The notes under the pieces were generated by a model that did not search any database, was not told where the DNA came from, and saw nothing but the letters and a program-made list of their open reading frames with translations. The translations under genes were made by a program, and so were the position numbers. From positions 36,332,001-36,396,000 of the forward strand of contig JANJGN010000026.1 in assembly GCA_026770705.1 (NCBI GenBank): DNA of 64,000 bases. Direction: 5' to 3'. The stretch comes from Isurus oxyrinchus. Lineage: Eukaryota. Below, piece after piece: positions 1 to 64,000 of this stretch. The first letter of the stretch is position 1. Every line of letters starts with the position of its first letter.

Positions 1-5
1 GGAAT

Positions 6-112
6 GTAGTGGTAGTATGGGATAGTATAGTCAGAGGAGTTGACACCGTTTTTTGCAGAAACGTACGTGAATCCAGGTGGCTCTGTTGCCTGCCCAGTGC
101 TAGGGTACATGA
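6..112 (+). mobile_element. CR1-type LINE ORF1 (SGNH esterase-like) fragment
   Basis: Reads VVVWDSIVRGVDTVFCRNVRESRWLCCLPSARV, matching the GDS...CLPGA motif of CR1 ORF1 esterase domains. Confidence 0.65.
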
Positions 113-339
113 GACATTTTGTTAAGAACAAGTAACTGTAAGTAGCTGGGTTGCTTTCTCAGAGGCCCAGAATACATGCTGCGTCCATTAGGTCTGCACC
201 TTTGCTTTATGGTTATAAACAGCGCTATTCGCAACTACAGGCCACACGACCAGTTTTTCTCGGTGGATAAAGAGCTTTTTGAGAAATGGTGCAGCAAATG
301 TATGCAGCGGTCGATTCTTTATTGCTTCCTTATCACTGA

Positions 340-860
340 AAACCACCCATTTCCTCATCGTTGCTTGGGATGAAGGTCTTATCTTATTTAGAAGTCTTGA
401 ATAGTTTGGGTCAATGTCCAGTTGATTTTAGAAGATTGATAAGTAATTTAGACATGCATGATCCTGAGGTGGAGGGGGATGGGGCGGCGGTTGCGTCTTG
501 ACAGCGTAGATACAGGGCGGATATTTCCACTTGTGGGAGTGACCAGAATTAGGTAACAGAGTTTAAGAATAACAGTGCTACCTTTAAGACGGAAATGAAG
601 AGATTTGTTTTTCTCTCAGTTGTTCCTTCGTTTGTGGAATTCTTTTCCCCAGGAAGCAGTGGAGGCTGGTCAATAAATTTATTCAAGGGTGAATTATGTT
701 GCGCTAATACTAGCTAGATTTTTTTGTAGACAAGGGACTCAAGGGGCAGACGGAAAAGTGAAGTTGAGACCACAAGCAGATCAGCCATGAACGTATCGAA
801 TGGTGCATCAGGCTCTAAGGGCTGAATGGCCTACTTCTGCTCCATGGTCTCATGGTCGTA
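340..860 (+). mobile_element. CR1-type LINE 3' end, degenerate
   Basis: RT C-terminal remnant (...ttgtggaattcttttccccaggaagcagtggaggct...) and typical tail ggctgaatggcctacttctgctcc. Confidence 0.65.
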
Positions 861-2016
861 TTTTTATATGTTTCACGAGAGAATGTGGATGGTTGTGAGA
901 GGTTTGAAACACAGAATGACAATGTCGTGATCTGGTGTATTATAAACAGCGACATGGGATGGCCGTGTGTGACAGGAACTAAACAATTGTCTGGTGAAAC
1001 ATGAACCGCGCCAAAATATGTTCTGACATGATCGCCGAACATGATCAAATCTCATGAAATTTGATGCGATTTAATGTAATATGGACAAGATCCAATAAAT
1101 TAATAACAGAGACAGGGTCTAATCTAACATAAACGTGGATATTTTCCCCTTCAAAGAGAACTGAGACAGGGACTTGTATTACGTAACAGGTCCAAACTCA
1201 AATACAATAATAATTGAAAACGGATTTTGTGTGACGTCAACAAAATCATTGCCTTGTTCAGTATGAAAAATGTAAAGATCTAGTGTGGCATTGCCAGGAC
1301 TTGCATTTGCATACATTCAGAATGATGTGTTATGTGCTTTGCATGCACATGTGCTGCACAAACGAAATACGCAAACATGCATAGTACAGCATAGTATATG
1401 GTTTACATACATACACACACGCACACGTAATTGGTAGGGCATAACACCACCCTGAATTAGTAAACTTTCACATTACACTTTTTGCCCTTAAATGTGCAAC
1501 GTACGGTGCTGACAATTAGTACCACCCTTCAATCCTGCTTCCCCCTCGGAGTTACAAGGTTCATCCGAACTTTTCAACGAAATATTACGTCCTCAGGGTC
1601 TCAGGAAGCTTTAAGTCTGAACTTGTTTTCAAGCATAGTCGATATTGTAATGCAGGAAATATTAGTTCCACAGAGGGAAGCGGCAATGTGAAATTATTTG
1701 CCAGAAAGATTTGTCAATCTGAGTTTAATGGGAATAAAGGAATGGCGGGATTCAGGCACTTCTGCAAAATTTCAATTTGTGGCCAATAATAATAACAATG
1801 TCATTAAGTTACAAAATTATCAGCATATCCCAGTATCTCTTTATGAAACATTGACGAACCAATTTGGATGAAAGAAAAATGCCCCTCCTTTTCTTCGGGC
1901 AATCAGGTAGCATTGGACCATGAAATACAATGATTCCCAGAGCTCACTGTTTAATATTCCTTTGCCACAACACCTACATATTATGTACAAGCACTTGCGC
2001 TCAATGTACCATTGCA

Positions 2017-2170
2017 TGGAGTGAAGTGTCACGGAACATAGATATTTCCTGTAATCCCCATCTGTGAGCCGTGACACCGGTAAACTTATTCTGCAAGCTT
2101 TCGCCAAAGCTGAAGTGCTGGAGCGCCATCCAGTGGAACTTTGTATAAACGCAAAGCCTCTTAATTTCTA
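2017..2170 (-). pseudogene. Relic 3' half of an antigen-receptor V segment
   Basis: RISLPVSRLTDGDYRKYLCSVTL resembles FR3 (L-x-V-S-x-L-x-x-x-D-x-x-x-Y-x-C). It is followed by a degenerate heptamer TGCAATG (2010-2016), 23 bp, and ACATAATAT (1978-1986). Confidence 0.5.
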
Positions 2171-2506
2171 CCCGAATATTGCTGCATGATTTTGCTGAAT
2201 TATTATTACGTCAGATTATTATGTGTTGCTACTTTGATTTTATTTTTACTTTAACTGCTCTATTTAGTGTTTTCCATTTGTTACAGTTGCTTTTTTGCAT
2301 CAACTGTGAGATTATTTCCGTTCTCGATTGTGCTCAATACATTACTGCATGTTCATCGGCTTCACGTTAATAATTCCACCATTGATGAGGTTGGATGGAA
2401 ATTTCGTAAAAATGGAATCTTCCCACTCCCCTAATAATTAAAGGCGGCACAGATCCAAATTGGATAGGTCCATGAATCAAGGGTGATGATTATTTCGCCA
2501 TTTATT

Positions 2507-2625
2507 TGTTTGTGTGTGTGTGTACGTTAGCGTGTGTGCATCTGAGTGTGTGTCTGTTTGTGTGCATCTGAGAGTGTATGTGTGTGTGTGTGTGTGTGTC
2601 TGTGGGTGTGTGCGGGTGTGTGTGT
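2507..2625. repeat. (TG)n microsatellite, imperfect
   Basis: Directly visible. Confidence 0.95.
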
Positions 2626-3177
2626 ATGAATGCTACTCACCAGCCAAGCGTGTCAATCAGGGGCATCACAGTTTACTAAGCGAGAAATGCTTCCTCTACA
2701 CTACCCAGTCAAACACTGTCAGGACAGGTACGGCACATTTATGACACAAAATAAATCTCCTCTACACTTCCACTCCTAACCAGAGTCAGTGCAGCACGGG
2801 TTGCATATGGAATGAAAGCTCCAAACAATTCCAGGCATATAGAACAGGGATGATCTGCAGGGTGAATCTCCATCCACATTGTATCATTAAAGGCTCCTCG
2901 TATAGCTACTGCAGAATGAATGCAGAGAAATTCTGGTTCGATGAGCGCCGACTTTGCTAGAAATTGTGAAAGGAATGAACTTGTAACTTCTAAGTAAACA
3001 TAATTAATATTTTTTTCTATCAGATTACAGAGATGGTGTAATTTACACATCTAAATTAGATTTCTAAAGATTTAAACGTGTGTGTCTCTCATTTATGAGC
3101 TCTGTGACTTGTTGCCTCCTCAGTCCCCATGCCTAGTAAGTTCTCACATAGACTCCTGATCTCTTAGTTTCATGGTG

Positions 3178-3400
3178 TCGCACTGCATTGTAACAGACCG
3201 CAGGCCTAACGGCTGAAGTATGTTAACAGTGAGAGTGGTGGTGCCTTTCTCGTGGTCCACAGAAACTTTGAAGCTTCCCTCAACTCTTCTATCTATACAT
3301 GTGAAGACAGGATACTCGAGAACTTGATTGGAGATCTGCCAATGCCAGAATACGAGTTCTGGTCCGGAAGTTCTCCGATATATCGATATCTGAAATGTCT
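3178..3400 (-). pseudogene. TCR alpha/delta-like V pseudogene (FR2-FR3 relic)
   Basis: IYRRTSGPELVF...VEGSFKVSVDHEKGTTTLTVNILQP, then a frameshift to AVCYNAVR (cf. AVYYCAVR). Degenerate heptamer CACCATG at 3171-3177. Confidence 0.65.
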
Positions 3401-3855
3401 CTGAGTGAAAAGGAGCAGCTGCCACAATAATAATAAAATTATCTTAATGATATATGGGAGCAGAATTAAATAAAGTGCTTCCAAATATCAGCTATATAAA
3501 CTGATCTATCTATCGATTCATCTATCAGTCTATCCGCCCGCCTTTCTGTTTGTATGACTTCTTGTTTATCTGTTTATTCTCTCCTCTCTATCTAGATATC
3601 TGAGAGCCAGAGTTAGTTTTCCATCCATCTCTGTTTTCTATAGAATTTTACCGAATATGTTTCTCTACCCTGTATCTGTAATGGCAGCTATAGGATGTTG
3701 TAACTTTCTCCAGATGGAAGTTTAAACATGGGAAAGTAACATTTCTGAATATCACCAGCATTTCCAACGGTCCTGTGTTAGGGAAAGGCTAACGGTGCAA
3801 CGGACACGGCAGTGAACAAGACATTGTACGGCCAAATCCGCCGTTGTCTCAATTC

Positions 3856-4121
3856 GTCCCTCTCGCACAGTGCTAAACTCTGACGCCCTGGGCCGCTGTC
3901 CCATCTGTAGACTATTGGAATTATTCACTCTGTCAAAGGGCAGTGTGCAGCGTCTTTAGTCGCATTCCCCTGATAAATGGAGGCGGTAAATGTCGGAGTC
4001 CCTGTCAGTGTTTATACCAGGCTACGGAATTGCCAAAAACAACCGAGCGCCGACAGTCCGCTTCAACCTGTTCCCCTTCGCAAGACACGACCTGCTCAGG
4101 GTGGGAGCTCTGACCCTCGCA
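3856..4121 (-). pseudogene. V pseudogene (full-length exon, stops and frameshifts)
   Basis: Acceptor cctttcag, then CEGQSSHPEQVVSCEGEQVEADC...NSVAWYKH*, FDRVNNSNSLQM, ending V*HCARG (cf. VYYCAR). Confidence 0.7.
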
Positions 4122-5259
4122 CTGAAAGGATGTGAACAAAAGAAAAATCACTCACAAAACATATGGTATTATAACATTAGAAAAAAAAGCGTCTGATTAG
4201 ATAAATAAACTGATATAATATCAATAGCAACAGGGCTCCAATTGGAAACAGGTCTTTGCGGGGGTTTGTGTTCATGAAGATGAGGATGGACAAAAAGCAA
4301 ATCAATCAGGGTCTGATTTTCAGGCTGAGACTTGCTGCCGACCCCAGGACTTTCAACGGTGGGAAGGAAGAGGGGAGAGGTTTATATTCTCCTCGTGCAG
4401 TTGGAGACGGATGGGCGACATTCTCACCGGTTGGTCTGTTATAGGATGTCGTTACCTGACGTAATTCACGGTGCCACTGAGCGATTAGTGGCTTCTCAAA
4501 CCAAACCACTTGAACTGTCACTGCTCATGAATTTCTTTGCTTCTGGTGTATCAACGGGTTAAATTGTTTCATCAGGCTTGTTCTCTGTTGACTTTATAAC
4601 TATGAAGAACCATTCGCCATCTTAGTATCGGAGTGTTTTACAGCACAAAGAGAGGCAATTAGGCCTACTATGTGCTAACTCTCTTAAAGAGTTATCCATT
4701 TGTTCTTAATTACCTGTCTGGGGTCTGCATATTTGTCTTTTTAAATTTCCTTTGACTATTCAAATATTTATCCACTTGTCTTTCAAAATTACTGATAGAT
4801 ACTGTCTCCATCAAGGTTTTTCATGGGCCATCATATCTTCTAACAGTGCCCTGCTCAAAATACATAAATATTCTACGCTTTCCCTCTCCTTTACAATAAC
4901 GATAAATGACGCCATCCAGTTACTCACTGAGCATCTAGTCGGATTCTCTTCGTTTCTTATTAACCTTTTAAAACCTTCCTTGCTTGGGCACAGTCTGTCA
5001 GACTGCTTCTTAATATTCCCTCCCCTGGTGAAAAGTTGCTCATGTATTTGGATTAACATCTCTCACACCGCTACCCCCCACCCGCACAATCACACCTCCG
5101 CCCCGACGCCCCCCAACATCCCCCTCACCACCACCGCACCCCCCCCCACCTCACCACCCCACCCTTCCCCCCCTCCCTGCGCTACCCCTCCTTCACCTTT
5201 CTCAGACTGGTCCCAACTCTGACTAAGACATTAACAGAAAACGAAAGACGAGCCCTAAA

Positions 5260-6030
5260 ACTGGTCCCACGTGTAACAAAGGCAAAAATTGCTGGAAAAT
5301 CTCTGGTCAGATAGCATCTGTGGAGAGGAAGTTAAGTGTTTGAACTGTGTTCTCAACAATGACGTGCAGTTTTGCGCTTGTCTCTAAGTGCTATACAATC
5401 CACATGTCTGTTTATAATTTTGGATTATTTAGTTATTTTAGGCAATCAGCAGCTTTTTCCCCACTTTCAACACGAGTCCTGAATTCTTTCTCACCTTATC
5501 TCGTTTAAATTAATATTTACTTCTTTCTTCCTTCCCCCTACTTAACATTTCTTTTTCTATGAAACAAACAGACACGGAAATATTTAGTGGTACTTCGGAC
5601 CATTTGCTCTTTTATTTTATTCATTGGATGTGGTGGTCGCTGGTTAGGCCAGCAGTTATTGCCCATCCCTAATTGCCCCTTGTTCAGAGGGCATTTAAGA
5701 GTCAACCACATTGCTGTGGGCCTTGAGTCACATGAAGGATCGCGTGCCCTAAATGAACCAGAGGGGTTTTTAATTCCTGACTAAAACCTGACTTTTATTG
5801 AATTCAAATTGCACCAACGGCCACTGCGGGATAAGAACCCGGGTCCCAAAGCATTATCCTGGGTTTCTGGATTACTAGTCCAGCAACTATAACGCTACCT
5901 GTCCCCATCATGGCCCATTTGAGCAGGGAATTCCATAGAGAAGGGAACAACGCCTATGGAATGGTTAGCATTAGCTAATAAGGACACAAGTCAGAGGAAG
6001 TCCTGAATGAAATGTAGAAAGCTGTAAACT
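5260..6030 (+). repeat. Copy 1 of a local segmental duplication (copy 2 at ~8240-9255)
   Basis: gtgtttgaactgtgttctcaacaatgac...tctctaagtgct...caatccacatg and aggacacaagtcagaggaag recur, diverged, at 8249 and 9208. Confidence 0.8.
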
Positions 6031-6039
6031 CTTTTCAGT

Positions 6040-8235
6040 CAGGCAAATAAACTAAATTAACAAAATTTTTAAAAAGCAGCCCCTTAAAGTGAAGCTGCAA
6101 AAAGAAAGACAAAATTTGAAGGAAATTTGCAAACATTAAGCCTAAATGTGATTAAGAGGTTCAATTAAACACCCCAGTCACTACAGTGCCCACCGAGTAT
6201 GGAAAGCATCAGCAGTGCCGGCAGGCACCACGTGCTCCCTCTCCAGGGACGCCCGGCACAAATACAGTGAAGGAAAACAGGCAAACAGTCGGTTTGGACG
6301 ACCCCCTCGATCGGCCTCTGCCTGGACTGTGAATGGCCAACTTGGCTAGGCGCAGGAGCAGGTTCATGAGGAGATCCTCCTCCCTCCCGTCCCCTCTCCA
6401 GCTGGAAGCCTATAGATCAGGATCGTGGGACTGATGTACAAATAAAGCAGAAGCAAAAGGTTTTCAAGTAACTAAAAATGGGGTGCATTGTACAACAGCT
6501 CAAATAGGCATCCACAGACTCCAAAAGGCCGCAAAAAGCAGAGGCATCTTGGGAGTCTGTGAACTGACACATCCTACAGTTGTGTGGGACTACTGCATAT
6601 AACACCATCCACCCCAGGTCTCGATGGAAAATGGAAGGATATCCCTGTAGAGGGCCTCCCACTGGGGGCGTTCGCCCCTGGCCGGTAACAGGCAGCGGGC
6701 GAGGGCAAGGAACTAAATGGTGTGCAGCAAAAGCCGATGCAGGAAGCCCCACCATGCCGTGCTAAAGGTCACGGGGGTCATTGTTGCAAGGAGAGTCAAC
6801 TTGTGGGGCATGGGCTCCAGAAGGAGAGTTCGAGGCTTGGGGCCAATGTGGAATTTGGTCCGAACAGGGGTACGCTGAGACGGAGGAGAACAGCGCACCT
6901 GCGCCGCCTGAAGACCCAGGAAAACGTCATGGCAGAGCATGGCCGTGCAAAGTTTTTGGGTGGCATTGGCCATGAGCCGGACGTCCACCAATGCACGCTG
7001 TATCAAATACTTGGGAATCATCTAGCCCACTCATCCACCACCCAACACGTCCCCAATCCTGGTCACCCTAGCATCCACAGCCCTCCTCTCCATCAGCCAC
7101 TGAAAAGGGCGGAAGTGCGGCTTCCTGAGCAGCGGACCTCTGACGATGGCCGCTACTCCTGACAGCGGAGAGCTGCATCGCAAGGCAACCATGTGCCAGG
7201 CATTGATCAGGTCCTGGTAAAAGGTGGGCGATGCCTGCAAGGAGCCATGAAGGCCCCTCCGGTCTACAAACAGGAGCTGCACGTCATAACTCAGGTCGTG
7301 CACCTACTGGAGGAAATACATCGCCAGGGCACACTGTTTGGGAGGGGACTTGACGTAAAGGTGTCAGTGCAGGAAGCCTGACCGCCCTTCCTAAGTGGGA
7401 GACTCAGAAACTCAGCAGCTACCTAGTGCAGCAATTTGTTCCAGAAGAAGTCGACGAGAATTCTCTGCAGTTTTGTGACAAAATCCAGGAGAGGGGTCAA
7501 AGTGACCAGCCAGCATGACAACATGCGAAGCAGCTGGTTAATGACCAAAACTCGACCCCAGTAAGACAGCACTCGGAGCAGTCCTGTCCAGCGCCCCAGG
7601 CGAGTAGTGACTTTGGCCTCCAGCCCCTGCCAGTTCGCCAGCCACAATTCCTTAGCAGGGCAGAGGTGGACCCCAGGTCGAGGAGGCTGGCCGTGCTCCA
7701 GGTTAAAGGCCTGAGCTCCTCGGGTAGGACATCTATCTGCCACTGACCGACCAGGAGACCGGAACTGTTTCCCCAGTTGATCCTGGCAGAGGACACGGCG
7801 GAAAAGACCTCCTGGCACTCGCCCATCCTCCACAGGTCAGCCATGTTGGTAAAAATGAGGACACGTCAATGGTGTAAGCCTAGAGGACCGCCCCGAAGCC
7901 TGGTTCATGCAGGACTAATCCCGACAACCTCCTCCACAAGAGGCGCAAGAAAGGCTCCTGCGGACAGAATACAATTGGCCAGACAAGGGGCAGCCCTGAC
8001 GCACTGCTCTCCCAAAGTGAAGTGGTGCCTTCAGGGACCCGTTAATCTTAACTAAGCACTCTGCGGCAGTGCACAGAAGTCGGATCCGAGCGAAGAAATG
8101 CATCCCGAACACGAATGCTCGCATAGTCCCGAATAAATAATCGTGATGCACACTGTCTAACATCTCCTGGTCAAGAGACAGAAAGGCACTCGACAGACCA
8201 GTCCTCGGGGGAAAGCGGATGATGTCCCAGACCAG
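6040..8235 (-). mobile_element. Tx1-clade non-LTR retrotransposon, 5'-truncated and frameshifted
   Basis: RT motifs LDQE-x-x-D-x-V-x-H-x-YL and VKING...GRAVRQGCPLSGQLYS, then RVLVINQL and LQRILVDFFW, which are typical of Tx1/L1-group ORF2. GC-rich. Confidence 0.8.
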
Positions 8236-9226
8236 AAAGCTGGTCCACGTGTTTGAGCTGTGTTCTCAACAATGACATGTGCAGCTTTATCCTTGTCTCT
8301 AAGTGCTGTACAATCCACATGACTGTTTAGATTTTTTAAGTTTATTTAAGGCAATCAGCAGCTTGTTCCTCACCTTCAGCATCTGAATCCTGAATTTGCT
8401 CTCCCCCTTTCTCGTTTAAGTTAATACTTGCTTCTTTGTTACTTCTACATTTCGTCTATGGTGCATTTTGTTTTGCATGAGGCAAACAGGCAAGGAAAAG
8501 TTTGGTGACACTTTAGACCATTAACTCGTATTTTTATTCATTCATAGGATGTGGGCGTCGCTGACTAGGCTAGTATTTATTGCTTATCCTTAATTGCCCC
8601 TTTTCAAACGGCATTTAAGGTTCGATCACGTTGCTGTGTGTCTGCAGTCACATGTAGGCCAGACCGGTAAAGGAAGGCAGATTTCCTTCCCTAAGAGACA
8701 TTTTTTCTTCTGACGCTTACTAATTGTCCTTTTTGTCCTCTGCCTATATACCCAACGGGGCAGACACGCCACCTACTGATGCATTCGGGTATATTTGATT
8801 TTTTGAATCTGTCAAACTGAGTTTCACTTCCTGAAATGTTCTATTTTTCAATTTATTTCACTTGTGGAGTGGCTATTTGCTTCGTGGAGCAATGAGCTGA
8901 ACATGGTGATAAATATTGTAGATATTGCATTTTGTTTATTTGAATTGCAGTGATCGTAAATGATAAAAAAGTGATGTTTAATTGACAACCAAAAATATAC
9001 ATTCTCGGAATTTGGGTGTCAATGGTAATTCTGGTCCTTATTGTCCATCTGTAAGTGAATCTTGCAACATCTGTTCCTCCCGTGTTGACACTTTAACAAT
9101 GTTGCCCATCATGTTTGGTGGGTCCAACTGAAATCATGTTCTATGTGGGCAGAGAATTCAGTCGAGAACTGAACAACACCAGTGGGATCCTTCTCATCGA
9201 TCCAACAAGGGCACAAGTCAGAGGAA

Positions 9227-9500
9227 GCCCTGAAGGAAACGTAGAAAGTTGCAGTCAGACCATACTCTATGAGTACCGTCTTTAGTTCTCGCCACCAAGT
9301 AAGACTGAGGTCATTGAAGCTTGGCGGGAATGCAAGGGTGATTCCTGATTCTTCAGATGGAACTGTTTGAGTAGAGAGGAAAAACGAAAACAATGTTTTC
9401 GGACTGTTACCAACTGATTGTTGGTCGCACAGAAAGTGAACGCCAGTTGAACAGGTCTTCACTCTAACTTACAGAGTCCAAATCCAGGGAATTTCCTGCG
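9227..9500 (-). pseudogene. Possible highly decayed V segment
   Basis: VHFLCDQQSVGNSPKTL (cf. WYQQxPGxxPK), ESGI...LSLT, TATFYVSFR (cf. DxATFYCA). No canonical Cys or RSS remains. Confidence 0.3.
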
Positions 9501-9827
9501 TAATAACTAGGGGGATTGTAGGGGCGTTAGGATGCCTGGAAGGACAAATTAAGATGGGACAAACTGCTTCGTCATCCGTCAGTACCTTATGACTCTGAAA
9601 TTGATGTGCGGCATCGAAAACAGGAAAATGACGAATGAGTCTCTGGTGATGATGTGAGCTAAATTGCGCTTCCACGGTTTCTGCAGTTGGACTAATGTAA
9701 AACAAAACGACAACTCTTGTGGTGTGATCTACTGTGGCTATCTGTCTGTGTACCCTTGCGTGCAAATATGTGTTTTTCTGTCTGCACCTGTTCCGATTTC
9801 CAATGTTGTAGGTGAGGCTTGTGCTCT

Positions 9828-9842
9828 CCAGCAGAGGGCGCC
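9828..9842 (+). promoter_or_regulatory. CTCF-binding motif
   Basis: CCAGCAGAGGGCGCC fits the CTCF core CCASYAGRKGGCRS exactly. Confidence 0.7.
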
Positions 9843-9903
9843 CTCTGATCTCTGGAACTCGGACTTGTGATCACAAAATGAAGCTGCGAGGGAGCTTGGA
9901 CAT

Positions 9904-10028
9904 TGATTGGGCATGGGGTAGGGGAATGCGCATGCTTCAGAGCATTTGCCTTGTGACGTCAGCCTGTGAACATGTGAACGTCAGCTTTTTTGTCTCTATG
10001 ACGTCACTCGGAGGTCAGTGTGACGTCA
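9904..10028. promoter_or_regulatory. Promoter/enhancer-like motif cluster: CCAAT, NRF1-like site, three palindromic CREs
   Basis: tgATTGG (9904-9910), GCGCATGC (9928-9935), TGACGTCA at 9954, 9999 and 10021. Confidence 0.55.
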
Positions 10029-10404
10029 GCTGGTCTTGTTTGAAAGTTAGTTGTGCTTCCTCCGAGATGACAGGACTAAAGTAACTTTTAAAGCTTTAAA
10101 GCTTCTTTAAATATTCAGAAAGAAAGAAAGGATTAGTGAGGACAAATGTGGGTCTTTACAGTCCGAACCGGGAGAATTTAGAAGAGAAAACAAGGACATG
10201 GCAGAGCAATTAAAGTTTTTCTACGGGGTGGAAATTGGGCTGTGTAACTCTTTCGAGTACAAACACGTTTCCATCTGCTTCAGATGAAGTTACATTGTTT
10301 CATAGTTTGCCATTGTGAGATTTGAACTCTTGATCTTGGGCTAACAAGCCCAGTACCATAACCACTTGGCTATTTAGGCCAAGCCAATTGAGCTGTTTAT
10401 CTGA

Positions 10405-10680
10405 GGGTCTCAGAGCGCAGTCATAAACGGCGACCTCTGGCAGCTCCACCCAGAAACTCCCAGCGGAACCGTGACCTCTGTTCTCAGCTTTTTTATAAGT
10501 CCCTTCTTCGTGAAATTGGCTCATAAGGCGACATATTGGACAATAAGCAACAGGTTGACTGGAGCCCGACCAGGAAACTGCCAGCACAAGAAAAGGTAAT
10601 GGGCAATATCTGCTGTATTAAAATGACAATCCAGCATCACCTTCATTCTCCTTCTCCTTCCCCCATTGTCCTGTCCGAAT
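10405..10680 (-). pseudogene. TCR V-alpha/delta pseudogene
   Basis: VMLDCHFNTADIAHYLFLCWQFPGRAPVNLL...* then a frameshift to VELPEVAVYDCALRP. Both canonical Cys are present; the RSS is eroded. Confidence 0.8.
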
Positions 10681-11105
10681 ACTGTTTACACACAGAACAC
10701 CCGCTGGAACTGTTGGCTGGAAGAAAACTTGAACATTTAGAAACATTCGTCCCTTAACCGAACCTGATCATTATTTTTTCATTCGGATTCCACATGTGCA
10801 TGAACATCACAGTGAGCGCTAAAACCAGACAGAAATAAACAGAGAAACACATCCCTGTTCGCGAGTCCCAACGTGAGGACCGACCACTTCTCTACTGTGG
10901 AAAAAACCTTAACCAACACAGCAGCAAAATGAACTATTTCACTCTAAGACACACATAAGAATGGAGCTGTGTCAGCCCCATGCCATATCCTCTTCGGACA
11001 ATATCACACCATCAGTGATTAGAGGGAACTGGCCTGGCCGCTGTGAATCCACTCGGCCAGCATTCCAGCCGCTGGCACAGATGCACATTTATTCCTGGCT
11101 TATTT

Positions 11106-11119
11106 CCAGTAGGTGGCAG
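11106..11119 (+). promoter_or_regulatory. CTCF-binding motif
   Basis: CCAGTAGGTGGCAG fits the CTCF core and has the same orientation as the site at 9828. Confidence 0.6.
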
Positions 11120-11679
11120 TTGCATCAATGAAGTTGAAAAGCTCTCCAAATGTCACTGTTAAAGACGCGGAAAATTATATGAGTATTAAAATTGTTAACA
11201 GGGAGCGTGACAGTGAGTTTTAGTGGATTTAGGATTAAAGTCAATTTGCGCAGAGTCCGTTATTTTAGAATATGAATAAAGTCTTAGTTCTCGAACTTCT
11301 GCCTCCCTACGGAAGGGTTACTTGTGGCGCTGCCATCTGAGCTGAAAAAAAATTGTAGTGGGAGCTCCGACAAAGTCGGCTCACTCGATTGATGTGTAAT
11401 AGAACTTTAAATCTCGATCCTCACGTTGGATGGTAATGTTGCTTGTTTTAATTATGCTTTATTTTTGTTTAAAACATTGAAGGAAAGAATGGAATGCGCA
11501 GTCACAAAGTGAACACACAATCAAGTTCTTCCACGCTCTGCCTAAGAGAAATGAAAACTTTAGTCCTCTAATATTCACTTTCTTCATAATCATATCTTCC
11601 TTTGAAGCTGAATGATGACAGGGATGGACACTGGGGGTTGTTTGAATCAGCGGCGTAAATCAGAGTTCGACTCACGCAG

Positions 11680-11956
11680 ACGCACACAGGCACCACCCCC
11701 CCCCCCCCCACACACACACACACACACACGGTCACAGACAGACACATGCATACAGACACACAAACACACACAGAGACACACACAAAGGCACACGCGCACA
11801 AACGCGCATACACACAAACGCTGACACATACAAACGCACACAGACACACGAACACACAGACGCACCCAAACACAAACAGACCCGCAAACAAATGCACATA
11901 CGCTCATACACACACACTGAGACACACACACAAATGCAGACACTCGCAAACACACA
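11680..11956. repeat. Poly-C plus imperfect (CA)n microsatellite
   Basis: Directly visible; it explains the VC/HT-rich ORFs. Confidence 0.95.
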
Positions 11957-12399
11957 TTGATCAATGTAGCTGAGGGAAATCGATTGGGTTACTTTATGGA
12001 ATTATTGCAAATTGCTATTGCGGGTAGGACTTGGATCTTGCCAGATAAATGAACAAAGACGGGCAGAAATGCAACCCTTATTCTTAATGACCATATGAAC
12101 TGTAAAAATGCAGCATGGAACAATTGTACCTTGGAGTTATATGATGCTTCCATGAGATGACGGTGTTCACCTTGCTGGTTTCAGTGTGCACGGAGAACGT
12201 CATTCGGTTACTTTTTTGAATAAAACTGATTAAAGAAACGGATTCGGAAGTAAAAGCGTCATTTACAAATGGAATTCGTGTTTACTTTATAGTGATATTG
12301 TCAAATATTGAAGTATTGTCTGCGAGATATTGGAAATATATTCCATGAGACGTTCACCCAGTATCTACTTCCAGAAATGTACAGCAGGGCCGGAGGCCA

Positions 12400-12860
12400 T
12401 TGGCTGTTTGTTTACACGGCAGCCGGTAATTAGCAATCCAGCCTAAACTTACTTCTCAAGGTTTGATCAGTCGCCTTATAGGTTAAGACACTTGAAGGTG
12501 CATATCCTTTTTGTTAAATATTATGAAAGCTTCTGCCACTGATATCTTTTCCGGCTGTGAGTTACAGAAGCCCACTGCCCTCTAGGTGAGAAAAAATCTC
12601 CTCGTTTTCCCTTTTATAACTCCCACTTATTAACCAAAATCTATTCCCCCTTAGTTGCTGACCACACAACCAAAGAGCTTAGATCATGGTATCCAATTTT
12701 TTCAAAGTACTCATTATTTGATACGCTTCCTTTGAGTCTCCCCTTAGCCTCCTCTTTTCCGATGAAAAGAAGGCAAGACTGTCCAATATTTCCTCATAAC
12801 TAATACCCTTCAGTCTAGGAAAGACCCTTATAAATGTCCTCCTAGTACAATCACATTAAT
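12400..12860 (-). mobile_element. CR1-type LINE 3' fragment
   Basis: Reverse-complement CR1 3' features (ccactgccctctaggtgagaaaaaatctcc; tctccccttagcctcctcttttcc). Confidence 0.55.
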
Positions 12861-13589
12861 ACTTTTACAAAATATCCCATTCTGTTCAAACCTGTTCGAC
12901 AATCCTTATTTCAGTCAGATGGATGAGGTATCGCATTGTTGTGTTCAAATCCCTTCGGGGCCATTGTATGTCTGTATCTCCTGAAAATAGGCTGTGAATA
13001 GTTCTAATGAGAAGTGAGCAGGTTATTCAACGGGAGAAGCGAGCACTGATGCTGAAGCAACATTAACAATTTCCCTTCACTGTCCCAGATCCCCAGATTG
13101 CAGCAGTTTAGACAATTCAGATTCTCTTGTAGCTGTAAACACAATGGCATCGAATTACTGCCCAAGCGTCCTGCGATCTGTTTCTTCCAGACACTTGCAT
13201 TCATCATTTAAAGACGGGTACTTCACACTGGGGGGCTGATGGCACTGAACTGGCTGTATTCAGTATGAGAAAGTGAGAAAGAACAAAAGTACAACATGTG
13301 ACTCAGGGACGAGCAGATTCGCCCTCCTAAATGGTCCTCACGAATTTTTTTAACTGGCCGAGAAAGTCTCCCAACGCATTGTTGGGTGACAGAATGAATC
13401 TAATTCTAGAGTTGTTTGCATCGAGTCTCTTTCTCATTCGCACCAAAATAATTTACAGCTAAATGTGCATCGATAATCTCCACCGGATAATAGCAATTGT
13501 TTGCATATCTATTTATAGGTCAATGTATTTGTGCATTTTTGTGTGTTTGTCTGTGTATGAGTATAAAAATGTGTATATATCGTGTCTAT

Positions 13590-14640
13590 GTGTATCGCGA
13601 GGCTTGATATACAAGAATTTTCAGCAAAACCATGCAATTATTTCATGATGGTATCACTGCAATAGTCTTGAGTGGCAGAGTTAAAAAAGACACCTTGGAA
13701 ATCCGAACTCGGCTCAAGCAAAGCTGTGTGATAGCGCCCTTGCTGTTTACACTCTGCCTGACAGTGTCTATTCACCTAAACAAAGATCAACGGCCCTCTG
13801 GTGGCAGTGTTAAGCACCGCTTCTGTGGAAAACTGTAACTCAGTCACCTCCGCACCAAAATTAAATTGACCATCACATTATCAACAGTTTGAAGAGAACT
13901 GCGGTGTCATTGTGCACTATGCGGTGCGCTTACAAATCATTCTTGATTTCTTCAATTCTGCAAACAGGAGATTCGGCCTGCCCTTGAAATTTTCCAAAAC
14001 AAAACTCAAATTTCAACTCAAATCTGGCCAGTCAAGTACTCTACCTGCCATAAATGTTGAAGGGGAGAATGTGGAATAAGTGGCAGCCAGCTCTCTCAAA
14101 AGGCCACCACTGACGAGGAGATCCAACACCAGCTTCGCCTTCTGAAAACTACGACAGCGAGTGTTCACAAAAAAGACCTCTGCAAGACAACAGTGGTCCG
14201 AATGTACAGAGCAGTTGCCATCAACAGGCTCCCGTACCGCAGTGAGAACTGGGCCAGTTATCAATGAAACCTAACAGCTCGAGAGGATTTCCATCAGCAA
14301 TGACACGCCACGCCATTTGGTTTTATGGTAGGACCACTGAACAAACAGTTGTGTCCTTCTTGGAGTCAGCTCCATAAGCATTCATGAAAGACTTGTGCAA
14401 AATCAGTTACAGTGGTCTGGACACTGTGTCAGGATGGGCTAAAAGCGTCTCCACCACCAGGTTCCTTTCTCTCAACTTTCCAATGGCCAACGCCCCAGAA
14501 GAGGGTAAATAAAGCATCTCAAGGGTACCCTGAAGATCTCCTTGAAGTGCGGGGTAGATCTCGCACTGTACACCCAGGGATGAGCAAACTTCCTTGCCCG
14601 GGGGCCACATCTGGGTATGGAAATCGTTTGTGGACCGTAA
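13590..14640 (+). mobile_element. RTE-clade LINE RT fragment, degenerate
   Basis: LFHDGITA...IRTRLKQSCVIAPLLFTL (cf. GVKQGCVLAPTLF), followed by remnants of a BovB/RTE-like C-terminus. Confidence 0.7.
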
Positions 14641-14719
14641 ATGCTGCTGAACAATTAAAACAAATATTGATTTTGGTACAAATAAACATTATACATTTGC
14701 GATTAGAATTGTTAAACCA

Positions 14720-15080
14720 TCACAGAATTTATAGAATTATTCAAAATCACAAGAGTCTGGAAAGGGTATATTGGGAGAAACTCCTCCCATTTGTGGAAGG
14801 ATCGATAACCAAAGGAGACAGCTCTAAGATAATTTGCAGAAGAAGCAACGGCGACATGAGGAAAAACTTTTCCATGCAGCGAATGATTAGGATCTGGAAT
14901 GCAGGTTGATCGGGACTTTCAAAAGGGAACTGGGTCGTTATCTGTAAAAGATTTTAAAAAAAGACACAGGTTACGGGGAAAAGACTATGAATAGGATTGG
15001 ATGAATTTATCCTCCAGGGGCCAGCAAAAGCGCGAAGGACCCAACGATCTTCTTCTGTGCTCTTCCGACTCTATGAGTCT
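14720..15080 (+). mobile_element. CR1-type LINE 3' end
   Basis: EKLLPFVEGSITKG...RKNFSMQRMIRIWN. Confidence 0.7.
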
Positions 15081-16096
15081 ATTACGATGCATTGCAATAA
15101 TTTAACCAAACAGCCGCTTCTCACACTCTCTTGACTTCAAGTAAACAGCATAGTTTGTCACCCCTCATTACTAAGACATCAACGTATGGTTTCAGACTTG
15201 TTCTGGAAATACACAATAAGTAATTGCGATGCTGGTGATTAGGTTGGTTCTGTAGAGCGTTTTGCTGCATTTCAGCAAAGAAAAGGTTTGTGTGCGCACA
15301 TCAGTGGAGCCTAACATAACAGGGATTTTCTCTGCCACCTTGAAGATAATTGGGAGTGCAGGTTCTCTCCAGGAAGCAGAAAATCTGTCAAGTTATTCTG
15401 GATTGTTGTTTTCCATGAAAGTTTTATCTTTATGCTGGAAAAGCTTCAGGTTGTCAGCCTTCTCTGTCACATTCTTCTGCCCTCCAGAAAGTTTGCAATG
15501 TTATGACAATAATGTGATTATGGGAAATTTATCTCTTACTTTGCCCTTGTAACAGGATGTTAAGGAAACTGGCCGACAGCCACAAAAGTTTAAACAAATC
15601 AAAGAACAAAGTCAGAAATTAAGGTAGAGAATCCTAGTCAGTCATCTATCTGCATTACAGCCAACACAGCTTCTGATGTTCTGATCTAATCAACTATTTT
15701 ATCTGCATCCCATCTGAAAGGTGCATCTCCGGAACTGCAGTAATCCCTCAGTTCTGCACTGCAGAATCAGCCTGATTGACTGGGACTTGAAGCCAGAACC
15801 GCCTGATTTAGAGGCAACAGCGCCACCAAGTGAATCACCATTGTCGCAGGGCAAGTAGAATATAAGTTTGGGTAACTTGGATTATTCATGGTTAATTTTT
15901 TACTATTCAGGAAACAGCGGTGTTTACACAGGAAATGGAGGAGGAGTCAGGTTTCTGAAGGGGAAGATGGTGAACCCCAGCCTGACACTGGGTTCCAGCC
16001 TGTTTAAAAAGTGAACGGAACAGCTTCAAATTAACAATTAGGAAGCAGTGTCGGGGAGTCTTTACAAGGCTGGAGAAACTTCTACCGAAAAAGCAA

Positions 16097-16145
16097 ATGA
16101 TGGTGCTCTTCCTGTACCTCTGTTTGTTTCTAGTTAGCTTTACTT
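16097..16145 (+). CDS. Leader exon of IgH-like V gene
   Basis: MMVLFLYLCLFLVSFT plus 1 nt (phase 1), donor gtgagt, 120-bp intron to the V exon. Confidence 0.9.
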
Positions 16146-16265
16146 GTGAGTGCTGATCATTTATTGATCGTAGAGTCATTAATATTTTAAATATTCTGGT
16201 TTACTTTGTTGCATTTTAAAATGTCTCTTTTCACCGAGATTTGCTCCTTTATAATTTGCTCGTAG

Positions 16266-16565
16266 GTGTCCGGGCCAGCATTGTGCTAACCCAACCGGAT
16301 TCCATCTCCAAAAACATTGGTGACACTCTCCAACTGTCTTGTGCGGTGAGTGGGTACGATATCAACCAACATCATATGCACTGGATTAGAGAGGTCGCCG
16401 GGGGAGGGTTGGAATCCATACTCGCTTATAGGAAAGGGTACAACACCTCTTACGCGCCTGGAGTTCAAAGTCGAATCACTTTTTCAACTGAATCTTCCAC
16501 AACCTATGTTGAGTTGAATAATTTGAAAACCAAGGACACGGCCATCTATTACTGTGCGAGGCAGT
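16266..16565 (+). CDS. Intact IgH-type V segment (IgW-like / TCR-associated Ig-like V)
   Basis: Acceptor cgtag. SIVLTQP...LQLSCAVSG...MHWIRE...GLE...YAPGVQSRITFS...DTAIYYCARQ, in frame with the leader and with no stops. Confidence 0.92.
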
Positions 16566-16604
16566 CACGGTGAGAGAAACCAAGGCTGGACCCAGGAAAA
16601 AACA
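16566..16604 (+). other. 23-bp-spacer RSS of VH
   Basis: CACGGTG, 23 bp, GAAAAAACA (nonamer non-consensus). Confidence 0.8.
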
Positions 16605-16937
16605 GAACGAGGGGGAATCTAAACGCTCCAGGCAGAACACCTCGTTCAGAAACAATGTTCGTAATACAGTCTGACTCTGAACCTCGAGTTACCCCTTAAC
16701 AAATGAATTTCAGCAAAACAATTGTTTGCTTTCTCATGTGTATTATGTTTAGCAAAAATGTTTGGAGACCCAGGGGCTAACGTTTCAACAATATGCTATT
16801 GAAGGATTTTAGAAGGACTGGCGATACATACCTATCAGTTGGAATGAATCTATCCTGAACACTTCTCATCGTTGACAGTAAAGCAAACGCTCGTGAAATG
16901 GAGTCTGAAAGTCAGGATTTGATCAGAAAGGGAATGC

Positions 16938-17012
16938 AGTATTTGTGCGGGCGTGTGTCACTGTGATACTATGGGGTGGGGTATCACATTACTAACTGTC
17001 AATACAAAAAAC
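16938..17012 (+). other. D segment (16966-16984) flanked by 12/12 RSSs
   Basis: AGTATTTGT-12-CACTGTG | ATACTATGGGGTGGGGTAT | CACATTA-12-ACAAAAAAC. Confidence 0.85.
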
Positions 17013-17340
17013 CCGACAGAACTTATAGGCTCAGTCTGGATCACTGACTGCGAGTATGAGTTCGCTATACATGTGGTGAAGCAGTGTTGATATTGTAATC
17101 CAGAACTGAAACTCTCGCCGGGTTTAAGAGAGAGAGAGAGAGAACTGCTAGATAATTATTCAGGAATCAGTTGGTGATTGGAAGAAGCATTCAATTTGGG
17201 CAATCAAATGAGGAAAGACTGATGTATAAACATGAAAATTAATGAAATTGTACCTTTGTAATGCTTTAGAAATCTATTGTTAGTTGTGCGATGTTACTTT
17301 CTAAAAGAATGGCCTCTTTCCTCAATTTTATGCAGGACCC

Positions 17341-17379
17341 ATTTATTGTGTGGCCCATTGCAGGGAATGTAACACAGTG
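17341..17379 (+). other. 23-bp-spacer RSS of JH
   Basis: ATTTATTGT, 23 bp, CACAGTG. Confidence 0.8.
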
Positions 17380-17433
17380 GTACTGATAGCCTTGACTACT
17401 GGGGACAAGGTACCAAAGTTACAGTGACGGCAG
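17380..17433 (+). CDS. IgH-type J segment
   Basis: TDSLDYWGQGTKVTVTA plus G, donor gtaaga; carries the WGxG motif. Confidence 0.93.
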
Positions 17434-18037
17434 GTAAGAAACATGCACTATCTTAATAATTAGGTTATATTCCTGTCTTTATCTTAAATTATGTTTTTTT
17501 TAAATTAATTACTTTGGCCATCCATTATGATTAGTGGGCTCTTTAAGTTTGAATGCAATGTTACTTGTGATTGTGCTCAAGGTGCTGTTAGAATAAAGCG
17601 ACTGTTCCAGAGTAGGTGCCGGTCTGGGGTTGAACCTCTCACTAAACTGTTGATTTTATACGGACAGAATCTGACAACAGTAAACAAATGAGTTCTGTGA
17701 CAGTCTATGTCTCTGGCCCTTTTCATGATATATTGATATTCTTTGAGATGATGTGATACCGTAGTATTGTGACAGAGTTGAACATTCGCGAATCTTCGCT
17801 GTGAAACACAGAACTATTTCAAATAGACCATTGCTAAGTCCTTCATTTGAAATACACTCCGAGAGCAAATCTGTTTTATGTCATGTTATTATGTTTTACA
17901 ATGTGGATAATTTACTGCGAGCATCTAGTGAGAAAAGAATATTAGAATCACAGATCATTTCAATGTGATTTTATTGAAGAAAGAAAAGCATTTGCCAGTT
18001 GTGCGTAACTTTTGGAACGATACACGATATATTCATA

Positions 18038-18205
18038 AAAAAGCAAAATACTGTGGATGCTGGAAATCTGAACTAAAAACAGAAAATGCAGGAACAACTC
18101 AGCACGATTGGCAGCATCTATGGAGAATGAAACAAAGTTAACGTTTCGAGATCGTATGGCTCTTCTTCAGAGTTCTGACTCGAAACATTAACACTGTTTC
18201 TCACT
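18038..18205 (+). repeat. Abundant short interspersed repeat (related copies ~5280, ~37462-37563 reverse, ~45541)
   Basis: aaaagcaaaatactgtggatgctggaaatctg...cagcatct..ggag...gttaacgtttcgag; four related copies in the window. Confidence 0.7.
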
Positions 18206-18879
18206 CAATTTGTTAATATTGATTAAGTTTATATTGGAAGCCCTAAATTGAACTGAGTGATGGAGTGTAGTGTGATAGCCTCTAAAACACAAAAGTTATC
18301 AGAAACAAACAGTTGCAAATTTCACATTTGTTCATCTTATTAAAATACAGCAAACATTTACAAATTTCGGAGGTGATTTAGAGAACGATTTAAATTCGTT
18401 TTTTCCTAATATGTGAAATACGCCCTGAGAATAGACGGAGTTTATGCTATATCATTTTGTTCAAAAACATGTAATGTTTATAAGGGTGCAAGCAGATAGT
18501 AAGACTGCTCATTTTAAATCAATGAAGTTGAATTTGCTTCAAGTAAAATAACATTAACCAAATGTATTCATATATTGAGTGGACACTAAATTTTTAATAT
18601 TGATAAAGTATCCTGTTAACCTAACTTGAACGCTAAAATCTCGCGAATTACCAGGCAGGGGCAGGATTGAAATTGATATTAACTAATACCTTTATAATAC
18701 AGGATACATGAACGAATGGATATTATCTTGCACGAATATTATCTGACAATAATTCGAACTTTTTATCGCATCAAACATAAACAACCTTCTACAATTTCAT
18801 TGTAAACTGGCCAGGATTACCATGAGTGCAAATTCTGAAGGGTTGCAGAGAATATTTAATGGTATGATAGAGCCCTGGA

Positions 18880-20900
18880 GTAATAGAGTCACTGTGGGCA
18901 GGAAGGCATTCGGGGCATCGAGTGCATGCTGGACGTCTGTAGAACAAACCAGTTAGTCACACTCCAATGCTGTACCCTCATAGCCCTGGAAGTTTTGACT
19001 TCCCTGTCGTGTCAATCTAATTTCCTTTCTCAAATCATTGATAGTGTCCACCATTGCCACCATATTTGGCAACGAGTCATACCATGCGCTTCACAAAAGT
19101 CTCTTCCTCACACTGCCAGTACCTTTTTGTCAAAAACTTTACAACACGTGTCCCAAAACTCTTGAACTATTAATTAATGAAAACACCTTTTCTTTGCCTA
19201 TTTCTGTGACACTTTTTATATTTTTGCACATTTTATCAAATCTCCCCTTACTCTCCTTTACTCCAAGGACAACCCAGCTTCTCCAATATAACATTGTAGC
19301 TGAATTTCCTTAAGCCTAGAAGCATTCTGGTAAATCCCCTCTGCATCCTTTCAAGGACAGCCACAGCATTCCTAAATTGTGGTTACCAGAACTGGATGCA
19401 AAACTCAATTTTCTACCTCACCAGTGATTTATTAAGGATCAGCATAACTTTCCTGATTTTGTACTCAATTCCTTTATTTAGGACGCCCAAGATCCAAATG
19501 CATTGCTAAATGATCTCTCAATATGCCCTGCCACATTCAAAGGTCGATGCATATGGACCTCAGGTCCCTCTCCCATCGTGCATTCTTTAGAACGGTACCT
19601 TTAAATCTATATTGCCCCTCCCAGGCTCTACTGTGAAAATGCATCACCTCTCAATTCTGTGTTAAATTCCATCAGAACTTGTTTACCCCTCTGCTAGCCC
19701 ATCTAGTTTCTGTTGCAGCCGCTCGTATCACGCTCACTGTTTGTGACACCACAAGACTTGGTATCATCCACATATTTTGAAACTTCATTCCGCAATCCAA
19801 TGTCCAAGGCATAGAATCTCAATTTATTGCATTTGATCTGCTTTTTACTTGATCAATTTTGCTTATATGCATTATGCACCCTCTATTTTGTTTAATCACA
19901 TTTACTATCTCCCCCTTCATCCAAGGAGCAATGACTTTGGTTCTCCTACGTTTTGCTCTTATTGGAAAGTAACAAGGTTGCACCGAAAATATCTTGTCCT
20001 TAAAATCATCCATTGTTCCGTTGCTGCTTTTCCTCTCAGTCTTTGGTTCTATTTTAACTAAATCCCCTCACATTACATTAAATTTAGTCCTCTTCCAATT
20101 TAGAAATTTTACTTTAGATTGTTACTTGCTGTTCTGTATTACTAGTCAGAACAATATGACACGATGATCACTTCTATTCATGTGTTTTCCACAGACATTT
20201 AGCCCATGTGATCCACGTTATTCCACAACCCAAACTCTAGTAATTCCTCCTTCCTGGTTGGGCCGGAAGCAGACTGGATAAGGAATTCGCCCTGAACACA
20301 TTTCCTAAATTCCTCCCACTCCTTATCCTTCCCTAAAACATTATTTCAATCGACATTTGGGTAATCAGAAAGTCCCAAAATAACACAAGTATTTGCATCT
20401 CTGTGATTTCCCTACAGATTCGCTCTCCTTCTTTCTTTCTCTCTCACTCCTGCCTCTCTTTCACTCTTTCTCCCCACCACCCCACCCCCACACCCACCCC
20501 CCACCCCCACTCTCTCCCACTCATCCCTCTCTCTCTCTCTCTCTTTCGGACTCTCCATTTGGCCAATACAATACCCTTCACAGCGTGGTCAACCCTTTTC
20601 CACTTCTCAGCTCGAACCAAATTGATTCTTCTCTTGTCGCCTCAAGGACATCCTCTCCTTCCAACACTGTAATGTCTTTCCCAGTCAACACCGCAACCCC
20701 ACCTCCTCTTCGCCCTCCCCTGTCTTCGTGCTTACCATTTCTAAGCCGGATTTCCCTCATAGTTACTACATCATTGTCCAAACGGATATTTGTGATTGCA
20801 ACTCACCAACTTTATTCACCAGACTCTTTGCTCTCACATACCCACATTTCAAACCTATCTTTGGATTGCCCGTCAACCATTTTAGTCCATTCTATCTGAT
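18880..20900 (-). mobile_element. CR1-type LINE (endonuclease to 3' end), internally deleted
   Basis: DRGGRRGGGVAVL...EESIWFELRSGKG (APE domain), APWMKGEI linker, CR1 3' tail near 18890. Confidence 0.75.
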
Positions 20901-21049
20901 AGGATGCTATTTCATTCTCTATTAATATCCAACAGTCTACCTCAATTTATGTATTTTATTAACCTGTTCTCCTAAGATATGCTGATGTCCACCCGCCCTC
21001 CACCCCCGCAAATTTAGTTCAAAACATCTCCAGCAACTCTAGTGAATGT

Positions 21050-23215
21050 TTTTCTTCGTTCTTTCATGTGGGTGGCGCTAGCTAGACCACCGTTAATTGC
21101 CTATTCATATTGGCCTTAAGAACCTGGTTATTAGTTGTCTCCTTGAACCGCTGCATTCCATGTGGCCTAGATGCTCAAGCAGTGCTGTGAGAAAGACAGT
21201 TCCAAGGTTTTAACTTGGTGCCAGTGAAGGAATAGTGGTGTCGTACCAAGTCGGGATATGTGTGCCGTTTGCAGGGTAATTTGCAGGTGATGGTGTTCAC
21301 ATGTATTTGCTGCCCATGTCCTTCTAGGTGGCACAGGTCACTTGTTTGGAAGGTACTGTCGAAGGAGCCTTAGTGAGTTGCTGCGGTGCATAATTTAGAT
21401 GATACACGCTGCTGCCACCATGCGTTAGTGGTGGAGGGAGTGACTGCTAAAAGTAGTGGATAGAGGGCAGGGGTCGCAGTCAAGCGGGCTGCTTTTTCCT
21501 GGACGGTGTCGAGCTTCTTGAGTGTTTTATGGGCTGTACTCGCCCAGGCGAGTGGACAGCTTGCCATCACACTCCTGACTTATGTCTTGTAGATGGTGGA
21601 CAGGATTTGTACAATCAGATATTAAGTACCTCACTACCGAATTTCCAGCCTCTGAACTGCCTTTGTCGCCAAAGCACTGCTATGCATTGTCCACTTCTGT
21701 TTTGGGGAAATGGCTATCCCAAAGATGTTGATAGTGGAGGATTCAGCGGTGGTAATGCCATTGAATGTCAAGGCGAGATGTTTGGATAAGCTTTTGTTGG
21801 ATATGTTCGTTGCTTGGCAATTGTGTGGCGTGAATGGTATTTGTCACTTATAAGATCAAGCCAGAATGTTGTTCTTGTCTTGATGCAGCAGTTGGACATG
21901 TACGGCTGCAGTGTCTGAGGAGTCACGGGTGGTGTTGAACATTGTGCAATCATCAGCAAACATCCCCACCTTATAATAGAGGGCGGCTCATTGATGATGC
22001 AGCTGAAGATAGTTGGGCCTAGGCCACTACCCCGAGGAACTCCTGCAGTGATGTCCTGCGACTGAGATGGATGACCTTCAAAAGCAATCATCTTCATTTG
22101 TGCTAGGCATAGCTCCAGTCAGTGGAAAGTTTTCTCCTGATTCCCATTGACTCCACTTTTGCTACGGCTCCCTGATGACCTAGTCAGTCAAAAGCTGCCT
22201 TGTCGTCAAGAGCCGTCATTCTCACTTCACATCTTCCTTTCTGCTATTTTGTCCTTGTTTGAACTAAAGCTGTAATAAGGCCAGGAGCTGAGTGGCCATG
22301 AAGGACCTCAAACTGAGCGCCAATGAACAGGTTATTGCTGAGTTACTGACGCTTGATAGCACTGTCAATGACACTTTCCAACGGTCTGCTAATGATCGAG
22401 AGCAGACTGATGGTTCAGTAATTGACCTGGTTGGATTTGTCCTGCTTTTTCCGCACAAGACACACTGGGAAATGTTCCACATTGCCGGATAGATGTCACT
22501 TGTAACTGTGCTGGAACGGCTCGGCTAGCGGTCTGGCACATCCTGGAGCACTGCTTTTGCAGTATGCAGTGCCTTCAGCCGTTTCTTGATATCACGTGTT
22601 TTGAATCGAATTGGCTGAAGACTGGCAACTGTTGTGCTGGATACCTCAGGACCAGGCCGAGATGGATTACCCACTCGGCACTTCTGGAGTAAGGTTGTTG
22701 TAAATGCTTCAGCCTTGCATTTTGCACTGATGTGCTGGGCTGCTCCATCATTGAGGATGGGGATATTTGTGGAGCCTCCTCCCCATATTCATTGTTGAAT
22801 TGTCTATCGCCAGTCACGGCTGGAAGTAGCAGGATTGAAGAGCTTAGAGCTGATCCATTGGTTGTGGGATTGCTTAGCTTTATCTATAGCATATTGATTC
22901 CGCTCATTGACACACAAGTAGTCCTGTGTTGTAGCTTCACCAGGGTGACGCCTTATTTTTAGGTATGCCTGGTGCTACTCTTGGATTGCCCTCCTGCACT
23001 CTTCATTGAACGAGGGTTTATGCCCCGGTTTGAAGGTAATGGTGGAGTGAGAGATGTACCAGGCCATGAGGTTACAAATTGTGATTGTGTACATTTGTGC
23101 TGCTTCTGATGGCCCAGTGCCTCAAGGTTGCACAGTCTTGAGTTGCTTGATCTGTTTGCAATCTATCCCAATGAGAGCGGTGGTAGTGGCACACAACACG
23201 GTGGAGGTGTCTTCA
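21050..23215 (-). mobile_element. CR1/L2-group LINE RT region, degenerate
   Basis: SQDITAGVPRGSGLGPTIFSCIIN and CPLAW...TLKKLDTVQEKAARL. Other pieces of this family lie at ~37200-38000 (+), ~43800-44160, ~50940-51160 and ~57860-58325. Confidence 0.8.
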
Positions 23216-24729
23216 ATGTGAACACGTGTGCATTAAGTTAAAACGTGAATTAATTGAGAAAACATTTCCCTTGGAAGGCGTCCGAGTTTATAACCTGTGA
23301 CTCCAGATTTTAATGCATTAACTTTCTGTTATTTCCCTTGATAGTTTTAGAGGTTACATTTTTGAAATTATTTCATGCAAGGTGAGTATCACTGGCAAGG
23401 CCAGCATTTGCTGCCCACCCCAAATTGCCTTGGATTGAATTGTGTCCCCTACTATTTCAGATGGCAGTTAAGAGTCACCCACATTTCTGTGGGTCTGGAG
23501 TCACATGTAGACAAGACCAGATCAGGATGGCAGATTCGTTTCCCTAACGGATATTAATAAACCAGATGGCTCTTTATGACAATCGATGGTAGTTTCATGG
23601 TCACCATGACTGAGGCTAGCTTTCAATAGTTGAATTAATTCCACCATCACCGTGGTGGGATTTGAATCTTTGTTCCCAGTGTATTACCATGGATTACTAC
23701 TCCAGTGCCACTAAACCCCCGTCTCATCCTAAAATTGTTTAATTATTGAAATATTTAATTATATTATGATAAGCCAGTGGGCAATCTGCTTACAATGTAA
23801 AGGTTTCCTAATTTACTAACTTCTTCCACCTCAGAAAGCCACTCTTCCAGACAGCAATCCCGCTGGCTGTAAATTACCGGATACAATTCTTTTTTATAGA
23901 AACCAGATCTTACTCGGTTTGCAGTATTATGTAAAGGGAAGGAAACGTTATTCGAAGTCGAAGGGAGGTTTTTAAATGAACAGCAGCTTAATTTAAGTGC
24001 TTGCAAACTTAATATTGTCGGAAATTTACCATTACTCAATTAAGATAAATTACCTTGTTTAATTTGACAAACAATAGAGATTTATCTGCCGAGAGCCAGA
24101 TTGTTGCACCGTTGGTATCTGTTTCTGTGTGTCTGCTCTGTGTGCGGATCAGGAATCCACCCGGCTGGTTATAAACCTTTTAGCTCATTCTCGTGTATTT
24201 CAGATAGTGCAATTCGACACATTGATTCAAGAAGGTTGTATTTCATAGAAAGGTTAAAGCTTGACATAAAGCTTAAGAAGGCGCCTCACAAGCAAGATCA
24301 GTAACCTAGTGTCTGATATATAGAAGGAACAACTTAGAAGCACTACAGAAAAGGCATGGAAGAATCTCTAATCTGTTCAGAACCAATGCTGTTTCTGACC
24401 CACCGTCCCTTGGTGGGCCAGCTTAATGGAAAGCATTAAAGACTAGGGGGAGCTGAATGATCTCCAGCCAATCTTTTCTAAAGTTGACATTACAGCGTAT
24501 GAGAGAACATTGTTAATAGGGCGTTACCCTGTCATCTGTCTTGTGTATCGAGGCAAACGCAGTGTTCAAGCAATGTTAATGTGCATCGACGTAATAAGGT
24601 TGAAGACCTCGAGTCAGCAATATAATATAAATGGTTTCATCTGTCGTAAGAAATAACCAAACGTTAATGAGTTTAAACTTCCATCAAAGACTGTCATTTT
24701 TAAATGAAGAGATTTATCTTGAATATCAG

Positions 24730-25342
24730 ATAATTACTTCATAAGATTTGCCTGACCCTGAGCTCAATTTCAGAACAAAATTATTCAGCAAGTACCTGTA
24801 AAGTCCCAGAAAGCAGCGCCTGTTAATCGTGGATATTATTCCAGCAATTTAAATGGACAGCATGGTGTTTCACTCAGTATCTAACACAGTAACCCATGTT
24901 ACATCTGCCCTGAGATTTTGGAGGGAACATTACTCTGTATTTAACGTGTGCTACACAAGACCTGGGGAATGTTCAATGGTACAGTGTAAAGGGATCCTTA
25001 TTCTATTTATAGCCTGTGTTGCGCCTTACCGAGGAATTTTTGATGCAGACAGATTGATGGGACTTTATTCTCCGTATAATCAGTGCTTTACCTGTCCAAG
25101 GCGAGGTTGCTGGGATGGGATTTTACTCTGTATGTAACTGGCAATGTACCTGCACTGAGAATTTTAAATGGAACATTTGAGAGGGAATATTACTCTGCAT
25201 CCAATCCGTGCCTGTACCTGCCCTGCGAATGCTGTACGAGGATCTTTACTTTATGCAGTGGCAGCTTCTTTCGATACTTAACCTATTCTTTACAAAGACA
25301 TGAGTACTGACAGTTTGGTGTATTATTACTCTCTCTGAGACT
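24730..25342 (+). pseudogene. TCR V pseudogene split by a satellite insertion
   Basis: 5' part KYL*SPRKQRLLIV (cf. WYLQSPGKQP) before 24850; 3' part DMSTDSLVYYYSL*D (cf. DSAVYYCALRD) directly before an RSS. Confidence 0.6.
24853..25250 (+). repeat. Degenerate ~60-70-bp tandem satellite
   Basis: Repeated ...tttgatgggacagtgtagaggga..tttactctgtat.taacc.gtgctgtacctgccctg... units. Confidence 0.75.
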
Positions 25343-25381
25343 CACAGTGATGTGGAGCAATCTCACCACCGTGCAAAAACT
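25343..25381 (+). other. Near-consensus 23-RSS
   Basis: CACAGTG, 23 bp, GCAAAAACT. Confidence 0.85.
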
Positions 25382-25760
25382 ACCTCTGGACTGTCGCTGG
25401 GAGCTCCTGTCCCTTTGGGGTTGTATAGAATTGCGGGCAGATGTCGCCTCAATGTGCAGCCCGCTTTCAGGCGCTGAAACATACATCTAGAGGAAGCCAG
25501 CTTAACCTCGAATCAAACTGTCACCCAACTGTTTTGAGAAGTGGTTGTGAAAACAAACTGCAGAATCCTATCATACCGATAGGTCGAGCACAGTTTCAGT
25601 CTTCTGATCAGTTGTTTATTCGCTTAATATTTCATATCAGCTGGGAGAGCGAGGCCACTGGCACTCAAGCGTCACTCAAAGCACGCCACTCGGCACAAGG
25701 CTAATGAGTCTAAAGCTGCCTGAAGCTCAGGGACACACAGAGACAGCAGACTGACGTCAC

Positions 25761-28250
25761 ATAGAAACATAGAAACTAGGAGCAGGAGTAGGCCATTTGG
25801 CACTTCGAGCCTCCTCCGCCATTCAATATGATCATGTCTGATCCTTTATCTCAAAGCCATATTCCTGCTTTCTCTCCAAACCTGATATCCAAAAATGTAT
25901 CAAATTCTTTGTTTTTCAAATATACTCAGTGGCCCGGCCTCCACAGTCTTTTTTGGTAGAGAATTCGACAGGTTGAACACCCTCTGGGTGAAGAAATATT
26001 TCCTCATCTCGGTCCTAAATGGCCTGCCCCTCATCCGGAGACAGTGGCCCCTGGTTCTAGACGCCTGAACCAGGGGAAATAGCCTCCCTGCATACAGTCT
26101 GTCTAGCTATGTTAGAATTTTTATACGTTTCAATCAGATACCCTCTCAATCTTGTAACCTCCATTGAATACAGACCAGGTTAAACAAATCTCTCCTCCAA
26201 CTACTGTCCTGCCTTCCCCAGTATCAGCTTAGTGAATCTTCGCTGCACTCCTTTGAGGTGAAGTATATCCTTTCTTAAGTAGGGAGACCAAAACTGCACG
26301 CAGTACTCCAGGTGTGATCTCACCAAGGCCTTGTATAACTGTCGTAAGACATCCCCACTTCTGAACTCAAATCCTCTTGCAATAAATGCCAACATACCAT
26401 TTGCCTTCCTAATTGCTTGCTGCACCTGCCTGCTTACTTTCATTAACTGGTGTGCAAGAGCACCCAGATCCCTTTCTACATCCGCATCTCCCGATATATC
26501 ACCATTTTAGTAATACTCTGCCTTTCTGTTTTTCACACTGAAGTGTATAACTTCACATTTATCCACGTTATACTGCATCTGCAATGTGTTTGCCCACACA
26601 CACGCAACTTGTCTAAATCTCCCTGAAGCCTCCTTGCATCCTCCTCACAACTCAGAGCCCTGCCCAGATTTGTGCCGTCAGCAAACTTAGAAATATTGCA
26701 TTTGGTTGCCTCATCCAAGTTATTTAGATATATCGTGAATAGCTGGGGCCCAAGAACTGATCCCTGCGGTACACCACTAGTGCGGCACACCATTAGTCAC
26801 CTCTTGCCACCTGGAAAAAGGCCCATTTATTCCCAATCTCCGTTTCTGGTCTGTCAACCAATTCTCAATCCAGGCCAGTATATTATCCCGAATCCCATGT
26901 ACTTAAATTTTGCAGACTAGCATCTTATGTGGGACCTTATGACAAGTTATCTTGAATTACAAATACACCACATCCACTGGTTCTCCCTTAACTATTCTAC
27001 AAGTTGCGTCCTCAAAAACTCCAGTAGATTAGTTAAGCACGATTTCACTTTCATAAATCCATGCTGACTTTATCTAATTCGTTAGTGCTTTCCAGATGTT
27101 CTGTTACCACATATTTTCTAATAGATTCTAGATTTTCTCCACTATTGATGTGCGGCTAATTAGCCTGTAATTCTCTGTCTTTTCCCTCTCTCCTTTTTTA
27201 AATAGTGGGGTTACATTTGCCACCCTCCAATCTGTAAGAAATGCTTCAGTGTCTACAGAATTTTGGAAGTTGCCCACCAATGCATCCAGCATTTCCAGGG
27301 CCAATTCCTTTAGTTCTCCGGGGTGATATTATCTAGCCCTGGGGATTTTTCAGCCTTTAACCCCATTCATTTCTCACGCACAACATTTTTACTAATACTA
27401 CTTTTCTTCAATTCCTCCATCTCACTGGACCCTTGTTTCCCTAACATTTCTGGGAAATTAGTTGTATTCTCTTTTGTAAAAGCTTTTACAGTCAGTTGTT
27501 ATGTTCCCTGCAAGTTTACTCTCATGCTCCATTTTTCCCTTCTTGGTCAACCTTTTTCTCCACTTTTGCTGAATTCTAAACTGCTCCCAATCCTCAAGCT
27601 TTCTGCTTTTTATGACAAATATATATGTCTCTTCTTTGGATCCTTCATTTGTCTTGTAAGCCATGGTTGAACTACAGTTATCATTTTGCGACAGAGAGGA
27701 ATGAATAATTGTTATAATTCATGCATACGCTCCTTAAATATTAGCAATTGCCTATCCACTGTCAACACTTTCAGTTAGGTTCCTCAATCCATCCTTGCCA
27801 ACTCGAACCTCGTACTCACACAGTTCCCTTTATTTAGATTCAGGACCCTAGTTTAGGATTCAACTTCTTCACTCTCCATCATACTGAGCAATTCCATCAT
27901 TTTATGGCCGCTCTTCCCCCAGAGACCCCACACAGCAAGATTGTTAATTAATCCTTTCTCATTGCACAATGCCCAGTCTAGGAAAGCCTGCTCTCTAGTT
28001 GGTTCCTGAACGTATTAATCGAAAAACCAGCACGTACATACTCCAGGAAACGCTCCTCCACAGTATTATTACTAGTTTGGCTTGTCAAATCTATATACAG
28101 ATTAAAGTCACCCATGATTACAGCTGCACCCTTATTTCATTTTCTCTAATTTCCTGATTAATGCATTCTCTTACAATCCCATTACTGTTTAGGGGCCTAT
28201 AGACAACCCCCGCCAACGTTTTCGGAGGCTTGGTGTTTCTTATCTCTACA
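25761..28250 (-). mobile_element. CR1 LINE (RT plus part of the endonuclease)
   Basis: SGVPQGSVLGPQLFTIYLNNLD, ISKFADGT, LYKALVRSHLEYCVQFWSPY; (catagaaa)n tail at 25760. Confidence 0.9.
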
Positions 28251-28257
28251 TAGGGAC

Positions 28258-28390
28258 TGCAGACTGACGTCAAACGGACTGGTGACTGACGTCACAAGAA
28301 TGCCACCGACTGACGTCACAGAGGAAGCGGGCTTCGGTCAAGCGGACTTCAGACTGATGTCACATAGACTGCTGACTGATGACACACAGG
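28258..28390. promoter_or_regulatory. Tandem GACTGACGTCA (CRE) array; left part at 25748-25764, split by the CR1
   Basis: TGACGTCA at 25752, 28265, 28287 and 28311; variants TGATGTCA at 28355 and TGATGACA at 28377. Confidence 0.55.
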
Positions 28391-29379
28391 CAACAAATTG
28401 CACTGCTAGCATCAGGGGTCATGGGAGTGAGTAGGCTGGGGATTGTGACGGTAATGGGAAAGATAAGGACAATCGAGCAGAAAGAGTAGTTATGCAGATC
28501 GGAATGAAAAGGGATGCATACACAGAGATAACAGAAATAAACATAATGTTTCTGATAAAATAAAACAACAAATTCTGGAAGAGAATCATTGCAGAAATTG
28601 AATGAAAGAAAGATCTGAGCAAGACTAATGGGGGCTCCTGTGGGTGCATCCATTCAATGTTTCCATTGCCTCAATGGTGAAATGTTTGGTCAATGGTGTT
28701 GCTCAGCTGAGTAAGGCCTGCTCCATAGATCAGCATTATGCCTGTTCTAAATGTTTACTAAGGGTTCTGCTGACTATTTCCTCATTAGGAAGGTCGCTGC
28801 TGCTGTGAAGTCAGGGTAACGGAATTGGCATTGTTCTGTGGAACACAAGTGGACAATGAGGGACTGAATGTGCTCAGTGTGACTGAGGTAAAGTGATGTA
28901 GACTGATATAGAACTAAAGGTACTAACACTGACTGAGGCTCAAGGACATAAAGACACAGGTTTCAGCAGGAAAACTGCTTGGACATTTGGGGGTTGTAAT
29001 GGGAAGGAGGAAGATAGGGAGAAGCAAGCAGAACCGATGTGGAAAATTAGCCGAAAGAGAGGAATAATGAGACAGGTAAAAGGGAAACAAAAAGCAGGTT
29101 GAAATAAAATAAAGTTTTGAAACTGGCACATGGAAGAGATTGAATGAAAGGAAATATGAACAATATTTCTGAGTAGGTAAGTGAGACACGCCCTGGTGTA
29201 TTAGCTCATTGCCAGTCTGCATTTAAAGAGTCGAACTCTGTTTATATTACAAGAGGCCCTATCACAGTTATTACTGCATTAGGACATGTCCGTGTTTATA
29301 TTTCACTAGGTCCTGTAAATTTAACCGAAGTAGGGAAATACTAAGTTAAGGCTGAAAGTGAAGGGTTTATGAGTGTGTG

Positions 29380-30020
29380 TAAATATGTCTTTGAAGTTAC
29401 AATGTTAAGAAAGAACCTAAAGAGTGTTCGTGGTCCTTGTCTTTATTTTTTAAATAGAAGCATCGCGTACAAAGGCAAGGGAGTGCTGCTCGCCATCACA
29501 GAATACTCATTAGGCACCAAACGTTTTGTTAAATATTCGGCATTACATTTTAAAGAAGAGAGAAAGGCCTTTCAGATGGATCAGAAGAGATTCATTAGAT
29601 TGATACCAAAGATGAAATAATTGACTTCTGCGGAGAGATCAAATAAATGTTGATCTTCTTGCAGCTTTGGGGTTTAAGTGGTAATATGACAGTAATGCTC
29701 AAATACATGAAGTCATTTGGGACAGAGGGTGGAAAACCGAACAGACACATTGAAAGCAATTTGCAACAGCACCAAAATCGGCACAAGAGAAAGCGATGAC
29801 CAGGAATGCTCTGTCTCAAAAGGCGGAGCAAGCCGACTCAATAGGATTGTTTAAAAGTCAATTGGATAAATCAATGATGTGCAAACATTTGCATGATTAA
29901 AAGAGAATTGCACGAGAACTGAACCGATTTTTTTAGCTCTTTCAACAATCTGGCACACATGATGAGCTGAAAGGCCTTTCATGTGTTGTATTATGTGCTG
30001 CACTATTTTCTGATTCTATG
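29380..30020 (+). mobile_element. CR1 LINE 3' fragment, old
   Basis: FLNRSIAYKGKGV...QKRFIRLIPKMK; tail tgattctatg. Confidence 0.6.
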
Positions 30021-30059
30021 ATGAGACGATCAACTCTTTAAATTACCTTAAGCCTCTTT

Positions 30060-31085
30060 GCATTTGTTACTGCACTCGCTCTTTCTCAGTTAATATGATG
30101 CTAGTCCCTGTCTCAGTTATTATGAAACAATACCATGACCACGCTGTTAAATTGCATTAGAAACCGTATCTGCTTAATTAAGCTGCACAAAATTCTGCTT
30201 ATTCCACATGAGACTATGTATCTACTTATATTACATAAGCTTCCGTCTCAATTATGACTGCAGTAAACCACAGCACTGAATTTGCTGCACGGGACCATGT
30301 CCATTTTTTATTATATAATGCAACTTCTTCTGTTACATTAGACTCTGTTTTTATTTATATTAAACTCGACCATTTATTTGACTGTGCCATTTTTGACCAT
30401 GTCTCTCTTTATATTAGACTAGACCACGTCGCTGTTTATATTACACTATAACCTGTTTGTTTATATTACACTCGACCCCGCTTCTGTTTCTATTAAACTA
30501 TATTCCACCTCTTGTCTGTATTACACTAGGCTTTATCCCTGTTTGTAATATGCAAGGCCCTCTCTCTCTTAAATTGCACTAAACCCTGTCTTTGTTTATG
30601 TTGAACTGGACCACGTCTCTGTTAGTATTATACTAAACCCTATAACTGTTTGTATTATACTAGGTCAAGTCTCAGTTTATATTCCAGCAAGCTTAGTTGT
30701 TTTTGCATCTGTCTATATGCTTTTATATTAACCTACACCCTACCGTGGTTATTACTGCAGCAGGACTTGTCTCAGTTTGCAGGACTTTCGTTCATGTTTC
30801 AGTTAACCTGACACTGGGACACGCTACGTCTCTTTCTTTTATATTTCACTTGATCTTGCATCCATTTTTATTATATACGACATTGTTTTTATTCATAATA
30901 AACTGGAAAATGCGTTTGTTCATATCCCATGAATGTCTTAGCCATTACTAGACGAGACACTGCCTCTGTTTAAATCATAACGCTGGAATTTCTGATTTTC
31001 ATTTAATAACAGGCCCTGCTGCTGCTTGGCTGTATCAGTTTATATCACTCGAGGCAATTTCTCATGTGTAACTGGACTAGGCTAT
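30060..31085 (+). repeat. Degenerate 27-bp minisatellite
   Basis: Unit ~ctcagtttatattacactagaccctgt; same family as 62240-62370 and 63030-64000, reverse copy at ~51500-51700. Confidence 0.75.
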
Positions 31086-31094
31086 GCCTCTGCT

Positions 31095-33440
31095 GGCCCA
31101 TCGAGTCTGCTCCGACAGTCAACAAGATTATGGCTGATCTGATAATCATCAACTCCAATGTCCTGCTTATTCCTCACAACTCTTGATTTCTTGACAGGTT
31201 AAAGATCTCTCCACCTCAGCTTTGAACATATCTAACGGCCCAGCCTCTACAGGCTTCTGTGGTGATTAAGTCCACAGATTCGCTACCCTCTGACAGAAGA
31301 AATTGCTCCTCATCTCTGTCTCAAATGGCGACTCCTTACTCTGAGATTGTGACCGCTGGTCCTGGTCTCCCACAATGGGAAACAACCTCTCAGCATCTAC
31401 CCTGTCAAAGCCCCCTCAGGATCTTACATGTTTCAATAAGGTCGCCTCTCGTTCTTCTAAACTCCAATGAGTACAGGCCCAATCTACTCAACCTCTCCTC
31501 ATAAGAAAATCCCTCCATCCCCGGGATCAACCTAGTGAGCCTTCTTTGGACTGACTCAAAAGCCAATATATCTTTCGTCAGATAAGGGAACCAAAACTAT
31601 TCACAATGTTCCAGGTATGGTCTAATTAGTGCCTTGTATAATTTAAGCAAGACTTCCCTGTTTTTATACTCCATTCCTTTGAAATGAATTCAAATATTCC
31701 ATTTGCCTTCCCTATTACCTGCTGAACTTGAATGCTAGCTTTTTGTGATTTGTGCACGAAAGCCACCAGAACCCACTGTGCTGCAGCTTTCAGCGGTCTT
31801 TCTCCATTTAAATAATATTCAGCTCCTCTATTCTTCCTGTCAAAGTGCATAACCTGACATTTTCCCACATTATATTCCATCTGCCAAGTCTTTGCCCACT
31901 CACTTAACCTGTCGCTATCCATTTGTAGACTCTTTGTGTCACCTCACCACCTGCCTTCCCACCTATTTCTGTGCCATCCACAAACCTGGCGATAGTACAT
32001 TCACTTCCTCCTCCAAACCATTAATATATATTGTAAATAATAGTGGCCACAGCACTGATCCCTCTGGCACTCCACTAGTTACAGTTTGCCATCAACAAAA
32101 TGCGCCTCTTATTCCAAATCTGTCTTCTATTAGTTAGTCAATCTCTATCCATGCTAACATACTACCCACAATCCCATGGGCTCTTAACTTATTAAGTAAC
32201 CTTATGCGTGGTACCTTAAGAAAATCCAAATATATTACACCTGCTGGTTGTCCTTTATCTATCCTGCTTGTTACCTCTTCAAAGAATTCTAATAAATTTG
32301 TCAGGCATGATTTCCCTTTCATGAAGCCTTGCTAACTCAGCTTGATTATGCACCTTTAAATCCTCTGAGCATCACTTATGATAGACTTTAACATTTCCCC
32401 AATGGTGAATGTTAAGCTAACTGGCCTGTGGTTAAATGTTTATTGTCTCCCTCCCTTTTTGAACAAGGGCGTTACATTGACAGTTTTCCAATCCTCTGGG
32501 ACTTCTCTGGGATCTAAGGATTTTTGGGAGATCAAAGGATTCTTGGAAGACCAGTGCGTCCACTATCTCTGCAGCTATTTCATTTAATATCCTAGGATGC
32601 AACTCATCACATTCAGGGGGGCAACAGCATTTCGGCCCATTAGTTTCCTTAGCACTTTTCTCTGGTGATAATGATTGTATTTATTTCCTCCCCCCTCCCC
32701 GCCATTTTGCCCTTGATAATTTCATACCTTTGGAATGTTATTAGTGCCTTTTACCGTGAAGACTGATGCAAAGTATTTATTAAACTCCTCTGCCATTCCC
32801 TGGCTCCCCATTATAATTTCCAGAGCCTCATTCTCTAACGGGCCTAGTTTCACTTTGGCCTTTTCCTATTTCAAGTTCCTCTCCAGCCCTGAGGAGATGT
32901 CCTTAACCCTGGCACCTCGCAGACAACACAGCCTTCGGGACTCACGCTCACGGATGCAGAGAACAGCATCTATCCCCCTAATTAAACTGTTTCCTACCAC
33001 TGCATTCAATTTTTTCCCACCATTTTAATGTTTCCCTCTACCACGGTGCCGTGGCCAGTTCCCCCATCCTCCCTGCAGCCCCTGCTCTCGTCCACACAGC
33101 TTGTAAGAGCCTCGTGACTCTTGAACAATTGCAGGGGCCGAGGTTCCTCGAACGCTACCCCCTGGGTCCACACAGCTGCCTCACCTGCAGTCACAAACTC
33201 CTGTCCTTGATCACAGACCAGATTGGAATTACCTAATCTCATGTGGTGTGACCAACTCCCAGAGTAAAGTGTCCAGTTAGCTCTCCCCCTCTCTGATGTG
33301 GCACAATTTCTGCAGCTTGGATTCCAGCTCCTCAACTTGGATTCGAAATTCCTGGAACTCTCGAACATTTAATACAGATGTGCTCGCTTTGAATCAATTT
33401 GGTGTCCAGCAGCTCCCACATGCTGCAGCAGCAGCAGCAC
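31095..33440 (-). mobile_element. CR1 LINE with RT and ORF1 remnants
   Basis: KGKSCLTNLLEFFEEVT...VIYLDF, DRLSEWAKTWQMEYNVGKC, and ORF1-like sequence at 32880-33430. Confidence 0.85.
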
Positions 33441-33589
33441 ATTACCTGCCCTGCGATCAATATTGTATTTTATTTAATTTATTAAACAATTACTCTGGTA
33501 TCCCCGCTCTTTTCACTTGAAGAATCCCCCGCTCTTTACATTCTTTTGGAATTAATTTTGTGGGGTGGAGTGCTGCTGAGAATGAAAAA

Positions 33590-33653
33590 TGAAAGATAGA
33601 AAGAAAGGAAGGAAAAGGGAAGGAGGGGAGGAGGGAAGGAGGGGAGGAAGAAA

Positions 33654-33691
<38 letters not shown>

Positions 33692-33692
33692 A
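33590..33692. repeat. Purine-rich (GAAA)n/(GGA)n tract
   Basis: Directly visible. Confidence 0.9.
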
Positions 33693-34086
33693 ACAATTCA
33701 CAAACAACAATGGGATAAAATAGTTTTTTGTGGGGTTAATTGAGTGATAAATATTGGGAAAACCTCTCTGGGTTCTCTCTATGATCGTAACCAGGGGATG
33801 ATTTGTGTTCCATCTCAGAGGACAGTCGTGGATTCAGTTCAGAGTTTGATCAGGGAAGACATCACCTCCGGCAGTGTAGCACTCCTTCAGTACAGGAAAG
33901 TCTGGGCGCTCAGCACTGGGGATGGGCCTTGCACCTCTGGAGTGTGGGGCTTGAGCCTTGGACTTTCCGATTCGGCTACGAGAGATAAAGTGGCACACAC
34001 CAAAACACTCTAATGGAGAGGAAAGAATATGAGACGGAGACAGAAGATGAACCTTAAAGGGAGGATACAAATATTTTATTGCTCTT

Positions 34087-36718
34087 TCACCAATTAAATG
34101 AAGCAGTGAAGGTGGCGGAAGGGCACTTCAGCATATTCTTCAACTGCTCTCCGAACTTGGTCTGGGTCACTGCATAGATGAAAACATTGGTGCAGGAGCT
34201 GAGAAGCTGGAGCATGTTGGTTGTCTCTTGAAGGATGAATTGCGGGTCATTGAAATCCAGGCCAGTGAAATATGCCTCACCTGTAATCTGCACGTAGATG
34301 AAATGTCCGACATAGGTGACCCACAGGAGGAGAAAGTTGAGGGAGATGACGAAGAGCAGGACAATGGACCTTTTACAGTTGTCCATCTCTGGATCTCTGT
34401 GACTCTCAACTCCCCAGAGCCTCCTGCGAGCTCTGCTGGCCGCTAAAATGTGCCTTACGGTCAGTGCATTGAGCAGCAGAATGAGGAGGAACGGGAGGAA
34501 GGGGGTTAAGATGCGGTCAAGCCAGTCATAGACCTGCCAGATGGGCAATGTGTAATAGGTGGACTTGATGTTGCAGAACTAGGGCACCCCGTCCAGAATA
34601 TACAAGGGCTGGTAGCTGAAGTAGAAAGGGACGCTCTTGACACAGCTCAGGGCACTGACCAGTCCTATAACCAGTGACGCAGTTTTCTCACTGCAGTATC
34701 TGGCCTTCAGGCTCTGACAGCAGATGGCCACGAAACGGTCGATGGTGAAGGTGACCATCAGCCAGACTGAGCCATCTCGTGTGGCATGGACGAGCATGGT
34801 GCTGACAGCGCACCCTGGGGTGGTGAAGAGGACACTCTCATGAAAGTAGATGCCACTGATCCAGTTGAATGTGACAGCGGTGATGGTGACCAGGAAATCT
34901 GTCACCACTATCACCACCAGGTAATAGGAGATGCATTGGGAGAGCCCGCACCGGCCACGGGATAAGATTATGATCGCCACCATGTTGACTGTGAGGGAGG
35001 AAAAGAGAGATATGTTACCGAGCTAACTCCAAACACCAGCTGCTACCTCATGCAACTTGTTAATAAAAAACCGTCCTCACCCGTGCCTGTGCCACCTCCT
35101 GACTCCAACCATTCCAAAGCCGTAACTGCTTGTTTGGCATCCAATTCTGGATAAGTGCATATTTGATACAATTAAACATTTGAGAATCAGAAGACATTGC
35201 CTTCAATCCCCACTAAAAACTCTGTTCTCTCACCACTGAGTCCATCCACCGAGACTTGAGGCCCTTTACAATCTTGGCGACCTGTTTGAGCCAGAGCTGC
35301 ACTTCCAAACGTCCTCCGCCCTATGATGATCATCTTGCACCAAGACTGGTCACTTCCACATTTCTAATATCGACCACAATATCACACGTCTCAAAACTTG
35401 CCTTCGGTTAGCAGCTGCTCAAGGTTTCCCATACATTTGTAACATCTAGATGCCAACAATTGGAATAGTCTCTTGGCGTTCTCCCACTTTAGGTCATCAG
35501 TGATTTTAAACTCATCTGAAGCACTTGGTGGGGATATTCCTATTCACAGGAAGTCCCAATCATCCACCAGCCCTATGTTCGCCCACTTACATTGGCTCCC
35601 AGCCTGGCAACACCTTGAATTTAGTATCCTCATCCTTGCTTTCAAATCCACCCATAGCCTCGTCATTACTTACTCCAGTAACCCTCTAAAATCGTTTTGC
35701 TCACAGCCAATATCTATAATCTTGTGTACCCCAGAAATTAAATGTTCCACTGGCGGCGAAGTTGCCTTTTGCTGCCGTGGCCTTAATGTCTGGATATCCC
35801 TCCCTCAAATCCTTCGCCTTTCTTTCTTTCTACCAGACGATTCTCAAATCCTACTCATTCGATGAAGCTTTTGGTTATCGGTCCTCATTTCTCCTTATGT
35901 AGTTGATATCAAATTTTGTTTGTTAAATCTGCTGCGAAGCACCTTACCTCACCACACGGTCTACAGTGGTTGAAGTAAAAGCTCAACTCTAATTTCTCAA
36001 GTGGAAACGAGCGATGGGCAATAAATTTTGACCTTGCCAACGACAGCAATAAATAAATATTATATTCTACTGCATAATAATAAATGAAAAATACTACTTC
36101 CTTCCAGAGGTGGCACTGCTGATTCCTGCAATTAATGAGTGTACATTTGATATCACAATGCATCTAATGTAATTATTGCACTGTAAAGAATCAGTGTAAA
36201 TCATTGTAATAAAATAAATGCACGACAATGATGTTTAATACTCTGTGATACGCCATTGCTCCATACAATGTTAAAAACGCTATAATGCATTTTATTACAT
36301 TGGAATGAAAGCTAATGTTTAACAATGTAACGTAATACTGTCCATACATTTTCATACATTATACTTCATAATTCAGCAACCCAACGGACGCTGTTTCTAT
36401 AAACTTGCACCATAGATCATTAAATAATATCTTGCGCTGTTACATCATGCAAGTGGAATTCATAAACTATAAGTCACCGTAATGCAGTACAATATCATAT
36501 ACTGCACCTCTATACAGGAATACAGTTCACGTTCCTTAAACTCAAACAGCGCTGAATATTAAAAAAAAGCCCCTTCCCGAAATCTAAGGCACAAGTGTTC
36601 TGGCGACTTAAAAGAAAGTAAATAATTAATTTGGAGTCTATAACTTACCCGGGACACTAATAACAGCGAGAACAGGATAGTAAATAGCATAGACAGGTCC
36701 ATTCGCTGGCCCGTGCAT
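34087..36718 (-). pseudogene. Two-exon class A GPCR, GPR139/GPR142-like, with one in-frame nonsense codon
   Basis: Exon 1 36649-36718 encodes MHGPANGPVYAIYYPVLAVISVP, donor gtaagt. Exon 2 34087-34988 encodes VNMVAIIILSRGRCGLS...TIDRFVAICC...LSSCTNVFIYAVTQTKF. TAG at 34579-34581 (GVP*FC) and the frame continues unchanged. Confidence 0.88.
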
Positions 36719-37199
36719 CTCCTTTCACAAACTAAGGGAATTCTGCAAGCTGTGAACCTTAGCTCTGAGACGCTTTCAACTTATACTGGCTGAAACTCTC
36801 AAAGGGACAATTAGGTTAGAACATGCACCTTAGTTACAGTTCAGTGAACAAACAGAAGGACTCACGGTTTCATGCCTTCCATTTGTAACACCGGCCAAGT
36901 GGATGGTTCCATATCTTTTTGGGCGAGCTGCTGGTTGCCAATTCTGCGGCACAACTACCTCTCCTTCCCGCCAAACCATTTCTTGGAGTCCTCATTAAGC
37001 AGCCAATAATTATAGATATGGTCCATAGACCCGATCTCTAAGCTAAAACTGTTTCTTCCCATCTCTACTATGTTCCCAAATAGTTTGTGTTTTTAAGAGT
37101 CAGGTTAGATCGTGTGTTTGATTGATTGGTAAGTATTTTGGTTCTTAATCATTTAGTGCAATCAAATCATTAAATTGACTTATCGCTGAACAATTTTAG

Positions 37200-38000
37200 A
37201 GAGACTGCCCTTGATATCAAGGCAGCATTTGCCCGAGTGTGGCAACAAGGAGCCCAAGCAAATCTGCAATCAGTGGGCATCAGGGGAAAAAGTCTCCGAA
37301 GGTTGGAGTCATACTTAGCACAAAGGAAGGTGGTTATGGCTGTTGCAGGTAAGTCATCACAGCTCCAGGACAGTACTGCAGGTGTTCCTCAGGGTAGTGG
37401 CCTAGGCCCAACCATCTTCAGCTGCTTCATAAATTACCTTCCTTTCATCATAAGGTAAGAAGTGGGGTTCTGTTGAAGGGTCATGAGGACTCGAAACATC
37501 AACTCTTTTCTTCTCCGCCGATGCTGCCAAACCTGCTGAGTTTTTCCAGGTAATTCTGTTTTTGAAGTGGGGATATTGGCTGATGATTGCACCATGTTCA
37601 GCATCATTCGTGACTCCTCAGATACTGGAGCAGTCCATGTCCAAATGCAGTAATGCCTGGACAATATCCAGGCTTGGGCTGACAAGTGGCAAATAACAGG
37701 CAATGACAATCTCCAACAAGAGAGAATCCAACCATCATCTCCTTGATGTTCAATATCATTACTATCACTGAATCCCCACTATCAACATCCTGGGGGGCTA
37801 CTATTGATCAAAAACTGAGCTGAACTAGCCATACAAATACAGTGGCAACAAGAGCAGGTCAGAGGCTAGGACTTGTGCGATGAGTAACTCACCTCTGGAC
37901 TCCCCAAAGCTTGTACACCAACTAAAAGGCACAAGTCAGGAGTGTGGTGGAACACTCTCCTCTTGCCTGGATGAATGCAGCTCCCACAACACTCAAAAAG
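37200..38000 (+). mobile_element. CR1/L2-group LINE RT fragment containing a nested short repeat (37462-37563)
   Basis: ALDIKAAF.RVWQQG...AGVPQGSGLGPTIFSCFINYLP. Confidence 0.8.
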
Positions 38001-38459
38001 GATAGGTGGGATGCAGATTTCAGGTTAATATCAGATCATCCATGATCTTATTAAATGGTGCGACATGCTCGAGGAACTGAATGGCCTACTCCTGCTCCTT
38101 TTTGTACTCTCGTATCTTCGAATGGTCCAGTGCAGTCATAACTGAGATAAGGTCATCAGGTCAAGGGCAGTGATCACTGAAACAGGGTAAAGTGGCCATC
38201 TCACATTTTAAAGTTGCTCTGCCATTCAGTAATATCGTGGCTGATTTCCAAATTCAACGTCACATTCCCGCACTCTCCCCATATCCCCTGATCCTTTTAG
38301 TATCCAAAAGCCTATCGAATATTGTCTTGCATACACACATGAACACCCACCGCTCTCTGAGTTACAGAATACCACAGATTCACAACAATAGTTCTACTGC
38401 AGATCCTTTTTCCTTCTCCGTTCTAATGGATGACTCTTTATTCTGAAGCTGTGATCCCG

Positions 38460-39250
38460 AGTCAAGTGGCAAGTAAATGCAGAAAAGTATGATCTGATTC
38501 ATCTTAGTACTAAAAGTGAAAAGAAGCAATATGAAATTAAGGGTTCAGTTGCAAAGGGGATGTAGGAGTAGAGGAGCCTTTGGGTCTATGTGCATAAATA
38601 ATTGAATAGCGCAGGGCAGATTGAGAAAACGATTACTAAATATACAGCATGCCAGTCTTTATAAATAGGGTATAAAGGATGCAAACAAGGGAATTATGAC
38701 AAATCTGTGCAAAAGACTTGGCCTCAGCTGGAGTATTATGTGTCGTTTTGGCCATCGCACTTTCGGGTGGAAGTGAAGGCATGAGAGCTGGTGCAGAAAA
38801 GGCTCATGGGAATGATTCCAATGAAAATTAATGTAAGTTACGTGGATGGTTGGTCTCTGTGGAGAGGGGAACATTAAGTGGAGATTTGATAGACATGTTA
38901 GGGATGTGCAAAATGATGTGGGAAATGAACAACATATATAGGGAAGGATTGAGAATGAAAGGGCTGTGATACAAGGCGATTGGCAAAAGATGCAACGGCG
39001 ACATGATGGAAATCTTTTCCCATGGACTGAGTAATTCACATCTGAAATGCACATCCTGAGTGTGTGGTGGCAGCAAGTCCAATCGTGGTTTTCAATAGGG
39101 AATCAAATAATAACCTGAAGAGCAAAGCATTGCGGAGCCACAGAGAGAAGACGGATAGTGGGACTGGGAGAGCTGCATTTGAAATGGGCTAGCACGGACA
39201 TTACGGGGTGAATGACCTCTATCTGAGATATAATCATGCGACGATTCAGT
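38460..39250 (+). mobile_element. CR1 LINE 3' fragment
   Basis: KWQV.AEKYDLIHL...PQLEYYVSFWP remnants and CR1 tail. Confidence 0.65.
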
Positions 39251-40314
39251 GATTTAATAATTCTATACATTTTCTACTTGAGAAACAAAAAATCCTTAAA
39301 TAGGAAGGAGGTGAGAAAATGGAAGAACTGAAGGAATGTCTTTAACAGAATAAATGGACAGGAAACACGAAATTTACTCTTTGATGGCATGTGGGCGTCA
39401 CTAGCAAGGCCAGCGTTTGTTGCCTATCTCTAATTGCCCTTGAATTGAGTGGCGTGCTGGGCCATTTGCGAGGGAGGTTAAGGGTCAACCATATTGCAGT
39501 GGCTCTGCCCAGCCATTGATTCAATGGTGGAATTGGCCAATCATGGTGCTGTGACTGATGGAAAGTGTTGGGAGGTCGTCGATTCCAAGGGGCAAACTTC
39601 CATCATCTTTGTGAAAAGTGCATTCAACAATGTTTCTGGGTCGTAACCTCTACATAAATGCAGTCGGTTATTAAGATAGAACGGCCTAATTTTAAGAGGG
39701 ATCACTGTTGAGGTACGCATGTTCTCACCCACTGCAGCGCCCGTGAACACAAAGGGACCTTTCCCAGCTGCGGTAATTGTGGGAGATGCTGACCTCCATG
39801 GAAAGATCATGGGTGGATTGAATCCAAACCCAAACTACCCTCAGCTTGGAATTGCCCGGTCTCTTGCTTGTTCCCTGGAGCGGATGAAATCTCTCAGCCG
39901 TTTGTAGCCCGAATGCTGGAAATCACAGGAGATGATGAATGTTTATCAAGTCAAACGAGGAAACACGGATTCAACAGCAAAAGGGAAAGAAACTAATTTG
40001 CTGTTATCTGAGGTAAAAGGCGGCGATAAATTCACCCTAGATTACAAATCGGTACATTATGAATTTTTCCAGGAAAAGGGAGATGAGAATGTGGAATAAT
40101 TTCATGAACCATGTTTGAAGGCGAATTGGACAGGAGATGATATCAAGAATTATAAGGAGCGAGAAGGAAATGCAGATTTAATGAGCTTAATCATTTCATT
40201 CTGTACTGTAAAATTGTAAGAGCCACTGAAAATATATTCATGAGCAATATTTGTACTTTGTACAAGTTTCCATGCATTGTGTATCTCCATGTGTCTGCAA
40301 TCCCACAATGTTCA

Positions 40315-40475
40315 GGATTTTGTACAGCGCCCTCCGTGCTCTGTATCACTGCGTCTGTAATCCCACCATGTTCAGGATTTTGCACAACTCTCTCCGTGCT
40401 CTGTATCACTGTGTGTCTGTAATCCCACCATGTTCAGGTTTTTGTACGGCTCTCTCCGTGTTCTGCATCACTGTG
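40315..40475 (-). other. Tandem array of three 23-RSSs (62/60-bp period), with a fourth eroded unit at ~40255-40295
   Basis: CACAGTG-23-ACAAAAACC (40475-40437); CACAGTG-23-GCAAAATCC (40413-40375); CGCAGTG-23-ACAAAATCC (40353-40315). Confidence 0.92.
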
Positions 40476-40781
40476 CTGTGGGCCGACTCAGTGCACAGTA
40501 ATACACAGCGGAGTCGCTCAGTTGTAGTTTGAAGATATTTAACCGGCTGATTTTCTCGGCAGAATCGATAGAAGCAGAAATTCTCTCCCCGGCAGCATTT
40601 TCTTTATTCTCCTCTCCTGAAGTGTGTCTCTGAAGCAGATATTCTGGAGCCTGTCCTGGGGACTGACGGTACCAGTGTACTGTGTACTGACAGATACCTG
40701 AATATTCACAGCTTAAAGTAACGGTGTCACCAGCAGCAGAGGTTTGTAAAGGCGGATTCTGGAATATCAGGAGACTGGAAC
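40476..40781 (-). CDS. Intact leaderless TCR-delta V, NAR-TCR supporting V type
   Basis: Acceptor cccttcag, phase 1. GDTVTLSCEYSGICQYTVHWYRQSPGQAPE...DSAVYYCALSRP. Extra Cys in CDR1, no leader exon found upstream, consensus RSS. Confidence 0.9.
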
Positions 40782-41459
40782 CTGAAGGGTGAAAAATGAA
40801 CATTTTGTGTTTGTTTAGCTACTGCTGACATGGGAGATTTGTCAATCGCGCGAACAACTTTGTGTTTTTTATCTTGATTTGAAGCCTGTTCGAACGCTGC
40901 TCATTGTTACTGAAATATGATCAACTGGGGAATGAGGTGATATTTTCTCTTCCATAGCGAATTCCTCCGATCAGGGCTTCCCTATCTGAATGGGTTTGGG
41001 GAACAGATTCAATAGTAACTTTCAAACGGGTGATGTATCTGTTCTGAAGCAGAAAAAATGCAGGGATATGGGGAATATGCATGAGTGGTGGAAACGATTG
41101 GATTACACTTTTAAAGGGACAGCACCTACACGATGGGCCGGATGTCATCTTTCCACGCTGCATGGTTCAATGATGTATATTAGATTTGATTTGATTTTCC
41201 CCGCTGAGAGACAAACCCGAGGGAACTTCTTATTAACAGTGAAACAGTCAGTTTCGAAAAACTATTTGTCTGACAGTGACCCAGATATAACGCATCAATG
41301 CGCACAGCAAACTCCAACAGAATGCGATTGCAATTCGTCAGCACCAATCGGGTCAAACAGATAGTGAATATCGATGGTGAAATGTCAACCATTAGCTTCA
41401 GTTTCACACTTCTCAGGAGTTTCCATCTGCCTTTGGGTCTATTAGTTTATTTTTTTCGA

Positions 41460-42400
41460 TCAATCTATGTTTCCACATTTCTCTTCAAATTAAAATATTT
41501 ACAGTTAGTATCAGTTTATTTCTACATTTACTTTGCACTGTTTGTACGTCTTGCAATCGTGAGAACTTGTCCTAAACTCTCTTAGTAGTCGGTTGGGTTC
41601 AACCTGTTCAGTTTCCGCAGTGGTTTTACTGTTACTCACTGGGAACTGCCTCTTCCGGCTCTCTGACAATTTCAATTCCTTCCGCCCATTGACTGATTCT
41701 TTCCGCTTTCTCTGGGCGGAGTTTTCTCTAAATTTTTCATTGTACTCAATCTGCAGGAGAGGGATCGGCCATTTGGCACAGTGATTTATGCTGTGGGTAT
41801 ACTCCACAGCAGTCTCCCCAACCCGAAACCGAATTGACCATTTCCATCCGTATTTCTTTCTCCCTCCTGTATTTTCAGCCTTCCCATAAATCCATCAATA
41901 ATGTCTGCTCCAACCACTCAGTGTGGCATCAAGTTCCACATTCTGACGGTTTTAGTGTACATTTTTCTTCTTAATGTCTTTGTTCTGTTAGTGACGACCT
42001 GATACTAATGTCCTACTGATCTAGGCTCATCCATAGGCACGCACTCTATTAAACCCGTTCATAATTTTAAAGATTTCTCTGAATTCTCTTTCTGGTTCTC
42101 TGTTTTCCAAAGTTAAGTGACCCAGACTTTTCAATCATTCCAGAGAGATGTGTATTTTTGCTGATTCCTTTTCCCAGCAATTTAAGTAATCAATGCAAAG
42201 AATCTTACAAATAGAAGCAGGGATGGCCATGGCAACTTACAGACCTGTTCCGACGCCAATAATAACGTGGATGATCTTCGATGTAAGCATCACATTCCCA
42301 TATTCCTAGATTATTTTAATAATCAAAAATCTATGGAACACTGCCTTGAATACACTCGTCCACTGAGTATCCACAGCTCTCTGAGCTATAGAATGCAACA
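41460..42400 (+). repeat. Intronic block duplicated at ~46680-47660
   Basis: gtttccgcagtggttttactgtta..cactgg, caagttccacattctgac and aacccgttcataattt are shared between the two copies. Confidence 0.85.
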
Positions 42401-42550
42401 GGGTCACAACAATAGCCTGGGGAAACACCCAGTCGTATCTGCCATGTGAGCCGTTGAGAATATGATAATGAGATCACCTCACATTCCTCTAAACTACTCT
42501 TATGAAAGTACAATGAGTTTAAAAATATTTTTCTCGTTTATTGTGCAGTG

Positions 42551-43430
42551 TGTTAATGGGTGTAAGTATAGTTGGTTCTGTCTGTGATTTTATTGCATTT
42601 TGAGTCAAGTGCACGGCAAGTCTGAAATTATCAAAGGAAGCTACATGTGGAAATATACTTGAAATTCTAAGATGTAAATGTGGATGCTGGCTCAGCATTT
42701 AAGGTGTGAAGGAACGTTGTGTTTCAAAGTGGTGTTAGACTGTTTACAATTAACCAGATAAACAAGGCTAAGGAGTCAGATTTAATTTGTTCTGAGGGGT
42801 GCTGACAATATTGGCAACATGAAAGTTTTTATGTTATGAGGAAGATACAGTTTCAAAGACATGTGGAACAATAAAAGTTACATGTTAAAGAGAGAGAAAC
42901 ATACATACAGGAGATTGAAAGGCTATGTGAGGAGAGGGCCATGTCAGATCTAACAGGCATCCGTGAAACAACATTCATGCAGCCTCCAGCCATTTTTGCA
43001 TATGTCTGCTATGTAAAGATAGTAAAGTTGGGGAAGCCATTTGGAATTCCACTGTCAAGTGTGTGCTCTGTTAACTTGCTGTTTCTGTTTGAAATCGAAA
43101 ATCTATTTGGACTGTTGCCTTAAAGGGATGTATAACTGGGAGTCAAGTTAATTCAGAATTTTAGGTGTTGTTATAATAGTAAATAACTTGTCTCTTATGT
43201 ATGTGTTTGAAATATTTTATTTTGTTAATAAATATTATAATTTAATTTCTCAAGAGTCTTTAAAGGTCTTGCTGGTCTCATTAATTCAGAATCAGTGCAC
43301 ACATCTTCCAGTGATAAATATAGATTGCAAAACCGTTGTGACAGAGCGATGAGGTTTCCTTTGTGGATTTGGTCCGCCTGGCACACATCACCTGCCACGT
43401 GATAACATGACTGGGGGCTGTTTGCGGGAT
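42551..43430 (+). mobile_element. LTR with adjacent degenerate tRNA-Pro primer-binding site
   Basis: TGTTAA...ATAACA termini (42551-43407), internal AATAAA, then tgggggctgtttgcgggat (cf. TGGGGGCTCGTCCGGGAT). Absent from the paralogous block. Confidence 0.5.
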
Positions 43431-44627
43431 ACTAGAAGTTGCTTGATTGGTTTGGAGTTGATCAATCTGAAGCCTACCAGAAGAAAATTTAATCCAGGAG
43501 TTACTGTGAGGGGTTTTTAAGTGACGAGAGTGCAAAACTTGTTGCATCCATGGCACACACCATCTGCACGTCATAACACGAGGCAATGCGGGCTGTCGCG
43601 GCTTCACCTTCTTCTCATAGGATAAACCATTTAACTCAGGAAGCTGCCTGACGAAACTTTGTTCACTTCCTTCAAGGCATGTAGATGTTTTCTCAATTAT
43701 GAATATAAAACTTTACACAGCATCCAGACTGGAGTCCAGTGCAGTCCTTCCCACAAACAATACTTCTCTCAATTGTTTTGTAATACCGAGGGGTACTGAT
43801 TCATCAGCTGAAGTGGCGGTTTGTGCATAGGTGGCAACCAGCCGGAGGTTTCCTTCCTATCATTGGCCTGATGCCATGAGACGTCCTGCCATGGAAGTTA
43901 ATGTTGAAGGCTCCAAGGACAACTGCTTGCTGACTGTATATCACCTCGCTACCACCTCTGGGTCTATCATGCTGGTGGCCCAGGTCATACACAGGGATAG
44001 TGATGGTGCTGGATAAGACATTGTCTCTAAGTTATGATTCCGTGAGTTTGATTCTGCCAGGTTGTTGCCTGACAAATATGTGGGAAAGCTCTCCCAGTTT
44101 TAGCACATACCTCCAGATGTTAGTAAGGAGGACACTTCAGGATGGACACGCCTAGGTTTACCATTGTCATTTCCGAAGCCTAGGTCGATTACAGGTGACA
44201 TGCAGGTGGTGTGGTTCATGGTTTATCCTTTTTTTAGACTTAGTAGCCATTTGATTCAAATAAGTGACTTGCTTGGCCATCATTTCACAAAGCACTGAAG
44301 GGTAAACCACAACTCTTTGTGTCTGAAGTTTTATGTAGGTTAGACCAGGTAAGAACAGCAAATTTCCTTTGATTAAGTAGACTAGGGTGCTGGGCGGCTT
44401 GCAACAATCGGCAACAGTTTCATGATCACCATACTAACAACAGCTTTTAAATCCTGGTGTTTGAATTCCACCAGCTGCTGCAGTGAGGTTTGAACCAGGG
44501 TTAACACACAGAGGATTGACAGGGTGTCTGGGTTATTAGTCTAATGACATTACCACGAGGCCACCCTTCCCCATGGCGATTATTTGCCTGGATACTTTGC
44601 AACACGTCACGGTTTGGAGTCACTTAC

Positions 44628-44972
44628 CAGCTGTGACAGTCACCTCTGTCCCAGAACCGTCTGCATAACCATCTTTCCAAATGGAACCACATCCATATTT
44701 ATACTGAGCTTTACAGTAATAGGTGGCTATGTCTTCAACTCTCACATCCCGAATTTCCAGAGAAAAAATATTTTCTGCTTTATTCATCGACACAACAAAT
44801 CTACCCCCACTGGAGATCCGCTCCCGCTCAGTCCCAGTCTGGGTTTGTCTGAAGAAATGTCTGTCCTATAAACGATGAGAATTACCATGGAAAATGCAGG
44901 TGATGGTGAGAGACTGACACTCCTTCCTGGTCACCGCTGCCGGGGTCTGTACCACTGACTGATTGAAAGAGC
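44628..44972 (-). pseudogene. Germline-joined NAR-like V(D)J exon (phase 1-1, 345 nt) with a single TAG
   Basis: attgccag|SFNQSVVQTPAAVTRKECQSLTITCIFHGNSHRL*DRHFFRQ...EDIATYYCKAQYKYGCGSIWKDGYADGSGTEVTVTA|gtaagt. No internal RSS; TAG at 44866-44868. Confidence 0.9.
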
Positions 44973-45111
44973 CTGGCAATTAAACAGAGAGAGTTTAATG
45001 GACCATCAAAGCCAAAACCCAGAACGGGGCTAAAACCCCACACAGTGTCTGCAATTGGGATGGATTCGGGCAGCTTTATATAAGATTTACACAATGTCAG
45101 TTTGTTTGATC

Positions 45112-45135
45112 GGTACTCAGGGGGTAAACAGGGGC
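45112..45135 (-). pseudogene. Remnant of the deleted leader exon of the joined V(D)J
   Basis: Only ctgtttacccc remains and the donor GTGAGT is changed to CTGAGT. About 90 bp (TATA, ATG, most of the leader) are missing relative to 49794-49882. Confidence 0.8.
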
Positions 45136-48100
45136 TGCTCTTGGAGACTGGGGCTCAGAGCTGGACTGAAATACTTTAGAGCGTAGAGTTCCTTTGCAGA
45201 GGGCTGTGTCCCGCGGAGCATTGACAGGCCACATGGTTCCCATCTCTCTGGTAGTGTGTTGTGTGAATAAGTGACAGAGTTAAAAACGGAACCTGCAGTT
45301 TCATGTTGCTTCCTTGGGCCTGTGAGCCTGATGTGAAGTCCCCTCTCCCATTTGTCTGATATTCAGTGCCCTGCGTAATGGGGCAAGGGAGGTGGAGCTG
45401 TTTCTTAGTGAAGTCTGCCACCTTCATTCTCCCACAGTAATGAGACTGCAGGTCGGTCCATATGTGTTTGGCAAATGGTATTTTATGAGAGTGGGATGTG
45501 AGATAATCCCTCCTTCCCCAATATTATTCTAACTGTCATGAAAAAACAGAAAATGCTGGAAAGAGCTCGGCAGATCTGGCAGCATCTGTGAAGAGTGAAA
45601 CAGAATTAACGTTTCGAGTTTGTATGACTCTTCTTCAGAGTTACCTGTGCTGGAAATTATGAAACATCTCCCTGAACTGGCTGGTGGGCCTTCAGTTGAA
45701 AGTCCGTGCCAAGGGAAGGAGCCTTACACCTGCCTTAGTCCAGCATCTGAGTATCAGATTACAATGTGAGACAGTCCAGTGACTTTGCCAATATTCCGGC
45801 GGAAGAACAGAAACACCACAAAGAATAAACTCTCCACTTCATTGAAACAAATGCTTGCTGCACACCTTCCCCTGTGACTTGCACTTAAAATGATGTTTCC
45901 AGAAAGCAATGTTTCTTTCCAGGTCTGGACTATTCAGAGTTTCAGTTGTAGTGTTAGAACATGAAGTCACACTCAGAGGGACAGTTGAAATGGGGGTGGG
46001 CACCGTGTTTGGAACTTATTTAAAATATCACACTCACTACCTTGGTGAGATCTGTTAGCTGTGTTTGAACTGTCCTGAATCTAACAACATGTTCTGTTGA
46101 AGTGAACCTTGTGAATCAGCCGCGGTCAAATGCTCCTGGAAACTGACGGGGACAAGGACATGGAGCTGCTCAGTAATCCAGGCAGGCATGCAAAGGACAT
46201 ATACATCATCTGATTCATTGAAAACTAAAATAAAAACCTGACAAGGCCTTTTTGCTCCATCCACAAGTTTTGCACGTTAAATTTTGCCCAATTCCCCTCT
46301 GAATTTGAATGCTACTGGCGCGAAACAGTGCAGAACAGCGCATGACATAATCATGTTTTGCCTCAGAGCTACCACAAATACAACTTGTATTTTAAAGCAC
46401 ATTTATTACAATGAAAGGTCCCTTCAGCAGGTAATGACAGTGATCTTCATGAAGCATGAATCCTGAGAGGCCGATGTGGCCAATCACCTGAGTCATCGTC
46501 TGCAATGTGGGACACGGATACATTTTGGCATCATAATTACCAACACTCAGATTGTAGCAGTCTAACTTTAAGAGGCCATGATTCTTTAAAAGGAGAAATA
46601 TTATCTGAATGTATTTCAATCAGCATTTGTTTGGAAAAAAAACATAATTTCTTCTTTCAATAGGTTTAATTTTTCTCCAATTCCGTTTATTTTGATATAT
46701 TTACATTTAGTTTCATTTTATTTCTCCATTTCCTTTGTGCAGTTTGTGCTTCTTGCGTGGAAACAGAGCTATCGTGGGAACTTGCCCCAAAGTCTCTCAG
46801 TTGTCTGTTGGGTTCAGTCTGTTCCGTTTCCGCAGTGGTTTTACTGTTATTCACTGGCAACTGCATCTTCCCCCTCTCTGACAATTTCAAATTTGTTCCG
46901 TCCAATTACTGATTGACTGGCTGAAGTTTTATCAAAGTTTTACTTTACACAGTATCTGCCAGAAGAGGAATATTCCATTCTGTACAAATGATTTATGCTT
47001 GTGTATTTACTGCAGACCAGCCTCCATCCGCCCGAAATCTAATTGACCATTTCCAGTCAGCTCCCTGAGTCAGTCTGTTCCGTTCTCCCTCCTTCATTTT
47101 CAAGTCTTCCCATAAATGTATCAAACCTCACTGCCCCAACCACTCCCTACGGCAGCAAGTTCCACATTCTGACCTGCCTGTTTTTACACTTCTTCTTCTT
47201 AATGTCATTATTTGTTCTGTTAGTGACTGTCTTATTCTAATGGCTCTAGGCTCACCCACAAATAAGCAGCTTTTCCACAAGTACCCCAATGAACCCGTTC
47301 ATAATTTAAACGATTTCCATGAATTCTCCTTTTCTTTCCCTGTTCTCCAGAGACAAGAGGCCCGGCCTGTTCAACCTCTCCACAGAGATGCAGATTATTC
47401 CTGATTTATTTTCTCAGGAGTGTAACAGATCAAAGCAGTTAATGTAACAGATAGAAGCAGGAGCGGCCATATTACCTTTCAAACCTTTTCTGCCATTCAA
47501 TAATATCCTAACTCATCTCCTCGCTCAACATCACTTTGCCGCAATGTCCCCATATCCCTTGATTCTCTTAGCATCCTGAAATCCATTGTACACTTCCTTT
47601 AATACACCCAACCACTGAGCATCCACAGCTCTCTGAGGAAGAGAATGTCAGAGATTCACAACAATGGCTTCACTGAAGAAATTTCTCTTCTTCTCATTCC
47701 TCATGGTCGAGTCCTTATTCTGAAACGGTGACCCCTAGTTATAAGCTCATCAGCCTGGGGAGACACCCATCGGGAATTTATCATGTCCTGAATATTAGGT
47801 GTTCTAATGAAATTACATCTCATTCATCTAAGCTCTAGGGAACATAGGCCCAGACGATTCAATCTCTTCTTTACGACAATCCCTTTATCTCAGGGATCAG
47901 CCTGATGAACCTTTGCTGCACGCCTTCCAAGGCATGTAGATCCTTCCTTAAGTAAGGAGACCAAAACTTTACACAGCATTTCAGACTGGAGCCCATTTCA
48001 GTCCTTCCTTCCATAGACCTCACCAACCCCCCTGTGCTCAGATTGTACTTTGAATGGGCCAGAGATCCTCCAATCCTCTCCTTTTCGATGAATTATTTAT

Positions 48101-48872
48101 TGCTGCTTCTAAATGAACATTCCCCCCATTTACAACTTACAATTGTTTCCTTATGTTCCTGTTCTCCTTTATAAGATTAATGCATCATCCTCACTTTCTC
48201 ACTGCACTGTGTTGTTCCACACACAGTAATCAGGGATACAGTTAAATTACAGCAATCACATCTCTCAAACATCTACATTCAATATAGAGAAGTATCTGCA
48301 GTTCCAAACCTTCATATTTCAGTCTGAGGGCGGAAAAGTAGGAAATTGTTTGGTTATATGAAAGAAATGGCGGGGACAATGTCGTTAATTTCAGTCACTG
48401 ATTGTCCAATAATAAAATTCTATCTGGGTCCACATCAGGATCTCTTATATCTGAAGCCCGTTGTGTCACTCTCCCGTTTTTCTCCCGGGTGAGGTATTGA
48501 ACTGGCCGCAGTTGTTTGAGTTTATTCACCAGGTGCCTCATTCACATTGCGCGGCTCGGACTGCAATCTGCTGCCCAGGAGAGAGCTCTGCGACTCCGCT
48601 CCCGGAATCGAAAGGGACAGACCGTGCTCCCTCGGTCACAGGTAACACCGGGAGTGGAGTCCGGATTGTCGACAATCTGCGCTCATTAAAAGTGATTCAG
48701 AGTGTGAGAGTCCGTGATGTTCATGGTGTCCCCGATGTGCCTGTTACACTAATGGTGCTCCAGATTCCGTCAACTCCCACATCCCACCCAAATTCTACTG
48801 ATATCAATAATAAACTGTCGGTGAACGTTACCCGGGACAGGCTGTAACCCGGTGGGGTTTGCACTCACTTAC

Positions 48873-48925
48873 CGGCTGTGACAGTCACCACTGTCCCGGA
48901 TCCATCCGCATAATCAGTAAACCAT
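48873..48925 (-). CDS. NAR-type J segment
   Basis: WFTDYADGSGTVVTVTA plus G, donor gtaagt. Confidence 0.9.
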
Positions 48926-48964
48926 CACAGTGACACCGCTCTCAGTCTCCCCGGTACAACAACC
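48926..48964 (-). other. 23-RSS of NAR-type J
   Basis: GGTTGTTGT-23-CACTGTG on the minus strand. Confidence 0.9.
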
Positions 48965-49282
48965 ACCGACACCTCAACCTGCCGGGAAATCATCATCACC
49001 AGACAGTAGAAACTGCACAAATATTCAGTGGATTTAAATAAATAAACAATATTCAATGTTTAAAAGTCTCTGTCGGTTCAAACTGTTCTTTGTGAGGCCC
49101 TGAGATCTGAGTAAATGATCCCGGAAACGAGATGTTCGCTTCATATAAACAGACAAAATTATTAAAGTAAGAGAACTGAATGGTGGAAATTACAATGAAA
49201 TGTAACCATATCACAGCGATAATAACATCAGCCCAACAATTCACTATCCGGACCCGCAGAATTTATATTGTGACCGGACAGA

Positions 49283-49310
49283 GGTATTTGCTCAGGTCTC
49301 CCCCACTGTG
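49283..49310 (-). other. 12-RSS at the 3' end of the extended NAR-like V
   Basis: CACAGTG-ggggagacctga(12)-GCAAATACC. Confidence 0.88.
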
Positions 49311-49663
49311 ACTTCCCCATACTCCCATCTGTCGTACTGGTACTGAGCTTTACAGTAATAGGTGGCGGTGTCTTCAACTCTCACAACCCAATATTCCAGC
49401 GAAAATGTCTTTTCTGCTTTGTTCACCGACACAACAAATCTCTCTCCCCACCCCCCCCCCCCCACCCCCCCCCCCCCCCCCACCCCCCCCTTGCTGGAGA
49501 TCCGCTCCCACTCTGTCCCGGTCTGGGTTTGTCTGAAGAAAGCCCCACCCGTCAAAGGACGAGCGTAAAAACCACCATAGAAAACGCAGGTGATGAATAG
49601 GGACTGACACTCCTTCCTGGTCACCGCTGCCGGGGTCTGTACCACTGACTGACTGAAAGATAC
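49311..49663 (-). CDS. NAR-TCR-like V with 3' CDR3 extension (probable germline-fused VD); functionality uncertain
   Basis: QSVVQTPAAVTRKECQSLFITC...FFRQTQTGTEWERIS[poly-Gly]RFVVSVNKAEKTFSL...EDTATYYCKAQYQYDRWEYGE. Short FR2 without CDR2, extra FR1 Cys. It is 1 nt out of phase with the leader at the canonical acceptor. Confidence 0.85.
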
Positions 49664-49782
49664 CTGGAAATTAAACAAAGAGAGTTTAATGGACCATCAG
49701 AACCGAATTACAGAACGGGGTTAAAACTCGAGCAGCTTTATATTAAATCCACACAATGTCGGTTTGTTTGATCTGTACTCAC

Positions 49783-49825
49783 GGGGTAAACAGACACACA
49801 GGGTGAAAACAAGGAGGATTCCCAT
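49783..49825 (-). CDS. Leader exon of NAR-like V
   Basis: MGILLVFTLCVCLP plus 1 nt, donor gtgagt. Confidence 0.9.
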
Positions 49826-49848
49826 CGCTCTGCTGCCTGGAGCTGAGG

Positions 49849-49951
49849 GTTTATATGACGGGGAGCTGGAGACTGCAGCCCTAGACTGCACTGGGAGACC
49901 GGACCTCAGAGCTGGACTGAAATATTTTAGGGGGATCGAGTTGATTTGCAC
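49849..49951 (-). promoter_or_regulatory. Putative V promoter
   Basis: CGTCA half-CRE abutting TATAAA about 25 bp upstream of the ATG; octamer-like GTGCAAAT at 49944-49951. Confidence 0.55.
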
Positions 49952-51699
49952 AGGGCGGTTCCGCTGAGATCATTGATTTGCCGCACGGTTCTCGGGTCGC
50001 TGGCTAAGTGTTGTGTGAATAAGCGACAGGTTTATGAGAGGAGGCTGCAATTTTCTGGCTCTACATTTGGATTGTGATCCGGATGTGAAAGCCCCTCCCA
50101 CAATACTCTGGTGTACAGGGGTGGGGGAGGGGAGCTTTTCTTACTGCCAGTTGCGCTGCCGCCTTCCTTTCCCCGCAGTGATGAACTAGGAGGGCGGTGC
50201 ATGTGTTTGTATTGGTGGTGTTTGTTTAAGGTGGAATGTGGGCCCAGGACACCTAGAATCCCCCGGCCCCGCTCTTTTCCCAATATTCCGGAGATTGTTT
50301 AACATCGCCCTGAACGGGCTGGCGGGACCTCAGTTAGACTTCTGATCTGAAGGTCGGCGCCTCAGGTTCGGCACCTTCCCCAGAGCAGCAACTGGGGACA
50401 GGTTATAATATGAAGTAGTCCAGTGACATTACCAATATCCTGGCAGGTCTGCACAACATGCATATAAACTAATTATGGCTGATTAGTTCAATTCGCTGGA
50501 TTGCGAGCTCGTGGTTCGGAATAATGCCAACAGTACGGGTTCTATTCGCATTGTGGCTGAGATAGGCTGGTGACCTGCCTGCGCCTGCGAGTGGAAGGCG
50601 ATGGTAAAGCACCACAAACAAAGCTACCAAGAAAACAGCTCAGGTCGAAGCAACTGCAGAAAATCGGCCATCGGCAGGTCACACCTGAATAAATACAAGG
50701 AACAAACTCCCCTCCTCATTTAACAAATGATTCCCGCACCAGTCCTGCTTTGGGGTACATAGAAAATGATGTTCCATTTCAGCCATGTTTGATTTCCAGG
50801 CTGGGAATATTCAGAATTTCCGTTTGAACGGACACAGATTGAATCGATACTCGGAAGGGCAATGGACTTTGGGGAAACATTGTGCTTGGAGCTTCCTTTA
50901 AAATTCACAGTCACCGCTTTCTGTTCTGAAAATTTTTTTTTTTTCATTCGTTCACGGGATGTGGACTCTGTTGGCTGGGCCAGCATTTATTGCCCATCCC
51001 TAGTTGCCTTGAGAAGGTGGTGGTGAGCTGCCTTCTTGAACCGCTGCAGTCCATGTGGTGTAAGTACACCCACAGTGCTGTTAGGGAGGGAGTTCCAAGA
51101 TTTTGACCCAGAGACAGTGAAGGAACGACGATATATTTCGAAGTCACGACAGTGAGTGACTTGGAGGTGTTCAGAATTATCTCTTACCCAGCAACGTCCA
51201 AATGAACCCTGTGACAAGGAGGAGGTCAAAGTTTTCACAAACCTGACAACAGAGTTAGGGGGAAAGCTGCGCAGCATTGCGGGCAGGGACGAAAAGACCA
51301 TTAAAGGGCGAAAGGGACATTGAAACAGCAGCACATCACAGAAATACGGCCTACAGCACGTCACATAGACATGGCGATGATTTGGCCCACAGTGGAGAAA
51401 AGCACATTTTGTCTGCATGATCGTCCAATTCCTGACAGTATTTTTAATGTAAATCAAAAATGCAGCTTTGAGGCTACTACAGAATTTAAAATAAACATAT
51501 ACATGTGTAGTGCAGTGTAAGTTTATTTAATATAAATACGGATATGGCCTGGAATAGTAGTAACAAAAACATGGCCTAGTGTGATATAAATAGAGACAGG
51601 GGATATTTCAGTAATCACTGAGGCAAGGCCTGGATTAAAACAACTAGAGATGGCGTCGAGTGCAAAAAGGACCTGGTTTAGAGTAGTTAGAACAAAGAC

Positions 51700-53250
51700 A
51701 GGATCTATTGAAATCTAAACAAACTCAAGAGTAGTGTTTTAAGTTCCTCCTTCCAGTTCACCTCTTGATTTTCAAGTATCTTTGGAAAGTTTTCTAAGTG
51801 TTCCACAGTGAAGATAGACACAAAATACCTGTTTAACGCCTCTGCCACTTCCTTGTTTTCTCTTATCAATTCCCCAGGTACACTACCCAGAAGACCAACA
51901 CTAGCTTTAATCACTATTTTATCCTTTAAATACTAGTAGAAACTCTTGCCATCTCTTTTTAATATTACTATCTAGCTTTCTCTCATGACTTTTTCTCTTT
52001 TTTAGTAATTCTTTTCTAGTTCTTAAGATTTGTCCAATCTCCTTACCTACCACTAATCTTTGTATATTTGTACAGTGTTTCTTTAATTTGATACTGTCCT
52101 TAAATTTCTTATTCAGTCACGGATGATGCATCCATCTTCCTTCTTTCTCAATGAGATAAATATTCGCTGAGAGTTATTAAATTTCTCCTTAAAAGCCTGC
52201 CACTGAAACTCAACTGTCCTAACTTTTAACTTAGTTTCCAAATTCACTTCCTCTACATCTGCTTTCATACCCTTATAATTACTTTTATCCAGGTTTACAA
52301 CTTTAGTCTTCGATCCACTTATCTACCCTTTAAACTGACCATGAAATTCTATTGTGCTGTGATCGCTATCACTTAGAGTCTCCTTTACAATGAGGTTATT
52401 GATTAATCCTGTCTTATTGCTCATTACCAGGTCCAAAATAGCCTTCTTCCTGATTGGATCTGGAATGTACTGCATTAAGATATTGTCCTGAATACACTCT
52501 ATGAGCTAATGCTCCAGGCTTCCTCTGCTAATCTGGTTCACCCAAACTGCGTGCAGATTAAAGTCACCCATGAGCATTGCTGTACCTTTCTTGCATGTCC
52601 CATTCTTCATTCCTCTATTTTTAGTCATTTTTTCCTGGTTCTTAAAATTTGAATATTCTTCTGACCTAACACTAATCTTTCCAGATTTGTACAGTATTTC
52701 TTTCAAATTGATGCTATCCTTAACTCCCTTATTCAGCCATAGATGATGCATCCATCTCAAAGAGTCCTTCTTTCTAACTGTGATAATAATTCTGATTCCT
52801 GATTCTACGTGTTGCTTTTTTTTTTGAGCCCAGGTCATCCTTCACCACTGTACCAAGGAGACCTTGAATTAACCGAGCTACTCTACCACCTGTTCCCAGC
52901 TTCCTGTCTTTTCCAAATGGCAAAAACCCTTCAATGTTTAGGTCCCAGCCTTGGTCACCCTGCAACAATGTCTCTGTAGTGGCTCTCGGATCGTTCATAG
53001 TTATTTCTATCCATTTTGTTAGGAATGCTGCTCGCATTCAGATACTCAAACTCTCTCTTTTTACTCTTTCTGGCCTTACCTGCTGGTGCAGCCTTAAATG
53101 TGTACTCTCTGACCCTTCCTGCCACAGGCTGGTTTTCATTACTCAAATAGTTATTCTGCCCTATTATCTCTTTGTTGCCTTTTGATTTGCTACATCTCTC
53201 CTCACATGACCCCTTTCCCCCGGTATTTATTGTAAATTCCTCTCTATCAC
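51700..53250 (-). mobile_element. CR1 LINE endonuclease/linker fragments, rearranged
   Basis: TETLLQGDQGWDLNIEGF...DRKLGTGGRVA, MGDFNLH, ENKEVAEALNRYFVSIFTVE. Confidence 0.8.
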
Positions 53251-55130
53251 CCTGGTTATATGACTCTCCAAGACATTGGATATAGTCACAAGTGAGGCAA
53301 GCTCTAGTTTAATATAAATCGAGGAATTTACACAATGCAGCAATAAATCAGTATTGCTTAATTCTTGAATCACTGGGTACAGCCAGGCACTGGGTTGATG
53401 CACCGAGGGGGGCGTCACTCACCTGTACAGTAAAGTTGCTCAGATTATCTTCTCATTCAATCACATCCATTTTCCTGCACCATAAGTGTATTTGCTTTAT
53501 TTTGACCTGCTGTTTGTTTTTATGTTATCACACTGTTCATTTTACCTGTTTCCCATTATTTTCCCCAGCGTTCATCATCCTTTTCCTCATTAAAATCCAC
53601 AGGATTCGCCAATTCACATGTTCACTGGTGACACCGAGCAGTCCACAGTCTGTATGTGCGCCCCTCAACTTCACTCAGTGTTCGTCTGTTTTCTGCATTC
53701 TTTTTACACAAAGCAGTACTGATCCCTTTACCGCACTTCACGCACCAAGGATCATTCAAATGGGAGAATAGCCAAGATCAACCGTTCACTTCCTGTGTCT
53801 TTATATTTATAGATACATATCCGCATCAATAGCCTTTTGCTGTTCTCCCTCTGTATCACTAGCTATCCTCAGTCTCAGATTTATCTATTTCACTCTTTAT
53901 GCCTTTCTCGACACTCAGTGTATTCAATATTACCTTTATCTATGTCCGTCTGTTAGTGCCTCTCTGCCTACTGAGTACTGAGTACCGAATCTCATCTTTA
54001 TCAAACTCCCTATGTTGGTGTCTCTCTGTCTCGCACTTATTCTCAACTTTATCTACATTCTACATTGCGTAGTTGTCTCAAAGTGTCCAGACAGAAACTG
54101 AGACAATACATGGACGAGATACTAATTCACATACCACAGCTCCTTTGATCAAATCCATAATTGTGAGAGCAGATGGCAATGAATGTATTCACCGTGAGGG
54201 CCTCATTCACCCATCTTCACAAATTACTTGGGTCTTAAATCATTGAGACCAGACAGGAAAATGACTGATTCACTGAGGAGAGTCTCACTCTTCCATACAG
54301 GCAAGGATCTCAGGTCTTTAACTATTGAGACCAGATAGGCACTAAGCTGCTGTATCGACGTCAGTGATTCTGGAGCCGGCGGCGGTGGCGTAAGGAAACA
54401 GCTCACTCACTACCATAGGAATATTGTTGAGGTTTTAATCATTGAGTACATACAGGGGTAGGACTGATCCGCCGTAAGGAAGAAATCACTCGCTTGCAAA
54501 AGTACATTATTCAGGTCTTCCTTACAATAACCGCTTTGCAGAATTCAATAATTTAAACTCACTGTTCCCTTTTTTTGCTTCCTGCCTGGGTGTTTTAAAT
54601 TTATATTTATCTACTTCTTTTCTGCTTTTATTTCTGCTTCTTTTTTCTCCGTCTCCACTACCCCCTTTACAATCTAGAGCTCCCCTATTGCCATTGTGTG
54701 GGAAATTCTGCATGCATTCACGAACATGGCTGGACTTCATGAGGAGCCGGATATGGGCGGTTGGGAATTATTATATAGAACAGGAGTAAATGAGGCCGGA
54801 AGATCTAAATGTATACATTTATGTGTTAATATTGGGGACAGGGGGGTGAGAAGGGACAAAGGTGCACAGAAAAGGCATCAAAGTAAAAGCGGAAGTTAAG
54901 GCGCCAGAGTTGAACTTGGGACTTTATTGTTAGTGCGAATTCAAATCATCCACAAATAAAATTACGCAAGTTAAACTCAAGAGTTGTCTTGAATTTTTGC
55001 TCCTTTAAGCATGCTCCCTCTAAATCTTGCATAGGAGGGTGATAACTTGTCTCTTTTTTTGGCTGAGAATTAACTGAACATCACAATGTGGAATATTGTC
55101 TGGGATTCACTGCATCTCTGCCGCAGGGTG

Positions 55131-55410
55131 GGATTCATGTCACAGAAATACTCGGCAGTGCGGCAGATCAGGGCCTCAGCTCCAATGTACTGATGGTTTC
55201 TATCAAATGTAGAAAAGAATCAGACAATGATGTCGGTCTCCTTGTTTATATTTATACGAATAAGGGTGAATCAGCAGTTATGGATGTTGTCCGGGTTTCT
55301 GAATATACCAGAACATATAATGGTTCAGAAGATTTGTTTTCAAGATGCAGGTCATTGTGATGGCTTTTCACTCTTTGACCAAAGTTTCAGTTCCCGACTC
55401 GGCCTCTGTG
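55131..55410 (-). pseudogene. TCR V-alpha/delta pseudogene
   Basis: ETLVKE*KAITMTCILKTNLLNHYMFWYIQKPGQHP*LLI...TAEYFCDMN, followed by an eroded RSS (CACCCTG...ACAATATTC). Confidence 0.8.
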
Positions 55411-56298
55411 CCTTGTCGCACATAAATATAACGTAAAGTAGCTGGGATAGATGTCACTATTATCGGGATCGTCATCACCATCATCTCAAGCAACATAATC
55501 ATCAACAGCAGCACTTCACAGTTAATAACATCTGGGTTACAGCAGTCAGGGGGAGAACGGACAGTTTTCTGGGAAGGAAATACTAAGAAATGATATAATG
55601 GAGACGAACGGTATGATGCAATTCCTCTTGAGGATGTCTGAGTCTGTAACTCTGCAGTCCGTCAAATCTTCTGTCGGAACTGAAATGTAGATTCCAGCCC
55701 CTGTGCTTCTGATTCAATCAACGCCAAACGGAACAGCGGCAACCATCTCTCCAATAAAACAGGAAATGAAAGAAAGGTCAGAGCGAGAGAAACAAACGGA
55801 ATTTGTGGGCAAGGCAATGATAATTCGCCCAGCAGAAATTATTTACCTTTGCCTCTCTGTACGGACTGCGTTACATTCACATTTATTTCAAATCTATGGC
55901 AAACAGACTAACGACATGAATTAGATATACGGATTAATTTATAGTTACCAATAACTTCATAGTTTAAGTCGCTCAATGCAGGAAGCTGAACCTCTCAGTG
56001 GGGAACACAAAACTGGGCAACCCATCCCAATGTACTGGAGCCAAACTGTTCATTAACACTGAACTAACCTTCTCAATGATGGGTCTGTTAGGAAGAGTTA
56101 CAGTAATGAGCATGTGAGATCAAAAGCATTTCACCTGAAGTAACATTCAAAAAATTGTCTTTCAGTATTGAAATGTAACAGGCGCTGGGAATCCACTGCC
56201 TGATGAGCTACCTGGTAGTTAGTTTAATGACTCTCATTTTAACTGATTTCAGAGAATACGGTCATGGTACAAGTTATGCAGACGCCATTCTCACTAGG

Positions 56299-56432
56299 AC
56301 TCAGCACACAGTTATACATGGCGCTGTCAGGGAGCTGCAGCACAGTCAAGGCGAAATCAGCTATATTATTGGGTGTTTCGAGAATTTTCCAGTTAACCGT
56401 GGAAACAGAATGAACAACAGGAAACAAAATGA
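56299..56432 (-). pseudogene. 3' half of a TCR V, cut by the assembly gap
   Basis: ADFALTVLQLPDSAMYNCVLS, then degenerate CCTAGTG-23-ACCATGACC. Confidence 0.7.
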
Positions 56433-56665
56433 NNNNNNNNNNNNNNNNNNNNNNNNNNNNNNNNNNNNNNNNNNNNNNNNNNNNNNNNNNNNNNNNNNNN
56501 NNNNNNNNNNNNNNNNNNNNNNNNNNNNNNNNNNNNNNNNNNNNNNNNNNNNNNNNNNNNNNNNNNNNNNNNNNNNNNNNNNNNNNNNNNNNNNNNNNNN
56601 NNNNNNNNNNNNNNNNNNNNNNNNNNNNNNNNNNNNNNNNNNNNNNNNNNNNNNNNNNNNNNNNN
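56433..56665. other. Assembly gap (N run)
   Basis: 233 N. Confidence 1.
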
Positions 56666-59184
56666 TAGATCGATAAATTGATAGGTAGATATTCATGTTT
56701 ACTTGGATAGAGCAATGATAGAATGAATGGATAGCTGGATAAATTAATGTTCTTTCTAAGGACCAGTGATTGGATAGATGGATGGATGGATGGATGGACA
56801 GATCGACGGACTGATGGATGGGCCGATCTGAAAAATGCTGTTCCACATTTTCAGCTTTACGATTGATTACCTCATAACTTGCAAGAGGCCCTTTATTCAA
56901 TTTGTATCGGTCTGGCACTTTCAGCCCTTCCTGATTTCCTGGATCATTTCAATCCCTTGGCTGTCGAGAACTGGTGAGCTGAAGGTCACCAAGTGCAATC
57001 TGGAGGTATCCCTGTGGTACTCATGATCCTTCTCCAGAGATGGTGAATCTTGATCTGAAATATAAAACACGTTTTCATGACTGGGATGAGAAAGGAGGAT
57101 TGTAATATTTGCAACGTGCAATTGTTTCAGGTGCAACAAACCACAAGACGGATCCTCGGCCAAATTACTTCAATCACAACAGAAACATAGCAGATCATTG
57201 GATAGTATTTCCCCCCTTTGTATGGTAATTCATTGTCACTGTGACACTGGTGAAGTCGCGCCATTCTAAACAGCACGGGGTGGGGGTGGGGTGGTAGGGT
57301 GGGGGTAGTGGGTGTGCATGAAATGTGACATTTTTCCGGCAATATATTCATTGAAAATCATTGTCACAATGGACTATATCCGATGGATATTGCACATTGT
57401 TGTCTCAAGTTCAAAAGCTTTTAACTCCTTCAGACACACTCCCCAGAAGCTTTCCTTTCAGTGCATTCATGCAGAGAATCGAATCTTCACATGTTGGATG
57501 GGTAAGGTCAGTGCTTCAATGAGATGTGCTCAGGGTCACCGTGCTGGAGATTTCTGGTTACAGTGGACATCAGCCAGACAGAACTGAGCCGTTGAAGTAG
57601 CTTAAGTGATTTGAATCACAGTTTCCAACATCAATACCTGGTCAATGCTCTTTGGAATAATACTAATCCAAACATCTCCTTTTCACACGGTTGCACTTGT
57701 GTTATGAGACTTGTTTAGGGAGGGGGAGATCTGATGTGATGATGTAAAGTCTCCAACAAGAAGTCAATGTGGGAATATTCAATAAATACCTTTCCACACA
57801 AATTTCTGCTCTGAATTTATACCTCGAACCCACTTCCGAATGTTTGAAGGGTTTTTGCAGCCATTCCTGGGATGTGGGCGTCGCTGGATAGGCCAGAATT
57901 TATTGTGCACCCCTAGTTGCTCTTCGAAGGCCGTGGTGAGCTGTCTTCTTGAACTGCTGCGTTCCATGTCATGTAGTTACATCCACAGCATTGTTAGAGA
58001 TGGAGTACCAGGATTTTGACCCTGCAACATTGAAGGAGCGGCGACATATTTCCAAGTCAGGATGGTGAGTGGCTTGGAGGGGAACATCCAGCTGGTGGTG
58101 TTCCCATCTATCTGCGGTCCCTGTCCTTCTAGATGGCAGTCATCGTAGGTTTGGAAGGTGCTGTCTGAGGTGACCTGGTGAATCCCTGCAGTATATCTTG
58201 TGCACACTGCTGTTGCTGTGTATCGGTGGTGGAGGGAGTGAATGTTTGTGGATGGGTGCCAATCAGGCGGACTGCTTTGTCCTGGATGTTAGAAAGCTTC
58301 TTGAGTGTTGTTGGAGCTGCACCAACAATTGCAGCAAAATGAATTATTAATATTGTCATTAATATAACTATTAACATTATATTGGTGAAACATTTTTCGG
58401 TAAACGGCACTAAGTTACTGGGTACATGATTGATCTTTCTTTATTGTGCATTAGGATCTCTCCCACTATTCACGACTATTAAGCTGGTCGCTGCATGCTG
58501 CCATTCATGTTCAATGCATCACTATCAGGAGTAATCCTCTGTGCTATGGCTAACTGAAACGGTGGCAGATGAATGGAGAGACAGTTACAGATACATAGGT
58601 ATTCCCAGGCTGTCATATTGCAAAACAAATGATATTTATCAACATTTTCTGCCTTTGATCGTTTTTAAGAAACTTTAGATGTGTCTCATTGCAATAATGA
58701 TTTGATATATCGATAGTTCCATACCTTCAACTTTCCCATACAACCAATTGCTTGCAACCGAATGATGTCTCCTACCCTATGAAAGACTCTCAACTGATTC
58801 ACCACTCCTAAGCGATTGATGTTTCACAATCTGTCAATGATCGCCTATTGTATAACGATTCAAAGTCCAATGAGTATTCTTCTGTTTAAGGAAATGACCT
58901 AATTTGTCCAGAAATCCTCTCAATGACTGTGAAGTTCAGGCTAACCTTGGTTCTTAGAGTACAATTCACACAATAGCTGAGCTATTCTGTTGTCAGGTTC
59001 AAGGTCACACCCACCGTCAGTGCCTCTGCTCCCGGCGGGACTCTACAATAGGTTTTGGGGTACAGGAGAGGCCCGGATTCACTCTGGTTTAACAATGTAT
59101 CTATATTGAAGGCTGAGCCATTGAATGTCTGGATTTCTATATATTGGTGTCCTCTTGATCTATATATTCATTCATTCACAATGA

Positions 59185-59530
59185 ACCCTGGCTGTCAGCT
59201 TTGGTTCAGTTGGTAGCACTTCCCCGTTTTACATTAAATTGAGGCTGTCTGCCCTCTCAAGTCGATGTAAAAGATCCCATAGTACTATCCTGGCTGGAAG
59301 TGCAGGGGAGTTGTCCCAGGTTTCTTAGCAAATATTTAGCAACCAATAAACATGACAAAATATTAACTGGTCATTATCGCACTGCTGCTTTTGGGAGCTT
59401 GCTGTGCGCAAATTGGCTGCTGCCCTTCCGACAAGACAACAGTGAATACATTTCAGAAGTGCGTTTTTGGCTGTAAAACACTCAGAGATGTCCGGTGATG
59501 GTGAAAAGCGCTATAATACATTTTTCCTTT
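59185..59530 (+). mobile_element. tRNA-headed SINE with Deu-domain-like core (DeuSINE/SacSINE1-like)
   Basis: Box-A-like head ttggttcagttggtagc, core gggagcttgctgtgcgcaaattggctgc, tail aaagcgctataa. Confidence 0.65.
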
Positions 59531-60779
59531 TTCTCCTTTTTTGAACTCTAGGTGTAAAATGAAAAGTGTTGGATTGAGGCAGGGAATCATAGCCTTCTAG
59601 GATGCGTTTACACACCAGGCTGGGAAGAAGGTCATTCAGCCACTCAGGACTGTACCAGCATTAAAAGAAACTATCGAATTTATCTCATGCACTCTCACCC
59701 CCACCCTCCACCCACCCCATGCTGTTCCTCCATAGCCCTGCATTTTATTTCATTAGGGACCATGTCTCTGCTGATAATGGATTACATCCTGTCCAGTTGC
59801 CCCACTTACATTACTCTAGAGCATGACACCATTTAAATTATGTAAAACTGTTTTTCAACTACTACTTCAAAAGGTGATACCCAAGGATCTGAAAGAGGTT
59901 AGGACGGAAATGATGAACGTAAGAGGGTAAAAAGGAATAACGTGGCAACATAAATAGGGGGAAACTTGCTGGAGATCAGCAAGTGTTTCATTCCTTTCCA
60001 AGCAAGGGGAATAATACATCAGGATTTTAAGACGAAGTAAGTTCAGGTCAGATATAGGTAGATTTATTTTTTGCAATCAGTTGCCCGAATTATCACACTC
60101 TTGACGTTTATATCAGGAGTTTCTGTTTAATGCTGAGCTGATCACATAACAACGAAACGCAAAGAATAATTGGAATAATTTAGCCCCAGTTCAAACTGAA
60201 TATTGGGGACATGGGTGCTTTCTTCTGATGGAATGCTCAATGTCTTCTCAATCAATGTTAACGACATTAAATGAACAGCAATTACGTTTCGCATAAAATA
60301 AAATCTTGAACATAATGTGTGAAAATAATTATTTATCTTGGTGGATATAATTTGTAAACAGCATGATTTGTTGATACACATGTACACACGCCAATACGCA
60401 GACACACACAGACACGCACACACAGACACGTAGACACATGCACATACAAACACACATTTCAACTTGAGACCCTACCTTGGCTCCCTCGGAGGCTCTGTAG
60501 CATCTGAAGAAACTGCAAAAATCACCAACATCATATTTCAGGTGGTACAATGATCCAATAATATCTATCCACGTCGCATATGTTGAGTTGGACATTAAAA
60601 CGCCCATGGCCCCAACACTGTGCCCTGGTCCACATTGCTCGCTTCCACCAAGACCATCAAGAATTAATTAATAGGATTGAGACACTTTGCTCTTTTCCTG
60701 ACCTAAGAGTGCGTAAATCAGCCACGTTAATCAACAATAGTTGCACCTTAAATATTGGAACTTTCCACAGGAGTTAATG

Positions 60780-62100
60780 AGCTGATACATCAGTAGAAGT
60801 GGTTTCTTGACACATTAAGCCAGCATGGACTGGTAAAGGTCAAATCATGTTTAACTAACTTGCTTGAGTTTTTTTCTTGACACAGCAGGTGTCACACAGG
60901 TGGATGAGTCCAATGCTGTTGACATGGTTTATATGGACTTCCAAATGTAATTTGATGAAGTGCCGCACAACAGGCTTGTGAGTAAAACTGGGGCTCACTG
61001 GAATAAAATGGACAGTAGCATCATGGATAGGGAATTATCTGAGTGCCAGGGAACAACGAGTAGTTTTGAACGGTTGATATTCAGACTCGGGGAAGGATTA
61101 CAATGAAGTACCCCAGGGATCAGTGCTAGGATGCCTGCTTTTCATGATATTTATTAATGAACTGGGCCTTGGTGTACAGGACACAATTTCAAAATATACA
61201 GATGATGCGAAATGTGGACACATTGCGGGCGATGAGGAGGATAGTGGAGGATCTCAAAAAGACATAGAGAGGTTGGTGAAGAGGGCGGACAAGTGACAAA
61301 TGAAATTTAAGGCAGAGAATATGAGAAGTGGTTCATTTTGGTGGGAAAAACGCAGAGAGACAATATAAAAGAAAGAGTACGAATCCAAAGAGGCTGCAGG
61401 AGCAGAGGCTGTTTATATGTATAAATCATTGAAGGTGGCAGGACAAGTAGAAAGAGGGGTTAATAAAGCATACATCATCCTGGATTTTATCAATAGGGGA
61501 AAAGAGGGTAAAAGCACGGAGGTTATGTTAAACTTGTGTGGCACACTGGTTAGGCGTCAACTGGAGAATTACATCCAATTGTGAGCTTTAGGAAGAATTT
61601 GAAGGCATGAGAGAGGGCACAGATTTATGGAAAATGTTCCAGGGATAAGGAGCTCCAGTTATGTATAAAGAGTGGAGAAGTTGGCTTTAATCTCCTTGGT
61701 GAAGAGAAAGTGTAGAGGAGATTTGATATGGGGTACTAAAAACCATGAGTGGTCTGGACAGGCTAGATAGGAGGGATTGTTCCCATTGGTGAAAGGATCA
61801 AAAACCAGTGGGCACAGGTTTACAGTAACCTGGAGAAGAAGCAGTGGAGAAGCAAGGGAAAAAACCGTCTTCACACAGTGAGTGGTAAGGATCTGGAATG
61901 CATTGCTTGACAGTGTGGTGTAGTGAGGGACATTTGATGTTTTCAAATGGAAATTGTATCATTACCTGAAAAGGGGGAAAAAATGCTGGAGTACGGGAAA
62001 ATCAGTGCCACTAGGACAATTGCTGCTTCAGAGTTCAGCACGGACAGGACCAGCAGAAAGGTATCCTTCTGTGCTGTAAGAATTCAACGATTCTATCATT
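60780..62100 (+). mobile_element. CR1 LINE RT to 3' end
   Basis: KGQIMFN..LEFF, VYMDFQ, VPQGSVLG, ISKYTDD. Confidence 0.85.
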
Positions 62101-62371
62101 AATATCAGAAGCAGCAATTGAAATCCACATTTTCACAGCATCAACAGTAGCAGAGTCTGTCCAGTGGATGGCAGTGAAACAGTGAAGACTGACACGATAT
62201 GAGCCACGCACACTGTCTCAGTCATTTCTGTTAAACCTGACCCTCTGTCTGTATATATTACACAAAGTCATGTCTCTGATCATTTTACAACAGGTTGTGT
62301 CTCAGTTGTTTCTGTAATAGGCCCAATCTCAGTTGTTAATGTACTGGACAAAGGCCATATTACACTAGACA

Positions 62372-63020
62372 TTAGAGTCATAGAGGTCTACAGTACAGAA
62401 AAAGGCCCTTCGGCCCAAGAAGTCTGCACCGGTCAGACAAGTACCTAACTATTCTAATCCCATATTCCAGCACTAGGCCCAGAGACATGTATGCCACGGC
62501 ATCGCAAGCGCACATCCAAATGCTTCTTAAATGTTATGAGGGTTTCTGCCTCTACCACCCTTTCAGGCAGTGAGTTCCAGATTCCCACCACCCTCTGGGC
62601 AAAAGAAATATTCCTCGCATCTCCTCTAAGCCTCCTGCCCCTTAACTTAAATCTATGCCCCCAGGTTATTGATTCCTCCACCAAAGGGAAAAGTTCCTTC
62701 CTGCTGACCCTATCTATGCCCCTCATAATTTTATACACCGCAGTCTTGTCCCCCCTCAATCTCCTCTGCCTCAGGGAAAATAACCCCAGTTTATCCAGCC
62801 CTTCCTCACAACTAAAACTCTCCAGCCCAGGCAACACCCTGGTAAATCTCCTCTGCACTGTCTCTTGTGCAATCACACCCTTCCTATCATTCGGATTCCA
62901 GAACTGCACGCAATATTCTAACTGTGAACTAACTAGCGTTTCATACAGTTCCAGCATAAGCTCCCTGCTCTCACATTCTATGCCTTGGCTAATAAAGGCA
63001 AGTGTCCCATGTGCCTTTTT
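62372..63020 (-). mobile_element. CR1 LINE 3' end, relatively young, inserted in the 27-bp minisatellite
   Basis: LYETLVSSQLEYCVQFWNP...VQRRFTRVLPGL...FAQRVVGIWNSLP. Confidence 0.9.
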
Positions 63021-63029
63021 ATAAATATA

Positions 63030-64000
63030 CATTCTCTCAGTTATTATGTTCATTAAAGCATGCCTTGGCTACTATAGTAATAGTCTATGTTTCAGTTGTT
63101 ACTGCGCTAGTATTTGACTCTGCTTAATAGAAACCAGAACATTTTCTTGTTTGCACGGCATGAGGCTCTTTCTCAGTTATTACACTACTAAACCCTGCCA
63201 CGTTTATACTAAGCTAGGGGATGTCTCGGCCAATGCTGCACCAGTCCATGTCTCTGTTTAGATCATACGATGCCCTGTCACTGTTATTATTGCACAATAC
63301 TGTGTGTCTCTCTATTATTGCTGCACTTGCCCATATCTCTGTTTATATTAATCCAGGCCCTGTGTTTGTAATTACTGTGACAGGCTCTTTCTCCGTTTAT
63401 ATTGGACAAGGTCCTGTATCAGATAAAACTGCAGTAGACCCCGTGACAGTTTCCTTTCACTAGATCCTGCCTCAGTTATTACTGAACTAGATCAAGTCAC
63501 AGTTCATACTACACAAAGTCCTATTTCAATTATTAGTGCACTCGGCACTGCCCCAATTTCTATTCCATTAGATTATGTCCCTGTTTATATGGCACTAAAT
63601 CGCATCTTTGCTGATATTCTGTTCGACCCTATCTCAGTTTATATTATACTGGACGCTGTCTCAGTTTTATATTGCGTTAGATCTGGTCTCAGTTTATATT
63701 ACACTGCAGCCCGTCTCTGTTAATATTACACTAGACCCTGTCTCAGTTTATATTACATTAGACCTTGTCTCAGTGTATATTACACTATACCCTGTCTCAG
63801 TTTATGTTACACTAGACATTATCTCTGCTGATGTTAAAATAGACACTGTCTTTGTTATTTCTGTGTAGACCATGTCTCTGCTTATATTACACAAGACAAA
63901 GTCTGTTATTACTGCACTAAAGGCTGGCTCAGTAACTGCTGATACTAGGCCCAGTCTTGGTTTATATTACTGTAGGTGCTGCATCAATAATTGGTGCACA
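63030..64000 (+). repeat. 27-bp minisatellite
   Basis: (gtctcagtttatattacactagaccct)n, giving a 9-aa periodic spurious ORF. Confidence 0.85.

Follow-up and report, generated by a model that had tools for sequence, protein, structure and literature searches.

A Truncated IgM-Type V-D-J Unit with an IgW-Lineage V and No Constant Region among Shark NAR-TCR Cassettes: Probably a Drifting Relic

Introduction

What is an IgH-type leader-V-D-J unit doing among TCR V genes when no constant exon follows it? The unit that raises this question occupies positions 16097-17433 of the window, i.e., of the 64,000-nucleotide stretch of Isurus oxyrinchus DNA that was analysed (G000:C26:36332001-36396000; positions given below without a contig name are those of the window). 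Deiss et al. reportedly described VH-delta/TAILV segments in shark TCR-delta in 2019, and their work is said to describe, perhaps, an IgH minicluster inside the nurse shark TCR-delta locus. Several of the ingredients are already known in sharks: an IgH V can be used in TCR-delta, a VH can stand alone in a TCR region, and segments can be joined in the germ line. PMC12227049 describes rearrangement of VH to D-delta, the use of an IgM or IgW V in TCR-delta, and V exons that are intermixed across IgH clusters and TCR genes; its table S1 also gives lone 'IgMV', 'Ig-TCRV', and 'Ig-TCRd V' models among the TCR V of three shark/ray species. The literature that we searched, which covered few subscription papers, contained no report of a C-less germline V-DD-J among NAR-TCR cassettes. 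Such a unit is a concrete intermediate, i.e., an IgM cluster with V, D, and J but no C inside the TCR-delta/NAR-TCR region, and an intermediate of this kind is expected by the models for the origin of the VH-delta segment and of NAR-TCR.

An initial annotation of this DNA had offered two readings: a VH donor for TCR-delta rearrangement by inversion, or an IgH analogue of the NAR-TCR distal cassette. We propose here, with a probability of about 0.6, that the unit is a truncated, C-less IgM-type minicluster carrying an IgW-lineage V, and that it is a drifting relic with at most a minor donation of its VH to TCR-delta.

Anatomy of the V-D-J Unit

An open leader and VH, a single D, a 23/12-12/23 RSS set, and a WGQG J with its donor had been claimed initially, and all of them are present:

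16097..16145, plus strand: leader exon, MMVLFLYLCLFLVSFT, with a GT donor at 16146
16266..16565, plus strand: VH exon, open, of IgW lineage; PF07686 (V-set), E 6.8e-10
16566..16604, plus strand: V 23-RSS, CACGGTG / GAAAAAACA, the start of the nonamer being degenerate
16938..16965, minus strand: D 5' 12-RSS of IgM D1 type, by signal comparison with IgM clusters
16966..16984, plus strand: single D of 19 nt, likely a germline D1-D2 fusion, with all three forward frames open
16985..17012, plus strand: D 3' 12-RSS of IgM D2 type, CACATTA / ACAAAAAAC
17341..17379, minus strand: J 23-RSS, CACTGTG / ACAATAAAT
17380..17433, plus strand: IgM-type JH with a WGQG motif and the donor GTAAGA, TDSLDYWGQGTKVTVTA

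The leader-V intron runs to 16265. The VH retains the canonical Cys and Trp, and its mature domain contains only the two canonical cysteines. At the residues that we take to be Kabat positions 47 and 39, which presumably contribute to light-chain pairing, Ser replaces the conserved Trp and Glu replaces Gln. Single-sequence fold prediction was uninformative (pLDDT 43), and no octamer was found within 400 bp 5' of the leader. The order of the elements, their spacers, and the gaps of ~330 bp agree with the IgM miniloci of the same genome, so the unit is not a chance assembly. It resembles the elasmobranch IgM minicluster, V-D1-D2-J-C-mu (PMC2435157, PMC5192425), in RSS order, spacing, D signals, J, and J-C intron, and differs from it by one, likely fused, D, by its IgW-lineage V, and by the lack of C exons. 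Indeed, a functional IgM minicluster combines V, two D, and J in ~2 kb, with 23/12-23/12-12/23 signals and with C-mu exons ~6 kb behind J, whereas the unit has one D and no C-mu exons at that distance.

A Likely Germline D1-D2 Fusion

The single D is likely a germline fusion of D1 with D2, since its 5' signal is that of an IgM D1, its 3' signal is that of an IgM D2, and the gap alignments agree. Indeed, the V-D gap of the unit aligns best with the IgM V-D1 gap (score 132, other pairings 82-108), and its D-J gap aligns best with IgM D2-J gaps (157 and 124.5, for a shuffle maximum of 108). The D is identical in the 10/10 copies of the unit that this genome holds and is spanned by contigs of two related organisms; hence, the single D is inherited and not somatic. 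RAG would have fused D1 to D2 in the germ line, and a plain deletion could have done so instead; the 19-nt D has no inner RSS remnant, and the joint itself is unreadable without an unjoined close parent.

Germline VD, VDD, and VDJ forms have already been described in sharks (PMC2193156, PMC5192425), and a germline D1-D2 fusion is described for nurse shark IgNAR type III (PMC4622739). Like these germline-joined shark Ig genes (PMC2193156, PMC4622739), the unit is partly pre-joined, inherited, and copied; unlike them, it is an IgM-type V-DD-J, a form that appears in the account of PMC2435157 only as a somatic intermediate, in the nurse shark thymus.

A separate observation comes from a related species. 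In a contig of run X2 (corresponding to window 16555-17397), a V end and a JH are joined in frame across 33 intervening letters, possibly as a germline-joined VDJ of this or another cluster. We considered this contig as a member of the same V family and set it aside; its short side has only 32 letters, which makes the assignment impossible.

An IgW-Lineage V on IgM-Type D and J

The V falls inside the IgW-V clade, with a support of 100/100 in the larger tree and 98/99 in the smaller one. Among named sequences, horn shark IgW W26 is the closest to it (59/95 residues, 62%), with similar CDR1 (HHM) and CDR2 (YRK.YNT); the sister relationship with W26 obtains only 89/82 in the larger tree and is unresolved in the smaller one. 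Although the V groups with the IgW-V clade, the unit lacks the IgW-type D set, J, and C exons: the IgW clusters of this genome carry three D, a WGTG-type J, and IgW C exons, none of which is found here. The search for longer proteins containing the unit V returned a single match, the IgW model of a ray, at 47%.

The initial annotation had proposed to place the V by a phylogeny with IgM, IgW, and TAILV, and the V grouped with IgW V. The VH-like segments adjoining D-delta/C-delta belong to a separate, IgM-derived family (34-38/95 identical to the unit V), and one clade uniting them with the unit V was rejected by the AU test (p 0.0004, smaller tree); the C-delta-proximal segments in this comparison were chosen by position, with no labelled TAILV sequence, and two putative TAILV, both frameshifted, entered the larger tree only. 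The frameshifted segment lying 2 kb before the VH-like segments is called TAILV only by its position in table S1 of PMC12227049. The VH-delta, TAILV, and 'Ig-TCRd V' segments of shark TCR-delta loci (PMC12227049) are likewise IgH-type V with a 23-RSS, among TCR genes and without IgH C. In contrast with the C-delta-adjoining VH of this genome, beside which no IgH-type D or J was seen, the unit has retained a DD and a J of its own, at a distance of megabases.

Germline clusters pairing an IgW-lineage V with IgM-type D1-D2-J were also seen elsewhere, at C38:9124300-9137700 and on C42, C49, C20, C146, and C506. Four C-mu exons are present in the C38 copy, and at 6 kb behind its J, the C49 copy contains a constant exon. 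Within the IgW-V group, the V of these clusters constitute a clade of their own (97/97), apart from the window V.

Absence of a Constant Region

The initial claim that no intact CH exon lies downstream was upheld by two kinds of search. In the window, tblastn with 14 IgM/IgW constant-domain queries (from this genome and from ray IgW) identified no constant exon, the best E being 0.024. The C1-set HMM scan that had been suggested, done with 13 IgM/IgW constant domains over 194 kb around the window, found no CH exon at the normal position and only one set, C-mu1-4, at C26:36442132-36444928. This nearest C-mu1-4 lies 92.7 kb past the J, behind the V-D1-D2-J of its own, complete IgM cluster. The 20 kb behind each of the other 9 copies contain no constant exon either by the HMM of 13 domains. 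We also looked for degenerate C exons behind the J, and tblastn, HMM, and blastn revealed none. Of the 973 candidates of the genome-wide C1-set search, 150 were scored, so the spans fully checked for C are the 194 kb and the 20-kb stretches.

What follows the J is the beginning of an IgM intron that breaks off into TCR DNA:

17434..24946, plus strand: what remains of an IgM J-C-mu1 intron, with interspersed repeats and with collinear low-copy pieces at 17394-17510, 18412-18866, and 23737-24946
24921..25231, no strand assigned: minisatellite at the point where the IgM intron gives way to TCR DNA
25306..25381, plus strand: 3' stub of a conventional V-alpha/delta, with its last codons and a 23-RSS at 25343-25381

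The piece at 23737-24946 is homologous to the J-C introns of 4/4 IgM clusters tested (scores 183-401, for shuffle maxima of 44-50). In the two closest intact clusters, the homology extends to ~4.0-4.1 kb in an intron of 5.5-6.0 kb, so that the remnant ends 1.5-1.9 kb before the C-mu1 position. The V-alpha/delta stub is identical at 67/83 positions to a member of an intact family. The simplest history would be an old deletion that took C-mu together with the 5' part, i.e., most, of a TCR V. We also considered whether the plus-strand stub at 25.3 kb could be a supporting V-delta in decay and rejected this, its relatives being conventional leader-type V-alpha/delta. As a side observation, the low-copy intron segment 23737-24946 is ~67% identical between divergent IgM groups and could hold an intronic enhancer.

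The complete cluster downstream suggests another source of a constant region. The VDJ might use the C-mu of this next IgM cluster, via AID-driven inter-cluster switching or long-range splicing, and produce an IgM with an IgW-type V. The J donor is indeed intact, as is part of the IgM intron, a same-strand IgM V lies 80-93 kb downstream in 10/10 copies with a C1-set exon behind it in at least 8/10, and switching between shark clusters has been reported (cited in the review PMC5192425). We nevertheless regard this borrowing as clearly improbable. The linkage reflects one duplicated block, so its cases are not independent; the 92.7-kb gap contains another V-D-D-J; a switching B cell would presumably first need a receptor; and Trp47, at the light-chain interface, is lost.

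Copies of the Unit and Traces of Selection

DNA and protein searches agree on 10 copies of the unit, five on C26 and five on four small contigs, the latter being perhaps in part other haplotypes. The copies are 88-100% identical in protein, while the next relatives reach 57-63%, and they sit in a duplicated block that is 87-99% identical over 20 kb. All 10 are C-less and have in common the junction with TCR V DNA, within ~8 kb of the J. A search with DD-J retrieved these 10 copies again; of its 107 candidates, 40 were scored, and none of these was a close parent with a C. The initial annotation had noted neither this number of copies nor the likely fusion of the D. Two more blocks retain the junction and gave no VDJ match (30 kb examined in one of them). 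In the reading that we prefer, the C-less unit would have been copied, after the deletion, with the NAR-TCR cassettes as a likely drifting passenger.

Besides the IgM-type D signals, the intron break, and the junction found in 10/10 copies, several features of the copies support such a relic. Across their leader and V, 8 synonymous and 24 nonsynonymous distinct changes were counted (pN/pS 0.88, p 0.44), mostly in framework, and the farthest copy has a dN of 0.066 for a dS of 0.067. Protein-level selection on the V was not detected since the copies arose. The spacer or the nonamer is altered in 4/10 copies. Contigs of 4 runs from 3 related organisms cover 30/30 bins of the unit, and in one of these three organisms (2/4 runs), a 1-nt insertion shifts the frame of the V.

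On the other hand, several observations speak against drift. The leader-V is open with its splice sites, and the CAC heptamer ends are kept, in 10/10 copies. No indel is present in the 348 coding bases, where 3.2 would be expected from the 13 indel patterns of the 1423 non-coding bases nearby (P about 0.04), and fewer RSS columns are variable (8/153) than in the flanks (141/1423, p 0.06). Moreover, a tract of ~5.5 kb from the leader on (window 16100-21600 compared with C26:38.73 Mb) is 1-2% diverged in flanks diverged by 4-8%, which looks like gene conversion and indicates that the unit is being homogenised. Finally, dN/dS of the V to the IgW V of this genome is 0.35-0.51, which, together with the likeness of CDR1 and CDR2 to those of W26, argues that the V was under selection for long.

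The NAR-TCR Neighborhood

A NAR-TCR cassette consists of leader, V, D, and J, carries 23/12-12/23 signals, and has no C of its own, and its V has an extra a-b loop (framework-1) cysteine; in the distal cassette, a same-strand, leaderless supporting V-delta lies a few kb behind the J (PMC1845163). Such elements occupy the minus strand beyond the unit:

40437..40781, minus strand: leaderless supporting V-delta with a CDR1 cysteine and a 23-RSS
44628..44972, minus strand: germline-joined NAR-TCR VDJ exon, with a stop codon in this copy
48870..49825, minus strand: NAR-TCR leader, V(D), and J, with the V(D) 12-RSS at 49310-49283 and the J 23-RSS at 48964-48926

Proteins of the great white shark match the supporting V-delta at 95-98% identity. 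The germline-joined NAR-TCR exon stands directly before this V-delta in 10/10 blocks, its V part having a stop in 3 and being open in 7. Behind the supporting V-delta, at window 40260-40475, we also observed a tandem array of 23-RSS, of which 2 to 6 were detected per block.

The unit had been described as inverted within a TCR V array. Its opposite orientation is real, as it lies on the plus strand and the three other V exons of the window all lie on the minus strand; the array itself is made of NAR-TCR cassettes, and a V-alpha/delta stub lies on the plus strand too. This inversion is local and not unusual: among the 53 supporting-V-delta-family matches listed on C26 at >=69% identity (from 150 scored of 1700 candidates), a hand count gives 31 on the plus strand and 22 on the minus strand.

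Taken directly, the idea that the unit is an IgH analogue of the NAR-TCR distal cassette is not supported. The unit is a direct neighbor of such a cassette and has the same 23 / 12-12 / 23 scheme, one D, and no C of its own. In contrast, it has no NAR-type V, no framework-1 cysteine, and no same-strand leaderless V-delta behind its J, which is followed by the IgM intron and the V-alpha/delta stub. The supporting V-delta faces the unit in 10/10 copies. The next one listed on the same strand is ~127 kb away for the window copy, past a full IgM cluster, and 127-129 kb away in 5/10 copies, with none nearer listed for the other copies; direct splicing of the unit J to a supporting V-delta is therefore excluded by anatomy. 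Among the 62 shark/ray protein matches listed, out of 112, no gene model has an IgH-type V attached straight to a supporting V-delta.

An indirect route can be drawn, in which VH-DD would join the facing NAR-TCR J somatically by a 32-kb inversion, and the product would then splice to the supporting V-delta. The DD 3' 12-RSS (16985, plus strand) does face the NAR-TCR J 23-RSS (48926-48964, minus strand) in agreement with the 12/23 rule, an unrearranged NAR-TCR J accompanies the facing supporting V-delta in 8/10 copies within the span examined, and the pairing face gains polarity through the replacements Trp47Ser and Gln39Glu. Yet the germline-joined NAR-TCR exon, placed before the supporting V-delta in every block, would need to be skipped, the V has no framework-1 (linking) cysteine, the unit's own J is only 400 bp off, and the whole arrangement is one ancestral block. 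Moreover, joining in shark IgH takes place almost wholly within a cluster and was seen between clusters once in 58 thymic clones (PMC2435157). These points make the route very improbable. It would likewise be surprising, to a high degree, if the unit were a latent distal module from which a two-V TCR-delta of a new type is built: in thymocytes, VH-DD would invert onto the facing NAR-TCR J, and an unpaired IgW-type V, its light-chain face already polar, would be carried on the supporting V-delta. If true, this would give a shark receptor like marsupial TCR-mu and a living model for the movement of an IgH V onto TCR-delta.

Among the cassettes themselves, the NAR-TCR V at window 49283-49663 is germline-fused to its D, with a 12-RSS behind it, and carries an inserted G run that keeps the frame; at this place, related copies show either a deletion or a break.

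Possible Donation of the V to TCR-Delta

A TCR constant exon is located on the minus strand at C26:29.90 Mb, 6.4 Mb from the unit, a distance measured in one assembly. This exon is taken as C-delta, on the strength of its D/J signals and because it matches the constant portion of a NAR-TCR model at 70-74%. The V 23-RSS of the unit fits D-delta, which has a 5' 12-RSS (12/23 rule). Joining of V to D-delta amounts to a 6.4-Mb inversion for the window copy, and all 5 C26 copies are inverted. Judging from the signals, the donation by inversion that the initial annotation had suggested would thus be mechanically possible.

IgH rearrangement is known to occur in shark thymocytes (PMC2435157). For a drifting relic in such cells, joining of V-DD-J in cis would be a dead end without a constant region, and joining of V to D-delta by inversion would yield a low-frequency IgH-V/TCR-delta chain, the only likely outlet of the unit. 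A more demanding version makes the V a regular, selected contributor to TCR-delta via inversional joining, the loss of C-mu having dedicated it to T cells. The open frames and CAC ends of 10/10 copies, the indel deficit, the conversion tract, and the compatible D-delta signal would fit a maintained VH-delta family, as would the frequency of inverted V on C26 (31/53 listed) and the lone IgH-type V found among the TCR V of other sharks and rays (PMC12227049, table S1). However, the pN/pS of 0.88 with changes mostly in framework, the degenerate V nonamer, and the frameshift in a relative do not point to maintenance, the unit has its own D 370 bp from the V in a system where joining is almost wholly intra-cluster (PMC2435157), and the 6.4-Mb distance depends on a single assembly. 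We hold regular contribution to be rather unlikely.

Since the V family of the unit is C-less throughout this genome, any transcript containing it would reveal its route, whether through D-delta, a neighboring C-mu, or a NAR-TCR J. This V family therefore offers a clean test of inter-locus joining and, if silent, the unit is an ordinary pseudogene.

Lastly, two TCR-delta cores, each with a VH-like V, a D, a J set, and a C, were observed at C26:29902121-29934152 and C242:584698-617229. They are about 90% identical in long blocks and represent either a duplicated delta locus or two very divergent haplotypes.

Follow-up and report, generated by a model that had tools for sequence, protein, structure and literature searches.

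A stretch of 64,000 nucleotides from contig JANJGN010000026.1 (hereafter C26) of Isurus oxyrinchus, referred to here as the window (position 1 is C26 36,332,001), carries on its minus strand a broken copy of a multi-V NAR-TCR-delta cassette type that is intact at 11 other places in the genome. In these 11 cassettes, which amount to about six independent types and include four on small contigs that may be haplotype copies, an intact leader-V-J unit is followed by one (seven cassettes) or three (four cassettes) germline-joined NAR V(D)J exons, open and in frame, and then by an open V-delta. The exons follow one another in this order with phase-1 splice sites, the leaders of the inner exons are dead or weakened, and the same junctions are found in gene models of other lamniforms. 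It is likely that all exons of an intact cassette are spliced together, so that the NAR-TCR-delta chain would have three or five V domains.

Shark NAR-TCR has been described (Criscitiello 2006) as a TCR-delta that rearranges doubly and has two V domains, each of them somatically rearranged (PMC1845163, PMC5931798, PMC12227049), and its NAR V is characterized by a Cys located within its a-b loop and by lacking the WYRK Trp (PMC1845163). The cassettes reported here share with it a leadered NAR V bearing both of these marks, the linkage to C-delta, and, downstream of the NAR J, a leaderless V-delta that has a Cys in CDR1 and an RSS of its own. They differ from it in the one or three germline-joined NAR exons that lie in between, so that, at the DNA level, three or five V domains are predicted instead of exactly two that are each somatically rearranged. 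A chain made from an intact cassette would likely carry more V domains than the two known so far.

A preliminary description of the window had proposed the minus-strand order of leader, NAR V, J, joined NAR V(D)J and V-delta, and this order was borne out (Table 1). Its reading of the signal sequences needed refinement, in that the 12-spacer RSS after the outer V (V1) is present but belongs to a D already fused to it in the germline; the V end and the D match the cassette type of C26:33547297/39237804. Similarly, the middle exon was said to have lost its promoter and leader. An 89-nt gap has indeed taken out the TATA together with the ATG and the larger part of the leader, and its former donor is CT rather than GT, but the promoter is decayed and not gone. 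The introns before and after this exon measure 3900 and 3846 nt. A search upstream of V-delta for a leader gave no match, and a C-delta match on the same strand, at C26:29902121, lies some 6.5 Mb downstream of the window cassette.

Table 1. Parts of the window cassette, in window positions.
Feature	Position	Strand	Remarks
Leader exon, outer NAR V unit	49783..49825	-	43 nt, phase-1 donor GTGAGT, TATA about 30 nt upstream
Outer NAR V (V1)	49311..49663	-	Germline V-D joined; a-b loop Cys (ECQS)
12-spacer RSS after V1	49283..49310	-	3' RSS of the fused D
23-spacer RSS of J	48926..48964	-
NAR J segment	48873..48925	-	Donor GTAAGT, phase 1
Decayed promoter and leader remnant of middle exon	45110..45457	-	Promoter a 69% remnant at 45457-45154
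Germline-joined NAR V(D)J exon (middle exon)	44628..44972	-	345 nt, phase 1-1, acceptor AG, donor GTAAGT, CDR3 with Cys
Supporting V-delta	40476..40781	-	Open frame, CDR1 Cys
V-delta 23-RSS and tandem repeats of about 62 nt copying the RSS	40315..40475	-	Perfect 23-RSS at 40475-40437, further RSS repeats below

The window copy itself cannot make a chain, because the middle exon contains a TAG (44868-44866) and V1 is frameshifted, the two defects against which the preliminary description had cautioned, and both are present in all four near-identical copies of the window type in the assembly. The copies at the three other places are 97-99% identical to that in the window. The frameshift in V1 is caused by an extra base (n = 1) right after the acceptor, and V1 also has an expanded poly-G tract. 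The open frame from the leader through all V exons that NAR-TCR requires is absent from the window copy. A cryptic acceptor 16 nt downstream was rejected as a rescue for V1: it gives an open frame only in the window copy and leaves the TAG in place. Judged by its sequence, this copy seems to be a mosaic in which the outer V-D of a single-NAR cassette sits on a collapsed three-exon cassette. The idea of a leaderless joined NAR exon serving as an invariant stalk domain, first put forward for this very copy, therefore fails here, whereas the 11 intact paralogous cassettes strongly support it.

In all 11 intact cassettes the outer leader, acceptor, V frame and J donor are preserved and V-delta is open with its CDR1 Cys. 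Seven are located on C26, the contig of the window, which also holds C-delta at 29.90 Mb. Nineteen of 23 joined exons are open, with lengths of 345, 348 or 336 nt and all with AG and GT sites, and the remaining four are those of the window family. Against the multi-V reading stand some weak recombination signals: the outer V-D has a poor RSS in the C26 cassettes at 29.99 and 30.01 Mb and the heptamer is poor in the cassette at 35.94 Mb. Three cassettes have had a further joined exon deleted together with its acceptor, and their outer unit is still intact; in the window family, which represents one event, the retained joined exon has a stop and the outer V is broken as well. A tree of the joined exons, with four broken V rows left out, contains two clades of 17 and 8, and a single origin for the whole set could not be rejected (p-AU 0.37).

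The joined exons could be nothing but products of the tandem duplication of a germline-joined pseudogene, not yet decayed and giving rise to sterile RNA at most. Shark genomes evolve slowly, and broken joined exons do occur (6 of 25, comprising the window family, C26:25218143 and C242:170231), as do three further truncated remnants. The joined exons' own leaders, whose loss fits a place inside a stacked chain, carry a hard lesion in 20 of 23 cases and softer changes in the other three. The hard lesions vary and include ATG changed to AAG, a stop at codon 4 with the donor GTGGC, a donor GT changed to CT, and a deletion. Among ten joined exons with one common dead leader, dS is 0.157, equal to the divergence of the flanks (0.154-0.168), and dN is 0.068, giving a dN/dS of 0.43 (bootstrap 0.27-0.72); nine distinct gaps fall in the flanks and none in the exons. 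The joined exons thus stayed under purifying selection after the loss of their leader. In simulations of neutral decay, an exon remained open with its splice sites in a fraction of 0.26-0.50 of runs with substitutions alone and 0.05-0.23 with indels, whereas about ten separate lineages are open in the genome. The junction is also conserved in two other genera, and true decay, as seen in the C242 arrays, looks different. Hence the simpler reading of the preliminary description, a decaying tandem duplicate, is correct for the window copy and for C242-type arrays, but for the family as a whole it is largely refuted and very improbable.

It is scarcely conceivable that the joins are an artefact of assembly or come from lymphocyte DNA that had rearranged somatically. 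Such an origin might be suspected from the near-identical copies on small contigs, from the recurrence of the window copy at three other places, and from the V1 poly-G tract, which differs between copies and may hold a sequencing error. However, one junction type is found in 25 exons diverged by up to dS 0.34 and again in other genera, a pattern that somatic joins cannot produce. Seven intact cassettes of six types, furthermore, are present on one 40-Mb contig.

Four sequencing runs, whose status as RNA is a guess, were aligned to the genome, and intronic repeats swamped the resulting tables. One contig (record 13) has 1 difference in 121 from an open joined exon and leaves the genome exactly at the acceptor, and another (record 22) covers the joined CDR3-J with 5 differences in 119 and leaves exactly at the donor, both at a depth of 2-2.5. 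A depth of 0.94 in bin 335-668 of X3, which equals 4.01 x 60/334 + 2 x 37/334, would fit a continuation of record 22 into the start of V-delta, a joint absent from those listed. As regards the check by cDNA proposed in the preliminary description, exon ends were seen at both splice sites, but a junction from J to a joined exon was not among the joints listed for the four presumed RNA runs. The 111 nt of record 13 upstream of the acceptor are unplaced. They are probably not J, because another record explains the depth over J, and they could be leader.

These 111 nt would suit the main alternative, a different use of the locus in which a joined exon forms an invariant tip whenever the outer V-D-J is unrearranged. 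The outer leader would then splice directly to the joined exon to give a NAR-TCR of the usual two V domains whose binding site is fixed in the germline, and a rearranged VDJ would skip the joined exons. Four gene models, from Carcharodon (XP_041031398.1 and XP_041031388.1) and Cetorhinus, connect a leader directly to a joined exon, and a Carcharodon model does so with a leader of the outer type though the orthologues' own leader is dead. Purifying selection and conservation of CDR3 are equally compatible with such use, and germline-joined Ig clusters with fixed sites have been described in sharks (PMC4279169). We nonetheless consider this arrangement rather unlikely. A rearranged J would have to bypass as many as three exons whose splice sites match the consensus, by no evident mechanism, and the CDR3 Cys would be left unpaired. 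In addition, the leader and V-delta of the window are intact, so that this form should persist there, yet the exon has a stop. Further evidence comes from arrays of the same genome in which an NAR unit lies upstream of an unjoined NAR unit. Although these control arrays, too, are duplicates of one another, the upstream unit is intact in 0 of 14 (the J donor GT is lost in 12), compared with 11 of 11 units upstream of open joined exons. Death of the upstream unit is what one would expect where splicing cannot skip an NAR exon lying in between, and the difference fits inclusion of the inner joined exons. Stacked and mutually exclusive splice forms may also exist side by side.

The distribution of cysteines is of interest for a stacked chain. 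Every joined exon (23 of 23) encodes exactly four, namely the two canonical ones, one in the a-b loop and one in CDR3. The a-b loop Cys is part of ECQS in all 23 and in V1, with F instead of W at the WYRK site. A predicted structure of the Carcharodon orthologue places the CDR3 Cys at the F-G hairpin tip (pTM 0.47). This Cys may predate stacking, as is suggested by C26:25218143, a dead joined cassette that stands alone, lacking an outer V but having a complete promoter. The cysteine chain is not universal, because two Cetorhinus models have a V-delta without the CDR1 Cys. A fold search with the P0002 model and a sequence search of the PDB returned generic V-domain pairs only, and the single-sequence fold of P0001 (pLDDT 38) was uninformative.

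Among RefSeq gene models of other sharks, the Carcharodon model XP_041031384.1 runs joined-joined-V-delta, and Carcharodon XP_041031388.1 shares one identical CDR3-J junction with two Cetorhinus clusters. Among the shark proteins examined, only P0001 and P0003 contain two NAR junctions, and a search for proteins of near length found six single domains, none of them with a joined junction by pattern. CDR3s with 'SLW', 'LC' or 'HS' in many other models look like read-through of the RSS heptamer and were not counted as joins. The horn shark model XP_067869961.1 may represent a similar stack, perhaps of independent origin, with an extra Cys in CDR1.

A plausible history begins in a lamniform ancestor, in one of whose germ cells V, D and J would have been joined. 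The invariant NAR exon created in this way would then have been duplicated and have ended up downstream of a rearranging unit. In T cells, both the outer V-D-J and V-delta-D-J would rearrange, and a transcript from the outer promoter would be spliced from L to VDJ, the joined exon or exons, V-delta(DJ) and C-delta. The joined domains would form an invariant stalk that raises the unpaired, antigen-binding NAR domain off the membrane, with putative disulfides from the a-b loop Cys of one domain to the top Cys of the next (in CDR3 for joined exons, in CDR1 for V-delta).

Marsupial TCR-mu, with its order Vmu-Dmu-Jmu-Vmuj-Cmu and germline-joined Vmuj (PMC7615758, PMC3457774, PMC2275272), likewise combines a rearranging outer V with an invariant germline-joined inner V in a structural role. 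However, Vmuj is itself the supporting domain in a chain of two VH-related V domains, lacks a leader intron (for which retrotransposition has been proposed), and belongs to clusters that each have their own C-mu. The shark joined exons are of NAR type and stand atop a separately rearranging V-delta with an RSS rather than a C; they have kept the leader intron, which implies joining at the DNA level. Germline-joined Ig clusters are also known in sharks (VD-J, VDJ; IgM1gj; PMC2193156); their joins, partial and full, are attributed to RAG in germ cells (PMC4279169), and V1 of the window is likewise a VD join. Those clusters are expressed as the N-terminal V, whereas the joined NAR exons reside in the TCR-delta region behind another V unit with their leaders disabled. 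Our literature search, which covered titles and the openings of abstracts, found no chain of this kind described; white shark NARTCR V exons are mapped in table S1 of PMC12227049, which may be relevant to how new the chain is.

On balance, lamniforms probably possess TCR-delta chains of variable height, in which a somatically diverse NAR tip is carried by a stalk, putatively held together by disulfides, that consists of one or three joined NAR domains and a rearranged V-delta, for three or five V domains and four or six Ig domains in all. If the domains are stacked, one locus would give receptors with 2, 3 or 5 V domains, and this natural height series would serve to study antigen binding and signalling by antibody-like TCRs.

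The exon and RSS layout claimed in the preliminary description proved exact: leader, NAR V with a 12-RSS, 23-RSS with J, germline-joined NAR V(D)J exon ("joined exon") and V-delta with a 23-RSS, all splice sites being in phase 1 and the supporting V-delta being leaderless with an open frame. The outer NAR V (V1) is already joined to a D in the germline, which accounts for the 12-RSS that follows it; both its V end and its D match those of two other cassettes. The middle exon had been described as having lost its promoter and leader, which holds only in part, since a 69% promoter remnant and the leader intron are still present. We therefore infer that this exon arose by joining and duplication at the DNA level, not by retrotransposition. 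A segment-by-segment comparison shows the window cassette to be a mosaic. Its promoter-to-D part comes from the single-NAR cassette type and its J intron from cassettes with one joined exon. The stretch preceding the middle exon is nearest to the first inner exon in cassettes of the three-exon type; the middle exon itself is sister to a last inner exon with which it has a GT-to-CT leader donor in common. The simplest reading would be a collapsed three-exon cassette.

Three further copies of this cassette, 97-99% identical, are found in the 4.98-Gb assembly. Both defects noted earlier as caveats, the TAG in the middle exon and an extra base that disrupts the phase of V1, recur in all four copies; two have additionally lost the leader donor, and in one a large piece of V1 is deleted. 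The copy in the window is a pseudogene. Protein identity to Carcharodon and Cetorhinus models is 87-95%, as fits a lamniform shark. The window also holds an intact-looking IgH-type mini-cluster, for which the queries used found no C exon within the window, and two broken V-like segments.

Intact cassettes were found elsewhere by two DNA searches, in which the best 40 of 224 and the best 40 of 123 candidates were scored, so that all cassette and exon counts are lower bounds. Annotation of about 1 Mb around the matches gave at least 23 joined-type exons, 19 of them open and distributed over 11 cassettes, as well as three truncated remnants; two additional exons spotted by eye are both broken. 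None of the 11 cassettes shows damage to the outer leader, acceptor, V frame or J donor, and each has an open V-delta that retains the CDR1 Cys. A pattern search located D with flanking heptamers in six, and in two the outer V-D join has a poor RSS. That these cassettes are an artefact is hardly credible. The two C-delta matches may represent two loci or haplotypes, and a dead stand-alone joined cassette may preserve the ancestral state.

Coordinates of features in the window and in contigs of the assembly (C26, JANJGN010000026.1, contains the window; the other C numbers are further contigs)
Feature	Location	Strand	Remarks
Window	C26:36332001-36396000		
IgH-type mini-cluster	window 16100-17432	+	leader-V ~16265-16567; D 16966-16984; J ~17378-17432
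Broken V-like segment	window ~25040-25381	+	ends in good 23-RSS
Broken V-like segment	window ~55367-55257	-	
Joined NAR V(D)J exon	window	-	345 nt; TAG at 44868-44866
Repeated 23-RSS of supporting V-delta	window 40290-40475		~62-nt tandem units; also in most supporting V-deltas of the assembly, ~10 units at C26:38.75 Mb
Copies of window cassette	C26:33.15 Mb; C210; C140		
Cassettes matching V1 (V end and D)	C26:33547297, 39237804		
Sister of window middle exon	C26:37899180		
Cassettes with one intact joined exon (n=7)	C26 29.98, 30.01, 30.06, 31.16, 35.94 Mb; C140; C152		
Cassettes with three joined exons (n=4)	C26 37.9, 38.75 Mb; C151; C210		
Joined exons spotted by eye	C26:25218143; C242:170231		
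C-delta	C26:29902121 (29.90 Mb); C242:616927		70% and 74% to Cetorhinus C domain
Germline V-D-joined NAR-TCR V genes	C26:31103560, 38700410, 29842352		open, leader-bearing, in single-NAR cassettes
Dead stand-alone joined cassette	C26:25194553-25222712		full promoter; V-delta deleted; run of 23-RSS sites just upstream
Unjoined NAR arrays (control)	C242:380000-550000		2-3 dead NAR V-(D)-J units, one usually intact unit, then V-delta

Judged from their sequences, the joined exons have lost their own start and kept their reading frame. Hard lesions mark the leaders of 20 of the 23 (ATG to AAG; a codon-4 stop plus donor weakening; GT to CT; deletion), and in the other three the TATA is altered, the hydrophobic core contains an Asp and the donor is weaker. 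The ten exons with a common codon-4 stop diverge at synonymous sites (0.157) as much as their flanks do (0.154-0.168). Their nonsynonymous divergence is 0.068, a ratio of 0.43 with a bootstrap interval (0.27-0.72) that is approximate because exon pairs share ancestry. Moreover, nine distinct gaps occur in the flanks and none in the exons. Neutrality of the joined exons is very improbable. In neutral simulations a single exon keeps an open frame and its splice sites in 0.05-0.50 of runs, a share that varies with branch length and with indels.

We consider it rather likely that intact cassettes encode a stacked NAR-TCR-delta chain of three or five V domains. Unjoined NAR units occur in tandem arrays, mostly on C242, that are mutual duplicates and so represent fewer independent events than rows. 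In these arrays, upstream units are intact in 0/14 cases and the J donor is destroyed in 12, versus 11/11 intact outer units upstream of open joined exons. This difference is expected if splicing includes the intervening NAR exon: when unjoined, it would poison the upstream unit, and when joined in frame, it would not. Of 22 units immediately preceding V-delta, arrayed or single, 18 parse as intact, three are unparsed and one is broken. Three cassettes have lost an additional joined exon, acceptor included, and their outer unit is intact. Alternatively, exon skipping could yield an invariant two-V chain only; four automatic gene models place the leader directly on the joined exon, as in such a skipped form, but the array comparison favors inclusion and we regard skipping alone as unlikely.

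Among the runs listed as containing the exon, none is recorded as RNA. Contigs from four runs of two samples, presumed to be RNA, were aligned to an intact cassette. One low-depth contig has a single difference in 121 positions to the joined exon and diverges exactly at the acceptor, leaving 111 nt unplaced; another has five differences in 119 and diverges exactly at the donor, leaving 42 nt unplaced. Since the window family, comprising the window cassette and its copies, differs from the same reference at 9-11 positions across the parts covered, both contigs more likely derive from intact paralogues. The J-to-joined-exon junction does not appear among the joints listed for these runs on this one cassette, and the depth across J speaks against the acceptor-side contig carrying it.

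In other sharks we relied on automatic gene models, known here from protein sequence alone. Carcharodon XP_041031384.1 is modelled as part-joined, joined and V-delta domains, and two Cetorhinus clusters have one CDR3-J junction identical to that of Carcharodon XP_041031388.1. In Heterodontus, XP_067869961.1 has a J, two mutually identical NAR junctions of another sequence, and a Cys in CDR1 of its inner NAR V; it is possibly an independent stack or a model artefact.

PMC1845163 proposes an inter-domain bond between the a-b loop Cys of the NAR-TCR V and the CDR1 Cys of the supporting V-delta. All 23 joined exons encode the a-b loop Cys and one extra CDR3 Cys, which lies at the F-G hairpin tip in the structure predicted for the Carcharodon orthologue (pTM 0.47; pLDDT 71 on average and 82-94 across most of the joined domain). 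In a stacked chain, each Cys would find a partner. The V-delta Cys is absent from the Cetorhinus models, and stacking may have arisen after the CDR3 Cys.

The cassette carries all the marks of NAR-TCR except the two-V count. It resembles marsupial TCR-mu in its germline-joined inner V but is nonetheless not TCR-mu. A search by title and abstract opening, with the main NAR-TCR papers outside its coverage, returned no match to a chain of three or more V domains. TCR-mu makes a short isoform from its inner V, and by analogy it is possible that a second, similar isoform is made here. The cassette design is real and selected, and apparently common to lamniform families.
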